Origin: Dehalococcoidia bacterium
GTDB taxonomy: Bacteria > Chloroflexota > Dehalococcoidia > Bin125
Reading direction: 5' to 3'
Length of the DNA stretch: 64,000 nucleotides
Assembly (NCBI GenBank): GCA_965242485.1
Contig: CBDESM010000003.1
Coordinates: 1,819,759 to 1,883,758 of the forward strand
In this document: positions 1 to 64,000 of the stretch, piece after piece
Numbering within the stretch: the first letter of the stretch is position 1
Layout of the letters: every line of letters starts with the position of its first letter
Made by a program: the position numbers and the translations under genes
Notes under the pieces: generated by a model
Databases searched by the model: none
Seen by the model: only the letters and a program-made list of their open reading frames with translations
What the model was told of the DNA's origin: nothing

Positions 1-1800
1 GATGTGGTTCATCCCGACCGTGTACCAGAGCACGACGTCCGCATCCCGCAGCGGCCGCTCCTGCGCGATCCACTTCGGCATTCCCTCGCCTGGCTCGCTC
101 TGCGCCGGGTAATCCCCGCCCGGGTAGCGCTCCGACGGCTCATGCGCCGTCACCCACAGCTGCTTCCGCGCGAACGACGCCCGCCGCGCCGCTGAGGACT
201 CCGCGTCCGCCATCATCGCCACGGTCGTGCCCGGCATCAGCGCGTAGGCCGGCGCTTCCCCCAGCGGATTCCGCTGCGAATCGTTCGCGATCCGCCAGTG
301 CCGCGCGACCGCCGAATTCACGACCCGCCCGCTCTCCGACTCGTCTGCAACTGCCGTTGCCCGCGCCGTGAACGCATTCCCGTGCGGGTTCCCTTCTCCC
401 CGCTGCAGCGGCTCCGTGTCCACCTCGTAGACCGTGTTCAGCCCGCCATCCACCGCCATGTCCAGCCGGAAGGTGAGGAAGTGTTGGTGGATCGCCCCCG
501 CCAGTCCCGGCGCGATCTTGTGCCGCGTCACTTCAGGCTCGTCCTCCGCCACGGCCATCGTCTGCACGATCCCCGTCGCCTTCACCTCGTGCTCCCAGCT
601 CCCATCTTGGTAGAAGTACCAGTAGAACCCGTAGTCGTAGTTGTCCACCGTCGCAATCGAGGACACGACCAGCCGCCGGGATCGGCGCACCCAAGACTGC
701 GGCTCGCCGGTTTCCTCGTCGAGGTAGGTGTGCTTCCACAGGATCCCGTGGTCCTCTTCGTGGATGCAGATCGCGTTCGCAATCGTGATCGCCCCGCCCC
801 GCTCGTCCGTGATCACCCCGTCCATGTAGCGGATCTCGCCCAGGCAGTCGCAGCCCAGCTCCAGCGAGTTGGTCATCCGCCCCAGCCCGCACTCGCCCGA
901 GTCGAACGCGTTCTTGAAGTACTGCCCGACCGTCGGATCCCCGTACGGCACCACCATCTCCGCCACCGAGGCCCGATCGCAGATCCGCCGCAGCCGCCCG
1001 CCGTCCTCGTACCCGATCTCGTGCAGCACCAGCCCCTCGCGCGGATGCAGCGAGACCCGCATCTGCCATTTCTGCCAGCGCAGCAGATGCCCCTCCAGCG
1101 TGAACGACGGGCCCTCCGCCTGCACGATCTCCAGCGGCTTCTGCCCGCTCCGCTCCGGCCCCGCGCAATCATGGTCGAACCGCATCGCCGCCCGCGGCGG
1201 CCGCGGATTCGGATGATCCTCCAGCTCCAGCACCCGCCCCTCGATCAGGTCCACGATCGCCACCAGCCCCTCGACCGGCCGCCCGTAGTAGCCGTCGTCG
1301 TCGGGCGACTCCCGCAGATACGACAGCCCCTTCAGGATGCGGTGCTCCCGCTCCCACTTCGATCCGAAATTGCCCACCGGCCACAAGTGCAGGAAGGCCG
1401 TCTCGATCTCCCGCTCGCTCGCCCCCCGCGCCGCCATTGCCGCCCGCCAGCCCGCATCTGCCCGAATCGCCGCATCCGCCCGCTCGTACTCCTCCCGCAG
1501 CGCGTAGGGCTGCACGCCCGGCTGCTCAATCGCGGATTCGACCGCGCCGGCATCCAGATCGACGACGATCTCCGTCGTCTCGCCCGTCTCCGCATCGAAG
1601 CAGACCAGCTCGGCCAGCCGCGCCGGCGACGCTTCCCCCTTCGGCGGATCCAGCGCCGCCACCAGCGGGAACCGCAGCGATGCCCGCATTCCCAAGTGCT
1701 CCGCGGCGATCGCCGAAGCCCGCCCGATCTCATCCGCCGTCAGCGGATCCAGCGGATGCGCGGCTATCCGCGTCGCAACCGCCGTCTGGAGCTCAGGCAT
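1..1800 (-). CDS. Copper (TPQ) primary amine oxidase, paralog 1. The C-terminus runs off the window start.
   Basis: Absent from the ORF track because there is no stop inside the window. Manual reverse translation from the ATG at 1798-1800 gives MPELQTAVATRIAAHPLDPLTADEIGRASAIAAEHLG.... The TPQ motif ATVDNYDYGFYWYFYQDG (about 601-654) and the terminal ERPLRDADVVLWYTVGMNHI (1-60) are in the same frame (600 codons). No complete minus-strand ORF is listed in that frame. Colinear with the paralog at 1793-3811. Confidence 0.85.
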   Translation of the reverse strand, partial: MPELQTAVATRIAAHPLDPLTADEIGRASAIAAEHLGMRASLRFPLVAALDPPKGEASPARLAELVCFDAETGETTEIVVDLDAGAVESAIEQPGVQPYALREEYERADAAIRADAGWRAAMAARGASEREIETAFLHLWPVGNFGSKWEREHRILKGLSYLRESPDDDGYYGRPVEGLVAIVDLIEGRVLELEDHPNPRPPRAAMRFDHDCAGPERSGQKPLEIVQAEGPSFTLEGHLLRWQKWQMRVSLHPREGLVLHEIGYEDGGRLRRICDRASVAEMVVPYGDPTVGQYFKNAFDSGECGLGRMTNSLELGCDCLGEIRYMDGVITDERGGAITIANAICIHEEDHGILWKHTYLDEETGEPQSWVRRSRRLVVSSIATVDNYDYGFYWYFYQDGSWEHEVKATGIVQTMAVAEDEPEVTRHKIAPGLAGAIHQHFLTFRLDMAVDGGLNTVYEVDTEPLQRGEGNPHGNAFTARATAVADESESGRVVNSAVARHWRIANDSQRNPLGEAPAYALMPGTTVAMMADAESSAARRASFARKQLWVTAHEPSERYPGGDYPAQSEPGEGMPKWIAQERPLRDADVVLWYTVGMNHI

Positions 1801-3811
1801 GTCCGTTGTGCGAGGCGTGGCCGCCGCCGCTTTCGCCGTCCTCGTGCGCGCAATGCTCCGGCATCGGCACGTCCAGCGCCGGGTTGCGGTCGAAGAACCC
1901 CCACGGCTTCATCGCGAACCCGGCCCGGTGCACCGGCGCGACCGGCCAGTCCTCCGGCGTCACCACGTGGTTCATCCCGACCGTGTACCAGAGCACCACG
2001 TCCGCGTCCTGCAGCGGCCGCCCCTGCGCCGTCCACTTCGGCATCCCCTCGCCGCCCTCGCTCTGGTTCGGGTAGTCCCCGGCCGGGTACCGCTCCGACG
2101 GGTCGTACGCCGTCACCCAGAGCTGCTTGCGCGCGAACTGCGCCCGCTGCCCGACCGCCGAATCCTCGGCCGCCATCATGTCCACCGTCTCGCCCGGCAT
2201 CAGCGCGTAGGCCGGCGCGTTGCCCAGCGGGTTGGCCGTCCCGTCGTTCGCGATCCGCCAGTGCCGCGCCGCCGCCGAGTTCACCTTGCGCCCGCCCTCG
2301 GCCTCGTTCGCGATCGGCCGCGCCCGCGCCGTGAAGGCGTTGCCCAGCGGATTCTCCGGCCCACGCGGCAGCGGCACGGTGTCCACCTCGTAGACCGTGT
2401 TCGCGCCCCCGTCCACCTCCATGTCCAGCCGGAAGCTGAAGAAATGCTGATGGATCGGCCCCGCCAGGTTCGGCGCGATCTTGTGCCGCGTCAGCTGTGG
2501 GTCGTCGTCCGCGATCGCCGCCGTCTGCACGATCCCCGTCGCCTTGATCTCCATCTCCCAGGTCCCGTCCTGGTAGAAGTACCAGTAGAACCCGTAGTCG
2601 TAGTTGCCGACCGTCGCGATCGCCGACACCACCAGCCGCCGCGAGCGTCGCACCCAGGACTCCGGCGCGCCCGTTTCCGGGTTCTGGTAGGTGTGCTTCC
2701 ACAGCACCCCGAAATCTTCCTCGTGGATGCAGATCGCGTTCTTGATCGTCCGCGCGCCCCCGCGCTCGTCCGTCACGTGCCCGTCCATGTAGCGAATCTC
2801 ACCCAAGCAGTCGCAGCCCAGTTCCAGCGAATTCGTCAGCCGCCCCAGCCCGCCGACCTCGCCCGAGTCGAACGCGTTCTTGAAGTACTGCGACGCGCCC
2901 GGGTCCCCGTAGGGCACCACCATCTCCGCCATCGAGGCGCGCCGGCAGATCGGCCGCAGCCGCGCCTCCGGCCGCGTCCCGTTGCGCGAGTAGCCCGGCC
3001 CCGCCAGCGGATCCGCCCCCGCGTCGTCCCAGTACCCGATCTCGTGCAGCACCAGCCCCTCGCGCGGGTGCAGCCCCACCCGCATCTGCCACTTCTGCCA
3101 GCGCAGCAGGTGCCCTTCCAGCGCGAACGATGGCCCCTCGGCTTGCACGATCTCCAGCGGCTTCAGGTCCGCCCGCGGCGCGCCCCCGTGATCGTGATCG
3201 AACCGCAGCGCCGTCTTCGGCGTCGGCCCGCCCGGCTCGTCGATGATCTCCAGCACCCGGTTCTCGACCAAATCGACGACCGCGACCAGCCCTTCCACCG
3301 GGCGCCCGTACCCGTTGTCCCCCGCCGTCTCCCGCAGGTACGCGATCCCCTTCAGGATGCGGTGCCCCCGCTCCCACTCCGTCCCGAAATTCCCGCCCGG
3401 CCATGGATCGATCTGGCAGTTCTCGATCTCCTCATCCGAAATCCCGCGCCCGCGCATCGCCGCCTGCCAGCCCACATCCGCCCGGATCGCCGCCTCGGCC
3501 CGCCCGAACTCCTCCATCAGCGGAAACGCCTGCGCGTCCGGCCGCTCCACTGCCGACTCGACCGAGCCGGCGTCGAGGTCCACGACCGCTTCCGTCGCCA
3601 GCCCCGTCGCCGTATCGAGCACGATCAGCTCCGCCCGCCGTCGCTCGTCGCCCGACCCCTTCACCGGCTCCAGCCCCGCCACTAGCGGGAACCGCAGCGT
3701 CTCCGCCCCGCCCAAGTGGGCCTTCGCGATCTCCGAAGCCCGCGAGATCTCATCCCCCGAAAGCGGATCCAGCAGATGCACCCCCACGCGCTCCGCAGCA
3801 GCAGTCGCCAT
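1793..3811 (-). CDS. Copper (TPQ) primary amine oxidase, paralog 2
   Basis: Complete 672-aa ORF. It has the TPQ consensus GNYDYGFYWYFYQDG and the His ligand motif GPIHQHFFSFRLD, and is colinear with bacterial copper amine oxidases. A GGAGG RBS precedes the ATG at 3811. Its stop (1793-1795) overlaps the ATG of paralog 1 (1798-1800). Confidence 0.93.
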   Translation of the reverse strand: MATAAAERVGVHLLDPLSGDEISRASEIAKAHLGGAETLRFPLVAGLEPVKGSGDERRRAELIVLDTATGLATEAVVDLDAGSVESAVERPDAQAFPLMEEFGRAEAAIRADVGWQAAMRGRGISDEEIENCQIDPWPGGNFGTEWERGHRILKGIAYLRETAGDNGYGRPVEGLVAVVDLVENRVLEIIDEPGGPTPKTALRFDHDHGGAPRADLKPLEIVQAEGPSFALEGHLLRWQKWQMRVGLHPREGLVLHEIGYWDDAGADPLAGPGYSRNGTRPEARLRPICRRASMAEMVVPYGDPGASQYFKNAFDSGEVGGLGRLTNSLELGCDCLGEIRYMDGHVTDERGGARTIKNAICIHEEDFGVLWKHTYQNPETGAPESWVRRSRRLVVSAIATVGNYDYGFYWYFYQDGTWEMEIKATGIVQTAAIADDDPQLTRHKIAPNLAGPIHQHFFSFRLDMEVDGGANTVYEVDTVPLPRGPENPLGNAFTARARPIANEAEGGRKVNSAAARHWRIANDGTANPLGNAPAYALMPGETVDMMAAEDSAVGQRAQFARKQLWVTAYDPSERYPAGDYPNQSEGGEGMPKWTAQGRPLQDADVVLWYTVGMNHVVTPEDWPVAPVHRAGFAMKPWGFFDRNPALDVPMPEHCAHEDGESGGGHASHNGHA

Positions 3812-3897
3812 AACGCACCTCCATCAACCGTCTCACCCGCAAGCATAGCGATCCCGGCAGCGCACTAGTCCACCCCGGCCCCGCGAGCGCGCCCCGA

Positions 3898-4020
3898 TCC
3901 CGAACTGCGACATCGACTGTCAAGGCTGCAAACCAGCCATGCCTGCGCCGATCAGCGGCGGAAGACGGCTTATCCCCCGCTATTCGTCCCGAACTGCGCC
4001 AACCTGCTGCAAATGCCTGC
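3898..4020. repeat. Two copies of a direct-repeat module upstream of the amine oxidase gene
   Basis: The exact 12-mer TCCCGAACTGCG occurs at 3898-3909 and 3987-3998. Each copy is followed by GCTGCAAA...ATGCCTGC (3925-3946 and 4006-4020). Confidence 0.8.
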
Positions 4021-4087
4021 AACACCGCTCGGGCGCTCCGGATTCCCGCGGAGAGAACGATCAGTTCGAGAGAGCGGGCCGCTGATC

Positions 4088-4121
4088 TACTGTCACTACT
4101 GTAAACGCAGTAGTGACAGTA
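4088..4121. repeat. Perfect 14-bp inverted repeat (IR1), 6-nt spacer
   Basis: TACTGTCACTACTG (4088-4101), spacer taaacg, then CAGTAGTGACAGTA (4108-4121). It lies in an unusually A/T-rich part of a 497-bp non-coding gap. Confidence 0.9.
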
Positions 4122-4255
4122 CTGATCGCCATCGCTGGCAGAGGGCGCGGTTGCTCAAGCGCCCGGCAGTGTCCAAGTCCGCGCGCCGCAAGCGGCGACG
4201 GCCCGCTCTGTCTGCCGGACGCCGCCGACTCGGAACCGCCACTATCACTGCATCA

Positions 4256-4291
4256 CTACTGCAACTACTTGTTTGACAGTAGTTGCAGTAG
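4256..4291. repeat. Perfect 14-bp inverted repeat (IR2), 8-nt spacer, related to IR1
   Basis: CTACTGCAACTACT (4256-4269), spacer tgtttgac, then AGTAGTTGCAGTAG (4278-4291). It sits 17 nt 3' of the stop of the minus-strand gene 4309-5721. No U-tract follows it on that strand. Confidence 0.9.
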
Positions 4292-4308
4292 AACGCGGCG
4301 AAGATGGC

Positions 4309-5721
4309 TCAAGTCCGGCGAATGACCCAATGGGCCTGCGGGTCGGTGCGGCTCTTGGCCACGCGGCGCACCAGTCCGGCGTCGGCGAGCGCGTTCAGGT
4401 GGCGCAGCGCCGTCGGGCGGACGATCCCGGCCATCGCCGCGATTTCGCCCGTCCGCAATTGCCCCGCTCCGCCGATCATTTCATAGATCGCCTGCGCGAG
4501 CTCGGACATCTCCCGCAGCTTCTCAGATTCGGCGGTGGGCCCCCGCAACGTGACGCGGACGCCGCCGGGCGTCGGATGCACGGAGGGCGCCGGCCGGTCG
4601 CTCAGCTCCATGATCTCCACCATCCGCCGCAAGCCTTCGCCCAAATCCTGTCCGTACTCGAGCTCGGCCATCACCCGCGCGATCCTCGGATTCCGCGGAA
4701 ACCGGCGCACCCCGCGCAAATCCGTCGGCGGTGCGCCGCCGGGGAACATGCCGGGATTCACGACCTCGATCCGATCATTGAAGATCGATACCCGGATGTG
4801 ATCGCCGGAATCGCTGTAGGCGCGATGCACGACGGCGTTGACCAGCGCTTCCAGCCACGCGTCCTCGGGGATGATCGGAGTCCAGACGAAGCGGCCGTCC
4901 GGGCCCAGCGCGCGCATCGTCGGAATTTCCTCAACTACGACGCCCTTGGCCTGTTCGATCTGTTCCGGCAGGCGGCCCTCGCAGCGCACGTCCCGCGCCA
5001 AATTCTGGCTCGCTCCCGTCCGCGCGTCCGTGCCTTGGTAGCGGAGCACGCGCACATGCGCCTGCGGGTAGGCGTTCTGCGGGTGGACGCCGAAGAGCAG
5101 CGCGCCCGCGCTCAGCAGCGCCCCGTCTTCGCCTTCCAGCCCCCGCGCGTTGAGGATCCGTTCCGGTTCGGGATGCCCGATCCGCTCGGCGTAGGCCTCC
5201 AACGCGCGCCGATCCAATGCGACCGAAAGGCCCGCCGGCAGCGGCTGTAATTCATAGGCGATGTTCCCGCGCTCGTACTCGAACGCAGTGCGCTCGTCGA
5301 ACTGCAGCTTGTAGTCGGAATCGCCGACCCGGCGGTACACCTCGTCCTTCCGCGTCACATGCACGCGGCCGCTCGGGGGAATCTCGATCAACAGCACGCG
5401 ATCGCGGGCGCCCTCGCTGGTGATGCACGCCGCTTCGGTCGCTGAGAACGGCACGGCCGGCCGGGTGTGCTCACGGCCGGCTTGCAGCCATCCGTTCAAT
5501 GCGCGGGAATCGTCGCCGATCCCCTCGCATTTGCCGTCGTGCAATCCGATCGCCAGCATCCCCCCGTCGGCGTTGGCGAAGGAGATCAGCGGGATCGCCA
5601 GATCGCGGGGCTTGATCCGCGCCGACTTCCGGTCGAACCACTGGCCCTCCGGTTCGGCCAGCAGCATCGCGGTCGCCTGCTCGGGCGGCAGTTGCTTCAG
5701 CTGATCTGCAGGCGGCAGCAT
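4309..5721 (-). CDS. Schlafen/AlbA_2-domain putative transcriptional regulator (RecG-like HATPase_c_4 plus C-terminal wHTH)
   Basis: 470 aa. The N-terminal FDRKSARIKPRDLAIPLISFANADGGMLAIGLHDG matches the AlbA_2 pattern. The central WLEALVNAVVHRAYSDSGDHIRVSIFNDRIEVVNPG matches the RecG-C/HATPase_c_4 pattern. The C-terminal LRTGEIAAMAGIVRPTALRHLNALADAGLV looks like a wHTH. Confidence 0.8.
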   Translation of the reverse strand: MLPPADQLKQLPPEQATAMLLAEPEGQWFDRKSARIKPRDLAIPLISFANADGGMLAIGLHDGKCEGIGDDSRALNGWLQAGREHTRPAVPFSATEAACITSEGARDRVLLIEIPPSGRVHVTRKDEVYRRVGDSDYKLQFDERTAFEYERGNIAYELQPLPAGLSVALDRRALEAYAERIGHPEPERILNARGLEGEDGALLSAGALLFGVHPQNAYPQAHVRVLRYQGTDARTGASQNLARDVRCEGRLPEQIEQAKGVVVEEIPTMRALGPDGRFVWTPIIPEDAWLEALVNAVVHRAYSDSGDHIRVSIFNDRIEVVNPGMFPGGAPPTDLRGVRRFPRNPRIARVMAELEYGQDLGEGLRRMVEIMELSDRPAPSVHPTPGGVRVTLRGPTAESEKLREMSELAQAIYEMIGGAGQLRTGEIAAMAGIVRPTALRHLNALADAGLVRRVAKSRTDPQAHWVIRRT

Positions 5722-5824
5722 CGTCGGCTCGGCCTCGATGGTCCATTCGGCGGTGCGGAACGAAAGAGGGGGCGCGGGCGATCCGCCCGCGCCCCCTCGG
5801 GTGCGCTCTCTCGCGCGGCGGCCG

Positions 5825-7129
5825 TTAGACGGCTTCGAGGATCGTGCTGATCCCCATGCCGGCGCCGATGCACTGCGTCGCCAGGCCGTACTTGCTGCCG
5901 CTGCGGTTCAGCTCGCGGGCGACCGTGGTGACCAGCCGCGTGCCCGTCGCGCCCAGCGGGTGGCCGATGGCCAGGCTGCCGCCGTTCACGTTCACTGCGT
6001 CGGGGTTCAGCCCGATCTCCTTGACGCTCGGGATGACCTGCGCCGCGAACGCCTCGTTGAACTCGACCCGGTCGATCTCGCCGGCGTCGACGCCCGCGTG
6101 CGCCAGCGCCTTGCGGGTCGCCGGCACCGGGCCCATGCCCATGATCTGCGGCTTGACTCCGCCGACGCCGAAGCCGATCAGCCGCGCCAGCGGCTCCAGC
6201 CCCAGTTCCGCGGCCTTCCGCTCGCTCATCAGCAGCGCCGCCGTGAACCCGTCGTTCGTCGGGCAGCTGTTGCCCGCCGTGATCCGGATCTCCTGCTGTT
6301 GGTGGCTGACCGTGCCGCGCACCGTGCGCAGCCCGCTCAGCCCCTCGAAGTTCGTGCCCGGGCGGAAGCCCTCGTCGATGGCCACGACCTTCCGCTCCCC
6401 GCGCTCCTCGAGCAGCAGGTTGCCCTCGTCGTCGAACACCGGCAGCTCGACCTCGACCGGCACGATCTCGTCCTTGTAGAACCCGGCCGCCGTCGCCTCG
6501 CCGTACTTGCGGTGGCTCTCCACCGCGAACTCGTCCAGCGTCTCCCGGCTCAGGTCGTACATCTCGGCCACGTTCTGCGCCGTCTGCAGCATCGAGCAGA
6601 CCGGCGACGAGTCCAGGATCGCCTCCGGGATCGGCACCGAGAAGTCCAGCCCGTGGTCGTGCGCCAGGTTGCGCTGCTGCTCGTTCATCTCGTGCCGCTT
6701 CGAGTTGAACTCGGTGATCCGGTTCGGCTCGGCGCCGCCCCCGCCGCCCAGCTGGCGGCCCATCCGCTCCACGCCCAGCGCGATCCCCACGTCGATCGCG
6801 CCGACCATGATCTCCTGCGCCACCCGGTGCAGCGTCTCCATCGAGGAGCCGCACTGCCGGTTCGAGTCGAAGGTGCAGACCGACTCGGGCAGCCCGGCCA
6901 GCCGCGCGATGTGGTTCGCGCCGATCCCGGCCAGCTCGGCCACGCCGCCGACGCAGCCCATCCCCACGTCCTCGATCATCTCCGGCGCCACCTTCGGGTT
7001 GCGGCCCAGCAGCGCCTGCAGCACCTGCACCGCCACGTCGTCAAGCCGCGTCGCGGTGAACGCCCCGCGGCCGCCTCGCGTGAACGCGGAGCGCGCGCCG
7101 TCGACGATCACGACATTCTGGAGTTCCAT
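5825..7129 (-). CDS. Acetyl-CoA C-acetyltransferase / thiolase
   Basis: MELQNVVIVDGARSAFTRGGRGAF... is a thiolase N-terminus, and the C-terminal NVNGGSLAIGHPLGATGTRL and CIGAGMG are thiolase signatures. The start was moved to the ATG at 7129 (RBS AAGGAA); the ORF-track start at 7207 adds non-homologous residues. Confidence 0.92.
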   Translation of the reverse strand: MELQNVVIVDGARSAFTRGGRGAFTATRLDDVAVQVLQALLGRNPKVAPEMIEDVGMGCVGGVAELAGIGANHIARLAGLPESVCTFDSNRQCGSSMETLHRVAQEIMVGAIDVGIALGVERMGRQLGGGGGAEPNRITEFNSKRHEMNEQQRNLAHDHGLDFSVPIPEAILDSSPVCSMLQTAQNVAEMYDLSRETLDEFAVESHRKYGEATAAGFYKDEIVPVEVELPVFDDEGNLLLEERGERKVVAIDEGFRPGTNFEGLSGLRTVRGTVSHQQQEIRITAGNSCPTNDGFTAALLMSERKAAELGLEPLARLIGFGVGGVKPQIMGMGPVPATRKALAHAGVDAGEIDRVEFNEAFAAQVIPSVKEIGLNPDAVNVNGGSLAIGHPLGATGTRLVTTVARELNRSGSKYGLATQCIGAGMGISTILEAV

Positions 7130-7216
7130 GGTCTCGTTCCTTTCGCACCTGTTCAGGTGTCGGTTGCCGTTCCGCAGTCTAGCCCCTCGCGGGACCGGAC
7201 CGTCCAAGCCGCGCGT

Positions 7217-8398
7217 CTAGACCTCGTGCCGGTAGATCCGCGCCGCGTTCCGCTGCAGCACGTTCTGCAGATCCTGCTCGGGCAGCACGCTCAGCACCTG
7301 CTCCACGTGGTCCTTCGGCGCGAGCGAGGTCGAGGCCGGCCCCGGCGAGAGGCTGGTCGGGTGCGGGAAGTCCGTCTCGAACAGCAGGTTCTCCGAGCCG
7401 ATCTGCTCGATCGTCTTCAGCGCCGAGGGGCCCTCGAACCAGAAGCAGGCGTAGCACTGCCGCTTGAAGTACTCGCTCGGCAGCAGGTCCATCTCCGGGT
7501 GCTCCTCGCGGCAGCCCGAGTTCTCCCACTGCCAGTCCATCGCCTCCAGCAGGTAGGGCACCCAGCCCACCCCGCTTTCGACCGAGACGAAGTTCAGCTT
7601 CGGGAAGCGGTGGCACATCCCCGACAGCACCACGTCGAGGATCGCGTTCGAGTTGTCCAGGAACAGCTTCACCGTCGACTTCGCGTAGGCCGCCTGGCGC
7701 CCGTTGTCGACCGTGATGTTGCGCAGCTCGGTCAGATCCCCGGAGCCGATGTGGAAGTTGATCGACAGCCCCATCTCCTCCGCCTGGTGCCAGAGCGGAT
7801 CCCAGTGCCGCTCCGTCAGCCGCGGCAGCCCGAAGACATGCGGCTGGTTCGTCATCAGCACGCCCTTGTGCCCCAGCAGCTGCGCCCGCTGCATCTCCTC
7901 GACGCAGGCCTGCACGTCCCAGAACGGCATCGCCATGATCGGGATGAACCGCTCCGGCGCCGCGCTGGTCCACTCGATCAGGAAGTCGTTGTAGGCCCGC
8001 ACGCACTCCAGCCGCAGCGCCTCGTCCGTCATGGTCAGGAAGTTGCCGCTGCCGAACCCGCCCACGTTGGGGTAGACGACCTGCGCCCACATCCCGTACT
8101 CGTCCATCCGCTCCAAGCGGTCCCGCATGTCGAACGAGCCGTGGTCCGCGTCCCGCAGGCTCGGCGGGTGGCTCGGCGGCGGCTCCTTCCAGCCCGCCAT
8201 CGCCGCGCCCGCCGTCGGCATGAACTTCTTGCCGCCCATCACCCAGCGGTCCTCGTTGATCTCCGGATCGAAGATCACGTGCGGCACCAAGTCGCCCCAC
8301 TTCTTCGTCGACACGCGCTCCGTCCACAGGTTCTCCGGCTCCGACACGTGCGTATCGGCGTCGATCACCTTGATCCGGTCCACGATCATCTCGGCCAT
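7217..8398 (-). CDS. Amidohydrolase-2 family metal-dependent hydrolase (ACMSD-like)
   Basis: MAEMIVDRIKVIDADTHVSEPENLW... carries the DxH metal motif, and ETDFPHPTS lies near the C-terminus. The start was set at the ATG at 8398 with RBS GGAGAG; the 440-aa track ORF has an implausible N-extension. Confidence 0.85.
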   Translation of the reverse strand: MAEMIVDRIKVIDADTHVSEPENLWTERVSTKKWGDLVPHVIFDPEINEDRWVMGGKKFMPTAGAAMAGWKEPPPSHPPSLRDADHGSFDMRDRLERMDEYGMWAQVVYPNVGGFGSGNFLTMTDEALRLECVRAYNDFLIEWTSAAPERFIPIMAMPFWDVQACVEEMQRAQLLGHKGVLMTNQPHVFGLPRLTERHWDPLWHQAEEMGLSINFHIGSGDLTELRNITVDNGRQAAYAKSTVKLFLDNSNAILDVVLSGMCHRFPKLNFVSVESGVGWVPYLLEAMDWQWENSGCREEHPEMDLLPSEYFKRQCYACFWFEGPSALKTIEQIGSENLLFETDFPHPTSLSPGPASTSLAPKDHVEQVLSVLPEQDLQNVLQRNAARIYRHEV

Positions 8399-8514
8399 CT
8401 CAGCTCTCCATCCCGCCGCCGCAAGCCTTCTCCAGCGGCCCTGCCAAGATAGCAACTCCGCCGTCCTGTCAACACCCGGTTGGGAGCAGTACCATCCTCT
8501 CCGGAGGTTCGGAG

Positions 8515-9174
8515 ATGGCCACGGCTGCGGCAATGCCATTGGATCGGATCGACGCGGCCGTGCAGGTCGCGCGCGACTGCGGGAAGGCGCGCGTCCGCCC
8601 CGGTTGCTCGATCACGGCCGACTTCTTGGAAGAGCTGTCGATCCGCTACGAAGACCTCTCATTCGAAGGCGGTTCAGGAGGGGAGCTCGTCATCAGTGCT
8701 GCGTCGCGCGGCCGCGTGCCTCAAGTCGGATTCGGCATCACGGGCCAGATGTTCAATTCGTTCATCCAACGCGGTCTCATTTGGGGACGCAACAACGACG
8801 GCGGGTTCTTCCCGCCCGGCTGGGAGCCCAAAATTCCCGACATCAGCTGGGTCAGCCCCGAACGCGAAGAACTCGCGAAAGTCGACGGCGAGCTTCCCGC
8901 CTACTGGCCCATCGCTCCCGACTTCGTCGTCGAGATCGTCTCGGAAACCGATTCCCTCGCCGAGCAACTCGAGAAAATGGCCAAGTGGATCGAGCACGGC
9001 GCGCTTCTCGGTCTCGTCGTCGATCCGGCCAAGAGGACGGTCTACGTCTACCGCCCCGGCAAACCCGTCGACCGGCGCGTTCATCCCGACGAAATCGACT
9101 GCGATCCTGAGGTCCCCGGCTTCACAATCGACTTCGCCCTGATCTGGCGGTTCCTCGACCAGACCGGCTCCTGA
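8515..9174 (+). CDS. Uma2-family (DUF820) PD-(D/E)xK endonuclease-like protein, paralog A
   Basis: 219 aa. It shows the Uma2 pattern ...FLEELSIRYEDLSFE..GGELVIS...PDISWVS...PDFVVEIVSETD...KMAKWIEHGALLGLVVDP.... Confidence 0.85.
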   Translation: MATAAAMPLDRIDAAVQVARDCGKARVRPGCSITADFLEELSIRYEDLSFEGGSGGELVISAASRGRVPQVGFGITGQMFNSFIQRGLIWGRNNDGGFFPPGWEPKIPDISWVSPEREELAKVDGELPAYWPIAPDFVVEIVSETDSLAEQLEKMAKWIEHGALLGLVVDPAKRTVYVYRPGKPVDRRVHPDEIDCDPEVPGFTIDFALIWRFLDQTGS

Positions 9175-10413
9175 CTACTCCCCGAACTCCGTCGCCACTA
9201 CCGCGAACGCTTCGTCCGTCGCTTCCAGCGTCCGCGCCACGTCCTCGTCCGTCAGCGCCGTCGAGAGGAAACCGTTGTGCCACGGGTGGATGTAGACGCC
9301 CCGCGCAGCCGCTTCGGCGCTGAACCGCGATCCCCGCGGCAGGCCCTCCGCCCGCTCGTCGCCGTCGAACAGGATCATCGGAATCTGCACCGGGCCCGTC
9401 TGCCGCAGGCCCAGCCCGCGGCTCTCCGCCTGCTCCGCCAAGCCTTCCCGCAGCAGGTTGCCGGTCCGCTCCAGCTGCGAAATCCCGTCCGTCTCCTGCA
9501 TCGTCGTGATCGTCGCGATCGCCGCCGCCATCGGCGCGCCCGCGTACCAGTACGACCCCGTCGCCATTGTCTTCCCGGCCGCCTCCTCCAGAGCATCCGT
9601 CCCCAGCAGCGCCGAGATCGGATGCCCGTTCCCGATCGCCTTGCAGTACGCGCTCAAATCCGGCGACACCCCCAGCGGCGCCCAGCTCCCCCGCATGTCC
9701 AGCCGGAACCCGCCCCGCACGTCGTCCAAGATCAGCACCGCCCCGTGCGCCGTGCACAGATCGCGCACCCCCTCCGCGAACTCCCGCGTCGGCAGCTCCT
9801 GATCCTCGAACACGTCGTGCTTGAACGCCGACACGATCAGCCCGGCGACGTCCCCGTCCGCCTCGTCGAACGCCGCCCGCACCGATGCCAGATCGTTGTA
9901 TTCGTACTCGACCGTCCCCGGTGCCTTCGATCCCCGCTCCCGCCCCATCCAGGCCGGCGATGCCCCGTGGTACGCATCCCGCGCTCGCAGGATCGTCGAG
10001 CGCCCCGTCGCCGTCCGCGCGACCGACGCCGCGTAGACCGTCGCGTCCGTGCCGTTCTTCGCGAACCACGCCCAATCCGCCCACGGCGTGATCTCGACCA
10101 GCAGCTCCGCCAGTTCCACCATCTTCGCCGTCGGGCCGTTGAACCCGTCCCCGATCCCTTGCTGCTCCGCCGCTGCTGCCTCCACCGTCGGATGCCGGTG
10201 CCCGAGCAGGATCGGCCCGTAGGAGCACAGGTAATCGATGTACTCGTTCCCGTCCGCGTCCCAGATCCGCGAACCTTCGCCTCGGGCGAAGAACTGCGGG
10301 AACCCCTCCGGCAGCAGCGCCGCGTTCTGATGTCCGTACATCCCGCCCGGAATCACCGCCCGGGCCCGCTCCCTCAGCTCCAAATCGGCCCGCAGGCTCC
10401 GCTCCCCGACCAT
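9175..10413 (-). CDS. Class-III (GSA-aminomutase-like) PLP-dependent aminotransferase
   Basis: MVGERSLRADLELRERARAVIPGG...SRIWDADGNEYIDYLCSYGPILLGHRHP...ILDDVRGGFR...YCKAIGNGHPISA, including the PLP Lys context. The start was set at the ATG at 10413 (a GTG at 10425 is possible). The upstream 93 codons of the track ORF are Arg/Ser/Ala-rich junk. Confidence 0.88.
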   Translation of the reverse strand: MVGERSLRADLELRERARAVIPGGMYGHQNAALLPEGFPQFFARGEGSRIWDADGNEYIDYLCSYGPILLGHRHPTVEAAAAEQQGIGDGFNGPTAKMVELAELLVEITPWADWAWFAKNGTDATVYAASVARTATGRSTILRARDAYHGASPAWMGRERGSKAPGTVEYEYNDLASVRAAFDEADGDVAGLIVSAFKHDVFEDQELPTREFAEGVRDLCTAHGAVLILDDVRGGFRLDMRGSWAPLGVSPDLSAYCKAIGNGHPISALLGTDALEEAAGKTMATGSYWYAGAPMAAAIATITTMQETDGISQLERTGNLLREGLAEQAESRGLGLRQTGPVQIPMILFDGDERAEGLPRGSRFSAEAAARGVYIHPWHNGFLSTALTDEDVARTLEATDEAFAVVATEFGE

Positions 10414-10516
10414 TGCATCCGCCACATCGCCCTCCGCTCGCCGAGGGTGCGGAACCCCGGCCGCCGCGGCCGGTCCGCGATGGCCGCGGGGCCGGCCGGC
10501 GACGCGCCGTTTGCCG

Positions 10517-10930
10517 CTACGCCTGGACCCAGTAGCTGATCGAGAGGACGCGGTTGTACCCGCAGGTGCACTCCTTGCGCCATCTCCGTTCCACGAGATT
10601 GCGCGTGACGCCGTTGGCGTCGGTGCTCGTTGAGATGACCGTCGTGCTGAGGATGGTTCTCGTGCAGGTCCCGCACTGCCCGCCGCTGGCAATGCAGTCG
10701 GCCGTGGCGCAGACCGAGCGGCCGGGGGCGTGCTGGTCGCGGTCCACGTCGAGCACGTCCGTCAGCCCGCCCCAAACGGCTTCGGGACTGACGTGGGCGG
10801 GGGTGCAGGAGACAACGCTCGTGACCGTGCTCGCATCCGCCTTGCCCGGCCCGGCGAGCGCGGCCGCCAAGGCAATGGCGGCGGCGACGACCGCGAGGGC
10901 GAGAGCCCCGGAGACTGGAAGGGTCTTCAT
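10517..10930 (-). CDS. Small secreted Cys-rich hypothetical protein
   Basis: The ATG at 10930 is preceded by GAGAGGGA. The signal peptide is MKTLPVSGALALAVVAAAIALAAALAGPGKADA. The mature part of about 105 aa has 7 Cys (SCTP, VCATADCIASGGQCGTC, ECTC). I recognise no family. Confidence 0.55.
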   Translation of the reverse strand: MKTLPVSGALALAVVAAAIALAAALAGPGKADASTVTSVVSCTPAHVSPEAVWGGLTDVLDVDRDQHAPGRSVCATADCIASGGQCGTCTRTILSTTVISTSTDANGVTRNLVERRWRKECTCGYNRVLSISYWVQA

Positions 10931-11172
10931 GACATCCCTCTCTTCCATCGCGCGGCGGGGGGATCCCGCTTACCGCGATGTTAGCGACTTTGGCTGCGGT
11001 TGGGGCGGTCCGGCGGCGGCGAATTCGCCGCGGCCGGCAGCAGCCCGTTCCCGGGCTCGCATCCGCGTCGGCCCGAGAGTGCGTCCACTGCCGTCTACCC
11101 TCGCCCCATGCTCCCCGCGCCTGACGCAGCCGCAGGCCTCGCCGCCGATGCGATCAGCGCCCTCCCCGCTCG

Positions 11173-12966
11173 ATGACGCTCGTCGCCGACCCCGCCGGCG
11201 CGGAAGACCAGCGCCCGCTGGGGATGGATCTGCCCCGCCGGGTCAAGGCGCTCGTGCTCGCGGGCTCGATGCTGGCGATGTTCATGTCGGCGCTCGAACA
11301 GAGCATCGTCGGGCCGGCGCTGCCGCGGATCGTCTCCGATCTCGGCGGGCTCGAGCTCTACCCGTGGCTCTTTCAGGCCTACATCACCGCTCAGGTCGTC
11401 GCCATTCCGGTTGCCGCGCGGCTCAGCGACCGGGTCGGGCGCAAGAGCGTGCTCGTCGCCGGGCTGGCGATCTTCCTCGCCGGCTCCGCCGCTTGCGGGG
11501 CTGCACCCGACATCTACTCCCTGATCGCCTTCCGCGCCGTGCAGGGCGCGGGCGCGGGCATCCTCGCCACGCTTTCCTTCGCCGTCGTCGGCGACCTCTT
11601 CCCGCCGGCCGAGCGCGGGCGCTACATCGGCCTCTTCGGCGGCGTGTTCGCGCTCTCGAACCTGATCGGCGCGCCGCTCGGCGGCGTCCTCACCGAGTTC
11701 GCCGGCTGGCGCTGGGTCTTCTGGGCGATGCTCCCCGCCGGCGCCTGCGCCATCGCGCTGATCGCGCTGCGCATGCCCGCGCTCAAGCCTCGCAGCCCTT
11801 CGCGCGCCCGCTTCGACTACCTCGGCCTCGCCTCCATGGCTGGCTTCCTCCTCCCCGTCATGTTCGCCCTCACCATCGCCGACTCCGCCGGCTGGCTCGC
11901 CCCCGCCGTCGTCGGCTTGCTCCTGCTCTCCGCCCTTTCCCTCGCGCTGTTCATCGCCGTCGAGCGCCGCGCCGCCGAAGCCATCGTCCCGCTCCACCTC
12001 TTCCGCATCCGCAACGTCGCCGTCACCGCCGTCGCGATGCTCGTCATCGGCCTCGGCATGTTCGGCTCGATGGTCTACCTCCAGTTCTTCCTGCAAGTCG
12101 GGCTCGGTACCGACGCGACCACCGCCGGCGCGGTCATGGGCCCGATGATCATCTTCGTCGTCGTCTTCTCCGTCATCGCCGGCCAGGTCATGTCCCGCAC
12201 CGGCCGCTACAAATTCCTCGCCGTGATCGGCGCGGCCGCGATGCTCGCCGGGATGGTCCTGCTGGCCATGATGTCGCGCGAGACGCCCGTCGCGGCCGTC
12301 CTGCTGCGGCTCGGCGTCTTCGGCGCGGGCATGGGGATGCTCATGCCCGTGCTCACGCTCGGCGCGCAGAACGCGGCCCCGCAGCGCTACCTCGGCACCA
12401 TCTCCGGCTTCACCCAGTTCTTCCAGCTCGCCGGCGGCGCGATCGGGATCGGCGTGATCGGCGCGCTCTTCAACGCCCGCCTCGCCGCCGGGCTGCAATC
12501 GCGGCTCGACCCGGCGGCGGCGCGCGCCGTCGAGCCCGAGAAACTGGTCGATCCGATCTTCCGCGAGAACCTCGTCGCCGAGCTCGGCCCCGAAGCCTGG
12601 GCCGCCGCCGAGCCGCAGGTCCAAGCCGCCGTCGCCGCCGCCATCACCGACAACTTCCTGCTCGGCGCGGCCATCCTCGTCGTCGCCCTGCTCGCCGTCC
12701 TCTGGCTCCGCGAACTCCCCCTCCGCACCGGCGACGAAGCCCCCGCGGTCTCCGTCGCCCGCCCCGCCGCCGGCGCTCCCGCCCCGCAACCACCCGCGGC
12801 CGCGCTCCCGTTCCGGGCGCGCATGGCTTCCATCGCCGTTCCGGCCGCCCCTCGTCCGCCCCCGTCCGCGGCCGCTCCCGCGCCCTCCGACTCCGCCGCC
12901 GCCGTCCTGCTCGGCAACGCGGCGGCACTTGCGCTCGCCGCGCTTCCCCTCCGCCCTCAGCGCTGA
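11173..12966 (+). CDS. MFS transporter, DHA2 (EmrB/QacA-like, about 14 TMS) with an Ala/Pro-rich C-terminal tail
   Basis: 597 aa. It contains LAMFMSALEQSIVGPALPRI, the MFS motif A SDRVGRKSVLVAGLAIF, and FRAVQGAGAGIL, with many hydrophobic segments. Confidence 0.9.
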   Translation: MTLVADPAGAEDQRPLGMDLPRRVKALVLAGSMLAMFMSALEQSIVGPALPRIVSDLGGLELYPWLFQAYITAQVVAIPVAARLSDRVGRKSVLVAGLAIFLAGSAACGAAPDIYSLIAFRAVQGAGAGILATLSFAVVGDLFPPAERGRYIGLFGGVFALSNLIGAPLGGVLTEFAGWRWVFWAMLPAGACAIALIALRMPALKPRSPSRARFDYLGLASMAGFLLPVMFALTIADSAGWLAPAVVGLLLLSALSLALFIAVERRAAEAIVPLHLFRIRNVAVTAVAMLVIGLGMFGSMVYLQFFLQVGLGTDATTAGAVMGPMIIFVVVFSVIAGQVMSRTGRYKFLAVIGAAAMLAGMVLLAMMSRETPVAAVLLRLGVFGAGMGMLMPVLTLGAQNAAPQRYLGTISGFTQFFQLAGGAIGIGVIGALFNARLAAGLQSRLDPAAARAVEPEKLVDPIFRENLVAELGPEAWAAAEPQVQAAVAAAITDNFLLGAAILVVALLAVLWLRELPLRTGDEAPAVSVARPAAGAPAPQPPAAALPFRARMASIAVPAAPRPPPSAAAPAPSDSAAAVLLGNAAALALAALPLRPQR

Positions 12967-13043
12967 TGATTATTTCGCCGATGCGGAATATTCGCGCGAG
13001 CGACTAGCATAGCGATCCCCGCGGACGCGCGACGGGAGCGCTC

Positions 13044-15629
13044 ATGCCCGGACCACTCGAAGGCCTCCAAGTCCTCGACCTCACCCGCGACGTCGCCGGG
13101 CCCTACTCGACCAAGCTGCTCGCCGATTACGGCGCGCGCGTGATCAAGGTCGAGCCGCGCGGCGGCGATCCCGCACGCGCCTTCGGTCCCTTCCCCGACC
13201 GCAAGCCCGATCCCGAAGCCTCCGGCCTCTTCCTCCACCTCAACACCAACAAGCAATCCGTCGTCCTCGACGCGCACACCGACGACGGCGCCGCCACCGT
13301 CCGCCGCCTCGCCTCCCAAGTCCAGGTCGTCGTCGAAGACCTGCCGCCCGGCGAAGCCGAGGCCTACGGCTGGGGCTGGGACGTCCTCCGCGCGATCAAC
13401 CCCTCCCTCGTCCTCTGCTCGATCACCCCGTACGGGCAGGACGGCCCCTACGCCGGCTACCGCGGTTCGGAACTCGCGCTGCAAGCGATCGGCGGCCCGC
13501 TCCACGCCACCGGCAACGCGGCCCGCGAACCGCTCAAGCTGGCCGGCCACTACGCCGCCTACCACGCCGGCGCGACCGCCGCCCTCGCCGTCCTGCTCGC
13601 CGTCCGCCGCGTCGAAGCGGGCGCGCAGGGCGACTGGCTCGACATCGGCGTCTACCGCTGCCAGGCCGGCTGCCGCGACCGCCGCACGATCCACCTCACG
13701 AGCGCCGCCTATTCCGGCCTCGATCCCAAGCGGGCGACCAAGGGCGCGCGCCGCGTCGGCTTCGGCATCTACCCCTGCGCCGACGGCCACGTCAACATCA
13801 TGGGCGCGGGCACCCGACTCCCCCGCCTGCTCAAGTGGATCGGCGCGAAATCGCTCCTCGCCCAACTCGACGACGACGGACAGCCGCCCGGCGGCCCCGA
13901 ATTCGGCGACCAAGTCGACGCCGCCGTCGAGGACTACCTCGCCTCGGTCGGCAAGCTCGACGCCACCGCCCAGGCCCAGGCCGCCGGCCTGCTCGCCGGC
14001 GCAGTCATGACCGTCCCCGACATCTTCCAGGACCCGCAGCTGCTCGACCGCGGCTGGTGGCGCGAAATCACCCACTGGCACGGCAAGCCCCTCCGCTACC
14101 CGGGCTTCCCCTTCCGCTTCTCCGACTCCGTTCCCGACCCGCCCAAGCGCTCCCCGCGGCTCGGCGAACACGCCCGCGTCATCCTCGACGTCGCCCCGCC
14201 CGACGCCGACGAGCGCGCCCCGCTCCCGCCGCCCGATCCCGATCCGCCCGATCTCCCGCTCCCGCTCGAAGGCCTCCGCGTCGCCGCCATCACCGTCGTC
14301 TGGGCCGGGCCGCACGTCGCCCAGCTGCTCGCCGAGTGGGGCGCCGACGTGATCAACGTCGAGCCCGTCAACCGCATCCAGCCCTACACGCGCGGCGCTG
14401 AAAACACGCCCACCGCCGAGCAGATGGCCCGCCACGCCCAGCGCGGCGTCCAGCCCCAGTACCCCGATTCCGACCACGGCGCGGACCCCTGGAACCGCTT
14501 CGCTTCCTTCAACTCGCACGCCCGCAACAAGCGCTCGATGACCTGCGACGTCATGTCGCCCGAAGGCCGCCGCGCCTTCCTCAAGCTGATCGAGCACTGC
14601 GACGTGCTCGTCGAAAACAACGTCCCCACCACCATCGACAAAGCCGGGCTCACCTACGACCAGCTCCGCGAGATCAATCCCCGCCTGATCATGCTGCGCA
14701 TGCCCGCCTTCGGGCTCGAGGGCCCCTACTCCGGCTTCCGCGCCTTCGGACTCCACGTCGAGGCGATGGTCGGGCACACGCACCTGCGGGGCTACCCCGA
14801 CATGGGCCCCGACGAAATCGGCGAAACCCTCGCCTCAGACGGACTCTCCGGCGTGCAGGGCGCGGTCGCTGTCCTGATGGCCCTGCGCCACCGCGAACGC
14901 AGCGGCGAAGGCCAAATGATCGAGATGCCCCTCAACGAGGGCTTCATCCCTTCCCTCGCCGAGTACCTCTTCGACTACACCATGAACGACGAGAATCCCC
15001 CGCCCCAAGCCAACGTCCACCGCCATCGCGCGCCCCACAACGTCTACCCGGCCCGGGGCGACGATCAGTGGATCGCCATCGATATCGACGGCGACCAGGA
15101 ATTCGCCGCCCTCTGCGACGTCCTCGCCGCCCGCGCCTCGCACGATGGGCGCGACTCCGATATCGCCCACATCCCCCACGATCCCAGATTCAATTCCATC
15201 GAATCCAGGCGTCAATTCATCTCCGAGCTGGACCAGCTCATCGCCGCCGAGACCGCGACTTGGGACAAATACGATCTCTTCCACGCCCTCCAAGCCGCGG
15301 GCCTCTGCGCCGCCCCCGTCAACTCCGCCACCGACGCGCTGGAAGACCCGCACCTCGACCAAACCGGCTTCTTCCAAGAGCTGACCATCCCGGGCGTCGG
15401 CACCCACAAGTACCCCGGCCTCACCATCCGCATGCGGCGCACTCCCAACCGGCTCCGCACGCCGCCGCCCACGCTCGGGCAACATAACGACGAGATCTAC
15501 CAAGACCTGCTCGGCTACAGCGCCGAAGAACAGGCCGAGCTCGAAGCGCAGGGCATCGTCGGCACCCGCTACCCGCCCGCGCTCCTGCCCAAGCACGTCC
15601 GCGACCTCCAACCCCCGGCCAAGTCCTGA
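13044..15629 (+). CDS. Fused double family-III CoA-transferase (two CaiB/BaiF domains)
   Basis: 861 aa. Domain 1 starts LEGLQVLDLTRDVAGPYSTKLLADYGARVIKVEPRGGD. Domain 2 starts LEGLRVAAITVVWAGPHVAQLLAEWGADVINVEP. A Pro-rich linker PLPPPDPDPPDLPLP separates them. Confidence 0.88.
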   Translation: MPGPLEGLQVLDLTRDVAGPYSTKLLADYGARVIKVEPRGGDPARAFGPFPDRKPDPEASGLFLHLNTNKQSVVLDAHTDDGAATVRRLASQVQVVVEDLPPGEAEAYGWGWDVLRAINPSLVLCSITPYGQDGPYAGYRGSELALQAIGGPLHATGNAAREPLKLAGHYAAYHAGATAALAVLLAVRRVEAGAQGDWLDIGVYRCQAGCRDRRTIHLTSAAYSGLDPKRATKGARRVGFGIYPCADGHVNIMGAGTRLPRLLKWIGAKSLLAQLDDDGQPPGGPEFGDQVDAAVEDYLASVGKLDATAQAQAAGLLAGAVMTVPDIFQDPQLLDRGWWREITHWHGKPLRYPGFPFRFSDSVPDPPKRSPRLGEHARVILDVAPPDADERAPLPPPDPDPPDLPLPLEGLRVAAITVVWAGPHVAQLLAEWGADVINVEPVNRIQPYTRGAENTPTAEQMARHAQRGVQPQYPDSDHGADPWNRFASFNSHARNKRSMTCDVMSPEGRRAFLKLIEHCDVLVENNVPTTIDKAGLTYDQLREINPRLIMLRMPAFGLEGPYSGFRAFGLHVEAMVGHTHLRGYPDMGPDEIGETLASDGLSGVQGAVAVLMALRHRERSGEGQMIEMPLNEGFIPSLAEYLFDYTMNDENPPPQANVHRHRAPHNVYPARGDDQWIAIDIDGDQEFAALCDVLAARASHDGRDSDIAHIPHDPRFNSIESRRQFISELDQLIAAETATWDKYDLFHALQAAGLCAAPVNSATDALEDPHLDQTGFFQELTIPGVGTHKYPGLTIRMRRTPNRLRTPPPTLGQHNDEIYQDLLGYSAEEQAELEAQGIVGTRYPPALLPKHVRDLQPPAKS

Positions 15630-15639
15630 GGAGCGCCCC

Positions 15640-16233
15640 ATGTCCCGTCTGCCCAAACTGACCCACGACGAGCTCGACGATGATCAGCGCGCCCTCTGGG
15701 AGCACCTCACGACCGGCCCGCGCGCCAATCCCGACCGCCCGCACGGCGGCCTCACGGACGACGACGGCGCGCTCACCGGTCCCTTCAACGCGCTGCTCTA
15801 CTCGCCCAGGATCGGCGACCTCGCCCAAGAACTCGGCGGCGCGCTCCGCTTCGGCACCTCCCTCCCGCGCGACTTGCAGGAAATCGCGATCTGCGTCGTC
15901 GGCGCGCATTGGCGGGCCAACTTCGAGTTCTGGGCGCACGCCCGCATGGCCGTCCAAAACGGCGTCCCCCAAGCCGCCGTCGACGCCATCCAGCGCGGCC
16001 GCCGCCCCGATTTCGACGACCCCCGCCAGGAAACCGCCTACGCCTTCGCCGCCGAGCTGATCAACCACCGCCGCGTCCGACAATCCACCTACGACGCCCT
16101 CGCGGAACTCGTCGGCGAGCGCGGCGTCTTCGAACTCACCAGCACCATGGGCTACTACTCGATGGTCTCCATGAGCCTCGACGTCTTCGAAGTCGGCACT
16201 CCCCCCGGCGTCGATCCTCCCTACCCTGACTGA
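15640..16233 (+). CDS. Carboxymuconolactone decarboxylase (AhpD-like) family protein
   Basis: 197 aa. The CMD-like core is LQEIAICVVGAHWRANFEFWAHARMAVQNGVP. It starts 10 nt after the CoA-transferase stop. Confidence 0.75.
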   Translation: MSRLPKLTHDELDDDQRALWEHLTTGPRANPDRPHGGLTDDDGALTGPFNALLYSPRIGDLAQELGGALRFGTSLPRDLQEIAICVVGAHWRANFEFWAHARMAVQNGVPQAAVDAIQRGRRPDFDDPRQETAYAFAAELINHRRVRQSTYDALAELVGERGVFELTSTMGYYSMVSMSLDVFEVGTPPGVDPPYPD

Positions 16234-16244
16234 AGGAGCCCGCC

Positions 16245-16916
16245 ATGACCACTCTCGTCGCAGATCCGGCCGCCGACCCTGCCATCGATCCTGTCGAGGC
16301 TGCCATCGCCCGCGTCCTTGCCGACAACTGCACGACCAGCGCCCGCCCCGCCTGCCCGATCAGCGAGGACTACCTGCTCGAACTCCAAGCCCGCCACGAA
16401 GGCATCTGGTGCGAAAGCACCGCCGATGGGGAAGTGGTCGTCAGGGGCGTGTCCGATCCCGCGACGTCGGTCGGCGAAGGCTCGCTCATAGCGCAGGTCC
16501 GCGAAGCGGATCTCCTGCCCGGACTCGGCGCGACCCGCGGCGGCAGCGGCGGTTTCCAGATCGAAGGCTGCGGCTTCAAAATCCCCGACGTCAGCTGGAT
16601 CAGCCATGAGCGCGAGCGGGCCGCCTGGCAGTCCGGCAAGGCCTTCCGCGTCTATCTCCCCGCCGCGCCGGAATTCGTGATCGAGGTCAGCTCGCCCAGC
16701 GACAGCCTCACCGCGCTCCGCGAGAAGATGGTCGGCTGGACCACGCACGGCGTCCTCCTCGGCCTCTTGGTCGACCCCCGCTACCGCAACGTCCACATCT
16801 ACCGCGATGGCGAGGAACAGCACGTCCTGCACGCTCCCGACGCCGTCTCCTGCGAACCGGAGATGCCCGGCCTCGTCCTCGACTTCACCTACATCTGGCC
16901 CCTCTTCGACGAGTAA
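16245..16916 (+). CDS. Uma2-family endonuclease-like protein, paralog B
   Basis: 223 aa. It contains ...YLLELQARHEGIWCE...PDVSWISHER...PEFVIEVSSPSDSL..KMVGWTTHGVLLGLLVDP and is colinear with 8515-9174. Confidence 0.85.
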   Translation: MTTLVADPAADPAIDPVEAAIARVLADNCTTSARPACPISEDYLLELQARHEGIWCESTADGEVVVRGVSDPATSVGEGSLIAQVREADLLPGLGATRGGSGGFQIEGCGFKIPDVSWISHERERAAWQSGKAFRVYLPAAPEFVIEVSSPSDSLTALREKMVGWTTHGVLLGLLVDPRYRNVHIYRDGEEQHVLHAPDAVSCEPEMPGLVLDFTYIWPLFDE

Positions 16917-16925
16917 GATCACGCC

Positions 16926-17591
16926 ATGGTCACTGCCGTCCGCCCTGAAGTCCCCGTAGAGGCCATCCGCGAGGCCGAGCGGCGGCTCGATCGGGACTGC
17001 GGCGAGGTCCGTATTCCGCTGCCGTTTCCCATCACCAGCGAATTCCTCGAAGAGCTCAGCATCGAGTATGAGCTCCTGCGGTTCGAGGCCTCAATCGAAG
17101 GAGAGTTGATCATCAGCGGCGCAACCCTTGGCTGGATTCCCGACATCAACCGACTGCTGACGATTCAGCTGAGTCTCTGGATGGAGCTCGGCGCGCTTGG
17201 CGCAGCCGCCGGCACCGACCGCGGCTTCCATCCGCCCGGCTGGTCCTCGCGCGTTCCCGACGTCAGCTGGCTCTCCCCCGAAACCGCTGCCCGCGCTATC
17301 GGCCGCGGCCTGCCCCGCGGCTACTGGCCCGTCGCGCCCGACTTCGTGATCGAGACCAAGTCGCTGACCGACTCGCTGGCGCGGCAGCTGGAGAAGACGC
17401 AGGGCTGGGCCGACCATGGCACCGCCCTCGCGCTCCTCGTCGACCCGGGCGAGCACGCCGTCTACCTCTGCCGGCCCGGTCGGCCCGCGGCCGTCCTGAT
17501 CGATCCGCGCGAAGTCTCCTGCGAACCGGAGATGCCCGGGCTCAGATTCGACTTCACCCGCATCTGGGAACTGGCCGACCTGCCGGCCTGA
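16926..17591 (+). CDS. Uma2-family endonuclease-like protein, paralog C
   Basis: 221 aa. It contains ...FLEELSIEYELLRFE...PDVSWLSPE...PDFVIETKSLTDSL...GWADHGTALALLVDP and starts 9 nt after paralog B. Confidence 0.85.
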   Translation: MVTAVRPEVPVEAIREAERRLDRDCGEVRIPLPFPITSEFLEELSIEYELLRFEASIEGELIISGATLGWIPDINRLLTIQLSLWMELGALGAAAGTDRGFHPPGWSSRVPDVSWLSPETAARAIGRGLPRGYWPVAPDFVIETKSLTDSLARQLEKTQGWADHGTALALLVDPGEHAVYLCRPGRPAAVLIDPREVSCEPEMPGLRFDFTRIWELADLPA

Positions 17592-17711
17592 TTTTCGCCG
17601 CTTGCGCGCCTGTGCGGGCTGATCGACCAGATTGGGAGGCTCGCGTTCCCGGCCTCGCGGGGGGCGGGCCGGCTTTGTTAGGTCATCGTTAAATCCGGGG
17701 GATTTTGGGGC

Positions 17712-17748
17712 TTGACACTAGACCCCCCCCCCCCGCGTTAATTATCCT
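17712..17748 (+). promoter_or_regulatory. Promoter-like region containing a C12 homopolymer
   Basis: TTGACA lies at 17712-17717. An uninterrupted C12 tract lies at 17723-17734. A/T-rich -10 candidates are TAATTA (17739-17744) and TATCCT (17743-17748). The spacers of 21-25 nt are longer than the optimum. The site is 46-82 nt upstream of the ATG at 17794 (RBS GGAGG). Confidence 0.4.
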
Positions 17749-17793
17749 CAGATATCCGATCCGCGATGTCGGCGCGGGACGCTGGAGGTCACG

Positions 17794-20700
17794 ATGATTG
17801 AGCACTTTTCCGGGCGTGGCGCGCTCATCCGCCGCGCACTGCAATTCACGGCGGCTGCCGCCGTGCTCGGGGCCGCCCTCTTCGCGCTCGCAGCGCCCGC
17901 GCCCGCAGACGCGCAGACCACCGCCGTCAACGCCAACGCCATCGTTTGGGCCCAGCGGCTCGACGACGAGACGGGCGAGCCCATCGATCTGACCCGCGGC
18001 TACTGGCGCTGGCCCTTCGTCAACCGGTTCGAGACGACCGAGGTCGAAACCCTCAAAGTCCGCGTCTACCTGCTCAAGGACACCCGCGACAACGACGGTA
18101 CGGCGCCCTCGCCCAGCGATTACGCCTCCTACGGCGACTTCAGCTCCATCTGGCTCACGCTCAAATCCGCTGCCGGCGGCGGCATCTTCGGCAACCCCCT
18201 GACCACCGCCTCCCTGAAGAACAAGGACGGCAGCGCCGACCTGACCACCGGCGGCAACAACGCGTATCAGAGGAGCATCTCCCCCGCCGTCTGGCACCAG
18301 AACACGGCCGGCTACGTCAGCGGCGCGGCCACCCCGGGCGCCACTGACCGGGTCCAGCCCATCGACATCACCATCGACTTCGGTTCCGGCGGCCTCGGCC
18401 AGAACAACTTCTTCCTCTACACCCGCAAGAACTGCCACAACCCCTGTTCCGGCGGCACCGGCCGCGACAAGGAGTACGAATGGAAGCTCCCCCACCGCGT
18501 CACCGGACTCGGCTGGGGCATGTTCGCTCGGCTCAACGGCGCCACCCCGCCCCAACCCGTCCTCAACGCCGACGGCCAGGCCGCTTGGGACGACATGCAC
18601 TACCTCAACCAGAACGCGGACACGACCCTCACGGTCCGCTTCTACTTCAAGAAGACCGACCCCGACAACCTCACCCTCCGCCCCAGCAAGCCGAGCGACC
18701 CGGACGCCACCTACGCCGACATGGCTTTCGGCCACAGCGTCTACCTCTACCGAGGCGAGACCAACGTCGGCATGACCGGCGTCCGCTACTACAACGTCGG
18801 CACCAACACCCGCTGGGTCGGCTGCAGCAACAGCGGCACGCTCCACGAGTGCCACATGAACAAGGCCACCCTCAAGACCGCCGCCGGCGCGTCGGCCGAC
18901 ACTGAAGAGTCCGACGAGGTCGTCCCCGTCGACTTCGACGTCTTCATCCCCATCGCCGCCGGGGTGGGCGTGGGGGACTACCCGGCCGTCCGCTTCTTCG
19001 GCCGCGGCGGCACCGACTCGAGCCTCGAATCCGGCGGCAACCGCTTCCCGCACGCACTGGGCATGATCAAGCGCCCGACGCTCGACCTGCACCACCGCCG
19101 CAACACTTGGGACCGCGGCGAATCCACCTGCACCCACGGCTACGTCGCCGCCGACACGGCCGCGACCGAAACTGCCGAGCAGCTCGCCGTGATCACTTCC
19201 GACTCCGCCGGCGGCTCGCTCGCCCACAACTGCGGGAGCCTCTCCATCGCCCCGGGCCAGTCGGCCTTCCTCGGCTTCTGGGCCGGCTTCGCCGGGCCCG
19301 ACGCCCACCCGCAGGAATACCTCTGGAACCGCCACGACAAGACCCGCGTCTACGGCTACCGCACCACTCACGCGATGCGCATCCGCGAGTTCGACCGGAT
19401 CACCGTCACCAACAGAGCTGGCTCCTTCGGCATCTCCACCCGCTGCCCCCAGCACAGCTATCTCGATGCTCCGGAAGACCGCTTCTACGACGCCGAGTGG
19501 CCCAAACCGCGCACGCGCGACGGCATGGGCTCCTGCACCGCCACCTCCGTCGCCTGGTACAACGGCGACGCCGAGCGCGCCGCCGGCACCGGGCACGTCG
19601 GGCCCGCCGGGCTCGGCCACATCACGCTCTACCCCACCGACTTCCTCACGGGCACCGCCACCCTCAGCGCCACCGCCTACGGCACCGACCGCGACGGCGA
19701 CGGCGAGCCCGACTGGACCGCGACCGACGAACTCGGGGTCGCGTTCGACTCGTCCAAGAGGACCGTCTCCGCCTCCGACACCTTCGTCGACGGCGAGACC
19801 GACAACTCCCCGCTGGCCGCCTACGTCAGCCGTTCCGACTACAACGGCATGATCTCCCTCAAGGTCGGCCGCCTCGAGCGCCACGCCTTCCCCATCTTCC
19901 CGCAGAAACCCGCCGACCGCGAAGGCGGGCAGCCCTACGCCAGCGTCGCCGAACTCGCCGCCGCCGGCGCCGGCGAGCTGACCTGGCAGGAGGGCCGCAC
20001 CAAGTTCGGCGAGATTGGCGAGTCGCGCGGCGAAGTGCTGGACGGCCGCTACCTCGGCCTCGTCCTCTTCAGCAACCTCGCCGAAGAGGAAGCCGTCCGC
20101 GTCACCGTCAACCGCGGCGTCGTCTCCCACGAAGGCGAAGCCTGCACGGCCTCGGACGACGGCTGCACGCTCAGCCTCAGCCGCGCCGAACTCATGACCA
20201 GCCGCGGCCGCGGCGCATCCGGCGAGGTCGGCGCGGATGACAACGAACCCTTCGTGATCAGCTACCTCGACTACGCGCCCGCCGGCACCGGCCCGGTCAC
20301 CTTCACGGTCCAGGCCTTCCCCGACGACGACGCCTGGCCCGTCGCCGATCCGACCACCTACACCGAAACGGTGCCCACGTTCGATTCCCTCAGCGTCCGC
20401 GCCCTCCTGCTCGACGCCGACGGCGTGCTCGACCCGGGCGACGTCACCGGCGTCACCGTCGGCATCGAATCCGGCGGCCCGACCAGCGCGGCCGGGAACG
20501 CGCTGCTGCTCAACCTCGTCGTCGGCGACGGCATCTACGAGTCCGCGATCGTCAATTCACGGGGAGGCCTGAGCGGCTACGCCAACACGGCCGGCTCCGG
20601 CGCCCTGCACGATTTCTCGAGCGACTCCTACCTCGTCATCAACGGCCCCGCCACCTGGCCGGAGAACGGCGGCAAGCGCCTCCCGCTCGGCAGCGGCAGC

Positions 20701-22362
20701 ACCTTCAGCAAGCTCACCTGCATCTCCACCAACGATCTCGACTCCGGCATCGCCGACGCAGACGCCGCCACCTGCTACGTGGTCGACGCGAACGGCGCGC
20801 GCCCCGAGCTCGCGGTCGACTCCGACGCCGCCGACGGTTCCGACATCACCATCTCCGCCAGCTTCACGGCCGGCCTCGACGGCTTCACCATGGCCCACTG
20901 GCCGGCCGACCTCGACCTCGGCCCCCGCGCCTACCGGCTCGCGTCCGAAGCCTTCGGCTCCGCCACCTTCAGCGTCAAGGACGTCCAGCAGCTGAGCAGC
21001 ATCAGCTTCGGCCGCAAGCCCGCGGCCGACGGCAACGTGCCGAGCGGCCCGATCCGGATCAACGGCAGCGACGGGATCCGCCTGGCGCTGCTGAACGAGG
21101 ACGGCAGGGCCACCCGGCTCGACGCGGTCTCCGCGATCACCGTGACCGTGATCGGCGGCGGCACGCTCACCGGCCTCGGCTGCACCGCGCTCTCCAGCTG
21201 CACCTTCGCGGCCGACGAAGGCCCCCTCTTCGACGCCGCCGAGGCCAACCCGGCCAAGACGGCGCAGATCGACCTGACCTTCAACGCGCCCAAGGATCCG
21301 GGCCGGGCCACGATCGAGGCGACCGTGGTCGGCATCGACGGCATGACCTTCGCCGAGCGGCTCGTGCTGACCGTCTCCGGCTCCGCGGCCGAGATCGCCA
21401 GCAGCGGCGAGATGCCGCGGGTCCACTCCTCGGCCACGACCGACGACGACCGCGACGAGATCAAGATCCCGATCAGCGCCACCGACGCCGACGGCAACGC
21501 CGCGCGGATGCCCGCCAACGCCGCCGCCACGGTGCGCGGCATCGACGGCGCAGTCGTCTCCGCCGGCCGCCTCACCTCCCAGGTCAGCTGCACCGACGAG
21601 GGCCGGCTGAAGTGCAACCTCGAGATCACCGTCACCGCGCCGGCCGGCACGCCGCTCGCCTCGGGCGCGTACACCGCGACCATCACCGGCAGCGGCATCG
21701 GCAGCACCGAAGTCGGCTTCGCCGTCGGCGGCCCGGCCGAGAAGATCAGCCTCGCCGTGCCCGGCACCGCCGACCTGCCCGGCCTGGCCGGCAGCTTCAC
21801 CGCGACCGCGCGCGTGCTCGACAAGGACGACGTCCCCGTCGCCGACGGGACCTGGGTTGCGTTCGACACGACGGCGGCGAGCGGCGGCGCGGAAAGCGCG
21901 ATCGTGACCCGCCCGCCGCTCTCGGACCACGACAACGACACGACGACGGATGACGTGCGCCGCGCGCAGACCAAGAACGGCGAAGCAAGCGCGACCGTCA
22001 CCATCGTCGCCAACGGAATCGCGATCCTCACCGCGACGGTCGGCGACAAGACGGCCAACGAGCCGATCGACACCCGCGCGGAGACGACGGGCGCGGCGGC
22101 GCCGGCCGATGCCGGGCCGCCGCTGCGCTTCGGCACGGCCGACGGCGCGGCCGCGACCGGTTCGCTGGCGACCTGGGCCAGCAACCGGCAGGGCGACGCC
22201 CGCCAGGCGCTGGAGCAGGTGCCCGGCGCGAGCATCGTCTGGCTCTGGAACGGGGTCGAGTGGATCCGCTGGGGCGTGACCGAGGACGGCACGCGGATCC
22301 CCGGCTCCACCAGCTCGCCGTTCGTCATCCTGCAGGGCGACCGCATCTGGTTCGCCAGCTGA
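17794..22362 (+). CDS. Giant secreted protein (1522 aa): unknown Cys/Trp-rich N-terminal half, then Ig-like (Big_1/invasin-type) repeats and a small C-terminal beta domain
   Basis: The signal peptide is ...AAAAVLGAALFALAAPAPADA-QTT. A calcium-type DRDGDGEPD motif is present. The C-terminal half has repeats such as ISATDADGNAARMP...TVTAPAG and ARVLDKDDVPVADGTWVAFDT...ASATVTIVANGIAILTATVGDK. The tail is IVWLWNGVEWIRWGVTEDG...VILQGDRIWFAS. Confidence 0.85.
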   Translation: MIEHFSGRGALIRRALQFTAAAAVLGAALFALAAPAPADAQTTAVNANAIVWAQRLDDETGEPIDLTRGYWRWPFVNRFETTEVETLKVRVYLLKDTRDNDGTAPSPSDYASYGDFSSIWLTLKSAAGGGIFGNPLTTASLKNKDGSADLTTGGNNAYQRSISPAVWHQNTAGYVSGAATPGATDRVQPIDITIDFGSGGLGQNNFFLYTRKNCHNPCSGGTGRDKEYEWKLPHRVTGLGWGMFARLNGATPPQPVLNADGQAAWDDMHYLNQNADTTLTVRFYFKKTDPDNLTLRPSKPSDPDATYADMAFGHSVYLYRGETNVGMTGVRYYNVGTNTRWVGCSNSGTLHECHMNKATLKTAAGASADTEESDEVVPVDFDVFIPIAAGVGVGDYPAVRFFGRGGTDSSLESGGNRFPHALGMIKRPTLDLHHRRNTWDRGESTCTHGYVAADTAATETAEQLAVITSDSAGGSLAHNCGSLSIAPGQSAFLGFWAGFAGPDAHPQEYLWNRHDKTRVYGYRTTHAMRIREFDRITVTNRAGSFGISTRCPQHSYLDAPEDRFYDAEWPKPRTRDGMGSCTATSVAWYNGDAERAAGTGHVGPAGLGHITLYPTDFLTGTATLSATAYGTDRDGDGEPDWTATDELGVAFDSSKRTVSASDTFVDGETDNSPLAAYVSRSDYNGMISLKVGRLERHAFPIFPQKPADREGGQPYASVAELAAAGAGELTWQEGRTKFGEIGESRGEVLDGRYLGLVLFSNLAEEEAVRVTVNRGVVSHEGEACTASDDGCTLSLSRAELMTSRGRGASGEVGADDNEPFVISYLDYAPAGTGPVTFTVQAFPDDDAWPVADPTTYTETVPTFDSLSVRALLLDADGVLDPGDVTGVTVGIESGGPTSAAGNALLLNLVVGDGIYESAIVNSRGGLSGYANTAGSGALHDFSSDSYLVINGPATWPENGGKRLPLGSGSTFSKLTCISTNDLDSGIADADAATCYVVDANGARPELAVDSDAADGSDITISASFTAGLDGFTMAHWPADLDLGPRAYRLASEAFGSATFSVKDVQQLSSISFGRKPAADGNVPSGPIRINGSDGIRLALLNEDGRATRLDAVSAITVTVIGGGTLTGLGCTALSSCTFAADEGPLFDAAEANPAKTAQIDLTFNAPKDPGRATIEATVVGIDGMTFAERLVLTVSGSAAEIASSGEMPRVHSSATTDDDRDEIKIPISATDADGNAARMPANAAATVRGIDGAVVSAGRLTSQVSCTDEGRLKCNLEITVTAPAGTPLASGAYTATITGSGIGSTEVGFAVGGPAEKISLAVPGTADLPGLAGSFTATARVLDKDDVPVADGTWVAFDTTAASGGAESAIVTRPPLSDHDNDTTTDDVRRAQTKNGEASATVTIVANGIAILTATVGDKTANEPIDTRAETTGAAAPADAGPPLRFGTADGAAATGSLATWASNRQGDARQALEQVPGASIVWLWNGVEWIRWGVTEDGTRIPGSTSSPFVILQGDRIWFAS

Positions 22363-22390
22363 CGGGCAAGGAAGCGGGACGACCGAGATA

Positions 22391-22430
22391 GGGGGAGCCT
22401 CCGACGGCGGGGGCTCCCCTCCTCGTTTTG
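22391..22430. terminator. Bidirectional intrinsic terminator between convergent genes
   Basis: The stem is GGGGAGCC (22392-22399) paired with GGCTCCCC (22412-22419), with a 12-nt loop, followed by TCCTCGTTTT. It lies between the stop at 22362 (+) and the stop at 22444 (-). Confidence 0.6.
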
Positions 22431-22443
22431 CGCGGGCCGCCGC

Positions 22444-23427
22444 TCAGCTCGCCGCCGGTTCCGCCTTCGCCTCGCGCTGCTGCACCAGCGCCGAGCCGAT
22501 CATCAGCAGCGCCACGCCCGCGATCAGCTCGTAGCCGACCGCCTCCCCCAGCACCAGCCAGCTCAGGATCACCCCGAAGAACGGCGTCGAGATCTGGGTC
22601 GCCGCCACCCGGCTGGGCAGGTAGCGCTGCAGCAGCCAGGCGTTGCCGATGAACCCGAACCCGGCGATCACCAGGCCCTGGTAGAGCAGCGCCGCGATCA
22701 GCTCCCAGGGCCACTGCCAGGGCTCCGTCTCGAAGCCGGCCGAGATCGCCGCGAAGGCCGGCACCGCGAAGACCGCCTGCGCCGCCAGCAGCTTGACCGG
22801 GGCGACGTTCTGCGAGGCCTGCGAGATGTAGATCAGCCGCCCCCCGAGCAGCGCCGCCTGCACCACCAGCATCAGATCCCCGTCCAGCCCGACGCCCTCC
22901 TCGCCCGTCAGATCGCCCGCGAACACGACCACGACGCCGCTGTAGGCGATCAGCGTGCCCAGCGCGCGCCGCCGCGTCATCCGGTCGCCCGGCACCAGGA
23001 AGTGCGCGAACACCGCCGCCCAGAGCGGATGCGTCGAGGTCAGCACCACCGCGTGCCCCGCCGTCGTGCGGTCGCCGCCCAGGTACATCAGCGAGGTCTG
23101 CGCGATGAACAGCAGCCCGATCCCGGCCAGCGGCAGCAGCTCCCGCCGCGTCGGCCGGATCGATTGCCGCGTGATCAGCGCGTACGCCGCCACCGCGATC
23201 CCGCCCAGCGACATCCGCAGCATCGCCAGCCGGATCGGCCCCGAGTACTTCAGGCCCTCCTTGACCGCGACCGGGTTCCCGCCCCAGATCGCCGCCAGCA
23301 GCATCGCGAATGCGCCGCCGCCCAGCGTCAGCTGCTTCCGCTCCGGCCGCGCCCCAATCGGCGCGCGGCTCGGCGCTCGGCCCGGCGCCCCCGCGCGCGG
23401 CTGCGGTCCGGCCTGCCCCGCCGACAT
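22444..23427 (-). CDS. EamA/DMT-superfamily transporter, paralog 1
   Basis: 327 aa with about 10 hydrophobic segments. The EamA-like start is LLAAIWGGNPVAVKEGL, followed by ...HPLWAAVFAHFLVPGDRMTRRRALGTLIAYSGVVVV. The exact start is uncertain because there is no clear RBS. Confidence 0.85.
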   Translation of the reverse strand: MSAGQAGPQPRAGAPGRAPSRAPIGARPERKQLTLGGGAFAMLLAAIWGGNPVAVKEGLKYSGPIRLAMLRMSLGGIAVAAYALITRQSIRPTRRELLPLAGIGLLFIAQTSLMYLGGDRTTAGHAVVLTSTHPLWAAVFAHFLVPGDRMTRRRALGTLIAYSGVVVVFAGDLTGEEGVGLDGDLMLVVQAALLGGRLIYISQASQNVAPVKLLAAQAVFAVPAFAAISAGFETEPWQWPWELIAALLYQGLVIAGFGFIGNAWLLQRYLPSRVAATQISTPFFGVILSWLVLGEAVGYELIAGVALLMIGSALVQQREAKAEPAAS

Positions 23428-23446
23428 TCACGCAGGGTACGCGCCG

Positions 23447-24520
23447 CTACCGCTCCGCCCGCTCCTCCCGGCTCTCCAGTTCCTCCTCCTCCGGCTCCTC
23501 CACTTGCTCCCCTTGCCCTTCCTCCTCGGCCGCCGCGGCTTCCGGCTCGTCATCCTGCACGCCGAACGGCCGCCGCGGCGAGATCGCGAATCCGATCAGC
23601 ACGATCGCCAGCCCGATGCCCAGCTCCATGCCGATCGGCTCGTCCAGAATCGCCCAGCCGAAGAACACCCCGAAGATCGGGATCACCATCTGCTGCGACA
23701 GGATCCGCGACGGCTTGAATTGCTGCAGCAGCCGCGTGTTCACGACCAGCCCCGTCCCCGCCATCAGCACCCCGTTGTAGACCATCGCGATCAGCAGCTC
23801 CGAGTGCCATTCCCCGAGCCCGTCATCGAAGGCCAGCGTCGCCCCGAGCATCACCGGCAGCGCGATCAGCACTTCCCAGAACACGATCTTGACCGGTTCG
23901 ATGTGCTGGCTCAGCCGCGCCACCGAGACCTGCCGCACCGCCAGCGTCGCCGCCGCCACCAGCATCACGAAGTCGCCCGACACCTCCACGCCCGGATCCG
24001 AAAAATGCCGGCTGAACACCACCAGCAGCCCCGAGTAGACGATGATCGTCCCGGCCACGGATCTGCGCCCCAGCTGATCGCCCGGAATCAGGAAGTGCGC
24101 CAGCAGCATCGCGATCGCCGGATTGGTCCCGAAGATCACCGCCGAGTGCGAGGCGCTCGTATGCAGCGTCCCGTAATGCACCGCCGCGGTATGCCCCGCG
24201 AACAGCAGCCCCATCAGCAGCAGCTGCAGCCAGTCCCGCCCGTGCGGCAGCAGCGAGCGGCGCAGCACGATCGCCTGCAGTAGCACCACGCCGGCGCCCA
24301 CCGCCAAGCGCAGCGCCCCCACCCGCAGCGGGTGGTTGTCCTCCAAGCTCAGCTTGATCGCGACCGGGCTGCCGCCCCACAGCGCCGCCAGCGTCCACGA
24401 GATGATGTCGCCCCGCAGCGTGGGCTCTTGCCACGCATAGGGGGGGTGCCCCCATGGGTCTCCCGGCAGCCCGCCGCCCGGCTGCGGTTCCGTATCGCCA
24501 GAGTGCGGACCTGCCATCAT
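23447..24520 (-). CDS. EamA/DMT-superfamily transporter, paralog 2, with an acidic C-terminal tail
   Basis: 357 aa. It contains TLAALWGGSPVAIKLSL...NPAIAMLLAHFLIPGDQLGRRSVAGTIIVYSGLLVV. The tail is EPEAAAAEEEGQGEQVEEPEEEELESREERAER. Confidence 0.85.
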   Translation of the reverse strand: MMAGPHSGDTEPQPGGGLPGDPWGHPPYAWQEPTLRGDIISWTLAALWGGSPVAIKLSLEDNHPLRVGALRLAVGAGVVLLQAIVLRRSLLPHGRDWLQLLLMGLLFAGHTAAVHYGTLHTSASHSAVIFGTNPAIAMLLAHFLIPGDQLGRRSVAGTIIVYSGLLVVFSRHFSDPGVEVSGDFVMLVAAATLAVRQVSVARLSQHIEPVKIVFWEVLIALPVMLGATLAFDDGLGEWHSELLIAMVYNGVLMAGTGLVVNTRLLQQFKPSRILSQQMVIPIFGVFFGWAILDEPIGMELGIGLAIVLIGFAISPRRPFGVQDDEPEAAAAEEEGQGEQVEEPEEEELESREERAER

Positions 24521-24548
24521 CCTCAGGATACCGCCTGCTCGTGCTATG

Positions 24549-25670
24549 TTACCGCCCCTGTTCGACGGTCCAGGCCCGCACCGACAGCACCGCCGCCAAG
24601 TGCGTCCGCAGCGTCGTCCAGCTCTCCCCCGCGTCCGCGCTCGCCAGCAGTTCGCCCCCGCTCGTGCCCAAATACAGCCCCAGCGGATCGCCGCCGTCCG
24701 TCCCCAGCGCCTGCCGGTACACGGTCTGGTGGAAATCGGACTCCGGCAGCCCCCGCGTCAGCGGCTGCCAAGTCGCGCCCGCATCGCGCGTGCGGAACAC
24801 GACCAGCCTCCCCCCGCGCGGCATCCGCGCCTGATCCTGATCCAGCGGCACGAACCAGGCCGCGTCCGGATCGCGCGGGTCGATCGCCGTCGCGAACCCG
24901 AACTCGCCCGGCAGCCCCTCGCCCACGTCGACCCAGCTCTCGCCGCCGTCGTCCGAGCGGTACTGGCCCCAGTGGTTCTGCTGCCAGATCCGCTTCGCAT
25001 CCGCCGGATGCGCGTGCATCGAATGCACTCAATGCCCCGCCGTCTCCTCCGGGAAGAACTCCAGCATCTCCGGCGGCAGATGCAGCGCCTTCACGCCCAG
25101 GTTCCGCGGCGTCCAGCTCTCCCCTCCGTCGTCCGAGGTGTAGCAGCCCATCGCCGACCCGGCGATCGTCAGCCGGTCCGGATTCTCCGCATCCACCCCG
25201 ATGTGGTGCAGCGACAGCCCCGCCGCGCCGGCCATCCAGCCCCCCCGCGTCGGATGGTTGAGCAGGCTCTCGCAAAGCTCCCAGCTCGCGCCGTCGTCGC
25301 GGCTGATGAACAGCGCCGCCGGGTCCACCCCCGCGTACAACTCCCCCTCGCGCCCGCCCGGCTCGATCGTCCACACGTTCCGCACCGAATCCCCGCCCCC
25401 GTCCGCCTCCACCGATGTTCCCTCCGGAAACGCCGGCGTCCCCGCCTCGTCCCAAGTCGCCCCGCCGTCGTCCGAGCGGTGCAGCCGCGGCCCCCACTGT
25501 TCGTGCGACGCGCCCGCCCAGAGCGTCCCCGTCCTCGGATCCCGCATTGCATAATCCACCTGCCAGCCCGCGATCGCCAGCGGCTGCCACTCCCACTCCG
25601 AACGTCCCCCGCGGCTGCGCCCGATCACCAGCCCCTTCTTCGTGCTCGCCAGCACTCCCGCCTCGCTCAT
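24549..25670 (-). CDS. BNR/Asp-box six-bladed beta-propeller (sialidase-like fold) interrupted by an in-frame TGA at 25029-25031. It is either a Sec candidate or a pseudogene/split gene.
   Basis: Track ORFs 25029-25670 and 24549-25028 are contiguous in one frame. There are six Asp-boxes: RSDDGGATW, SRDDGASW, TSDDGGESW, then the TGA, then RSDDGGESW, TRDAGATW, SADAGESW. RBS GGAGGAG precedes the ATG at 25670, which overlaps the upstream stop (ATGA). Confidence 0.75.
24996..25012 (-). promoter_or_regulatory. Hairpin 3' of the in-frame UGA (SECIS-like candidate)
   Basis: The mRNA reads UGA-GUGCAUUCGAUGCAC-G-CGCAUCC-GGC-GGAUGCG. The second stem has 7 bp and its loop G is about 24 nt after the UGA. 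A first 6-bp hairpin abuts the UGA directly (25028-25014). Confidence 0.3.
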
Positions 25671-25999
25671 CTCGCTCCTCCTCTCCGCCGGACGCCGTCC
25701 GTCGAATCCGGATCATCCCCGCCCCCGCCGCCCGAAACGGCCGCGAGGATATGCACCCGATCTCCGTCCGCCAAACCGTCCGACAGCCGCTTCCGATCCC
25801 GCACCATCGCCTCGTTCACGAACACGTTCACATGCCGCCTCAGCCGTCCCTGATCATCCAGCACGAATTTCCGAATCTGCGGCAGTTCCCCCGCCAGCGC
25901 CGACAACGCCTCCGCGACCGTCGTCCCCTCCACCACCGCCGATTCCGGCGCATCCATATGCTCCCGCAGCCCCCGCGCCAAGAAAATCTCCACGGCCAT
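25667..25999 (-). CDS. MoaD/ThiS-family ubiquitin-like sulfur-carrier protein with a 19-aa extension beyond the GG
   Basis: The sequence is MAVEIFLARGLREHMD...TVAEALSALAGELPQIRKFVLDD...VNVFVNEAMV...LADGDRVHILAAVSGG, followed by GGGDDPDSTDGVRRRGGAR. Its stop overlaps the next ATG (ATGA at 25667-25670). Confidence 0.78.
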   Translation of the reverse strand: MAVEIFLARGLREHMDAPESAVVEGTTVAEALSALAGELPQIRKFVLDDQGRLRRHVNVFVNEAMVRDRKRLSDGLADGDRVHILAAVSGGGGGDDPDSTDGVRRRGGAR

Positions 26000-26080
26000 G
26001 CTTCAACCGTACACGCCCGCAATTCCCGATTCCGCCCTTGCGTATCATCGCTCCGTCCGACAAAGCCAACGGAGCGCGCC

Positions 26081-26542
26081 ATGACCGACCGCACTGCAGA
26101 AGCCAAAGCCCGTGAACTCGGCCTCGACCTCAAGGCGAGTGCCCCCCTCGCCAACTACGTCCCCGCCGTCCGCACCGGCAACCTCGTCTTCCTCTCCGGC
26201 CACGGCCCCGTCCGCGAAGGCAAGCTCATCCGCGGCCGCCTCGGCGGCAACCTCGACATCGAACAGGGCCGCGAAGCCGCGCGCGCCGTCGCCGTCCAGC
26301 TCCTCGCCAGCCTCCGCGCCGAGATCGGCTCCCTCGACCGCGTCTCCCGCATCGTCAAACTGCTCTGCCTCGTCAACTCCACCCGCAAATTCAAGGACCA
26401 TCCCCAAGTCGCCAACGGGGCGAGCGACCTGCTCGTCGAAGTCTTCGGCGAACGCGGCAAGCACGCCCGCTCCGCGATCGGCGTCCCCAGCCTCCCCGCC
26501 GGCATGGCCGTCGAAATCGAAATGGTCGTCGAAGTTGACTGA
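26081..26542 (+). CDS. RidA/YjgF/L-PSP family protein
   Basis: MTDRTAEAKARELGLDL...YVPAVRTGNLVFLSGHGP...ARSAIGVPSLPAGMAVEIEMVVEV. The ATG at 26081 has a GGAG 8 nt upstream. The rest of the 375-aa track ORF is an artefact. Confidence 0.85.
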   Translation: MTDRTAEAKARELGLDLKASAPLANYVPAVRTGNLVFLSGHGPVREGKLIRGRLGGNLDIEQGREAARAVAVQLLASLRAEIGSLDRVSRIVKLLCLVNSTRKFKDHPQVANGASDLLVEVFGERGKHARSAIGVPSLPAGMAVEIEMVVEVD

Positions 26543-26578
26543 CCCTCGTCGGCGGACGCCTCTGGAGCACGGGCGCGC

Positions 26579-27397
26579 ATGCGCCTGATCTCCTGGAACG
26601 TCGCCGCCCGCATCAAAGCGCTCCCCGGCCAAGCCGTCTTCCTCGCCTCCCGCCGGCCCGACCTCGTCGCCCTCCAGGAAATCACGCCCAACTCCGCCCT
26701 CCTCTGGCGCGACGCCCTCCAAGCGCTCGGCTTTCCCCATATCTGCGTGCGCACCGGCATCGCCGGCGAGGCCCTCTTCCGCCAGCGCGGCGTCCTCATC
26801 GCCTCCCGCTTCCCCTTCGACCTCGTCATCAATAACCCGATCCGGCCGCCGTGGCCCGAAAAGGCACTCTCGCTCCAAATCGACTCTCCCGGCGCGCGCT
26901 TCGACCTCCACACCGTCTATACCCCCACCGGCGTCACCGATCTCCAAGCCAAAATCGACACGATCAACGCCGCCTGCGACGCCCTCGCCGCCTCCGACCG
27001 CCCCCGCATCCTCACCGGCGACTTCAACGCGCCCAAACTCGAAACCCCCGACGGCCGCATCGCCACCTGGGCCCAAACCATCCTCCCCGACGGTTCCTTC
27101 CGCACCAGCCGCGGCCGCCTCCGCCCCGAACAAGACGCCGCCGAGCGCCGCCTGATGCAAGGCCTCGCCGCCCACGGCGTCCGCGACCTCTACCGCTCCC
27201 TCAATGGCTACCGCGCCCCCGGCTACAGCTGGACCATCAAGAACCGCGGCCGCTGGGTCGCCCCCCGCCGCTTCGACCACGCCTTCGCCAGCCACCACAT
27301 CCAAGCCCAACGCTGCACTTACAACCACGCCCCCCGCCAATCCAACCTCAGCGACCACGCCCCTTTGGAACTCGACTTCCAAATCCTCTCTTCCTAA
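26579..27397 (+). CDS. Endonuclease/exonuclease/phosphatase (EEP, ExoIII-like) family protein
   Basis: 272 aa. It contains MRLISWNV...DLVALQEI...LTGDFNAP...SDHAPLELDF. Confidence 0.85.
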   Translation: MRLISWNVAARIKALPGQAVFLASRRPDLVALQEITPNSALLWRDALQALGFPHICVRTGIAGEALFRQRGVLIASRFPFDLVINNPIRPPWPEKALSLQIDSPGARFDLHTVYTPTGVTDLQAKIDTINAACDALAASDRPRILTGDFNAPKLETPDGRIATWAQTILPDGSFRTSRGRLRPEQDAAERRLMQGLAAHGVRDLYRSLNGYRAPGYSWTIKNRGRWVAPRRFDHAFASHHIQAQRCTYNHAPRQSNLSDHAPLELDFQILSS

Positions 27398-27415
27398 TGA
27401 AATCCGCTACAATCC

Positions 27416-27481
27416 CTCTGGGATTGGGGCTGTCCCCAGTTGCGGAGGGCTCGGCACAAGCCGAGTCGCTTCGTTTAACGG
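27416..27481 (+). repeat. Structured repeat unit R1 (candidate small RNA gene)
   Basis: GGATTGGGG is followed by hairpin GGGG-CTGT-CCCC (27426-27437) and hairpin CTCGGC-ACAA-GCCGAG (27450-27465), then TCGCTTCGTTTAACGG. The -10-like TACAAT (27408-27413) lies 7 nt upstream. About 75 percent identical to R2 by eye. Confidence 0.5.
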
Positions 27482-27515
27482 CGCAATCCGCCCGAGTGGC
27501 CCGCCTCCTTCGCGT

Positions 27516-27544
27516 TTGACATCCGCACCGCTCCGACGTACTCT
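27516..27544 (+). promoter_or_regulatory. Sigma70-like promoter firing into repeat unit R2, antisense to the 3' end of the DUF3800 gene
   Basis: TTGACA (27516-27521), an exact 17-nt spacer, then TACTCT (27539-27544). GGATTGGGGG begins 6 nt downstream. Confidence 0.45.
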
Positions 27545-27613
27545 GGCCGCGGATTGGGGGCTATCCCCGGTTGGCGGAGGCCTCGGCGAGAGCCGGGGCC
27601 ATCCGTTTATCTG
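27541..27613 (+). repeat. Structured repeat unit R2 (candidate small or antisense RNA gene)
   Basis: GGATTGGGGG is followed by hairpin GGGG-CTAT-CCCC (27557-27568) and hairpin CCTCGGC-GAGA-GCCGGGG (27581-27598, GNRA loop), then CCATCCGTTTATCTGG. It overlaps the stop (27607-27609) of the minus-strand DUF3800 gene. Confidence 0.5.
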
Positions 27614-28341
27614 GGGATATTCACCAATCCTTCTCCCTTGAATCTTCCTCCCGAATTCCGCAGCAGCTTGCGCTCAATGACCTCGAATCGAAGGTTCCCC
27701 TGAGGCCGCTCAATCACCCGCCTTGCGATCGGATAGGCGATCAGGTCTGCGATTTCCAGTCCGATCAACCCGGCGGCTTTAGTCTCAAATTCCATATCGG
27801 GCTGCACGAAGATTCGCTCCTTCAGCACGCGCCGAAACGACATCACGTCGTTCCTTAGTCGTCGATCTTCTTTCTGCCCCCGTGCCTCGAACACGATCCG
27901 GGCAAGACCGTCTCCGTGTCCGCCCAGATTCAACCAATGTTCGATTCGCTCCAGCCCGATGCTCACGCAGAGCGGATATGGGTCAATGGCCTCTGCTGGC
28001 TCCTGCGACGGGAGCCTCTTGTCAATCGCAACGGCTGAGATGTGGAAAGGCGCCGCGTCAACCGCATCGCCGAGATCGCCTGCAAACGACCGCCAAGCTG
28101 CGTTGCTCTTGAGCGTGGCAGCGGGCCCCTGCCGCATTCGGATGTCCCGCTCATGCAGCGGCGCATCACGCCGCCCGAAATGCCGCAGCTTCAGCTCCTC
28201 GAACAGCGGCGCCACTTCGTCCCGGTAAACGCCTTCCTCGAACACGCACATCGCCACTACGAACACGGGAAACTCCGGATCGTCACGGAGATCCGATGTC
28301 CCGCTCTCATCTCCGAACACCAGGTACGTCTCGTCGGCCAT
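27607..28341 (-). CDS. DUF3800-family protein on a low-GC islet
   Basis: 244 aa. The N-terminal YLVFGDESGTS fits the DUF3800 xDESG start, and LIGLEIADLIAYPIAR lies near the C-terminus. It uses many A/T-ending codons (gat, ttt, att, aat, gaa, aaa) and a TAA stop, unlike neighbouring genes. Confidence 0.7.
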   Translation of the reverse strand: MADETYLVFGDESGTSDLRDDPEFPVFVVAMCVFEEGVYRDEVAPLFEELKLRHFGRRDAPLHERDIRMRQGPAATLKSNAAWRSFAGDLGDAVDAAPFHISAVAIDKRLPSQEPAEAIDPYPLCVSIGLERIEHWLNLGGHGDGLARIVFEARGQKEDRRLRNDVMSFRRVLKERIFVQPDMEFETKAAGLIGLEIADLIAYPIARRVIERPQGNLRFEVIERKLLRNSGGRFKGEGLVNIPR

Positions 28342-28396
28342 GCCCGCGCACTCTACGCCCGCCCTCTATCCTGCATCCGCAGCAAGGAGTTCCCCC

Positions 28397-29392
28397 ATGC
28401 GACTAGGCATCCTCGCCGGCTTCTCGGACGACTGGCGCGACACGCTCGAGAAGGTCCGGATCGCCGAAGACCTCGGCTACGAACTCGTCGCCACCGGCGA
28501 AGCTTGGGGCCCTTCCATCGTCCCTTGGCTCTCCACCCTCGCGGCCAACACCGAGAAGATCCAGATCGGTTCCTCGATCCTCAACTGCTTCTCCCGCTCG
28601 CCCGCCGCCATCGCCCAGGAATTCGCGGCCCTTGAGGTCATCTCCGGCGGGCGCATGGTCTGCGGGCTCGGCTCCTCCGGCAACCTCGTGATCGAGGGCT
28701 TCCACGGCGCGGAATTCGACCGTCCCCTCCGCCGCCTCCGCGAGTACACCGAAATCATCAAGATGCTGCTGCGCGGCCAGCGCCTCGCCTATGAAGGCCA
28801 GATCTACCAACTCGCCCGCGGCTTCCGGATCGACTACGAGGTCCAGCGCGAAGACGTCCCCGTCTACATCGCCGCCATCACCCCGCGCTCGATCGAGCAG
28901 ACCGCGCAAGTCGCCGACGGCATCTTCCCGATCCACTGGCCCCTCCGCGCCTTCCAGCCGCTCCGCGATCAGCTCGCCACCGCCTCGACGGCCGCCGGCA
29001 GGCCCGCCGACAGCGTCACCATCGCTCCCTTCACCAACGTCTACGTCCTCGGCGAAGGCCGGGACGACGACGAGGTCTGGCGCAGCGCCCGCCAGCCGCT
29101 CTTCCACTACACCAACCGCATGGGTTCCTTCTACTGGCAGATGCTCGCCCGCTCGGGCTTCGAGGCCGACGTCGCCGCCTCCCGCGACGCTTGGAGCGAC
29201 CGCGACGCCGAAGGCGCGCTGATGGCCTTCAGCGAAGACATGGTCCGTGAAATCCAAGTCATCGGCTCCCTCGAGGAGGTGCGCGAACGCCTCCAAGAGC
29301 GTTCCGACGCCGGCGCCGACATCCAGATGGTCCCGATGCCGGCGGGCTCTCCGCAGGAAGCCGGCCAGCGCCTCGAAGCCTACCTGCGCTGA
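28397..29392 (+). CDS. Luciferase-like monooxygenase (LLM) class, probably F420-dependent oxidoreductase
   Basis: MRLGILAGFSDDW...LGYELVATGEAWGPS...ALEVISGGRMVCGLGSSG.... The ATG at 28397 has RBS AAGGAG 7 nt upstream. Confidence 0.85.
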   Translation: MRLGILAGFSDDWRDTLEKVRIAEDLGYELVATGEAWGPSIVPWLSTLAANTEKIQIGSSILNCFSRSPAAIAQEFAALEVISGGRMVCGLGSSGNLVIEGFHGAEFDRPLRRLREYTEIIKMLLRGQRLAYEGQIYQLARGFRIDYEVQREDVPVYIAAITPRSIEQTAQVADGIFPIHWPLRAFQPLRDQLATASTAAGRPADSVTIAPFTNVYVLGEGRDDDEVWRSARQPLFHYTNRMGSFYWQMLARSGFEADVAASRDAWSDRDAEGALMAFSEDMVREIQVIGSLEEVRERLQERSDAGADIQMVPMPAGSPQEAGQRLEAYLR

Positions 29393-29396
29393 CCCG

Positions 29397-29654
29397 ATGC
29401 CTTCCCCCGAAGCCGTCCTCGAGATCGAAGTCGTCTACTGCGCCGACTGCGGCTACTGGCCCCGCACCGCCTGGATGCTCGGCGAGCTCCTCACCGACAT
29501 CCAGCACCTCGTCAAGTCGGTGCGCCTGGTCCCCGACTCGCTCGGCCTCTTCGAGTGGAAAGTCAACGGCGACCTCGTCTTCAGCAAGGCCGCGATGGGC
29601 CGCTTCCCCGAAATGGACGAACTCCGCGAACTCATCTACGCGCATCTTGACTAG
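29397..29654 (+). CDS. Rdx (SelW/SelT/SelH-like) family protein, CxxC (Cys) form
   Basis: 85 aa. LEIEVVYCADCGYWPRTAWMLGELL...VRLVPDSLGLFEWKVNGDLVFSKAAMGRFPEMDEL matches the Rdx pattern (IxYCxxCxW..RA.W...EL...P...G.FEV...G.L..SK...GRFPE). It starts 4 nt after the LLM stop. Confidence 0.85.
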   Translation: MPSPEAVLEIEVVYCADCGYWPRTAWMLGELLTDIQHLVKSVRLVPDSLGLFEWKVNGDLVFSKAAMGRFPEMDELRELIYAHLD

Positions 29655-30191
29655 GCGCGCGATGCCGTCCCGCCCCGTGCCCCGCTTGCTTCCTCTCGCT
29701 CTGATCTGCGCCGTTGCCACGTTGATCCTCGCCGCTTCAAGGTTTGCGACGGCCTCCCGCGAATGACTGGGCCGGGATATCCATGCGATGGCCATGAGCG
29801 CATCCGCGAAGATGCGCGTTCAATTTTCGACGCAAACCTCACGATCTACGTCGTCGATACCCAATTCATCGTTGATGCACCCGATGGTTGGCATCACCCG
29901 ATCAACTTCACTACAGCATCATCCTTGAAGTCGGGCGAACCTATGACTATTTCTCCCCGTAGACCATCTTAGCCTCCTCGTCGCAAGTGCCGAGTTGCGA
30001 AGTGCAAAAACAAGAGCCCGATGGCACGATTTATATGGTGGCTTACGGTCCTCAACCCCGGTTCTGCACCGTAGCCCTCGCCGCCGCTTCGTCTTGTACT
30101 GGCGACCCGACCGCGACCGGCATCCGGGCCTTTGCGGGGCCGCTGCCGGCGTGTGCACATGCGTTAGGATCGGGCGGGAGGCAACGGCGAA

Positions 30192-30416
30192 ATGGAAATT
30201 CTCTTTCTGATCTGGGCGGTCTGCGTGCTGGCAGGTGCTGCGGTCATGCACAACAAGGGCCGTTCGGCGCTCGGCGGCGCTGCTTGGGGCTTCTTCCTCG
30301 GCATCATCGGGGTCATCATCTGCTTCTTCTACTCCGAGAGCATCGAGCACAAGGCCCGCAAGCAACTGCTCCTCGAACACGAACTGGAGCGCCAGCGCCG
30401 CAACCGCGACTTCTGA
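30192..30416 (+). CDS. Small two-TM membrane protein, hypothetical
   Basis: 74 aa, MEILFLIWAVCVLAGAAV...WGFFLGIIGVIICFF, with a charged tail. RBS GGGAGG lies upstream. The local sequence has lower GC. Confidence 0.5.
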   Translation: MEILFLIWAVCVLAGAAVMHNKGRSALGGAAWGFFLGIIGVIICFFYSESIEHKARKQLLLEHELERQRRNRDF

Positions 30417-30459
30417 TCCCGCTGCCAGTCGTTTGCTCCCTGCTTGACCAGGAGACGCC

Positions 30460-31314
30460 ATGCTGACCGACGAACAGCTCGATTTCTTCAACGAAAACGG
30501 CTACTTGGTCATCCCCGGCCTCGTCCCCCGGCCGATGATCGACGCGGTCACCGACGCCATCTGGGATTTCCTGGAGTTCGACCGCGCCGATCCCTCCGGC
30601 TGGTACCAAGAGCCGCACCGCGTCAACGGGATGGTGGAGATGTACCACCACCAAGCGCTCTGGGACGTGCGCCAGCACCCGCCCGTCTACGAGACCTTCC
30701 GCCAACTCTTCGACCGCGACGACCTCTGGGTCTTCCTCGACCGCGCCAATCTCAAGCCGCCGCCCGATGCCGCGCACCCCGAGTACGACCATCAGGGCAT
30801 GGTCCATTGGGATATGGACGTCCGCCGGCAGCCGCTTCCGCTGCTCATACAAGGCGTCCTCTACCTCGTCGACACCCGCGCCGGCGAGGGCGGCTTCCAA
30901 TGCGTGCCCGGCGTCCACAACTGGATCTCCGAATGGGCCGCGGAGCACGGACTCTCCGACGACGACCTGCGCCATCAGCAGCTGCACCAGCGCTTCCCCG
31001 GCGACATTCCGCCGCCGATCGAGATCGAAGCCGACGCCGGCGACTTCATCATCTGGCACTCCGCGCTCCCCCACGGCAACTCCCGCAACGCCGGGGCCAA
31101 GCCGCGCCTCGCCCAGTACGTCCGCATGTTCCCCGCTGAACAGGGCGACGAGGAACAGCGCCGCAACCGCGTCGAATCTTGGCGCGACAACGCCGTTCCC
31201 GCCTTCCAAAACCCCAGAGCCTTCCCCGGCGACCCCCGCAACCGAGAAGCGGCCAACCCGCCCGCGCAGCTCACCGAACTCGGCGAGAAGCTGCTCGGCT
31301 TGGCCGATTGGTAG
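30460..31314 (+). CDS. Phytanoyl-CoA dioxygenase (PhyH) family Fe(II)/2-oxoglutarate oxygenase
   Basis: 284 aa. It contains MLTDEQLDFFNENGYLVIPGLV...HWDMD...AGDFIIWHSALPHGNSRN. Confidence 0.85.
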   Translation: MLTDEQLDFFNENGYLVIPGLVPRPMIDAVTDAIWDFLEFDRADPSGWYQEPHRVNGMVEMYHHQALWDVRQHPPVYETFRQLFDRDDLWVFLDRANLKPPPDAAHPEYDHQGMVHWDMDVRRQPLPLLIQGVLYLVDTRAGEGGFQCVPGVHNWISEWAAEHGLSDDDLRHQQLHQRFPGDIPPPIEIEADAGDFIIWHSALPHGNSRNAGAKPRLAQYVRMFPAEQGDEEQRRNRVESWRDNAVPAFQNPRAFPGDPRNREAANPPAQLTELGEKLLGLADW

Positions 31315-31426
31315 CCGATTGGCAGCCGCGCCCACCAGCAGCTCCGAACGACGCGGCGAAGGCCTCCGAAACCCGCCGCCGGCCTCTTGGGCTCCGTACA
31401 CTTCCAGCCAATCAAGGAACAAGGAA

Positions 31427-31660
31427 ATGGAAATCATCTCGTTGCCTCTGGGCATCCTCGCCTTCATCGCCTTGGCCGTGCTGGCGGCCATGCTGATCGT
31501 CGGGGGTGCATACGTCGCATCAACCGGCGGGATGAGCTCGATCGCTTGGGGCATCTTCTTCAGCTCCCTCGGCGTGCTCATCGGCTCCGGTTTAGCGCTC
31601 ATGCTTTGGGAACTGAAGCAAGCCCCCGACGACGAGCGCGAGCCCGACTCCCGCGGCTGA
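31427..31660 (+). CDS. Small membrane protein, hypothetical
   Basis: 77 aa, MEIISLPLGILAFIALAVLAAMLIVGG...WGIFFSSLGVLIGSGLALMLW, with an acidic tail. RBS AAGGAA precedes the ATG at 31427. It is the C-terminal part of a longer artefactual track ORF. Confidence 0.5.
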   Translation: MEIISLPLGILAFIALAVLAAMLIVGGAYVASTGGMSSIAWGIFFSSLGVLIGSGLALMLWELKQAPDDEREPDSRG

Positions 31661-31771
31661 CCCTCCCGATCTCATCTCCCCGGCGCAGCCGTACCGCCAT
31701 CTCCCGTCCCGCACTAACCTGTCTCCGAATCAGCGGGCCCCCGCCCCCTTGCCCGATCGGAGCCGCCCGGC

Positions 31772-32302
31772 ATGGCCGCAACCGTCACCGTCCTCGACCC
31801 GCAGGCGCATGTCGCCGTCCGCGAGGCCTCCGCCGCGCCCCGGCTCCAGTCCCTTCAGGGACTCCGCCCCGGCATTCTCGAAAACCGCAAGGCCAACGCG
31901 CGGCTGCTGATGGAGACGATGGTCGACGGCCTCCGCGCCCGAACCGAGCTCGGCCCGCTCGTCGTCGGCTCCAAGCCGGTCGCCGGCCCGCCTTCCGCAT
32001 CCACCATTGCGGCCCTCCGCAACGACGCCGACTTCCTCCTGATCGGCTCCTGCGATTGAGGCTCCTGCACGACGTGGAGTGTCCACGCCGCCGTCCTCTT
32101 CGAAGGCTTCGGAATCCCCACCGTCACGATCGGCACTTCCGCCTTCACCGATCTGCTCCAGCTCGAAGCCGAACAGCGCGGCCTGCCCGAGCTCCGGCGC
32201 ATCATCGTGCCCCATCCGATCGGCGGCCTCAAGCCCGAAGCGATCGGCGGCAAGGTCGGCGGAGACGTGATCGACCAGCTGCAAGCGGCGCTCACCGAAT
32301 GA
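31772..32302 (+). CDS. Candidate selenoprotein, 176 aa with Sec at codon 96 (D-U-G-S-C, a UxxC motif)
   Basis: Track ORF 31772-32059 ends in a TGA, but the frame stays open for 80 more codons: ...DADFLLIGSCD[TGA]GSCTTWSVHAAVLFEGFGIPTVTIGTSAF...DQLQAALTE. High GC3 is maintained and the tail has no start or RBS of its own. The final TGA (32300-32302) overlaps the next ATG (32299). Confidence 0.7.
32071..32090 (+). promoter_or_regulatory. SECIS-like hairpin 3' of the UGA at 32057
   Basis: The upper stem pairs 32073-32077 (CGUGG) with 32083-32087 (CCACG), with apical loop AGUGU. A possible lower G:C pair (32071/32088) leaves A32072 bulged. The hairpin starts 12-14 nt after the UGA. Confidence 0.35.
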
Positions 32303-33363
32303 GCGCCCCCGGCCGCCCCGCCGCCGAGTATTCGCTGCCCGCCGACCCGTTCGATTTCCATCAGGAGGCGATCCGCCGCGGTTGGTCCGACGGGCTGCCG
32401 CTGATCCCGCCCTCGCCCGAGCGCGTCGACGCGCTGCTGGCCGCGGTCGACCGCGATCCGCTCGAGGTGCTCGCCGTGCTCGCGCCGCGCCAAGGCGAGG
32501 CGACCGTGCAGGCCGTCGCGATCAACGCCGTGATGGCCGGCTGCCGCGCGCAGCACTTCCCCGTCGTGCTGGCCGCCGTCGAAGCGATCAGCCGGCCGGC
32601 CTTCAATATCGACGGCATCAACGCCACGACCCATCCCTGCGCCGTCTTCATCCTCGTCAACGGCCCCGCGGCCCGCGCCGCGGGCATCCACGGCGGCGCT
32701 GGCTGCTTCGGCCCGGCCTTCCCCGCCAACGCCGCCATCGGCCGCGCCGTGCGGCTGGTCCAGCTCAACGTCGCCGGCGCGACCCCCGGCCGCGGCGACC
32801 GCGCCACCCAGGGCAGCCCGGCCAAGTTCGCCTTCTGCGCCGCCGAGCGGGAGGACGCCAGCCCCTGGCCGCCGTTCCACACCACGCGCGGTCTCGCGCC
32901 CGAACAGTCCGCCGTCACCGTCTGGGCGGCCGAGGGCCCGCACAACATCCAGGAACATGGCAGCAACGCCGGCGAGGACATCCTCAAGACCGTCGCGGGC
33001 GCGATGGGCCAGGCGGGCAGCAACAACATCCTCGGCAAGGGCGAACCGGTCCTCGCCTTCGGCCCCGAACACGCCGCCACCGTCGCCGAAGGCGGGTACT
33101 CGCGCCGGGACGTCCAGAACTACCTCTGGGAAAACGCCCGCTACCCCGCCGCCAAGCTCTCGCCCGAATTCCTCCGCGAGGTCAACGTCCGCATGGCCGG
33201 CGGCAACCTCCCGCCCCACGAGCCGGACGAGGAGCTCCCGATCAGCGACAAGCCCGAGGAGATACACGTAATCGTCGCCGGCGGCCCCGGCAAGCACAGC
33301 AGCTGGATGCCCACCTTCGGCGGCCTCACCCGCCCCGTCACCGTGGAGATTCCCGCGCGTTAG
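32299..33363 (+). CDS. Conserved-looking hypothetical protein (354 aa), translationally coupled to the Sec-candidate gene
   Basis: MSAPGRPAAEYSLPADPFDFHQEAIRRGWSDGLPLIPPSPERV...INAVMAGC...GINATTHPCAVFILVNGP...GSPAKFAFCAAE... has globular composition and high GC3. It is the C-terminal 354 codons of the 658-aa track ORF 31387-33363. I recognise no family. Confidence 0.7.
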   Translation: MSAPGRPAAEYSLPADPFDFHQEAIRRGWSDGLPLIPPSPERVDALLAAVDRDPLEVLAVLAPRQGEATVQAVAINAVMAGCRAQHFPVVLAAVEAISRPAFNIDGINATTHPCAVFILVNGPAARAAGIHGGAGCFGPAFPANAAIGRAVRLVQLNVAGATPGRGDRATQGSPAKFAFCAAEREDASPWPPFHTTRGLAPEQSAVTVWAAEGPHNIQEHGSNAGEDILKTVAGAMGQAGSNNILGKGEPVLAFGPEHAATVAEGGYSRRDVQNYLWENARYPAAKLSPEFLREVNVRMAGGNLPPHEPDEELPISDKPEEIHVIVAGGPGKHSSWMPTFGGLTRPVTVEIPAR

Positions 33364-34226
33364 CGGCCCAGCAGCCGAGCGGGGTTTTCCTGCACCATCA
33401 GCCTGACTTCTTCCTCGCTGAAGCCCGACTTCAGGAACCGCTCGATCCATACCGCGAAGCCCATCGGCGCGGGCACATTCTCCGCTTGGCCCAAATCCGT
33501 CGCGAGCACGACGTGTTCGGGCCCGACCTGCCGCGCCTGTCCCGTGACCTCCGCGGTCGCCGCGTCGCGGTCCTCGCGGTGCACCGCGATCGCGCACTGC
33601 TCCAGCATCGCGCCCAGCTCCGCCGCCTGCCGCTGCGCCTCCACTGGCCACCAGAACGATGCGTGCGTGATCACCGAGCGGATGCCCCTCGTCTTGGCCG
33701 CTTGCAGCAGCGGCAGCGTTTCCTCCACGCTCAAGTGCCCGCTGGCCAGTACCGCGTCGTGCTCCGCGATCAGGTCCAGCAGCGTTTCGCAGACCGGGTC
33801 CAGTCGGCCCGCGTCGTCGACGATCCGGATCGGCGCATCATCGCTGTTCCAGCGGCCGGGGTGCAGCGAACGCCAATGCGCGGCGTCGAAGGTCGGCATC
33901 CAGACCACCGCCGCGCCCAGCAGCAGCGAGATGCGCAGCGCCTCCGGGTTCAGTCCGCCCACGCCGTGGTCGAGCGCGATCCCCCCGAACACCCGCAGCG
34001 GCGCGGCCTCGTTCGCCAGCGCCCAGGCCAGCGGCTGGGTCGGATATTCGTGGCTCTTCAGCACCAGCCCGGCCATCTTGAAGGCCTTCGCCAGCCGCAC
34101 CAGCTCCCGCGCATCCTGGACCCGCTCCGCGTACGGATCCGGCGCCGCGTGCACATGTATGTCGATTGCCCCCTCCAGCAGCCCCAGCACCATCTCCGGC
34201 GGCGGCTCGGCGCCCTGCTCGCTCAT
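33360..34226 (-). CDS. TIM-barrel metal-dependent hydrolase-like protein (amidohydrolase superfamily)
   Basis: MSEQGAEPPPEMVLGLLEGAIDIHVHAAPD carries an HxH motif, followed by ...LKSHEYPT...ASGHLS...VITHASF...ATDLGQ. The ATG at 34226 overlaps the upstream stop (ATGA). Confidence 0.7.
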   Translation of the reverse strand: MSEQGAEPPPEMVLGLLEGAIDIHVHAAPDPYAERVQDARELVRLAKAFKMAGLVLKSHEYPTQPLAWALANEAAPLRVFGGIALDHGVGGLNPEALRISLLLGAAVVWMPTFDAAHWRSLHPGRWNSDDAPIRIVDDAGRLDPVCETLLDLIAEHDAVLASGHLSVEETLPLLQAAKTRGIRSVITHASFWWPVEAQRQAAELGAMLEQCAIAVHREDRDAATAEVTGQARQVGPEHVVLATDLGQAENVPAPMGFAVWIERFLKSGFSEEEVRLMVQENPARLLGR

Positions 34227-35188
34227 GTCCCGCTCCATCCCGCCGTCCGCTCGCCCGCGGCCAGCTCTGCCAGTTTCCCGAACAAATCACCGAAGATCAG
34301 GTCCCGGTTCACGTACCGCGCCTCCGCCATCGCATGCCCGGCCTCCCGCTCGGCCCACGTTAATTCTTCGGTCAGCGACGGCGCGCGCATGATCTCCAGC
34401 GAGAGCGACTCCGGATCCGCGAGGTACCCGGTCGCCGCCAAGTCCCAGACTTCCTTCGACCGTCCCAGCTCCGGCTCTCCCTCGCGCCGCCGGTGCCCCG
34501 CGAAGATGTCCGCCAAGTACTCCCCGATCGCCCCGTGCGGGCGCACGAACCGATCCAATTCCGCCGTGGTCGTGAGCAGGTGCGAGGCGGCCCCGAAGCA
34601 GGGGACGTGCAGCAGCGGCGCCCCGCTGCCGAACACCGCCCGCGCCGCCGCAGGATCCCCGCTCAGGTTGAACTCGGCCGCCGAATGCGCATGCCGAGGC
34701 TGTCCGCCCAGCCAGACCACCGCGATCCGCTTGGTGATCGAAGGCTCCATCAGCAGCGCCGACGCCACGTTGGTCAGCGCGCCGATCGCGGCTACCCACA
34801 GCACTTCCCCCTGCGCCGTCGCCAGCGCCCGCTGCACCAGGTCCGCCGAGGCCGCGTTCGCCATCGGCTGCTCCGCGGAGGGCAGCGCTTTGTCCGCTCC
34901 CCGCAGCACCCGTCCGGCCGGATCGACGCCGAGCCGATCCAGCAGCCGCAGGATCTCCTCCTCGCTCTCGGCGACGCCTTCCGCCGGCCCCTTCTCCCCG
35001 CGCGAAAATTGCGTGGCGTAGATCGCTTCCAAACTCAGCCGTTCGCCGCTGATCAGCGCGTGCACCACGGCGAACTGATCATCGATCTCGTTCGCAGTAT
35101 CCGTGTCCAGCACCATCCGCACCCGCCCGCCCGGCGGCCGCAGGCGGCCCAGCCGTTCGGCGTCCGAGAGCTCCGGAACCCCGTGCAT
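34223..35188 (-). CDS. Inosine-uridine-preferring nucleoside hydrolase family protein
   Basis: VRMVLDTDTANEIDDQFAVVHAL carries the DxDxxxDD motif. The ATG at 35188 has AAGAGGG upstream. The track start at 35209 is a GTG without an RBS. Confidence 0.85.
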   Translation of the reverse strand: MHGVPELSDAERLGRLRPPGGRVRMVLDTDTANEIDDQFAVVHALISGERLSLEAIYATQFSRGEKGPAEGVAESEEEILRLLDRLGVDPAGRVLRGADKALPSAEQPMANAASADLVQRALATAQGEVLWVAAIGALTNVASALLMEPSITKRIAVVWLGGQPRHAHSAAEFNLSGDPAAARAVFGSGAPLLHVPCFGAASHLLTTTAELDRFVRPHGAIGEYLADIFAGHRRREGEPELGRSKEVWDLAATGYLADPESLSLEIMRAPSLTEELTWAEREAGHAMAEARYVNRDLIFGDLFGKLAELAAGERTAGWSGT

Positions 35189-35225
35189 CGCGTACCCTCT
35201 TCCCGTCACAGGTTAGGAGCTCCTC

Positions 35226-36062
35226 ATGCGGCACGGCGTCTTCATCTTCGCGACCGACCAGGCGATGGACGTGGTCGAACTCGCCCGCGCGGTCGAAGAT
35301 CGCGGCTTCGAGTGCTTCTTCGTGCCCGAGCACGTCCACATGCCGATCGAGCGCGAGACCCCCTTCCCGCTGACGCCCGACGGCTCCCTGCCGGAGGAGT
35401 ACCGCCGCATCCACGATCCCTTCGTCGCCCTCGCCGCGGCCGCCGGCGCGACCTCCGAGATCAAGCTCGGCACCGGCATCTGCCTCGTCACCGAGCACGA
35501 GCCGATCGCCCTCGCCAAGCAGATCGCCAGCCTCGACCTGATCTCCGGCGGGCGCTTCCTCTTCGGCATCGGCGCGGGCTGGCTGGCCGAGGAGATGGAG
35601 CCGCTCGGCGTCCGCTTCGCCGACCGCTGGAAGGTCACCGACCAGCGCATCGCCGCGATGAAGGCGATGTGGAGCGAGGACGAAGCCGAGTTCCATTCCG
35701 AGTTCGTCGACATCCCCAAGACCGCGGTGATCCCTAAGCCGGTCCAGCAGCCGCACCCGCCGATCCTGCTCGGCGCGGGCAGCAAGTGGGCCCGCCAGCG
35801 CGTGGTCGACTACTGCGACGGCTGGCTGCCCAACGTGCCCGCTCCGCGCTTCGTCGAACGCGGCATCCAGGACATCCAGTCGCGCGCCGCCGAAGCCGGG
35901 CGCGATTTCGACACGATCAGCATCAACGTCTTCGGCGCCGACCCCGAGGCCAAGCTCGAGTACGAGCGGATGGGCGTCGACCGCTGCATCCACCGCCTGC
36001 CCCACGCCGGCGCCGGGGAGGTCGTCGCCGAACTCGACCGCCTGGCCGAACTGGTGCTCTAG
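35226..36062 (+). CDS. LLM-class F420-dependent oxidoreductase
   Basis: 278 aa. It contains MRHGVFIFATDQAMDVVELARAVEDRGFECFFVPEHVHMP...ASLDLISGGRFLFGIGAGW. RBS AGGAG is present. Confidence 0.85.
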   Translation: MRHGVFIFATDQAMDVVELARAVEDRGFECFFVPEHVHMPIERETPFPLTPDGSLPEEYRRIHDPFVALAAAAGATSEIKLGTGICLVTEHEPIALAKQIASLDLISGGRFLFGIGAGWLAEEMEPLGVRFADRWKVTDQRIAAMKAMWSEDEAEFHSEFVDIPKTAVIPKPVQQPHPPILLGAGSKWARQRVVDYCDGWLPNVPAPRFVERGIQDIQSRAAEAGRDFDTISINVFGADPEAKLEYERMGVDRCIHRLPHAGAGEVVAELDRLAELVL

Positions 36063-36098
36063 ATGCCCGCTGCCAGACGGCTTCCCGGCGGCCTACGC

Positions 36099-36596
36099 CT
36101 ACTTGTAGCGCCGCCCGCGTTGCTCCCGGCTGCGCTCGCCGACGTACTCGTAGACCGGCACCCCGTAGCCGCACGATGTCTGCGTCCGCTCCACTTGGAT
36201 CTCGATCACCTGCCGCTCGGCTGTGGGGATATCGACGGCCCGCAGCGCTTCCGCTTGTTCCACGAGTACCGACTCCTCCAGCGGCATCGCCTCCGCATGC
36301 CCGTAGAGCCGCACGATCGCCACATCGTCGGCCGACATCGACATCACCATCAGGGTGATCGGCCCGCCCGCTGCGGAATGCCGCGCCGTCTCGTTGCCGC
36401 TCCCGCGGTAATCGAAGTACGCCACTCGGTGCTGATCGATCACGAACAGATCCGCCGCCCCCTTGGGCGACAGGTTCACCGCTCCCTGCCCGTCCGGCCC
36501 CTCGTCCATCGCCGGGTCCGCCGAAGCGACGAAGAACACGCGCGAATCCCGGATCAGTTCCGCCTGCTCCTCCGTGATGTGGTCCAACGTCGGCAT
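36099..36596 (-). CDS. Pyridoxamine 5'-phosphate oxidase-like (split-barrel flavin/F420-binding) protein
   Basis: 165 aa. It contains ITEEQAELIRDSRVFFVASAD...VNLSPKG...FDYRGSGNETARH. Confidence 0.75.
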   Translation of the reverse strand: MPTLDHITEEQAELIRDSRVFFVASADPAMDEGPDGQGAVNLSPKGAADLFVIDQHRVAYFDYRGSGNETARHSAAGGPITLMVMSMSADDVAIVRLYGHAEAMPLEESVLVEQAEALRAVDIPTAERQVIEIQVERTQTSCGYGVPVYEYVGERSREQRGRRYK

Positions 36597-36614
36597 TGCC
36601 CGCCCTCCGATCTG

Positions 36615-37367
36615 CTATCCGCGCGCGTTCCACGACGCCCAAGTCGCCGCCGTCAAGGGGCGGACATCGCCGCTCGCCAAGTCCAAAATCAGGATGTTCC
36701 AGTTCGCATCCACGTAGGCGTGGAAGGCGATTTGATCGCCGCTCGGCGACCACGAAGGTTTGCCCGCGGGCATCGGCGTCGGCAACGTCGTAACCATCCC
36801 TGCATCCAGATCGGCCACTTGGATGCCGTCGTCCCGCTCGAACGCGATCCGGTCTCCCCCCGGGTGCCAGGCCGGGGCTGCCCCGCGCTGCCCACCCTCC
36901 AGCGGCTGCGCCGCGCCCGTCTCCGCTTCCACGATCTCGATCCCGCTCGCTCGAGTCACCGCGAGCTGCCGTCCGTCCGGCGCCCATGTCGGATCGCGGG
37001 CATCGATTCCTGTTTCAATCTCGCTTCCGCATCCTCGCAGCGCCAATCTGCCGTCTCGGATGACCGCGATCCGGCCGTTCTGCGACCAAGCCGCCTGCGT
37101 CGCGGCATCATCGAAACGCTGCGGCGCGCCGCCGTCGAGCGGCGCGAGGTCGATCCCGCCGCGACGGTGCACCGCGACCGCCAGCCCGTCCGATCTCCAA
37201 GCCGGATCGTCCGCCGTGGCCCCTTTGGTGAGGCGCTGCGGATCGCCGCCTCCTGCCGGGGCGACGTAGAGGTCCCAGCCTTCCGCCCGATTGGAGAGGA
37301 AGGCGATCAGCGCCCCGTCCGGCGACCAGGCCGGCGACATTCCGTTGCCCGCCGAGATCAGCTCCAT
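36615..37367 (-). CDS. PD40/TolB-like beta-propeller repeat protein
   Basis: 250 aa with repeated PAWSPDGALIAF, PTWAPDGRQLAV, PAWHPGGDRIAF and PSWSPSGDQIAF units. No signal peptide is evident. Confidence 0.75.
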   Translation of the reverse strand: MELISAGNGMSPAWSPDGALIAFLSNRAEGWDLYVAPAGGGDPQRLTKGATADDPAWRSDGLAVAVHRRGGIDLAPLDGGAPQRFDDAATQAAWSQNGRIAVIRDGRLALRGCGSEIETGIDARDPTWAPDGRQLAVTRASGIEIVEAETGAAQPLEGGQRGAAPAWHPGGDRIAFERDDGIQVADLDAGMVTTLPTPMPAGKPSWSPSGDQIAFHAYVDANWNILILDLASGDVRPLTAATWASWNARG

Positions 37368-37429
37368 CCCGCACCCCGCAACGGCTCCCGCCCCGCAGCC
37401 GGGGCCCGCGTAGAATAGGCGGCGTTGCG

Positions 37430-37912
37430 TTGAACCGGCATTTCACTGTGACCGCTTTCGTCTCCACTCCTGAAGCCACCCTGCTGCATTGGCATCGCAA
37501 GGTCGGCCTTTGGCTCCCGCCCGGCGGCCACGTCGAGCCCGACGAGGATCCCGTTCAAGCCGCACTCCGCGAAACCCGCGAGGAGACGGGGCTCGAGGTC
37601 GAGATCCTCCCCTGCGGACAGCGCCATCAATTCGCCGACCCGGCCCAGCTCCCGCCGCCGACCACGATCATGCTCGAACCGATCGGCGAATCGAATGAAG
37701 GCCCGCCGCACCAGCACATCGACATGATCTACTTCTCCCGCCCGCGCGATGATTCCGCGTCGGTCGGCGAGCAGTGGCATTGGGTCGACCGCAACCAGCT
37801 CGCCTGCAACGATCCGATCGTGACCGGGGCCGGGCGCTCGTACATCTCCGAGGACGTCCGCGTGCTCGGCATCGCCTCAATCGACCGCAGCGCCGCCGAG
37901 GGGTCGCCATGA
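37430..37912 (+). CDS. NUDIX hydrolase
   Basis: The Nudix box is GGHVEPDEDPVQAALRETREETGL. The track start is a TTG at 37430; a GTG at 37448 is an alternative. The -10-like TAGAAT lies at 37411-37416. Confidence 0.85.
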   Translation: MNRHFTVTAFVSTPEATLLHWHRKVGLWLPPGGHVEPDEDPVQAALRETREETGLEVEILPCGQRHQFADPAQLPPPTTIMLEPIGESNEGPPHQHIDMIYFSRPRDDSASVGEQWHWVDRNQLACNDPIVTGAGRSYISEDVRVLGIASIDRSAAEGSP

Positions 37913-39180
37913 TCGGAATCCAGCAGCTCCGCGAGCAGCGCGACGAGATCGAACGCTCCCTCCGCCGACGCCGCGCCGAAGCCCCCGTCGCCGAGGCGGC
38001 CGCCGCCGAGCAGCGCTGGCGCGAGCTCTTGGGCGAGGTCGAAGAACTGCGGGCGCAGCGCAATCAAGCCGGCCGGCAGATCGGCAAGGCCGAGGACGAC
38101 GATGAGCGCCAGCGCCTGATCGCCGCCCAGCGGGAGACGGCGGCCCGCCTCGACGAGCTGGAAGCGGCGCTCAAGCAGACTGAGTCTGAACTCAATGAAA
38201 CCCTCGCCGAGTTCCCCAACTTGGCCAGCGACGCCACGCCCGACGGCGACGACGAGTCCGGCAACGTCGTCGTCCGCACCGTCGGCAGCGCCCCCGCGTT
38301 CGACTACGAACCGCTCGCCCATTGGGATTTGGGCGACCGCTTGGGGATCATCGATACGGAGCGGGCGGCCGAGATGAGCGGCTCCCGGATGTACGTCCTG
38401 CGCGGCAAGGGCGCGCGACTCCAGCGCGCGCTGATCGGCTGGTTCCTCGACAAGCTCTCGGCCGCCGGGTACGAGGAGTACTACCTGCCCGCGATGGTCC
38501 GCGAGACCGCGATGCACGCATCCGGCCAGCTGCCCAAATTCCGCGACAACCTCTACCGCGACGCCGAAGAGGACTACTTCATGGTCCCCACCGCCGAGGT
38601 GCCGCTGACCAACCTGCACGCCGGCGAAATCCTCGACGAGGCTGACCTGCCCCGCAAATACGCCGCGCATACGCCCTGCTTCCGACGCGAAAAGGCCAGC
38701 GCCGGGCGGGATGTGCGCGGGATCAAGCGCGTGCACCAGTTCGAAAAAGTCGAGATGTACCAGTTCACCCGCCCGGATCAGTCGGCGGAGGCGCTGGACG
38801 GGATGCTCGCGCACTCCGAATCGCTGCTCGCCGAGCTGGGCTTGCACTACCGCGTGATCCAGCTCTGCAGCGGGGACTTGGGCTTCAGCGCCGCCATCAC
38901 CTACGACTTGGAAGTCTGGGCGCCTGGCGCGCAGGAGTGGCTGGAGGTCAGCAGCATCTCCAACTGCACCGACTTCCAAGCCCGCCGCGCCGGCGTCCGC
39001 TACCGCCCGGAACAAGGCTCCGGCACCCGCTTCGTCCACACCCTCAACGGCAGCGCCCTCGCGCTGCCCCGCACGGTCGCCGCCGTGCTCGAAAACGGCC
39101 AGCAAGCGGACGGCACGATCATCCTGCCTAAAGCGCTGCACGCCCGCTGCGGCTTCGCGACCATCGAGCCGCCCGCATGA
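37909..39180 (+). CDS. serS: Seryl-tRNA synthetase
   Basis: 423 aa. It has an N-terminal coiled coil (MIGIQQLREQRDEIERSL...) and class-II motifs (...GSRMYVLRGKGARLQRALI..., FRRE, TLNGSALALPRTVAAVLEN). Its ATG overlaps the NUDIX stop (ATGA). Confidence 0.95.
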   Translation: MIGIQQLREQRDEIERSLRRRRAEAPVAEAAAAEQRWRELLGEVEELRAQRNQAGRQIGKAEDDDERQRLIAAQRETAARLDELEAALKQTESELNETLAEFPNLASDATPDGDDESGNVVVRTVGSAPAFDYEPLAHWDLGDRLGIIDTERAAEMSGSRMYVLRGKGARLQRALIGWFLDKLSAAGYEEYYLPAMVRETAMHASGQLPKFRDNLYRDAEEDYFMVPTAEVPLTNLHAGEILDEADLPRKYAAHTPCFRREKASAGRDVRGIKRVHQFEKVEMYQFTRPDQSAEALDGMLAHSESLLAELGLHYRVIQLCSGDLGFSAAITYDLEVWAPGAQEWLEVSSISNCTDFQARRAGVRYRPEQGSGTRFVHTLNGSALALPRTVAAVLENGQQADGTIILPKALHARCGFATIEPPA

Positions 39181-39998
39181 CCGCGCGGGACGGCTATTTC
39201 GCCGCCAATCGCAAGCGCTGGGACGAAGTCGTCGGCATCCACGCGGCCTCCGACTTCTACGGCGTCGACCGATTCCTCGCCGGCGAATCGACCCTGCTCG
39301 ATTTGGACCGCGAGGAGGTCGGCGACGTCTCCGGCAAGTCGCTGCTGCACCTCCAGTGCCATTTCGGCATGGACACGCTCTCCTGGGCCCGCGAGGGCGC
39401 GGCCGTCACCGGCTTGGACTTCTCGCCCGAAGCCGTCGCCGCGGCCCGCGACCTCGCCCGGAAAGCCGGCTTGGACGCCACTTTCATCGAGGCCAACGTG
39501 TACGAGGCCGAAACAGTAATCGACGGCCGTTTCGATATCGTCTACGTCAACCTCGGCGCGCTCTGCTGGCTGCCCGATGTCCGGGAATGGGCGCGCGTCG
39601 CCGCCAGTTTCGTCAGGCCGGGCGGCTTCTTGTACCTCCGCGACGCCCACCCGGCAGCGATGACGCTGGATCTCGACGTCGAAGATCAGTCGTACGTGAT
39701 GCGCTACCCCTACTTTGAAACCGAAGAGCCGCTGCGTTGGGACGACGTAGAAGATTACGCCGACGCAACAGCGGAACTGGACAACCCCATTTTTTATGAA
39801 TGGAATCACGGCCTCGGCGAAATCGTCACCGCGATCATCGCAACCGGACTCCGCTTGGAATTCCTCCACGAACAGCAATGGTCGGTTTACCGCGCGACCC
39901 CGTGGATGCAGGAAACCGAACGCGGCATCTTCCGCCTCCCCGCCCCCGACCGCCAAATCACCCCCCTGATGTTCTCCCTCCGCGCCGCCCGGCCCTAG
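39177..39998 (+). CDS. Class I SAM-dependent methyltransferase
   Basis: 273 aa. The SAM-binding region is SLLHLQCHFGMDTLSWAREGAAVTGLDFSPEAV. Its ATG overlaps the serS stop (ATGA). Confidence 0.8.
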   Translation: MTARDGYFAANRKRWDEVVGIHAASDFYGVDRFLAGESTLLDLDREEVGDVSGKSLLHLQCHFGMDTLSWAREGAAVTGLDFSPEAVAAARDLARKAGLDATFIEANVYEAETVIDGRFDIVYVNLGALCWLPDVREWARVAASFVRPGGFLYLRDAHPAAMTLDLDVEDQSYVMRYPYFETEEPLRWDDVEDYADATAELDNPIFYEWNHGLGEIVTAIIATGLRLEFLHEQQWSVYRATPWMQETERGIFRLPAPDRQITPLMFSLRAARP

Positions 39999-40462
39999 GT
40001 CCTGGCTGCACGCAGATGGTTGAAATTCACGCAGCTTTGCGGCTCTTCGTCGAGCGCTGAGCGGTAGAGCTGGCCGTCTGCCGTCAAAAGCGGCACTTCG
40101 GCCGATGCAGCTTCGATGAGCACGGCGTCGGCGAGGCCGAGCCAGCGGAATTCTTCGCGGTTGGCGGCTGTACGGCTGGCAATCACGATCTCGCGCGATT
40201 CGTCGATCAGCCGCCGCAGTTGATCGAGAATGTCGCCCCGTTCGGGCTCTCCGTGCTGCCGCAAAAGGTTCGATGCTTCGGTCAGCGTGTTGGGCGTGAC
40301 GAATACCTGCGCGGTCTCTCCGACGAAGCTGTTCAACGTGTCGAAATCTGCAATGGAGAAGCCCGACAGTCTCCGATGGCGCGGAATCAGGGCAGGATCG
40401 AGCCTGCCGACGACGAAGAGGACGAGCAGTTGGGCATCGATGAAGATTCCGCGGTACTGCAC
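39995..40462 (-). CDS. PIN-domain protein (toxin-like)
   Basis: 155 aa. Acidic positions are spaced as in PIN domains: IFIDAQ, TPNTLTEASN, LGLADAVLIEAA, LLTADGQL. GC is lower than in flanking genes. Confidence 0.6.
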   Translation of the reverse strand: MQYRGIFIDAQLLVLFVVGRLDPALIPRHRRLSGFSIADFDTLNSFVGETAQVFVTPNTLTEASNLLRQHGEPERGDILDQLRRLIDESREIVIASRTAANREEFRWLGLADAVLIEAASAEVPLLTADGQLYRSALDEEPQSCVNFNHLRAART

Positions 40463-40466
40463 GGGA

Positions 40467-40775
40467 TCACCGGGGTTCGGCCAAAACCGGGTCGGTCACC
40501 GAGAGGATCGCGCCGTCCGCATCGCGGATGTTCACCATCTTGTATGCCCGGGCCCGGTGCTGCCAGCGCATCATCGTGGCGGTGTCGAGGCGGCGATTCC
40601 ACGGCCGGGTGAAGCCGATCGTGATCTTCCAAACGTCGGCTGGACTGCCCGAGTCCGTGCTGGCGGCCAGCCCATCGAAGACGGCTTCTTCCAAGCCGAC
40701 ATCTTCGATTTCCTCGTCGGCGAACAGCTCGGCGATGTGGGCTTTGGCTAGGCGAACGGCGTCCATCACTTCCAT
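40467..40775 (-). CDS. 102-aa hypothetical protein upstream of the PIN gene (antitoxin position)
   Basis: MEVMDAVRLAKAHIAELFADEEIED...WKITIGFTRPW...YKMVNIRDADGAILSV. The ATG at 40775 has a GGAGG 8 nt upstream, and the gene ends 4 nt before the PIN start. I recognise no family. Confidence 0.5.
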   Translation of the reverse strand: MEVMDAVRLAKAHIAELFADEEIEDVGLEEAVFDGLAASTDSGSPADVWKITIGFTRPWNRRLDTATMMRWQHRARAYKMVNIRDADGAILSVTDPVLAEPR

Positions 40776-40797
40776 TCGAGCGACCTCCGAGGCGATC

Positions 40798-41601
40798 TTA
40801 CTCATGCGGCGTCCGGAACGGGCCGCCGATTGGGACTTTGGCGGGGGTGGTGAAGGTGGGGTGGATGGCCCGGGTGAGGGCGGCGCGGGGGCGGCCGCCT
40901 TGGCGCATCCGCTGGCGGGATTCTTCGCTGAAGGCCCAAGTGTCGGCGTTGGCCCTGGTGGCGTGCCAGTGGTCGATGCCCGCGTAGCCGGTGAACAGGA
41001 CGACCATGTCGCAATCGTCTCCGGCATCGTCGTTCGGGTGCGGTTCGGCGGCTCGGTACATCCCTTGCACGCGGGCGCCGCCGGCTTCGATTTCGGGCCA
41101 GATGAACTCGCGGGAAAGCTGCTCGAACTCGTCGAACGATCCCCGCGGTATCCAGAACCGCCGCATCACGACGAGGCCGGGATCGGAGACCGGCGGCAGC
41201 GCCGACTGCTCGGCCGGGCCGCTGAAGTACGGCGGCCAAAAGGGTCCGCCGATCTTCACGCGGCAAGGTTCGAGGAAAGAAGGATGCACCGCCAGCGTGA
41301 GCGCGCGACGGGCCTGCGCGCCCTCTTCCTTCCGCGCGCGGAGCTCTTCGCCGTATGCCCAGCTGTCGGCGTCGGCCCGAGTTGCGAGGAAGTGATCATG
41401 GTCGACGTAGGCCGTCACCAGGATCGCCATGTCGCTCGATCCATCCGCTGCGGGATGGGGATGCGGCTCCTCGGCCAGATACAGGCCGAGTATCCGCTGG
41501 CCGCAGGCCTCGGCGACGGGCCAGACCTGTTCGCGCGAGAGCCGCGCGAATTCGCCGAACGTTCCCGCTTTCAACCAGAGCCTGTGCATGACCACGAGCA
41601 T
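40798..41601 (-). CDS. Tandem-duplicated NIPSNAP/Dabb-like (dimeric alpha-beta barrel) protein
   Basis: 267 aa made of two homologous halves: MHRLWLKAGTFGEFARLSREQVWP...YLAEEPHP and VMRRFWIPRGSFDEFEQLSREFIWP...YRAAEPHP. Confidence 0.65.
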   Translation of the reverse strand: MLVVMHRLWLKAGTFGEFARLSREQVWPVAEACGQRILGLYLAEEPHPHPAADGSSDMAILVTAYVDHDHFLATRADADSWAYGEELRARKEEGAQARRALTLAVHPSFLEPCRVKIGGPFWPPYFSGPAEQSALPPVSDPGLVVMRRFWIPRGSFDEFEQLSREFIWPEIEAGGARVQGMYRAAEPHPNDDAGDDCDMVVLFTGYAGIDHWHATRANADTWAFSEESRQRMRQGGRPRAALTRAIHPTFTTPAKVPIGGPFRTPHE

Positions 41602-41618
41602 TTCGGCCTCCGCTCCGA

Positions 41619-42284
41619 TTGGCGCTGCTGCGGATAGTAGTGTGCCGTGCGGAGGCGATGATGGTGATTTCGCGGCTGTTCCGGCGCGGTCCCGGCTTCG
41701 CCGAGCGGAGCGCGGAGCTGGCGGGGCTATTCACGGCGCGGGGCGTCGCGGCGTCGCCGGCGGAGCAGGATGCCAAGCGGCGCGGCGAAGAGCGGGTGGT
41801 CGCCGGTGCCGATCTGGAAGGCCAGCCCGTCTCGTCGGCAGAGCTGGTCGAACTGTCCGGGCGGGGGATGCACGGGGGGGAGCGCCGGGTGACGGGCCTG
41901 CACGGCTACGTGGCGCTTGACCTGCTCGCGGACGGCTGGCCGCGCGATTGGGACGAGGGGCTGGTCCGCTCCCGCAGGGTTTTCCCGAGCACCGGGCTGG
42001 GGCAGGCGCGCGACGCCGAGTGGGAGCCGTCGGAGCCGTCGGCCACGGCCGCGCGCCGTGCCGCCGAGCTGCTCAACGGCAGCGCCGGCCTGCATGATCG
42101 GCTCTTGGCTCTGCTGCGCGATTCCTCGGTGATCGACTGCCGGATCGCGCCGCACCGCGACTGGCTGCGGCTGTCGATCTACCGCACCGGCGAGACGCCG
42201 CTCGGCGCGGATGCCGATTTCCTGCTGCTCTGCGGCCGCGTGCTGGCGGAGGGGGAGGGATTCGAACCCCCGGGACGCCAGTGA
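41619..42284 (+). CDS. Hypothetical protein; its 3' end overlaps tRNA-Ser on the opposite strand
   Basis: 221-aa ORF with strong GC3 bias and protein-like composition (...HDRLLALLRDSSVIDCRIAPHRDWLRLSIYRTGE...). The last 13 codons are encoded by the complement of the tRNA. I recognise no family, and the start is uncertain. Confidence 0.4.
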   Translation: MALLRIVVCRAEAMMVISRLFRRGPGFAERSAELAGLFTARGVAASPAEQDAKRRGEERVVAGADLEGQPVSSAELVELSGRGMHGGERRVTGLHGYVALDLLADGWPRDWDEGLVRSRRVFPSTGLGQARDAEWEPSEPSATAARRAAELLNGSAGLHDRLLALLRDSSVIDCRIAPHRDWLRLSIYRTGETPLGADADFLLLCGRVLAEGEGFEPPGRQ

Positions 42285-42335
42285 CGCCCAACGGTTTTCA
42301 AGACCGCCGCCATAAGCCGCTCGGCCACCCCTCCG
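42245..42335 (-). tRNA. tRNA-Ser (anticodon UGA)
   Basis: On the reverse strand the sequence is GGAGGGG-TG-GCC..GGC-GCGGT-CTTGAAA-ACCGT, a long variable arm, GGGGG-TTCGAAT-CCCTC, then CCCCTCC-G-CCA. It is 91 nt with an encoded CCA. Confidence 0.93.
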
Positions 42336-42372
42336 CGTAAGCGGATCGTACCCCGCGGAGCCGTGCTCGCGG

Positions 42373-43458
42373 CTAGAACGAGGTGAGCACGGTGCGGGCG
42401 ACCTCGCCGGCCTTCATCGCGCGGAAGGCTTCGTTGACGTCTTCGAGCGCGCCGGTCCGCGTGACCATCTCGTCCAGCTTGAGGCGGCCCTGCATGTAGA
42501 AGTCCACCAGCCGCGGCATGTCGATGCGGAAGCGGTTGGAGCCCATGCTGGAGCCTTGCAGCACCTTCTCGCTGAGGAACTCGTGGCCGTCGATCTCGAG
42601 CTTCTGGCCGATCGGGACCATGCCGACGATGGTGGCGACGCCGCCGCGCTTGATCGAGTAGAAGGTCTGCTCGGCGGTGACCTTGAGGCCGATCGCCTCG
42701 ATCGCGTAGTCGACGCCCTCGCCGTCGGTCATGTCCTTGATCTGGTCGACCGGGTTGCCGGTCGAGGCGTCGACCGAGTGGGTCGCGCCGAGTTCGCGGG
42801 CGAGGCCGAGCTTGTGCTCCATCGTGTCGACGGCGATGATCTGGCGCGCGCCGGCGATGCGGGCGCCCTGGATCGCGGCGAGGCCGACGCCGCCGGCGCC
42901 GTAGACGGCGACGGTGGTGCCGGGCTGGACCTTGGCGGTGTTGAGCGCCGCGCCGGCGCCGGTCATCACGCCGCAACCGATCAGCGCCGCCTTGTCGAGC
43001 GGCATGTCGTCGCGGACGCCGACGAGGGCGTTTTCGTGGACGAGGGTGTACTCGGCGTAGGTCGAGAGGTTGGCGAACTGCGCGAGCGGCTCGCCGTTCC
43101 AGGAGAGGCGGGGGTTGTCGCTCTTGCCGCGCTGGGTCTCGGGGCTGCGGCAGAGGTTGGGCCGCCCGCTGAGGCAGTAGGCGCAGTTGCCGCAGAAGAC
43201 GGAGAGGCACATGATCACGTGGTCGCCCGCCTTGAAGTCGGTGACGAGCTCGCCGGCCTCTTCGACGATGCCGGCCGCCTCGTGGCCGAGGATGCCGGGC
43301 GCGGGGAAGGGGTAGAGGCCTTCGACGAAGTGGAGATCGGAGTGGCAGACGCCGGAGGCGGCGGTCTTGACCAGGACTTCGCGCGGGCCGGGCTTGTCGA
43401 CGTCGACCTGCTCGATCGTGAGGTCTTGATTGGCTCCGTGGAACACTGCGGCTTTCAT
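42373..43458 (-). CDS. Zinc-dependent alcohol dehydrogenase (MDR family)
   Basis: MKAAVFHGANQDLTIEQVDV...GVCHSDLH...GHEAAGIVEE...CGNCAYCLSGRPNLC...VYGAGGVGL. The ATG at 43458 was chosen over the track start at 43569. Confidence 0.92.
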   Translation of the reverse strand: MKAAVFHGANQDLTIEQVDVDKPGPREVLVKTAASGVCHSDLHFVEGLYPFPAPGILGHEAAGIVEEAGELVTDFKAGDHVIMCLSVFCGNCAYCLSGRPNLCRSPETQRGKSDNPRLSWNGEPLAQFANLSTYAEYTLVHENALVGVRDDMPLDKAALIGCGVMTGAGAALNTAKVQPGTTVAVYGAGGVGLAAIQGARIAGARQIIAVDTMEHKLGLARELGATHSVDASTGNPVDQIKDMTDGEGVDYAIEAIGLKVTAEQTFYSIKRGGVATIVGMVPIGQKLEIDGHEFLSEKVLQGSSMGSNRFRIDMPRLVDFYMQGRLKLDEMVTRTGALEDVNEAFRAMKAGEVARTVLTSF

Positions 43459-43529
43459 CGGTTCGTCCTTCCCAGGCCGGCAGCGCATCGGCTGCCGCGC
43501 GGCGCGCAGTCTAAGCGAAAGCGGAACGG

Positions 43530-43616
43530 GTCGGACGGGTGGTACCGGGAGAGGGACTCGAACCCCCACGGCCCTGAGGCCAGCTGATTTTAAGTCAGCC
43601 GCGGCTGCCAGTTACG
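43530..43616 (-). tRNA. tRNA-Leu (anticodon UAA)
   Basis: On the reverse strand the sequence is GCCGGGA-TG-GCG..CGC-G-GCTGA-CTTAAAA-TCAGC, a long variable arm, GGGGG-TTCGAGT-CCCTC, then TCCCGGT-A-CCA. It is 87 nt. Confidence 0.93.
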
Positions 43617-43650
43617 CCATCCCGGCACGTATGGGAACGATATCGGCTCA

Positions 43651-46164
43651 TCAGCGCTCCATGCGACGTTCCGGACGATACGAGATCGTTTCGCCGTCGC
43701 TGAAGATGGAGATCGTGCCGTGCTTCGGCGTCCTCAGGACGATCTTGGCGGCCTTCCCGAGTCGCTCCATTGCTTCCTCGTGCGGATGACCGTGCTGGTT
43801 GCCGGCGCCGGCGCTGACTACGGCGATGCGGGGCCGGACGCGGCGCAGGAACAGGTCGGTCGAAGAGGAGCGCGAACCTTGGTGGGCGGCCTTGAGGACG
43901 TCGGCGCGGAGATCGCACGGTTCCGCGTCGGCGCAGCGCCGCCGGGCGAGCGCGATCTCCTCCGTTGCCTCGATGTCGCCGGTCAGGAGCACGGCGTGAC
44001 TGCGGTATCTGATCCGCAGGACGATGCTGTCTGCGTTCGGGTTGGTTGACTGCGTGCGTTCCGAATGCGGCCACAGCACGTCGGCTGTGATGTCGTCTTG
44101 CGCGAACTCGATCTGGTCGCCGTGCGCGACTTCGCGGATCGGGATGTTCCGCTTTTCGGCCGCGTCTTCGATGTTCCGTCCGAGTTCGATTTCGCTGTTG
44201 GGCTCGGTCACGATCAGGAGGCCGACGTCGTAGCGATCGAGGACGGCGAACAGGCCGCCGGCGTGGTCGGACTGCGGATGGGTGAGCACTACGGCGTCGA
44301 TTGCGGCATGATTCGCCGGCAGCACGTCGCGCATCGCGGCCAGCAGGCGGCCGGGGTCGGGGCCTCCGTCGACGAGCATCGTCGCGCCGGACGGGGCGCG
44401 GACGAGGGCTGCATCGCCCTGCCCGATGTCCAGGAAATGGACGGCGAAGCGGCCGTCGTGGGCTGCGTCCGCCCGCGTCCAGACCACGGCGGCCGATGCG
44501 GCGAAGAACATCGCCGCGGCAATTGCGGCGGCAAAGACCAGTCTGCTCCCGCGTTGCCCGGATGCGCGATTGCTTCTAAATCGGGCGGCTGGAAATGACG
44601 CGAGGGCGATGACCGCGATGGCGGCGAAGGCGAAGACCACGACTTCCCGCGGCGCGGCCACGGCGGCCCAGGATGGTGCGGCGGCGAGATCGCCGATCAA
44701 AGCAAGCCAGCTGAGCGGCAGTCCGGCCAAGGGCCAGGCCAGCGCTGCCGCAATCGAGTCGCTGGTGAGCCCGATCGCTGCGGTTGCGGCGGTTCCGGCG
44801 AACATCCAGGTGAAGAAGGGGGCCACGACCAAGTTTGCCGGCAGCGAGACGATGGAGACGCGGTCGAAGTGCCAGGCGATGAAGGGCATCGTCGCCAATG
44901 TGGCGACGGAATTGAGGATGAGGAAATCGAGCGCGGCGCGGGCGGGACCGGCGCCCTCGAAGAACCGCTGCAGCGCGGCCGGCGCGATGGCGACGACCGC
45001 GAGGGTGCCGGCGAGGGTGAGCTGGAACGACGGGCTCGCGATGGCCGGCGGCGACAGCGCGGCGAGGAGCGCGGCCGCCAGCGCGACGGCGTAGATCGCG
45101 CCGGTGCGCCGGCCGAGGGCGAGCGCGATCATCAGCACGGCCGCCATCACGCCGGCCCGGAAGACCGGCGGCTCGGCGACCGGGTCGCCGGCGGCGATGA
45201 AGACATAAGCGCCGACCGCGGCGAGCACGAGGCCCGTGGCCCAGCGCCGGCCGATCAACCAAGTGGTCGTGAACAGGATCAGCGCCGCCAGCAGGTGCAC
45301 GTTCGCGCCGGAGACGACGACGAGATGGATGATTCCGGCGCGGGCCAGGTCTTCGCGCAGGGGCGCGTCGATGGCGTCCCGGCGCCCGGTCAGCATCGCC
45401 TGCGCGATCCCGTCGACCGGCGGCGGCAGCGCGTCGCGGAGGCCGTCGTTGAGGCTGCGGCGCAGCCAGGACACCGCGTCCAGCCACCAGCCGCGGCCGG
45501 GGGATTCGAGCCGTTTCAGGTTCTGCGCGTATCCGATCGCGGAGACGCCCTCGCGGGCCAGGTAGCCGCCGAACCCGCCTTCCAGATCGGCGACGGGATC
45601 GAGCGAGGCTTCGGCCGAGATGCGTTCTCCGGCCTCGATCTCCGAGTCCAGCGGAGCGCGGAGGAGCACCAAGCCGTCGGCGGCAACCTGCTCGTCCCCG
45701 GCCCGCGCCGACTCGACGCGGAGCCAGATTTCCGTGCGGCCCCAGCGCGTCTCGCCGTCGCGCTGCGCGACTCCCGTGAGCGTCGCCGTGCGCTTGGCCA
45801 GATCGTTGATCCAAGCCTCGTCTCGGTCCTGCTGGCCGGCGTGCCAGTGGCCGGCGAGCAGGGCGAGGGGAGCGAGCGCGAGCAGGGCCATCGCCAGCAG
45901 CCGCGCTTTGGCTCGCGCGGGCGTCTGCCAAGCGGCCAAGATGCCGAGCGAGGCGGTCAGCGCGACGGCGAGCGCGACGAATCCGATTTCGGCGCCGGCG
46001 AGGCGGAGCACGATCCCGGTGATGAAGGCGAGCGACCAGATCAAGACCGGCGGCTGGTGGAACCGTCGGAGATCGACCTTCGCCAGCGCTGGGGGAACCC
46101 GTCCGCTGAACGGCAGCATCGGTCGCCGAAGATCGACGGACGGAATGCCGAGCTTCAGTCGCAT
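43651..46164 (-). CDS. comEC: DNA internalization competence protein ComEC/Rec2 with a C-terminal metallo-beta-lactamase domain
   Basis: A polytopic membrane core (…GIIHLVVVSGANVHLLAAL…) is followed by an MBL domain (HFLDIGQGDAALVRAPSGATMLVDGGP...THPQSDHAGG). The start is uncertain: the ATG at 46164 overlaps the comEA end, and 46119 is an alternative. Confidence 0.88.
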   Translation of the reverse strand: MRLKLGIPSVDLRRPMLPFSGRVPPALAKVDLRRFHQPPVLIWSLAFITGIVLRLAGAEIGFVALAVALTASLGILAAWQTPARAKARLLAMALLALAPLALLAGHWHAGQQDRDEAWINDLAKRTATLTGVAQRDGETRWGRTEIWLRVESARAGDEQVAADGLVLLRAPLDSEIEAGERISAEASLDPVADLEGGFGGYLAREGVSAIGYAQNLKRLESPGRGWWLDAVSWLRRSLNDGLRDALPPPVDGIAQAMLTGRRDAIDAPLREDLARAGIIHLVVVSGANVHLLAALILFTTTWLIGRRWATGLVLAAVGAYVFIAAGDPVAEPPVFRAGVMAAVLMIALALGRRTGAIYAVALAAALLAALSPPAIASPSFQLTLAGTLAVVAIAPAALQRFFEGAGPARAALDFLILNSVATLATMPFIAWHFDRVSIVSLPANLVVAPFFTWMFAGTAATAAIGLTSDSIAAALAWPLAGLPLSWLALIGDLAAAPSWAAVAAPREVVVFAFAAIAVIALASFPAARFRSNRASGQRGSRLVFAAAIAAAMFFAASAAVVWTRADAAHDGRFAVHFLDIGQGDAALVRAPSGATMLVDGGPDPGRLLAAMRDVLPANHAAIDAVVLTHPQSDHAGGLFAVLDRYDVGLLIVTEPNSEIELGRNIEDAAEKRNIPIREVAHGDQIEFAQDDITADVLWPHSERTQSTNPNADSIVLRIRYRSHAVLLTGDIEATEEIALARRRCADAEPCDLRADVLKAAHQGSRSSSTDLFLRRVRPRIAVVSAGAGNQHGHPHEEAMERLGKAAKIVLRTPKHGTISIFSDGETISYRPERRMER

Positions 46165-46565
46165 CGGCCGTCCGCGGTGATCTGATCTTGGTCCGCATCG
46201 AGCAGGTAGGACGGGAATCGATCCAAAGTGTGCAGGTCTTCGATGCAGCAAAATTCGCACTCGGTGATGATTCGCTCGGCGAGGATTTCGCCGATCCCGT
46301 CGAGGGTCATCAGTTCTTCGCGGGAGGCCGTGTTGATGTTGATGCGGGTCGGCGCGTGCGGATGCGAGGGCAAGGGGGATTCGCGCTCTCCGCTGGTGAC
46401 GACGCGGATCGCTCCCGGCTCATCCGCGGCGGGAGCGGCGGCGAGGAGGCCCGCCAAAAGCGCGATCCCGGCGGCGAGGGCGGGCAGCCAGATGATGCGG
46501 TATCGCGGTTCGGGTCCGGCCAAGCGGCGGATGCGGGCCGCGAGACGGTGCGAAAACGGCGTCAC
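46155..46565 (-). CDS. comEA: ComEA-like helix-hairpin-helix DNA-binding protein
   Basis: 136 aa with an N-terminal TM segment (IIWLPALAAGIALLAGLLAAA) and the HhH motif ININTASREELMTLDGIGEILAERII. It lies immediately upstream of comEC. Confidence 0.75.
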   Translation of the reverse strand: MTPFSHRLAARIRRLAGPEPRYRIIWLPALAAGIALLAGLLAAAPAADEPGAIRVVTSGERESPLPSHPHAPTRININTASREELMTLDGIGEILAERIITECEFCCIEDLHTLDRFPSYLLDADQDQITADGRCD

Positions 46566-46710
46566 CGGCGCACGCTAGGCAGGCCGCCGGATTGCCGGTA
46601 GATCGCGCGCCGTCGCGCCCGCGTCATAACGGGCGCGTCGCGGATGCCCCGGCCGATGCTGCGATTGATACAGTTCCGCCTCTATCGCGCGGGTGACGCG
46701 GAGGGGTCGA

Positions 46711-47619
<909 letters not shown>

Positions 47620-47742
47620 ACCGGGGCGGGCCGAGACGGGACGGCTGGACGGAGGGCCGTTCGGCGGTTCGGTTCACTTAGGATTGGGCGCACGGGGCCG
47701 GAGGGCGCCGGGCGCGGGGATGCGCGCCGACGGGCGGACGCC

Positions 47743-48681
47743 GTGAGCGGATTCTTTTCGAGCGTCGACGCAGCGTTTGCGGACTTCTCCTGGACCAGCG
47801 CGTTCGAGGTGGCGGCGATCGCGGTCGTGTTCTACGCGGCGCTGCGGCTGCTGCGGGGGACGACGGCGATGACGGTGGTGCGGGGGATGGTGATCGTGGT
47901 GCTGCTGCTCACCGTCTTCGGCCGCGCGCTGGACTCCGTCGTGCTGGGCTGGATGGTCGACAACGGGCTGGCGGTGCTGTTCATCATCGTGCTGATCGTG
48001 TTCCAGCCGGAGTTCCGGCGGGCGCTGGAGCACGTCGGCCGGGCCGGATCGCTGCGCACGCGGCTGGGCGGGCGCCGGCAGCTGCGGGAGCTGATCGCGG
48101 TGGCGGCCGAGGCGAGCGCCCGCTTGGCCGCGCAGCCGGCGGGGGAGCGGACCGGCGCGCTGATCGTGATCGAGCGCGGGACCGGGCTGGAAGAACTGGC
48201 GGCGACCGGCGTGCGCGTGGGCGGCGAGCCCTCGGTCGAGCTGATCGCCAGCATCTTCCAGCGCGGTTCGCCGCTGCATGACGGGGCGCTGCTGCTGCGC
48301 GCCGGCGAGGTCGCCGCGGCCCGCTGCATCGTGCCCCTGCCCTCGGGCAGCGTCGCGTCCGACCGCTCGGCCGACGAAGCGCGCGGGCTGGGGCCCGATC
48401 TGGGCATCCGCCACCGCGCTGCGGTCGGCATCTCGAACGACACGGACGCGCTGGTCGTGGTGGTTTCCGAAGAGACGGGCGCGCTCTCGCTGGCCTCGGG
48501 CGGCGCGCTCCAGCAGGGCCTCGACCGCGCGCAGCTCGAATGGGCGATGGCGCGGCAGGGCGGCCCCTCGCGCGTGAGCGGGCCGCCTTGGCGGATGCCG
48601 ACCGCGGCTGATGGGGATGAGCCGGCGGGCGAACCCGCGTCGGCGCGCGCGGGCGGAGGCGCGCCGGCGCCGGGCACCTGA
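47743..48681 (+). CDS. cdaA: Diadenylate cyclase CdaA (membrane-anchored DAC domain)
   Basis: Three N-terminal TM segments are followed by TGALIVIERG, SPLHDGALLL and GIRHRAAVGISNDTDALVVVVSEETGALSLA. Confidence 0.9.
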   Translation: MSGFFSSVDAAFADFSWTSAFEVAAIAVVFYAALRLLRGTTAMTVVRGMVIVVLLLTVFGRALDSVVLGWMVDNGLAVLFIIVLIVFQPEFRRALEHVGRAGSLRTRLGGRRQLRELIAVAAEASARLAAQPAGERTGALIVIERGTGLEELAATGVRVGGEPSVELIASIFQRGSPLHDGALLLRAGEVAAARCIVPLPSGSVASDRSADEARGLGPDLGIRHRAAVGISNDTDALVVVVSEETGALSLASGGALQQGLDRAQLEWAMARQGGPSRVSGPPWRMPTAADGDEPAGEPASARAGGGAPAPGT

Positions 48682-49946
48682 TGAGCCGGCTGCCGCGCGG
48701 GGCGGCCCGCTGGCTGCAGGAGGCGACGCTGCTCGCGACCGTGATCGTGCTCTCGCTCGCGGTCTGGTTCGTGATCGTCGACGCAGAGAACCGCGAAGTC
48801 GAGCAGCGGCTCGGCTTCAGCCTGTCGGTCGGCGTGATCAACCTCGCGGCCGATTTGGCCGTGGCCAACGAGCCGCTGCCGGTCTCGGTCACCGTGATCG
48901 GGCGGCAGGAGGACGTGGACGGGGTCGCGCCCGAGAACTTGGAAGCGACGATCGACGCCAACGGCCGGGCGCGCGGGCGCCACAGCCTGCCGGTGCGGGT
49001 GCGGTCGCTGATCGAGGGCGTGCGGGTGCGATCGGTGCAGCCGGAGACGGCCGTCGTCGAAATCCAGCAAGTCGAGGAGCGCGAGGTGCCCGTCGTGATC
49101 GAAGCCTCCGGTTCGCCCCCGCTCGGCTTCGCCGTCGCCCAGCCGACGGTCGACCTCGCCTTCGCGACGGTGACGGGGATCTCGTTCGACATCGAACAGA
49201 TCACCGAAGCGGTGGCGCGGGTCGACTTGGCCGGCCTGACCGTGCCGGTGACCCGCACCGTCGCGCTCGAAGCGCGCACCGGGAGCGGTTCGGCCTCGGG
49301 CCGGGTCGCGATCGAGCCGCGCTTCGCGACGGTGCGGATCGACGTGCGGCAGGAGCTGTTCCCGCGCACCGTCACGGTGCGCCCGCGGATCGAGGGCCGC
49401 CCGCTGGACGGCTACCGGATCGCCGCGATCGCGGTCGCGCCGCCGACGGTGGACTTGGTCGCGACGGTGGACGAGTTCGAGGAACTGGCTTCTGTCGAGA
49501 CGACCCCGATCAGCATCGAGGGGCGCAGCTCGACGGTGATCCGGACGGTGCCGCTGGCGACGACCGCGGGGGAGGCGGCGGCCGAGACCCAGGTGCGGGT
49601 GACCGTGCAGATCGAGCCGATCCTGGCCGAGGTGCGGGTGCCGGTGCGCTTGCAGATCGTGAACGCGCCGGCCGGCTGGGAGGCGTCGGTGCAGCCGTCG
49701 TCGGCGCGCCTGCTGCTGCGCGGCGAGGCGGCCGAGATCGCGCGCTTGGATTCGGAACTCGCTCCGATCCTGCTCGACGCCTCCGGCCTCGACGCGGGCC
49801 GGCACTCGATCACGCTGGAATGGAGCGCGCCGGACGGCATCAACGTCGAGATCGCGGAGATCAGCCCCTCGTTCATCATCCTCGCGCTGACCGAGCCGCC
49901 GGCGCCGGAGCCCGAAGAGGCGGAACCGGACGCCGACGGGCAGTAG
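48681..49946 (+). CDS. cdaR: CdaR-like YbbR-domain regulator of CdaA
   Basis: 421 aa with an N-terminal TM segment and repeated YbbR-like beta domains (...VPVSVTVIGRQEDVDGV...VPVVIEASGSPPLGFAV...). The start overlaps the cdaA stop (TGATG). Confidence 0.8.
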   Translation: MSRLPRGAARWLQEATLLATVIVLSLAVWFVIVDAENREVEQRLGFSLSVGVINLAADLAVANEPLPVSVTVIGRQEDVDGVAPENLEATIDANGRARGRHSLPVRVRSLIEGVRVRSVQPETAVVEIQQVEEREVPVVIEASGSPPLGFAVAQPTVDLAFATVTGISFDIEQITEAVARVDLAGLTVPVTRTVALEARTGSGSASGRVAIEPRFATVRIDVRQELFPRTVTVRPRIEGRPLDGYRIAAIAVAPPTVDLVATVDEFEELASVETTPISIEGRSSTVIRTVPLATTAGEAAAETQVRVTVQIEPILAEVRVPVRLQIVNAPAGWEASVQPSSARLLLRGEAAEIARLDSELAPILLDASGLDAGRHSITLEWSAPDGINVEIAEISPSFIILALTEPPAPEPEEAEPDADGQ

Positions 49947-50011
49947 CGGCGGGCGCGGCGCGGAATACAGTGGACGGCAGCGGGCCGGGACCGCTGGAAA
50001 GGCGAGGGGCG

Positions 50012-51412
50012 ATGACGGCGGTGCGCGAGGCCGCAGCCGCGGAAGCCGTCCCGCCGGGCGCCGGGCCCGGAGCGGGCCTGCCCGTCGTGGCGATCGTCGG
50101 CCGGCCCAACGTGGGCAAATCGACCCTGTTCAACCGCCTGCTCGGCCGGCGCCAGGCGATCGTGCGCGGAGAGCCGGGCACGACGCGCGACCGCAACTAC
50201 GGCGAGGCGGAATGGCGCGGGCGGCGCTTCACGGTGATCGACACGGGCGGGCTGCGCGGCGAGCAGCTGGCCGGTCCCTACGCGGAGCCGGTCGCCGACC
50301 AGGTCGGCCAGGCGCTGGCCGAAGCCGACGCGATCATCTTCGTGGTCGACGCGCAGGCCGGTCCGCTGTCGGCCGATTGGGACGTCGCCGAGCTGCTGCG
50401 GGACGCGCCGCAGCCCGTCGCGGTCTGCGCGAACAAGGCCGACAACGTGCGGATCGCGGACGGCGCGGCCGAGTTCCACGCGCTGGGCCTGGGCGAGCCG
50501 CAGGCGATCTCGGCGCACCATGGCAGGCGGATCGACGATCTGCTGGACCGGGTGACGGAGGCGCTGCCCGACGTCGCCGGCGAGCGCGGCGCGGAGGTCG
50601 ATTGCCGCCTGGCGATCGTGGGCCGGCCCAACGTCGGCAAATCGTCGCTGGTCAACGCGCTGCTGCGCGACGAGCGGATGATCGTCAGCGAGGTGCCGGG
50701 CACGACGCGCGACGCGGTGGACGCGCGGCTGGAATTCGAGGGCCGCAGCGTCTCGCTGGTGGACACCGCCGGCATCCGCAGGCGCGGGCGGGTCGAGCCG
50801 GGAATCGAGCGCGCCTCCGTGCGCCGCGCCTCGGCGGCCGCCGGCCGGGCCGACGTCGCCGCGATCGTGATCGACTCGCGCGAGGGCGTCACTTCCCAGG
50901 ATCAGCACGTGATCCAGATGGCGCTCGAAGCCGGCGCCGGGATCGTGCTGGTGATGAACAAGGTCGACCTGCTGGACGAGCGGGAAGGCCTGCGCGGGAG
51001 CCGCGAACGGCAGCTCGCGGGCCGCGCGCGGTTCGTGACTTGGGCCCCGATCATCTGGGTCTCCGCGCTGACCGGAGAGGCGGTCGACGGCGTCGTCGCG
51101 GCGGCGCTGCACGTGGCCGATCAGCGCCGCCTGCGCGTGTCGACGGGGCGCTTGAACGCGCGGCTGCGGCAATGGACGATCGAGCGCCCGCCGCCGACGC
51201 ACAAGGGCCGGCCGATGCGCTTCTACTACGCCGCGCAGACCGCGATCGAGCCGCCGACCTTCGTCTTCTTCATGAACGCGCCCGATGCGCTGCATTTTTC
51301 CTACCAGCGCTACCTGCAGCGGCGGCTGCGCGAGGCGTTCGGCTTCGAAGGCGCGGCGATGCGCCTGCATTTCCGCGGCCGCGACGGCGGGGAGCGGGAC
51401 GGCCGTGATTGA
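50012..51412 (+). CDS. der: Ribosome-associated GTPase Der/EngA
   Basis: There are two G domains (GRPNVGKSTLFN..DTGG and GRPNVGKSSLVN..DTAG..NKVD) and a KH-like C-terminus (PMRFYYAAQTAIEPPTFVFF). These are the C-terminal 466 codons of the 933-aa track ORF. Confidence 0.93.
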   Translation: MTAVREAAAAEAVPPGAGPGAGLPVVAIVGRPNVGKSTLFNRLLGRRQAIVRGEPGTTRDRNYGEAEWRGRRFTVIDTGGLRGEQLAGPYAEPVADQVGQALAEADAIIFVVDAQAGPLSADWDVAELLRDAPQPVAVCANKADNVRIADGAAEFHALGLGEPQAISAHHGRRIDDLLDRVTEALPDVAGERGAEVDCRLAIVGRPNVGKSSLVNALLRDERMIVSEVPGTTRDAVDARLEFEGRSVSLVDTAGIRRRGRVEPGIERASVRRASAAAGRADVAAIVIDSREGVTSQDQHVIQMALEAGAGIVLVMNKVDLLDEREGLRGSRERQLAGRARFVTWAPIIWVSALTGEAVDGVVAAALHVADQRRLRVSTGRLNARLRQWTIERPPPTHKGRPMRFYYAAQTAIEPPTFVFFMNAPDALHFSYQRYLQRRLREAFGFEGAAMRLHFRGRDGGERDGRD

Positions 51413-52025
51413 GGCGTGGGTCGCGGGGCTCGCGGCCGGCTACCTGCTCGGGTCGATTCCGACGGGGCTGTGGGTCGGCAAATGGCGCGGCGGCGGCGAT
51501 ATCCGCGCCAGCGGCAGCGGGCGCACCGGCGCCACCAACGCCTTCCGCAAGCTGGGGCTGAAATGGTCGCTGCTGGTGCTCGCCATCGACGCGGCGAAGG
51601 GGGCCGCGCCGATCCTGATCATCGGCGCGGCGTTCGACAGCCCGACCGGCGAAGTGCTGGGCGGGCTGGCGGCGATCTTCGGGCACCAGTTCCCGCTCTT
51701 CGCCGGCTTCCGCGGCGGGCGCGGCGCGGCGACGGCGCTGGGCGCGACCTTGGCCGCGCTGCCCTTCGCCATCGCCTGCGCGGTCGCGGCCGCGGCCCCG
51801 CTGCTCTGGCGCACCCGCGTGATGTCGCTCTCCGTCCTGATCGGCGCGACCGCCGGCGCCGCGGCGGTCGGGGTCTTCGCGGCCTTCGGCGGCCTTGACG
51901 GCGCATACATCGGCTACGCCGTCGGGGCCTGGCTGCTGATCGTCGTCGGCCACCGCGACAACATCGAGCGGATCGCGGGGGGAACCGAGCGCGTGTTCGG
52001 CGAAACGCCGGCGGAGACGGGCTGA
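51405..52025 (+). CDS. plsY: Glycerol-3-phosphate acyltransferase PlsY
   Basis: GYLLGSIPTGLWVG...SGSGRTGATNAFR...FGHQFPLFAGFRGGRGAATALG...HRDNIERI. The GTG start at 51405 overlaps the end of der. Confidence 0.88.
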   Translation: MIEAWVAGLAAGYLLGSIPTGLWVGKWRGGGDIRASGSGRTGATNAFRKLGLKWSLLVLAIDAAKGAAPILIIGAAFDSPTGEVLGGLAAIFGHQFPLFAGFRGGRGAATALGATLAALPFAIACAVAAAAPLLWRTRVMSLSVLIGATAGAAAVGVFAAFGGLDGAYIGYAVGAWLLIVVGHRDNIERIAGGTERVFGETPAETG

Positions 52026-52031
52026 GCCCCC

Positions 52032-52991
<960 letters not shown>

Positions 52992-53055
52992 TCGGCGGTA
53001 CTGATCGCTCGGATACACTGATTTGCCCGACTGCGGGCGGCGACGGAGGAGCGCG

Positions 53056-54024
53056 GTGTCGGACGATGCGAGCGAGCCGGGCGATGCGTTCGCGCGCCTG
53101 GTGGCGGCGATCGACGCGGGGCGGCAGCCGCTCGAGGCGGATGATCTGCGGGCGCTGAGCGGCGAATCGGAGGCGCTGGAGCGGGAGGCGCGGGGGCGGC
53201 TGGCGGCGCTCGAGCCGGCCGGCCGCTTCGCCTTCGTCGGGGAACTGATCGATTCGATGAACGGGTATCCGGGCTTGGAGTTCACCAGCGTGCTGCGGGC
53301 GGCGCTGGTCGACGACGACCTCTCGGTGCGGGCCGCGGCCGCGACCGCGCTGGCGTCCTGCGAGACGCCGGGCGCGACCGAAGCGCTGCTGCGCACGGCC
53401 GCTTCGGACGAGGAGGACGGCGCGGTGCGGATCGAGGCGGTTGCTTCGCTGGGCGAGGTGGCGCTGCGCGCGGAGTTGGGCTGGGCCGGCTCGGAACGCG
53501 CGGAGGGCGTGATCCCGGCCCTGCGCCGCATCGCCGAGGACGCGCGCGAAGAACCGGCGCTGCGGGCCGGCGCGATCGCCGGCGCGGCCGTCGCGCAGGA
53601 GGACTGGATCGCGCCGCTACTGGACGACGCCTACGGCAGCGACGAAGCGGAACTGCGCCTCGGCGCGCTGCGCGGCATGGGCCGCAACGCCGACGATGCC
53701 TGGATCCCGCTGATTGAAAACGCCTTCGGCGCGGCCGACGAGGACGAGCGCATGGCCGCCGTCGAGGCGGCCGGCGAGATCGGCTCGGAGGACGCGGTGC
53801 CGATGCTGCTCGACCTGCTCGCGGAGCCCGGGCTGGAAAGCGATCTCGCCCGCGCCATCGCCCGCTCGCTGGGCGAGATCGGCGGCGAAGAAGCGCTGGA
53901 GCAGCTGGCCGCGCTGCGGACCCATCCGGATCCGGACCTCCGCGCGGCCGTCGCCGAGGCGCTGGACGAAGCGCGGCGGCTCGACGGCGCGTTCGATGAC
54001 GCCGGCGCGGAGATCTACCAGTGA
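53056..54024 (+). CDS. HEAT-repeat (PBS-lyase-type) protein
   Basis: Repeated units include D..VRAAAATALASCETPGATEALL, VRIEAVASLGEV and ERMAAVEAAGEIGSEDAVPMLLDLL. The GTG at 53056 follows GGAGGAG. The track start at 53023 is possible. Confidence 0.7.
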   Translation: MSDDASEPGDAFARLVAAIDAGRQPLEADDLRALSGESEALEREARGRLAALEPAGRFAFVGELIDSMNGYPGLEFTSVLRAALVDDDLSVRAAAATALASCETPGATEALLRTAASDEEDGAVRIEAVASLGEVALRAELGWAGSERAEGVIPALRRIAEDAREEPALRAGAIAGAAVAQEDWIAPLLDDAYGSDEAELRLGALRGMGRNADDAWIPLIENAFGAADEDERMAAVEAAGEIGSEDAVPMLLDLLAEPGLESDLARAIARSLGEIGGEEALEQLAALRTHPDPDLRAAVAEALDEARRLDGAFDDAGAEIYQ

Positions 54025-54043
54025 CCGGGGAACGGGGTGCGCC

Positions 54044-54619
54044 TTGAACGAAGAGCACGCGGAGAGCGGGAAGCGCGCGCGCGGGCGGGCCCGGGCCGTC
54101 AGCGCCGGCGGAGTGGTCTGGCGGATCGGGCCGGACGCGCCGGGCGCGCCGGGGCGGCCGAGTCTCGAAATCGTCCTGGTGCAGACCGCGGCGCTGCGCT
54201 GGGGGCTGCCCAAGGGCAAGCGCGACCCCGGCGAGCGCCTGCGCGAAACCGCGCTCCGCGAAGTCCGCGAGGAGACCGGGCTGCTGGTCGAGCTGGGCGA
54301 AAAGGTCGGCGTGATGCGCTACCGCTTCAGGGCCGCGCGCCCGGGCGGCGGCAAGCGCAGCATCGATAAGGAAGTCCACTTCTGGCTGATGCAGCCGACC
54401 GGCGGCTCCTTCGCGGATCACGATCACGAGCACATCGACGTCGGCTGGTTCGGCCTCGACGAGGCGATGCGGCGGGTCAGCTACCGCAACACGGTCGACG
54501 TGCTGGAGCGCGCCGCGGCGATGCTCGACGGCCACCCGGACTGGCGGGAAGCGCTGGAACGGAACGGCCCCGGCGGCGCTTCGGACGGCCGCGTGCCGCT
54601 GCGCAGCGGAGCGGGATGA
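54044..54619 (+). CDS. NUDIX hydrolase
   Basis: The Nudix box is GLPKGKRDPGERLRETALREVREETGL. There is no ATG in frame; TTG at 54044 was chosen as the start and is uncertain. It is the C-terminal part of track ORF 53714-54619. Confidence 0.75.
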   Translation: MNEEHAESGKRARGRARAVSAGGVVWRIGPDAPGAPGRPSLEIVLVQTAALRWGLPKGKRDPGERLRETALREVREETGLLVELGEKVGVMRYRFRAARPGGGKRSIDKEVHFWLMQPTGGSFADHDHEHIDVGWFGLDEAMRRVSYRNTVDVLERAAAMLDGHPDWREALERNGPGGASDGRVPLRSGAG

Positions 54620-54623
54620 GGCG

Positions 54624-55250
54624 ATGAGGCTGCCCCCGCCGTTCGCCGCCGGGCGCGTCGTCCAGCTGCGCCGCAAGCACATCGGCGACGCCCGCCGCGA
54701 TTGGATCTGGCGGACGGACGACGAGATCTCGCTGCTCGACGCGGTGCCGATCTCGCGGCTCTCGTTCGAGGAGTTCCGCGAGCAGATGCGCTGGCAGCTC
54801 GAGGCCGAGACCCACTACCGCAACATGTTCGCGATCGAGACCGTCGAGGGGCGGCACATCGGCAACATCCTGCTCTACAACGTCGACCACGGGCACCGCG
54901 AGGCCGAGCTCGGGATCGTCATCGGCGAGCGGGAATTCTGGGGCAGCGGCGCGGGCCGCGAAGCGGTGACCCTGCTGGTCGACCACGTCTTCACCAGAAC
55001 CTCGCTCACGCGGGTCTACCTGCACACGCTGGACTGGAACGTGCGGGCCCAGCGCGCGTTCGCCGGCGCCGGCTTCCGCCAGTGCGGAATCGTCCGCAGG
55101 GGCCCCAACCGATTCCACCGCATGGAAGTCCGCCGCGAGTGGCTCTGGGACCGCGACTACCAGCGCCAAGCGGCCCGCCCGGCCCCGCGCGGACGCGGCC
55201 GGGGACGGCGCTCAAACGCGGGGAGGAGCAGCGGCAGCGCGATCAGGTAG
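54624..55250 (+). CDS. GNAT-family N-acetyltransferase (RimJ/RimL-like)
   Basis: 208 aa. It contains ...AELGIVIGEREFWGSGAGREAVTLLVDHVFTRTSLTRVYLHTLDWNVRAQRAFAGAGF.... Confidence 0.85.
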   Translation: MRLPPPFAAGRVVQLRRKHIGDARRDWIWRTDDEISLLDAVPISRLSFEEFREQMRWQLEAETHYRNMFAIETVEGRHIGNILLYNVDHGHREAELGIVIGEREFWGSGAGREAVTLLVDHVFTRTSLTRVYLHTLDWNVRAQRAFAGAGFRQCGIVRRGPNRFHRMEVRREWLWDRDYQRQAARPAPRGRGRGRRSNAGRSSGSAIR

Positions 55251-55268
55251 CAGCGCCGCCGCTCGGCC

Positions 55269-55724
55269 CTAGCCGCGGCTGGGGAGGGTGACGATGCCGA
55301 CGCCGGGGGTGGAGACGCTGCCGTCGCCGCGGACGCCGCGGATGTCGAGTTCGACGTAGTTCTTCTCGCCCTCGGTGTACTTGCGCGTCACCGTGCCCTC
55401 GAGCGTGAACTTCTGGTCGACCGTGTCGTCCTTGCCCTGCACGGCCGGGTCCATCCCGCGGTAGGAGCACTGCACGCGCTTGACCTGCCCCTCGGGGCCG
55501 GCGAAGCGCCAGAGCAGCTCGCCCAGGAAGGCGTGCTTCAGCGCGCCGTGCACGATGATGTCGTCCAGGCCCGTGTCCTGCGCGTACTTCGTGTCGTAGT
55601 GGATCTGGTAGAAGTCGCCCGATCCGGCGGCCCAGTAGACGAGCTGCTGGCTGGTCGGGTTCTTCTCCAGCGAGGGGATGTTGTCGCCCTCGTCGATGTC
55701 CTCGAAGTAGATCTGCTCGGCCAT
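55269..55724 (-). CDS. MaoC-like (hotdog) dehydratase
   Basis: MAEQIYFEDIDEGDNIPS...SGDFYQIHYDTKYAQDTGLDDIIVHGALK. The ATG at 55724 has RBS AGGAAGGA. Confidence 0.85.
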   Translation of the reverse strand: MAEQIYFEDIDEGDNIPSLEKNPTSQQLVYWAAGSGDFYQIHYDTKYAQDTGLDDIIVHGALKHAFLGELLWRFAGPEGQVKRVQCSYRGMDPAVQGKDDTVDQKFTLEGTVTRKYTEGEKNYVELDIRGVRGDGSVSTPGVGIVTLPSRG

Positions 55725-55741
55725 GGCTGCGTCCTTCCTGT

Positions 55742-56260
55742 TCACTCGCCCGATCGAGGGTACGAGATTCCGGTGCCGCGCGAAATCGCGACGACCCGGC
55801 CGTCCTGGTTGGTGTAGGTGGTCGCGGAGACCTGGATCAGCATCGGGACGCCCAGCGCGCCGCTCCAGCGCTCGCTGAGGCTCTCCAGCTTGGTGCGCGA
55901 GGTGAGCACGTCGCCCGCGCAGATCTGCTCGCCCGTGTACTCGATGTCGGTGCCGCCGTTGAGCACCAGCGGATAGGGCGAGCGGAAGCCCTGCCCGCGC
56001 CGCCCTCCGAAGGTCGGGTCCGATTCGGCCGGGTTGAAGATCGGCGTGCCGAGGTAGCCGGGAGGCGCCGGCAGGCTGCGGTAGCCGCGCTCGACCGCGA
56101 CCGCTTCGTCGTAGAACGCCGGATCGACGTAGCCCACGGCGCGGGCGAACATGCGCACGCTGGTCGTGGTCAGCTCGCCGACCGTCGCTTCGCCCTCGAC
56201 CCCGATCTGGGCGCGCATCTCGTCGGTGATGACGGATTCGAATTCGGCTTTGTCTGCCAT
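55742..56260 (-). CDS. MaoC N-terminal-type (FAS1-like/HadA-like) dehydratase subunit
   Basis: 172 aa, with ...VRMFARAVGYVDPAFYDE...PAPPGYLGTPIF.... It is paired upstream of the MaoC gene, with a 17-nt gap. Confidence 0.75.
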   Translation of the reverse strand: MADKAEFESVITDEMRAQIGVEGEATVGELTTTSVRMFARAVGYVDPAFYDEAVAVERGYRSLPAPPGYLGTPIFNPAESDPTFGGRRGQGFRSPYPLVLNGGTDIEYTGEQICAGDVLTSRTKLESLSERWSGALGVPMLIQVSATTYTNQDGRVVAISRGTGISYPRSGE

Positions 56261-56372
56261 CGTCGTCCCTTCGCTGCAGCGCTCGCGGGGAGCGGCCTGC
56301 GGGTGTTGCGCGAAAGATAGGCGCGGCCGCCGCTCGAATCAATCCCGCCGGCCGGGAAGCCCCGCTGCGGGC

Positions 56373-57077
56373 TCAGGAACCGACCGCCGTGCCCACCAGC
56401 GTGAACGTGCGCTCCCGCACCGGCACCATCACCTCGCGGTCGTTCTCGACGTCCACCGCGTAGAAATTGCCGGACTTGAGCTCGCGCACCAGATCCTGCC
56501 ACGTGGAGATGGCGTCGGTCTCGAACCAGGTCGCGACCTTGCCGATGTCGTGCACGGCGTGCGAGTCGGTGCCCGCCGTGCCCGTCATTTCGAGCATGGC
56601 GGCGAGGTCGAGGCTGAAGTTGTTCTCGCGCTCGCGCCCGCGCCCGTTGAGCACTTCCAGCGCGATGCAGTGCTGGTAGGCCGGGTTGGCCGATGCCTTC
56701 TCCAAGGCCTTCGCCCACTCGTCCGGGTCGTCCTTCCAGGCGATCTGCCGGCGGTAGGGGTGCGCGGCGACCAGCGCCCCGCCCTGCTCGCGGACGTGCT
56801 CGGCCAAGCGCTCGACCCGGTGCATCCCGAAGACGTACTTCTCCATCCCCCAGGCGAGGATGTGCCCCTCGTCGGTGCTGACCTCGCAGCCCGGGATCAC
56901 GATGATGCCGATCTCCTCGGCGATGGCCTGCGCGTCTTCTTCCTTCCAGAGCGCGTCGTGCTCCGTCAGGCAGATCCCGTCCAGCCCCGCGTCCTTGGCC
57001 CGCTGGGCCAGATCGCGCGGGTCGAGCACCGAGTCGTGGGACTTCGGCCAAGTGTGGTTGTGCAGATCGATGAGCAT
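56373..57077 (-). CDS. PHP-domain metal-dependent phosphoesterase
   Basis: [16 protein letters not shown]...GICLTEHD...GCEVST...AHPYR...GTDSHA. The ATG at 57077 has a GAGGA upstream. Confidence 0.82.
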
Positions 57078-57165
57078 GGCATCCTCGTCCAGGCGGCGTG
57101 CCCGCACTCTAACACTCCGCAGCGGCGCTCCGCGGCGGCCGGCGCCGGCGGGCGGGCCGGCGCGA

Positions 57166-57194
57166 TTGAGCGAGCTGGAGCGCGTGCCTATACT
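57166..57194 (+). promoter_or_regulatory. Sigma70-like promoter of the nuo operon
   Basis: TTGAGC (57166-57171), an exact 17-nt spacer, then TATACT (57189-57194). It lies about 90 nt upstream of nuoA. Confidence 0.5.
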
Positions 57195-57283
57195 CGCTTG
57201 CGCCGGCTCCGCAGAGGCTCCGCGTCCCGCGTGCGGACGCGCGCCCGCGCCCGCCGACGGGCGCTCGGGACGGCTGGCGAAGG

Positions 57284-57667
57284 GTGCGCGGCGTGGTACT
57301 CGAGCAGTACGGCCACCTCGGGATCCTGCTGCTCTTCGCGATCCTGTTCCCCTCGATCCCGCTCGTCGCCTCCTGGGCCGCCTACCGCTTCGGCCTCCGC
57401 CCGCACCTGCCCAACGCGATCAAGTCCGACACCTACGAGTGCGGCGTCGAGACCGAGGGCCCGACCTGGGTCCAGTTCAACTTCCGCTACTACCTGGTCG
57501 CCCTGATCTTCGTGCTCTTCGACATCGAGGTGATCTTCCTCTTCCCGTTGGCCGTCGCGCTCGACTCGGTGCTGCTGGCCGGGCTCGGGGCGATGCTGCT
57601 GTTCATCTTCATCCTCGCGCTCGGCCTCGTCTACGAGTGGCGCCGCCAAGCGCTGGAGTGGCGCTGA
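57284..57667 (+). CDS. nuoA: NADH-quinone oxidoreductase subunit A
   Basis: ...[38 protein letters not shown].... The start is GTG at 57284 or GTG at 57293 (RBS GAAGGG). Confidence 0.92.
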
Positions 57668-58302
57668 TGACGGCCCGCTTCGAGATCGCCGACGCGCTCG
57701 AGATCGCCGGCGCGGCCGCTCCCGGCTGCGCCCGCGCCTCCGGCGGCTCGCTCGCCGTCGACCGCGACGCCCTGGTCGACGTGATCACCGCCCTGCGCGA
57801 CGACGAGCGCTCCGACCTCGTCTTCCTCTGCAACCTCACCGCCGTCGACCGCGACTTGGCCATCGACGTGACCTACCACCTCCAATCGCTCGACCGCAAC
57901 CACATCCTGCAAGTCACCACCAGCACCGCCGACCGCGAAGACCCGGCCGTGCCCTCGCTCACCGGCCTCTACCACGGCGCGCACCTGCAGGAGCGCGAGG
58001 TCTACGACCTCTTCGGCGTCCGCTTCGAGGGCCATCCGGACCTGAGGCGGATGTTCCTCTGGGAGGGCTTCCCCGGCTATCCGCTGCGCAAGGACTTCCT
58101 GCAGATGCCCGGCCAAGTCCGCGCCGGCCTGCCCGGCTTCCCCCACGAGGGCGCCGAGGCGGAAGACGCGCAGCAGTCGGTCAACGCCTGGCCCGTGCCC
58201 GGCAGCGTGCCGCAGCGGCCCGTGCATCCGAACGACCCCGCGCCCGCGGAAACGGCGCCGGCCGCGGCGGGCGACGGCGACGCCGAGGAGGCCGCCGAAT
58301 GA
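57667..58302 (+). CDS. nuoC: NADH-quinone oxidoreductase subunit C
   Basis: ...[39 protein letters not shown].... The ATG abuts the nuoA stop (TGATGA), leaving no room for nuoB. Confidence 0.92.
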
Positions 58303-59462
58303 CCGCCTCCCCCGTCACTGAAGCGACCGCCAGCGCGATGACCGGCACGATCGACGTCGCCGGCGACGGCTCCGAGCCCGTCGTCGTCAACCTCGGGCCG
58401 CAGCACCCCTCCACGCACGGCGTCTTCCGCCTCAAGGTCACGCTCGACGGCGAGATCGTGCAGGACGCCGAGATGCGGATCGGCTACCTCCACCGGTCGA
58501 TGGAGAAGCTCGCCGAAGAGCGCACCTACACCCAGAACATCCCCTTCACCGACCGGATCGACTACCTCGCCGCGATGTCGAACAACCTCGCCTACTGCCT
58601 CGCCGCCGAGCGCCTGCTCGGGGTCGAGCCGCCGCCGCGCGCGCAGGCGATCCGCGTCCTCTTCGCCGAACTGCAGCGCGTCGCCAGCCACGCGATGGCC
58701 AACGGCACCTTCATCAACGACTGCGGCGCCTGGCACACGCCGCTCTTCCACATGTTCCGCGACCGCGAGCGCGTGCTCGACATGTTCGAAATGACCTGCG
58801 GCGCGCGGCTGACCACCAACTACATGCGGATCGGCGGCGTCGCCTTCGACCTGCCCGATGGGCTGATGCCGGCCCTGCGCAAATTCCTCGACGACATGCC
58901 CGAGCGGATCGCCGACTACGAAGCGCTGCTGCTCGAAAACGAAATCCTGCACGCCCGCGCCCGCGGGGTCGGCGTCCTCAGCCCAGAGATGGCGATCAAC
59001 TCCTCGATCAGCGGCCCCGCCCTCCGCGCGACCGGCGTGCCCTGGGACCTGCGCAAGGCCGATCCCTACTGCGGCTACGAGAACTACGAATTCGACATCC
59101 CGGTCGGCGAGCGCGGCGACTGCTTCGACCGCTTCCTCGTCCGCATGGCCGAGGTCAAGCAGAGCCTGCGCATCTTGGAGCAGGTCTATGCGGACATGCC
59201 CGACGGACCTTGGCTGGCCGATGTGCCGCTGCACGCGCGGCCCGAACCGGGCGAGGTCTACGCGCGGGTGGAATCGCCCCGCGGCGAGCTCGGCTTCTAC
59301 TTGGTCAGCGACGGCGGCCCGGCGCCCTACCGCTTCCACTGCCGCCCGCCCAGCCTGATCAACCTCTCCGCGCTCAAGGAGATGTCCGTCGGCGGCACCT
59401 TGGCCGACGCGATCGTCACCCTGGGCTCGATCGACATCGTCGTCGGGGAGATTGACCGGTGA
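58299..59462 (+). CDS. nuoD: NADH-quinone oxidoreductase subunit D
   Basis: [26 protein letters not shown]...[12 protein letters not shown]...[17 protein letters not shown]. There is an ATGA overlap with nuoC. Confidence 0.95.
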
Positions 59463-60760
59463 ACCCCGAAGCGCCGGCGGGCGCCTGGTACGACTTCCGC
59501 GACCTCAACAACCTGAGCCGCCTGATCACCGACTGGATCGGCGATTGGGGCCCCGATTGGCTCTCGTCCCTCGTCACGGGGCTGCTCGGCTCGCTCGGCG
59601 TCCTGGCCGTGATCGGGCCGACCCTGCTCGTGCTGATCTGGGTCGAGCGCAAGGTCATCGCCCGCTTCCAGCAGCGCTACGGGCCCAACCGCGTCGGCCC
59701 CAAGGGGCTCTTCCAGCCCGTCGCCGACGCGGTCAAGCTGATCCTCAAGGAGCAGCTCGCCCCCCGCGCCGCCGACAGGCTGATCTTCTTCCTGCCGCCG
59801 GTGCTGATCTTCGTGCCCGGCCTCCTGATCTGGGGCGTGCTGCCCTTCGGCCCGCGCATGTCCGTCGCCGACCTCAACGTCGGCGTGCTTTTCCTGCTCG
59901 CCGTCTCCGGCACCGCCGTGCTGGTCATCTTCATGGCCGGCTGGTCCTCCAACAACAAGTACTCGCTGCTCGGCGCGATGCGCGCCGTCGCGATGTCGAT
60001 CTCCTACGAGGTGCCGATGGTGCTGGCCCTGCTGGCCGTCGTCATCTTCGCCGGCACGATGAGCGTCAACGGGATCGTGCAATGGCAGCAGCAGGAGGAC
60101 CTGATCCTGCTCTTGCTCCTGCCGCTGCCCGCGATCGCCTTCTTCTTCGCCGCCTCGGCCGAACTCAACCGCACCCCCGCCGACATCTCCGAAGCCGAAT
60201 CCGAGATCGTCGCCGGCTACCACACCGAGTATTCCGGCATGCGCTTCGGCCTCTTCTACGCCGTCGAGCTGGGCAACACGCTGGTCGTCTCGGGCTTCAT
60301 CGCCACCTTCTTCCTCGGCGGCTGGTGGCTCTGGGGCCTCGACCAATGGGTGCCGAGCTGGATCATCCTGCTGGCCAAGACCGCGGCCGTCTACTTCCTG
60401 CTGATCTGGACCCGCGGCACGCTGCCGCGCCTGCGCGTCGACCAGCTGATGGGCTTCTGCTGGAAGGCGCTGGTGCCGGCGACCCTGATCTTCGTCGCCG
60501 TCGCCGCGATCGAGCGCACGCTGATCGTGAACTACGGCTGGGACACGACGATCGCGCTGCCCGTGATGATCGTGCTCAACTTCGCGCTGACGATCGGGCT
60601 GATCGCGCTGTTCGCCCGCGTCTCGCGGGCGCCCGAACTGCGCCGCCCGGCGCGGACGACGCTGGTCCGCGACCGCATCGGCGGCCTGCGCGCGGCCCGC
60701 GAGATCGCCTCCGAATCGCGCGGGCCCGCGGCCGGCGGCGCGCCGGGAGCGGGCGGGTGA
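59459..60760 (+). CDS. nuoH: NADH-quinone oxidoreductase subunit H
   Basis: ...WVERKVIARFQQRYGPNRVGPKGLFQPVADAVKL...AELNRTPADISEAESEIVAGYHTEYSGMRF.... There is a GTGA overlap with nuoD. Confidence 0.95.
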   Translation: MNPEAPAGAWYDFRDLNNLSRLITDWIGDWGPDWLSSLVTGLLGSLGVLAVIGPTLLVLIWVERKVIARFQQRYGPNRVGPKGLFQPVADAVKLILKEQLAPRAADRLIFFLPPVLIFVPGLLIWGVLPFGPRMSVADLNVGVLFLLAVSGTAVLVIFMAGWSSNNKYSLLGAMRAVAMSISYEVPMVLALLAVVIFAGTMSVNGIVQWQQQEDLILLLLLPLPAIAFFFAASAELNRTPADISEAESEIVAGYHTEYSGMRFGLFYAVELGNTLVVSGFIATFFLGGWWLWGLDQWVPSWIILLAKTAAVYFLLIWTRGTLPRLRVDQLMGFCWKALVPATLIFVAVAAIERTLIVNYGWDTTIALPVMIVLNFALTIGLIALFARVSRAPELRRPARTTLVRDRIGGLRAAREIASESRGPAAGGAPGAGG

Positions 60761-60764
60761 TGCG

Positions 60765-61382
60765 ATGAGCGACTTCGGCTTCCACCTCGCCTTCTGGTCG
60801 CTGGCCGCGATGACGATCGGCGGCGCGACGATGATCATCTTCACCCGCAACCTGATCCACGCCGTGATCTGGATGGTGATCGCCATGCTCGGCATCGCCG
60901 GCCTCTACCTCACCCTCTCGGCCGACTTCATCGCCGTCGTCCAGGTCCTGATCTACGTCGGCGCGATCTCCGTGCTGATGCTGTTCGCGATCATGCTCAC
61001 CCCCCGCGCCGAGCGCGACAACGCCGAGGGCTCCCTGCTGATCCCCGCCATCTCCGTCGCCTTCCTGCTCGCCGTCGCGATGGTCTACGTCGTCATCGAC
61101 ACCGATTGGGGCGCCGTCCGCGACGCGCCGATCGCCGAGCAGGCGCGGATCATCGGCGAGAGCCTGATCAACGAATACGTCCTGCCCTTCGAGATCGGCG
61201 CCGTGCTGCTCACCGCCGCCCTGGTCGGCGCGATCGCCCTCGCCCGCGAGGACGACGAGGACAAGGCGCTCCACGCCGCCAGCCTCGCCGCCGAGGCGGC
61301 CGCGGACGGCGACGAGCCCGAAACCCCGGTCGACCCGCCGATCGTCGCCGGCGAATCGGATGCGCCGGGAGGCGGATCATGA
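60765..61382 (+). CDS. nuoJ: NADH-quinone oxidoreductase subunit J
   Basis: ...RNLIHAVIWMVIAMLGIAGLYLTLSADFIAVVQVLIYVGAISVLMLFAIML.... It starts 4 nt after the nuoH stop, leaving no room for nuoI. Confidence 0.9.
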   Translation: MSDFGFHLAFWSLAAMTIGGATMIIFTRNLIHAVIWMVIAMLGIAGLYLTLSADFIAVVQVLIYVGAISVLMLFAIMLTPRAERDNAEGSLLIPAISVAFLLAVAMVYVVIDTDWGAVRDAPIAEQARIIGESLINEYVLPFEIGAVLLTAALVGAIALAREDDEDKALHAASLAAEAAADGDEPETPVDPPIVAGESDAPGGGS

Positions 61383-61693
61383 CCATCGGCCTCGAGGAGT
61401 ACCTGGCGCTGGGCGCGATCCTGTTCTGCATCGGGCTGCTGATCGCCCTGACCAAGAAGAACACGGTGGCGGTCCTGATGGGCGTCGAGCTGATGCTCAA
61501 CGCGGTCAACATCACCCTGATCGCGTTCAGCCGCTTCAGCGCCTCCGACGTCGCGCTTTCCTCCCAGATCTTCGTCGTCTTCATCATCGCCGTGGCCGCG
61601 GCCGAGGTCGCCGTCGGCCTCGCGATGGCCTTGGTGGTCTACCGCAACCGGCACACGATCTCCGTCGATCGCGCCAGATTGCTGCGGGGCTGA
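61379..61693 (+). CDS. nuoK: NADH-quinone oxidoreductase subunit K
   Basis: MTIGLEEYLALGAILFCIGLLIALTKKNTVAVLMGVELMLNAVNITL...AAAEVAVGLAM. There is an ATGA overlap with nuoJ. Confidence 0.93.
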   Translation: MTIGLEEYLALGAILFCIGLLIALTKKNTVAVLMGVELMLNAVNITLIAFSRFSASDVALSSQIFVVFIIAVAAAEVAVGLAMALVVYRNRHTISVDRARLLRG

Positions 61694-61695
61694 CG

Positions 61696-61890
61696 ATGTG
61701 GGCCGAACTGATGCGCGCGCCGAACCGCTACATCGCCGACACTTGGCGCGAATTGCTGTTCGCCGAGGGCGTCTCCGTCCGCATCGTGCCCGAAGCCGGG
61801 CGCGAGGATGAAGGCGACATGGCCCCGGTGCTGATGTACGTGCCCGACTCCAAGACGCACGTCGCGCGGGAAATCCTGCGGAAGGTCTAG
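61696..61890 (+). CDS. 64-aa DUF2007-like (putative signal-transducing) protein inserted between nuoK and nuoL
   Basis: MWAELMRAPNRYIADTWRELLFAEGVSVRIVPEAGREDEGDMAPVLMYVPDSKTHVAREILRKV. It starts 2 nt after the nuoK stop and ends 3 nt before the nuoL ATG. The family call is from pattern memory only. Confidence 0.5.
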   Translation: MWAELMRAPNRYIADTWRELLFAEGVSVRIVPEAGREDEGDMAPVLMYVPDSKTHVAREILRKV

Positions 61891-61893
61891 CCG

Positions 61894-63882
61894 ATGTCGG
61901 AAACGGCCTACTGGACCATCCTCTTCCTGCCGTTGACGGCCTTCGTCGTCGCCGGCTGGGTCGCGCTCGAGCCGCGCCTGCCCGGCAAGCGCGCGATCAA
62001 CTGGCCGCAGTGGGCGCACCACCCGCGCTTCGACGTCGTCTGCGGCGAGCGCCTCGCCTCCAGCGCCCTGATCATCGCCCTCTTCATCGCCTTCGTGCTC
62101 GCCCTGATCGGTCTGATCGACGTCGCCACCAACAACGGGCTGCCGCTGCCGTTCTCGCCCTACGAGCTCTTCAGCGCCGGCCCGCTCACCGTCGAGCTCG
62201 GCATCCGCATCGACGGCCTCTCCGCCCTGATGCTCGTCGTCGTCACCTTCGTCTCGCTGCTCGTCCAGATCTACTCGACCGGCTACATGCGGGGCGACCA
62301 TGGCTACGCCCGCTACTTCGTCTTCATGGCCCTCTTCACCACCTCGATGATCGGCCTCGTCCTGGCCGACAACCTGCTGATGCTCTTCGCCTTCTGGGAG
62401 CTCGTCGGCCTCACCTCCTACCTCCTGATCGGCTTCTGGTTCCACCGCCCCTCCGCCGCCGCGGCGGCCAAGAAGGCGTTCCTCGTCACCCGCCTCGGCG
62501 ACCTCGGCCTGCTCGCCGCGATGATCCTGATCTGGGATCGCGCCGGCACGCTCAACATCGCCGAGATCAACGAAGGCGCGGAGATGCTGATCATCGCCGG
62601 CGCGATGATCAGCCAGACCGCGATCACCCTGTTCGCGCTCGGCCTGATCGCCGGCGCCGTCGGCAAGAGCGCGCAGTTCCCGCTCCACATCTGGCTGCCC
62701 GACGCGATGGAGGGCCCCACCCCCGTCTCCGCCCTGGTCCACTCCGCCACGATGGTCGCCGCCGGCGTCTATCTGCTCGCCCGCTTCTTCCCCGTCCTCG
62801 AAGTCTCGGCCACCGCCTCCGATTTCATCGCCTGGATCGGCGCCGGCACCGCCGTCGGCGCGGCGATCCTCGCCCTCGTCCAGACCGATATCAAGCGCGT
62901 GCTCGCCTATTCGACGATCAGCCAGCTCGCTTTCATGATGTTCGCGCTCGGCGTCGGCGGCTATGCCGCGGCCGTCTTCCACCTCTTCACCCACGCCATG
63001 TTCAAGGCGATGCTCTTCCTCGGCTCCGGCTCCGTGAACCACTCGACCAACACCTTCGACATGCGCAAAATGGGCGGCCTGCGCCTGCTGATGCCGATCA
63101 CCTTCGCCACCTTCGCCGTCGGCACCCTCGCGCTCGCCGGCATCTTCCCCCTCTCCGGCTTCTGGTCCAAGGACGAAATCCTGATCTACGCCTGGGACAA
63201 CAACGCCGGCGTCGCCGCCATGGGCATGATCGCCGCCACCCTGACCGCCGCCTACATGGTCCGCGCCGTCCACATGACCTTCTTCGGCAAGTACCGCGGC
63301 GGCGAGCAGCCCGAGCCCGGCGGGCACGGCGGCGACCCCGCCCATCCGCACGAGTCCCCCCGCAGCATGACCGCGCCGCTGATCATTCTCGCCATAATCA
63401 CCGTCCCGATCGGCCTGCTCAGCATCAACGGCGCGTTCGAGACGCTCGTCAGCGGCGCCCTGCCGCACCCGCACGAAGGCCACTTCCACTGGAACTGGGC
63501 CGTCTTCATCATCTCGACCATCCTCGCCGTCGCCGGCGGCGGCGCGGCCTGGCTCTTCATGCGGCACCGCGAGCGCATCCGCGACTCCGGCATCGGCAAG
63601 CTCTGGCCGATCCCCGAGGCCCAGGGCTTCGCCGTCAACCTCTTCGGCCTCGACGCGCTGGGCGAGAACCTGCTCGCCCGCCGCCTCTTCTACCGCGGCA
63701 TCGCCCGCGCCGCCGCGGACTTCGACCGCGCCGCGGTCGACGGGCTCGTCAACCGCGTCTGGCGCGACGCCGTCGCCGTCGGCTCGCTCTCGCGGATCGT
63801 GCAGAACGGCTGGGTCCAGAGCGGCGCGCTCGCCATCGCGCTCGCCGGCCTGCTGATCTGGGCCGCGACGGCGCTGTTCTAG
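61894..63882 (+). CDS. nuoL: NADH-quinone oxidoreductase subunit L
   Basis: 662 aa. It contains ...FWELVGLTSYLLIGFW...GAVGKSAQFPLHIWLPDAMEGPTPVSALVHSATMVAAGVYL.... Confidence 0.95.
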   Translation: MSETAYWTILFLPLTAFVVAGWVALEPRLPGKRAINWPQWAHHPRFDVVCGERLASSALIIALFIAFVLALIGLIDVATNNGLPLPFSPYELFSAGPLTVELGIRIDGLSALMLVVVTFVSLLVQIYSTGYMRGDHGYARYFVFMALFTTSMIGLVLADNLLMLFAFWELVGLTSYLLIGFWFHRPSAAAAAKKAFLVTRLGDLGLLAAMILIWDRAGTLNIAEINEGAEMLIIAGAMISQTAITLFALGLIAGAVGKSAQFPLHIWLPDAMEGPTPVSALVHSATMVAAGVYLLARFFPVLEVSATASDFIAWIGAGTAVGAAILALVQTDIKRVLAYSTISQLAFMMFALGVGGYAAAVFHLFTHAMFKAMLFLGSGSVNHSTNTFDMRKMGGLRLLMPITFATFAVGTLALAGIFPLSGFWSKDEILIYAWDNNAGVAAMGMIAATLTAAYMVRAVHMTFFGKYRGGEQPEPGGHGGDPAHPHESPRSMTAPLIILAIITVPIGLLSINGAFETLVSGALPHPHEGHFHWNWAVFIISTILAVAGGGAAWLFMRHRERIRDSGIGKLWPIPEAQGFAVNLFGLDALGENLLARRLFYRGIARAAADFDRAAVDGLVNRVWRDAVAVGSLSRIVQNGWVQSGALAIALAGLLIWAATALF

Positions 63883-63891
63883 GGAGCTGCG

Positions 63892-64000
63892 ATGGACCCG
63901 GCATTCCCCGTCCTCTCGCTCCTGATCTTCCTGCCGATCGCCGGCGCGGCCCTGATCCTGATCCTGCCCGGCCGCCGCATGCCCACCCACGGCCTCTTCG
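63892..64000 (+). CDS. nuoM: NADH-quinone oxidoreductase subunit M, N-terminus only (runs off the window end)
   Basis: The ATG at 63892 has AGGGAG 5 nt upstream. The sequence MDPAFPVLSLLIFLPIAGAALILILPGRR... looks like a NuoM N-terminus, and the position after nuoL fits. Confidence 0.7.
   Translation, partial: MDPAFPVLSLLIFLPIAGAALILILPGRRMPTHGLF

Follow-up and report, generated by a model that had tools for sequence, protein, structure and literature searches.

A conserved UGA codon in a ThiS-linked beta-propeller gene of Chloroflexota and Planctomycetota very probably encodes selenocysteine

Bacterial protein families that exist in both selenocysteine (Sec) and cysteine (Cys) forms are recognised by TGA aligning exclusively to a Cys that is otherwise invariant, a pattern regarded as the signature of such families, and a dynamic exchange between the two residues has been described for bacterial selenoproteins (PMC1794560). 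The mRNA hairpin associated with the UGA, the bacterial SECIS element (bSECIS), is defined by a loop of 3–9 nt with a G in its first two positions, an upper stem of 4–16 bp, a spacing of 16–37 nt, and a minimum free energy at or below -7.5 kcal/mol (PMC13188914, Fig. 2A). Sec decoding is documented in Chloroflexi and in Planctomycetes. A structure related to the protein described here, PDB 3b7f (Reut_B4987 / YP_299179.1 of Ralstonia eutropha), carries the description "putative glycosyl hydrolase with BNR repeats".

We analysed a 64-kb stretch of DNA (hereafter the window) in which a propeller gene of this kind is interrupted by a single TGA. Judged from the sequences compared below, the two open reading frames (ORFs) that flank this TGA very probably form one gene, the UGA at codon 214 being decoded as Sec to give a 373-residue selenoprotein. 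The propeller is found neither in the 2026 list of 119 prokaryotic selenoprotein families, nor in the lists of deep-Sep, nor among the NCBIfam models, and it almost certainly represents a new selenoprotein family, missing from current catalogues.

Gene layout and predicted fold

The two ORFs lie on the minus strand in the same frame, at 25670-25029 (213 codons, ATG start) and 25028-24549 (159 codons, TAA stop), with the TGA at 25031-25029 as their sole separator; the junction reads ...EETAGH[TGA]VHSMHAHPADAKRIWQQNHWGQYRSDDGGESW. Both the coordinates and the junction sequence are those claimed in an earlier examination of this DNA (hereafter the sequence-only reading), which had also placed three Asp-boxes in each half. 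We count six in total, three per side of the TGA, the fifth starting with T in place of S (TRDAGATW). The ATG of the propeller gene (25670-25668) overlaps the TGA stop of an upstream ThiS-like gene (ATGA), and the locus is organised as follows:

25667..25999, minus strand: ThiS/MoaD/SAMP-like ubiquitin-fold gene, with an AVSGG motif and, after it, an extension of some 20 residues
25032..25670, minus strand: codons 1-213 of the proposed selenoprotein gene, predicted blades 1-4, three Asp-boxes
25029..25031, minus strand: proposed Sec codon, TGA at codon 214, aligned to a near-invariant Cys in the motif G-[HQT]-C-[VI]-H
24549..25028, minus strand: codons 215-373 of the proposed selenoprotein gene and its TAA stop, predicted blades 5-7 and C-terminal closing strand, three Asp-boxes

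The protein is predicted to be a seven-bladed Asp-box beta-propeller like 3b7f, to which its sequence matches over the full length (E = 2e-58). The AF2 model of an ortholog (P0001; pLDDT 94) superimposes on 3b7f with a TM-score of 0.87 and displays seven strand groups, which we interpret as blades, the C-terminal strand closing the propeller against blade 1; the Cys/Sec opens the innermost strand of blade 5. A truncated product of 213 residues would lack blades 5-7 as well as the closing strand and could therefore not form the propeller.

The sequence-only reading had pictured a six-bladed, sialidase-like propeller cut exactly in half by the TGA. Neither description held: the division is 213 versus 159 codons and falls between blades 4 and 5 of a predicted seven, and no sialidase occurs among the top 50 PDB fold matches. 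With the sialidase family PF13088 scoring below threshold in addition (21.6 bits vs a cutoff of 31.4), an identity as a GH33 exo-alpha-sialidase was rejected. The other Pfam matches of the propeller, PF15902 and PF14870, are weak. The family comprises about 400 clusters at 50% identity, whose members are labelled "exo-alpha-sialidase", "glycosyl hydrolase" or "PSII stability factor-like" in the databases.

Conservation of the TGA and of its Cys counterpart

In the alignment of full-length homologs that the sequence-only reading had called for, the TGA column is occupied by Cys in 119/119 homologs of the window protein and in 105 of the 106 homologs of a Planctomycetota member. The suggestion in that reading of a Cys near this position in single-chain homologs (C-V-H) proved accurate, and neither Trp nor Arg takes its place, save for one Trp among the 106 (P0378). 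This Trp is not a TGA read under code 4, which was ruled out because the DNA has a genuine TGG.

The TGA recurs well beyond the window. It is retained in five independent assemblies of the Chloroflexota lineage to which the window belongs (the window itself, L001, L036, L037 and L038), the L001 protein being 84% identical to that of the window. A DNA pattern that required TGA at codon 214 retrieved 12 GTDB species genomes, all from Planctomycetota, and 20 metagenome contigs, and open homologous frames are present on either side of the TGA in each of these 32 loci. At the protein level, seven distinct 213-residue N-terminal gene calls each end in ...AAGH, and 13 more truncated protein clusters stop exactly one residue short of the Cys/Sec column. 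The sequence-only reading had considered that natural two-gene versions in relatives would speak against Sec; such versions do exist as gene calls, but each corresponds to a TGA at the Cys codon, so that they favour Sec rather than refute it. No match was obtained when viral_contigs was scanned for TGY and TGA versions of the motif, nor in an exact look-up of the 213-residue product of the window and of P0004.

Both sides of the TGA are under purifying selection. Compared with L001, dN/dS is 0.34 for the first half of the gene (codons 1-213) and 0.14-0.15 for the half after the TGA; for the latter, nine pairs whose dS reached about 1.1 gave values of 0.10-0.34. Between lineages, the TGA is kept at dS values of 0.16-0.31 in the clade of the window and of up to about 1 in Planctomycetota. 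In a neighbour-joining tree the Sec and Cys forms are intermixed, which requires at least 13 state changes, all at codon 214, an interleaving that matches the dynamic Sec/Cys exchange of bacterial selenoproteins (PMC1794560). Among the three options that the sequence-only reading had put forward for the TGA, the Sec codon is strongly supported by the Cys column, by the recurrence of the TGA in two phyla and by purifying selection after it; the other two, a nonsense mutation and a split gene with reinitiation, are rejected by the evidence weighed below.

Decoding signals and competing explanations

The UGA would be read via the standard bacterial route, in which SelB with Sec-tRNA(Sec) would be recruited by a downstream mRNA hairpin, most likely the second of those listed here, to give a full-length product with the junction ...ETAGH-U-VHSMHAHPADAK. 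We infer both the actual insertion of Sec and the identity of the SelB-binding hairpin from the following elements:

25028-25014, minus strand: hairpin GUGCAU-UCG-AUGCAC, directly 3' of the UGA
25012-24996, minus strand: candidate bSECIS hairpin CGCAUCC-GGC-GGAUGCG, 7-bp stem, dG -9.3 kcal/mol
31772..32302, plus strand: probable UGSC-family selenoprotein gene, in-frame TGA at 32057-32059, motif CD-U-GSC

Both hairpins had been described as perfect in the sequence-only reading, and both exist; the first, however, is not specific to Sec forms. Two orthologs with TGC (Cys) at the codon, L034 and L035, carry it as well, and in L001 and L036 it has decayed; on these grounds it was ruled out as a SECIS element. 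It results from the coding sequence for V-H-S-M-H and lies outside the decoding mechanism.

The second hairpin conforms to the published bSECIS model in all four respects, its GGC loop (25005-25003) lying 23 nt past the UGA. It is unchanged in five assemblies, apart from a K-to-Q change that adds a G-C pair in L037 and L038, and the 60-nt fold has a z-score of -2.4 relative to shuffled sequences. As claimed, it sits at SECIS distance and fits the consensus, but it discriminates weakly: about 46% of arbitrary codons in window genes precede a hairpin that passes loose bSECIS criteria, and about 15% precede one whose stem has 6 bp or more and whose dG is at or below -9. Similar tests are thus passed by 15-46% of arbitrary codons in this 70% GC genome, which makes the second hairpin weak evidence; within its own gene, it ranks in the top 11-13% of 30-nt windows. 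The SECIS covariance search that had been suggested, carried out with Rfam on the whole window at gathering threshold and on 24800-25200 at E up to 10, returned no match of the SECIS type.

The comparison across the family adds to this picture. In 30 of the 31 distinct Sec forms, a G occupies position one or two of the apical loop, which starts 25-36 nt from the U of the UGA, and stem sequences vary between Sec-form lineages. Hairpins at the SECIS position are stronger in Sec than in Cys forms (one-sided p = 0.014, uncorrected for relatedness, the comparison set consisting of only six Cys-form DNAs and one Trp-form DNA), and comparable hairpins occur at the same place in some Cys orthologs (L035, L040 and L041). 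The presence of a hairpin was consequently downgraded as a discriminator of Sec forms, after the base-rate test and in view of the hairpins in Cys forms. Constraint on the synonymous sites of the stem codons is no more than suggestive: entropy is lowest at P8 (0.23 bits), but another Pro column is practically equal (0.24).

A further idea bears on how the Cys-to-Sec switch could recur. The peptide H-P-x-x-P-[GDE], encoded CAY CCG ... CCG GRN, would already fold, at the mRNA level, into a SECIS-like stem at the right distance; since the codons of this conserved peptide would form the stem beforehand, a single TGC-to-TGA change may suffice to convert a Cys form into a Sec form, and such a pre-adaptation may explain the recurrence of the TGA. 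The hairpins of the Cys forms would offer a tractable case for the origin of SECIS elements.

The "stronger Sec candidate 7 kb away" of the sequence-only reading turned out to be the probable UGSC-family gene, a family included in the published selenoprotein catalogue. It matches NCBIfam NF041046 over profile positions 2-147 of 147 (E = 1e-29), with a score of 103 bits that is under the curated 125-bit cutoff; its TGA is conserved in L036, and the hairpin at 32070-32090 (GUG loop, spacing of 19 nt) folds with a dG of -9.5 kcal/mol. The presence of this gene suggests that the genome encodes Sec machinery. No tRNA-Sec was found in the 64-kb window or in 35 loci, nor did the window (Pfam annotation of 30 additional ORFs) or the fetched loci contain selA, selB or selD. 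A reassignment of the genetic code was ruled out because TGA is the commonest ordinary stop: it ends 23 of the 41 window ORFs, including the ThiS gene that overlaps the propeller gene, and, among the 32 Sec-form genes with their natural stop on the contig, 16 end in TGA. Note that another same-frame TGA junction, PlsY/GpsA at 52023, consists of ordinary adjoining genes.

We consider it improbable that the UGA is read without selenium, i.e. by a near-cognate tRNA (Trp or Cys) or a suppressor tRNA that would produce, at low efficiency, a full-length protein devoid of Sec. The TGG found at the Cys/Sec column in one homolog would be in keeping with such read-through, as would the unspecific hairpin and the fact that Sec machinery was not found within the window. 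On the other hand, the same contig carries a probable member of a catalogued selenoprotein family with a conserved TGA, the apical loops start with a G at SECIS distance in all but one of the Sec forms, and the TGA aligns exclusively to an invariant Cys, a pattern that marks Sec/Cys families (PMC1794560). Moreover, purifying selection of this strength would be unlikely to persist if most molecules had Trp instead of the invariant Cys.

Even less credible is a split gene, in which translation would stop at the TGA and resume at the GTG next to it, the two products of 213 and 159 residues then assembling non-covalently. Gene callers do annotate two ORFs, split propellers are conceivable structurally, and the codon directly 3' of the TGA is GTG in the window gene and in most Sec forms; in four of the Sec forms, by contrast, it is GUC, GUU or GUA, none of which is a start codon (L013, L033, L021 and L017). 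The second half lacks a convincing ribosome-binding site, as had been noticed from the sequence: the sole GGAGG, 17 nt upstream of the GTG, is too distant to serve as one and is missing in L001, and no such site is conserved. Furthermore, the break is always TGA and never TAA or TAG, it always falls at the most conserved Cys, which splitting would simply delete, and it would have had to arise independently at least 13 times at a single codon, while closure of the propeller depends on the pairing of the C-terminal strand with blade 1.

Finally, inactivation of the gene by a recent TGC-to-TGA nonsense mutation is effectively refuted: although the TGC of the nearest Cys orthologs is one substitution away from TGA, the TGA is retained at the dS values reported above with purifying selection downstream of it, none of the 34 TGA-bearing genes contains an additional in-frame stop or any other disruption, the same codon has changed repeatedly in two phyla, and the TGA was independently assembled from several samples.

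The ThiS-like partner and comparison with known systems

The upstream gene bears on what the residue at codon 214 might do. Its product matches Pfam PF02597 at 46.6 bits (cutoff 22.5) and the NCBIfam SAMP1 model at 55 bits (cutoff 60). A ThiS-like gene adjoins the propeller gene or is fused to it in essentially all family loci, and no other conserved neighbour was found in these loci. All the ThiS-like partners share an [AI][IV]SGG motif, whose Gly-Gly is free in most Planctomycetota loci but precedes the extension in the window and a linker in the fusion proteins.

Known partner enzymes of ThiS/MoaD-type proteins rely on a reactive Cys or on thiocarboxylate chemistry. The otherwise near-invariant Cys/Sec is probably the catalytic residue of the propeller, redox or nucleophilic. 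It could act on the C-terminus of the ThiS-like partner, for instance by accepting or transferring sulfur from its thiocarboxylate, and sulfur transfer would then proceed through an acyl-(seleno)sulfide or persulfide intermediate. We put forward tentatively, as a proposal with less than an even chance of being correct, that the propeller and its partner make up an unrecognised two-gene enzyme system in which the Cys/Sec carries out S/Se transfer or redox chemistry on the Gly-Gly thiocarboxylate. If true, the propeller would be the first beta-propeller selenoenzyme.

That Sec and Cys replace each other in nature points strongly to a catalytic residue, redox or nucleophilic, and the ThiS/MoaD partner points to sulfur-carrier chemistry; the exchange would provide the first tangible lead on the function of a widespread family that is mislabelled as sialidase or glycosyl hydrolase and whose structure is already solved (3b7f). 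In practice, annotation pipelines split the genes of Chloroflexota and of many Planctomycetota metagenome-assembled genomes (MAGs) into two "hypothetical" or "BNR" ORFs, which a family model that flags Sec would repair.

Among known propellers, GH33 exo-alpha-sialidases have Asp-box (BNR) repeats in common with the protein described here; they are six-bladed, whereas the propeller lacks a signal peptide-like N-terminus and is encoded in a context of ThiS, RidA and EamA rather than of sugar metabolism. GH74 xyloglucanases, Ycf48/HCF136, DAIP and the sortilin Vps10 domain share the seven-bladed Asp-box architecture (TM-score 0.5-0.6), but their identity is 12-22%, they are devoid of the Cys/Sec-His motif, and none is known to be linked to ThiS/MoaD or to be a selenoprotein. 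The likeness is closest for 3b7f, also a seven-bladed Asp-box propeller, which differs in that its Sec/Cys column holds Asp (GH-D-PHC), with a Cys three positions further on; the Asp places 3b7f in a more distant branch of the family that does without Cys at that column.

As in the ThiS/MoaD/CysO/SAMP/Urm1 systems (ThiG, MoaE, CysM, Ahp1), a small beta-grasp Gly-Gly protein is encoded beside, or fused to, the enzyme that it would serve. Here, however, the partner is a propeller, neither an E1-like protein (MoeB/ThiF) nor a JAMM protein is a conserved neighbour, and the Gly-Gly is masked, by the extension in the window and by the linker in the fusions.

Compared with bacterial Sec/Cys families such as UGSC (NF041046) and FdhA, the propeller would bring to the prokaryotic selenoproteome a fold unlike the thioredoxin-like and metal-cofactor types that the catalogue calls typical, and it contains neither a UxxC nor a CxxU motif, the local motif being U-[VI]-H. 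With these families it shares a UGA at a Cys position, a hairpin 16-37 nt downstream with a G at the start of its loop, and Sec and Cys forms that are likewise scattered across the tree.

The interrupted frame and the residue at the TGA

The propeller gene consists of two ORFs that share one frame and have the TGA at 25031-25029 as their sole separator (junction translation ...EETAGH[TGA]VHSMHAHPADAKRIW...):

25670..25029, minus strand: N-terminal ORF, 213 codons, ATG start
25028..24549, minus strand: downstream ORF, 159 codons, TAA stop

Three Asp-boxes lie on each side of the TGA, the fifth starting with T instead of S, and weak Pfam matches to BNR and Sortilin-Vps10 were found in both halves. 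Reading of the ORFs confirmed the arrangement described in the sequence-only reading, which had also expected a Cys near this position in single-chain homologs. When homologs of the fused translation were searched for, 2,912 proteins scored E < 1e-10, and alignment of the best 120 of these bore that expectation out: every one of the 119 full-length proteins has Cys at the TGA column, embedded in a G-[HQ]-C-[VI]-H motif. The remaining protein (P0047; 213 residues, 84% identical) ends exactly at the junction. A search with one Planctomycetota member gave 105 Cys forms, 13 clusters of truncated proteins whose last residue directly precedes the column, and one Trp form. The latter (P0378, on contig L039) carries a genuine TGG codon, is the single family member with Trp at this position and may have arisen by loss of Sec or represent an inactive copy.

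The contig encoding P0047 (L001) has the same TGA, an open frame downstream and the same gene order. Seven different proteins of 213 residues, encoded on separate contigs, make up the P0047 cluster, and the TGA is present in all three further contigs read (L036, L037 and L038); being kept in these four relatives, it is neither an assembly error nor a private mutation. From the Cys onward the family keeps a motif of constant spacing, C-[VI]-H-x10-R-x3-Q-x-H-x-G-x-Y-R-S-D-D-x-G-x2-W, and a DNA-level scan for this motif with the first codon set to TGA retrieved 12 GTDB species genomes, all Planctomycetota MAGs, and 20 JGI metagenome contigs. An open homologous frame of ~215-250 codons precedes the TGA at every scanned locus whose contig reaches far enough, and 152-172 codons follow it where the contig includes the natural stop.

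In a neighbour-joining tree of 23 Sec forms (TGA at the column) and 78 Cys forms, the two interleave, with at least 13 changes, and the window's clade nests within TGC-bearing orthologs that are 73-82% identical. Judging from these sequences, a single codon hit repeatedly, always as TGA and always at an invariant Cys, is the pattern of Sec/Cys exchange known from bacterial selenoproteins (PMC1794560). Neither nonsense decay nor splitting of the gene accounts for it. A pseudogene is excluded by the low dN/dS of 0.14 between the window and L001 in the half after the TGA (dS 0.16, dN 0.02; 0.34 in the N-terminal half); across eight further Sec-form pairs (nine with window/L001), dN/dS is 0.08-0.48 in both halves, with dS up to ~1.1. 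Finally, the genetic code is not reassigned, since TGA is the commonest ordinary stop (23 of 41 window ORFs); where the contig includes the natural stop of a Sec-form gene, 16 of 32 such genes likewise end in TGA.

The candidate SECIS element and probable Sec decoding

Both hairpins that the sequence-only reading had placed 3' of the TGA are present:

25028-25014, minus strand: first hairpin, GUGCAU-UCG-AUGCAC
25012-24996, minus strand: second hairpin, CGCAUCC-GGC-GGAUGCG, candidate SECIS

The published bacterial SECIS model (PMC13188914) requires an apical loop of 3-9 nt with a G within its first two positions, an upper stem of 4-16 bp, a distance of 16-37 nt from the UGA and an MFE <= -7.5 kcal/mol. 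The second hairpin fits this model on all four points (GGC loop, 7-bp stem, 23-nt spacing, -9.3 kcal/mol) and is identical across five assemblies; replacement of K by Q in L037 and L038 gives it an extra G-C pair. A G occupies loop position one or two in 30 of 31 distinct Sec forms, these loops beginning 25-36 nt from the U of the UGA, and the stem sequences vary by lineage:

Main Planctomycetota clade: CCCGGC-GNN-GCCGGG
Locus L002: GCGGGCGC-CGGGU-GCGCCUGC (weaker variant in L010)
Locus L032: AUCCGGCCA-GGUC-UGGCCGGAU

The hairpin ranks within the top 5% of its own gene's windows in 24 of 31 Sec forms, and only within the top 11-13% in the window's gene; the difference in rank between Sec and Cys forms gives a one-sided p = 0.014, uncorrected for relatedness. 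The first hairpin is found in Cys orthologs too, comparable hairpins occupy the second position in some Cys forms (L035, L040, L041), and loose SECIS criteria let through 46% of arbitrary codons of this genome, which has 70% GC (a stricter version, 15%). The second hairpin is therefore necessary and consistent, not decisive. Seven to 12 residues past the Cys/Sec, the family has H-P-x-x-P-[GDE], whose CCG-rich codons pair into a stem of the CCGG/CCGG type, in some Cys forms as well (nt 23-39 after the Cys codon in L035, nt 24-38 in L041, the window counterpart being 24996-25012); the L041 loop is CAA, with no G at its start. Such a stem may act as a pre-adaptation that eases switches from Cys to Sec at this site.

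No selA, selB, selD or tRNA-Sec gene lies within the 64-kb window. It does contain a second in-frame TGA gene:

31772-32302, plus strand: probable UGSC-family selenoprotein gene, TGA at 32057-32059, motif CD-U-GSC

This gene, which gene callers cut into two ORFs, aligns with the 'UGSC family (seleno)protein' model of NCBIfam, NF041046, over profile positions 2-147 of 147 (E = 1e-29; 103 bits, under the 125-bit cutoff). Its TGA is conserved in L036, and a hairpin with a GUG loop lies at 32070-32090. UGSC is a family of the published selenoprotein catalogue. The seryl-tRNA synthetase encoded in the window assigns this DNA to uncultured Chloroflexota; selenoproteins are on record in Chloroflexi, and complete Sec gene sets in several Planctomycetes. 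We consider it highly probable that SelB and Sec-tRNA(Sec) insert Sec at codon 214 of the propeller gene, directed by the 24996-25012 hairpin.

Two other sites of the window were also inspected:

29397-29654, plus strand: Rdx/SelW-like gene (PF10262 in syntenic L036)
52023-52025, plus strand: same-frame TGA between PlsY and GpsA

The former is the Cys version of the gene (YCADCGY) rather than a Sec version. Recoding at the latter was rejected: a GTG start follows two codons on, so PlsY and GpsA are ordinary adjacent genes.

The ThiS-like partner and the gene neighbourhood

25667-25999, minus strand: ThiS/SAMP1-like gene
22444-24520, minus strand: tandem pair of EamA-family transporter genes, immediately 3' of the propeller gene
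17722-22362, plus strand: 1,546-residue ORF without Pfam match
16230-17591, plus strand: two Uma2-family genes in tandem (putative restriction endonucleases)
28340-29392 and 35217-36062, plus strand: two F420-dependent LLM-class oxidoreductase genes, the second reaching the TIGR03619 curated cutoff

At essentially every locus examined, a ThiS/MoaD/SAMP-like gene, the sole conserved neighbour, lies beside the propeller gene (upstream in Chloroflexota, immediately downstream in Planctomycetota) or is fused to it, the ThiS-like domain then being at the propeller N-terminus. The partner ends in ...[AI][IV]SGG. In the window, a ~20-residue tail (GGGDDPDSTDGVRRRGGAR) extends beyond ...AVSGG, and the TGA stop overlaps the propeller ATG (ATGA); in fused homologs the Gly-Gly is internal. 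In these proteins, the Gly-Gly is either exposed by processing or unused as a free C-terminus. Tentatively, the Cys/Sec could be catalytic and act on the partner's C-terminus in its thiocarboxylated or activated state.

The EamA pair is conserved next to the propeller gene in L035 and L037, though not at the Planctomycetota loci. The 1,546-residue ORF adjoins the Uma2 genes, an arrangement kept in L037 (1,515-residue ORF, three Uma2 genes). The LLM-class genes lie close to PNPOx-like, PhyH dioxygenase and DUF6282 genes, a set consistent with Chloroflexota or Actinomycetota-type metabolism.

Fold and relation to known systems

The propeller protein matches PDB 3b7f, a seven-bladed Asp-box propeller with no known function, over its full length (E = 2e-58). 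In an AF2 model built for the nearest Cys ortholog (pLDDT 94, pTM 0.92), the strands form seven groups, which we read as seven blades, the C-terminal strand closing blade 1. Cys214 opens the first strand of blade 5, past a flexible loop; in propellers, the first strand of a blade is the innermost. The top fold matches of the model are 3b7f (TM-score 0.87), then GH74, DAIP, Ycf48 and sortilin, with no sialidase among the top 50. The earlier description as six-bladed and sialidase-like is therefore wrong. At the Sec/Cys column, 3b7f has Asp.

The family numbers ~400 clusters (50% identity, E <= 1e-30), and the propeller protein stays below the cutoff of every NCBIfam model. Among the 119 prokaryotic selenoprotein families catalogued in 2026, UGSC is included and no BNR, Asp-box or propeller family occurs; the propeller family is likewise not listed in the deep-Sep paper and its supplements, in the main text of BSepDB, or, one unnamed 'hypothetical' entry aside, in the Planctomycetes selenoprotein table. 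None of the papers in the library searched joins selenoprotein terms to the family's annotation names. The propeller very probably represents a new selenoprotein family that uses an already known decoding mechanism.

Follow-up and report, generated by a model that had tools for sequence, protein, structure and literature searches.

The reading frame at positions 31772-32302 (+ strand) of the window, by which we mean the whole 64-kb stretch of DNA analysed here, is best explained as one gene for a 176-residue selenoprotein of the UGSC family. In this reading the in-frame UGA at 32057-32059 is recoded as selenocysteine (Sec) through a SelB-type SECIS hairpin, and the product is predicted to adopt a flavodoxin-like fold and proposed to serve as a redox subunit together with the protein encoded immediately downstream; we put the probability of this explanation as a whole at roughly 0.9. 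That the TGA encodes selenocysteine in a member of the UGSC family is almost certain. The signal is regarded as real because a family match runs at full length over both halves of the gene, because the TGA and the open frame behind it are kept in 61 related loci, and because the hairpin carries evidence from both covariation and codon choice. The finding is correct but not new, since the family goes back in the literature to 2007, when it was described as a selenoprotein of unknown function (PMC1976440), and is named in RefSeq.

A UGSC family gene with an in-frame TGA

The initial annotation of this DNA had described a 95-codon open reading frame that ends in TGA and is followed by 80 further open codons. 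Sequence and translation bear this out: the frame runs from an ATG at 31772 through the TGA at 32057-32059 and then through 80 open codons to the stop TGA at 32300-32302, which gives a gene of 176 codons with Sec at codon 96 and the read-through product ...LIGSCD*GSCTTWSVHAAVLFEGFGIPTVTIGTSAF.... The overlap with the next gene, whose ATG at 32299 shares its letters with this stop as ATGA, is present as had been noted, and so is the strong G/C bias at third codon positions downstream of the TGA, the GC content at codon positions 1/2/3 being 0.76/0.56/0.86 upstream and 0.70/0.47/0.85 downstream. The statement that the downstream half has no start codon or ribosome-binding site of its own stood in part. 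Inspection of the sequence after the TGA found no ATG and no obvious Shine-Dalgarno motif, and the sole start-like codon in frame is a late GTG at about codon 50. The further argument that coupling to the next gene works only if ribosomes pass the TGA did not generalize; it is specific to the window, for in the syntenic relative L117 the UGSC gene and its neighbour lie 369 nt apart.

None of these local features is decisive. By a rough estimate, an open frame of 80 codons at 70% GC has a chance of about 0.2 and is thus unremarkable, so the case for the gene rests on comparative evidence. TGA is also the commonest ordinary stop codon in the window, with 21 of 40, which means that the recoding of UGA at 32057 is local.

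We compared the 176-residue product, with U written as C, to the profile libraries. It matched the Pfam family PF24696, "UGSC family", at 137.1 bits (cut-off 25), with residues 6-175 aligned to profile positions 1-171 of 172, so that the match spans both sides of the TGA. The product also matched the NCBIfam model NF041046 with 103.4 bits (E 1.1e-29, residues 30-175). The name of this model, "UGSC family (seleno)protein", is the RefSeq product name that the initial annotation had mentioned, and it is also the source name of the homologues P0243, P0256 and P0272. The window protein scores below the curated equivalog cut-off of NF041046 (125 bits), which is the naming threshold of one narrower model and not a family-defining feature, and is clearly homologous nonetheless.

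In a search of 5.8 billion proteins, about 55 of 65 matches were fragments of 96-97 residues that stop exactly at the TGA. These truncated entries come mostly from metagenome-assembled genomes of Dehalococcoidia/Chloroflexi, and the full-length relatives from the same search carry D-C-G-S-C-T at the position of the TGA. A profile search yielded hundreds more full-length Cys forms, some of them named "UGSC family (seleno)protein" by NCBI. The Cys forms are single proteins of 170-190 residues. At the conserved column the window reads D-[TGA]-G-S-C-T where homologues read D-C-G-S-C-T, a motif that is invariant or nearly so. Full-length homologues with Cys aligned at codon 96, which the initial annotation had asked to be looked for, therefore exist, and its central proposal of a selenoprotein gene with a U-x-x-C motif agrees with the almost invariant Cys in this column and with the TGA found there in 61 related loci.

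Compared with the described UGSC-containing selenoprotein family (PF24696; NF041046; representative ABI76733.1 from Hyphomonas neptunium), the window gene is a full-length HMM match with U-G-S-C at the same column. Nothing essential differs; the copy is set apart by its score against NF041046 (103 vs 125 bits) and by lying in a genome of 70% GC that looks Dehalococcoidia-like. Sec forms far outnumber Cys forms in the family as published (PMC1976440, PMC2398784, PMC13188914), and UGSC is one of the selenoprotein families met most often in aquatic metagenomes, the GOS data containing 255 Sec forms as against 21 Cys forms (PMC2398784). A 2026 review still lists it as functionally uncharacterised (PMC13188914).

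The partner gene and a proposed two-component enzyme

The gene that begins in the ATGA overlap (32299-33363, + strand) encodes a protein of 354 residues, hereafter the partner, which belongs to an unnamed conserved family. We found at least 4834 clusters of homologues, often 60-90% identical, and none of them contains a Pfam domain save the fusions to UGSC. The partner itself gave no Pfam or NCBIfam match even at E<=1, and sequence searches of the PDB returned no significant match for the partner or for UGSC. In Conexibacter and Methanobacterium its RefSeq label is "hypothetical protein".

We gathered 80 metagenome loci with the partner gene as the only bait. A UGSC HMM match lies beside the partner in 73 of these loci, and 5 of the 7 loci that have no such match are short of flanking sequence on at least one side; L051 and L078 have room on both sides and carry the partner without UGSC. 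A second set of 36 loci was selected by UGSC and consists of Cys forms only, because the pattern of the genome scan contained Cys; it covers Methanobacteria, Archaeoglobi and Conexibacter. Here the partner is present in 33 of the 36 loci by tblastn and in all 36 by clustering. The two genes occur in either order and are fused in frame in 14 of the 61 loci with a Sec form, and fused proteins are also found in the database (P0143, P0174, P0179). UGSC and the 354-residue partner are thus a near-obligate pair in bacteria and archaea, sometimes fused. Fusion of UGSC to a second conserved domain is on record as well, in the form of a "UGSC/Unknown_1" fusion reported in the GOS data (PMC2398784), and the window's partner is likely this "Unknown_1", to judge by the description of the fusion. 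One of the database fusions, P0179 (565 aa, from an ENA metagenome), is a full UGSC-partner fusion with Leu at the Sec/Cys position (GTAN-L-GSCT) and Leu also at partner position 136.

A neighbourhood search found no third gene consistently linked to the pair. TctC receptors (11 loci), SDR proteins (7 loci) and thioredoxin-reductase-like (TrxR-like) flavoproteins (6 of 80 loci, within 5 kb) occur as sporadic neighbours, and the neighbours seen in methanogens reflect synteny at the species level.

Residues of the partner that are conserved across bacteria and archaea comprise D31, C82, R149, D167, K176, C180, E183, N216, H220 and H258. C136 is not conserved, and because it is Ala in 46 of 81 loci, the idea of an Fe-S cluster held by three Cys residues was dropped. 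A confident AlphaFold2 model of the partner (pLDDT 87.6, pTM 0.89) gave weak Foldseek matches in the PDB, with TM <=0.26, to class I fumarate hydratase and to Toblerone-fold hydrolases, which we treat as leads only.

The fold of UGSC was modelled on P0001, a Cys-form homologue 48% identical to the window protein, with 52 aligned homologues. The AlphaFold2 model (pLDDT 93.4) consists of five beta-alpha units, and in it Cys97 immediately follows strand 3 (89-95) and occupies the N-cap position of helix 3 (98-113). The top 50 Foldseek matches in the PDB were flavodoxin-like, CheY-like and Rossmann-like, with TM 0.4-0.5, and none of these 50 has a thioredoxin fold. The prediction for UGSC is accordingly a small (beta-alpha)5 domain of the flavodoxin-like kind and not a thioredoxin-like one. 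The remaining invariant residues (N38/K40, E111/G114/P116 and H148/P149) come after strands 1, 4 and 5, which suggests that together with the Sec they form one active crest.

Among the alternatives, the one that survives best accepts a genuine selenoprotein and lets it act alone, as a thioredoxin-like thiol-disulfide oxidoreductase whose adjacency to the partner is a matter of operon economy. Such a role would suit a U-x-x-C at a helix N-cap, as is typical of thiol oxidoreductases, and would suit L051 and L078, where the partner occurs without UGSC; a Trx-like fold was indeed proposed for the family in 2008 (PMC2398784). The structure prediction does not support that proposal, since the top Foldseek matches were flavodoxin-like structures in place of thioredoxin folds for a model that is all-parallel (beta-alpha)5. 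Moreover, the adjacency spans Methanobacteria to Dehalococcoidia, occurs with the genes in either order and includes natural fusions, a pattern that is a classic signature of physical or functional coupling. We therefore consider a stand-alone oxidoreductase unlikely and prefer a coupled pair.

As a working model of this coupled pair, the two proteins would make up a two-component enzyme. UGSC would be the subunit with the redox-active selenol or thiol, and the 354-residue partner, co-transcribed with it and in some cases fused to it, would be the other component, with its two conserved Cys and its conserved charged and His residues. The U-x-x-C motif would cycle through a selenenylsulfide between Sec96 and Cys99, which might be re-reduced by a thioredoxin-reductase-like flavoprotein of the kind encoded beside the pair in some loci.

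We also examined the loose resemblance to the reductase selenoproteins GrdB and PrdB that had been suggested earlier, and it found no support. PF07355 (GrdB/PrdB) matched neither the window protein nor any of 52 UGSC members at E<=1, and PF09338 was found in 1 of the 52 at E 0.013, which is not significant. Likewise, GrdB does not appear among the Foldseek PDB matches of the P0001 model (a library that may hold no solved GrdB/PrdB structure), the partner has no match to Gly_reductase, and no grd or prd genes lie nearby. On the Pfam results, relatedness to GrdB/PrdB is not supported. What UGSC and the GrdA/GrdB/PrdB proteins have in common is a small selenoprotein with a Sec...Cys pair and a larger, separately encoded catalytic protein, PrdB being also listed as UxxC (PMC2398784); the sequence relationship is undetectable, and the likeness is one of mechanism only. 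Thioredoxin/TrxR systems and Trx-fold selenoproteins (SelW/Rdx, Prx-like) resemble UGSC in the redox dyad at a helix N-terminus and in the TrxR-like gene that accompanies 6 of the 80 loci. In contrast to these thioredoxin-fold proteins, the fold predicted for UGSC is flavodoxin-like.

Conservation of the TGA and of a SECIS hairpin

In 61 of the 80 loci selected by the partner alone, UGSC has a TGA at the Sec column, and in 3 it has Cys. The frame behind the TGA stays open for at least 77 codons in all 61 TGA loci. The TGA is also kept in L117, the syntenic relative, which lies on a 3.17-Mb contig and whose neighbourhood is 72-80% identical to that of the window at the nucleotide level. We found 40 Cys-form genes for comparison.

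A hairpin lies directly behind the UGA at 32071-32089 (+ strand), corresponding to nt 15-33 when the U of UGA is nt 1, and its apical loop G23 U24 G25 is at 32079-32081. We aligned the 48 nt after the UGA from 55 distinct sequences. The consensus is a helix of 8 bp in which nt 15-22 pair with nt 26-33 around the loop G23-U24-N25. Across these sequences 96.4% of the cells are paired and 6 of the 8 pairs show compensatory changes, such as G-C replaced by C-G in 9 sequences; none of 500 shuffles reached the observed values, and sliding the 3' partners reduces pairing to 17-53%. The base changes are coupled across codons, as where Trp is replaced by Cys or Gly along with the replacement of Ile or His by Val or Leu. 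The Sec forms have a mean of 7.7 of 8 pairs and the loop GU in 55 of 55, as opposed to a mean of 4.1 of 8 and the loop GU in 2 of 40 in the Cys forms. The Cys forms thus encode much the same peptide yet do so without the SECIS hairpin.

In the window itself the hairpin has 7 of the 8 pairs, the exception being an A16.C32 mismatch, and its core of 6 bp runs from C17-G31 to A22-U26 around the loop G23 U24 G25. The stem begins 13 nt past the UGA. A hairpin with the apical loop AGUGU starting 12-14 nt behind the UGA, as first described from the sequence, is therefore present, the loop reading AGUGU when the closing A-U pair is taken as unpaired. The Ser codon in the loop, AGT, is used once among the 409 Ser codons of 16 confident window genes, and only 0.04% of synonymous recodings combine a GU loop with 7 or more pairs (p 0.0004). 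The folding free energy of the hairpin is unremarkable (z = +0.7), a single-sequence measure that is not informative at this GC content.

The upper helix and the loop resemble those of the E. coli fdhF SECIS, in which the loop bases G23 and U24 are determinants of, and contacts for, SelB. Both elements lie in the coding sequence directly 3' of the UGA, with an upper helix that starts at nt 15 (an 11-nt spacer) and with G23 and U24 in the loop, and the geometry of the fdhF type that had been proposed is thus confirmed; the fdhF sequence used for comparison was itself verified at 100% identity inside E. coli fdhF. The UGSC hairpin differs in that its 8 bp are continuous, with no bulged U17, and in that its loop has 3 nt (G-U-N) in place of 4 (GGUC). 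A covariance-model search, which the initial annotation had proposed as a check, was negative in the UGSC region, with no match to any Rfam SECIS family at the gathering score or at E<=10.

Two side observations concern the hairpin in other loci. L056 (4722, 10509), L077 (4217, 6869) and L079 (70, 2725) each contain two UGSC-partner pairs, of which the second has a UGSC of a separate subtype, GD-U-GSCSSGSVL, whose SECIS pairing is kept through compensatory changes. In L001 (6283-6330; Conexibacter sp. CPCC 206217), a Cys-form UGSC retains 8 of 8 hairpin pairs and uses AGC, not AGT, for the loop Ser; the hairpin looks like the relic of a SECIS left by a recent change from Sec to Cys.

These comparisons bear directly on the possibility that the gene is a pseudogene or an assembly error, in which a Cys codon (TGC or TGT) has mutated to TGA or been misread as such and at most a 95-residue N-terminal fragment is made. 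A single substitution turns TGC into TGA, gene callers split all such genes, and the Sec machinery was not seen in the window, all of which would fit. Decay or misreading is nevertheless difficult to reconcile with a TGA in 61 independent metagenome loci and in L117 with the downstream frame open in all, with a covarying hairpin in the TGA forms only, and with the rare AGT codon kept in its loop, and we regard it as highly improbable. Least probable of all are two genes, that is, a 95-residue protein followed by an independently initiated C-terminal fragment or by an untranslated spacer before the partner: the L117 annotation does split UGSC into pieces of 95 and 59 aa, and a GTG does stand in frame late in the second half, but the Pfam domain is a single unit over both halves, the predicted fold needs strands from both because the TGA falls between strand 3 and helix 3, the Cys forms are single proteins, and the second half offers neither ATG nor Shine-Dalgarno motif.

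Probable selenocysteine decoding and a second candidate in the window

We searched the 64-kb window for the Sec machinery and found no tRNA-Sec; a scan of about 40 ORFs likewise gave no selA, selB or selD. For this particular genome, Sec decoding is accordingly an inference. Related loci in which the machinery and the UGSC-partner pair are found together support it indirectly. In L063 and L064 the neighbours of the pair are tRNA-Sec (6774-6868 in L063; 6026-6120 in L064), a thioredoxin-reductase-like flavoprotein, selB at 437 bits (cut-off 242) and selA at 579 bits (cut-off 268), the adjacent ORFs extending to about 10416, and in L100 selB adjoins the pair.

Two tRNA genes of the window on the - strand are a tRNA-Ser with a UGA anticodon (42244-42334) and a tRNA-Leu with a UAA anticodon (43540-43626); neither is a tRNA-Sec. 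The window also contains a SelT/SelW/SelH (Rdx) gene in CxxC form, VVYCADCGYW, at 29409-29654 (+ strand; TIGR02174, 60 bits). In the window UGSC follows 2 kb downstream of this Rdx/SelW-family gene, whose counterpart in L117 (8807-9058) lies directly upstream of UGSC. Elsewhere in the window are a 1546-codon ORF at 17722-22362 (+ strand) with a GC3 of 0.94 and no Pfam or NCBIfam match, and two tandem Uma2-family genes (PF05685, putative restriction endonuclease) at 16230-17591 (+ strand), in the same frame with a TAA between them.

Additionally, a BNR/Asp-box repeat gene on the - strand (24549-25670) has an in-frame TGA at 25029-25031. Its 213-codon and 159-codon ORFs, with GC3 values of 0.90 and 0.92, join to 373 aa. 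In the syntenic L117 orthologue a Cys stands at the position of the TGA (AAGH-C-IHSMH), and the widely conserved "GQCVH" Cys of the family aligns there too. P0326 and P0438, representatives of 50%-identity clusters, end exactly at this column. Two hairpins follow the UGA, the second of which is absent from the Cys orthologue. Judged from sequence, the gene may be a second selenoprotein of the window; the TGA could also be a simple nonsense mutation of TGC to TGA. No BNR selenoprotein was found in the 2026 selenoproteome review (PMC13188914) or in a literature search. The candidate, if real, would also support Sec decoding in the window's genome.

A broader picture, which we hold tentatively and at somewhat less than even odds, is that UGSC and its partner constitute a widespread (seleno)enzyme, either of two subunits or fused, whose range extends from Methanobacteria to Dehalococcoidia. 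The fold of the partner would lack a clear counterpart in the PDB, and UGSC would contribute the catalytic or resolving selenol. The picture includes, as a separate matter, the BNR gene as a possible second selenoprotein whose UGA replaces the conserved "GQCVH" Cys.

The selenoprotein call itself is routine, given that Pfam, NCBIfam and reviews already cover the family. Gene callers routinely split its members, as they do here, and the practical outcome is that 31772-32302 should be annotated as one Sec-containing gene. What remains of interest is the unnamed partner family and the function of UGSC. For this abundant family the analysis provides a testable handle, namely an almost obligate partner, a defined SECIS and a likely reductant.
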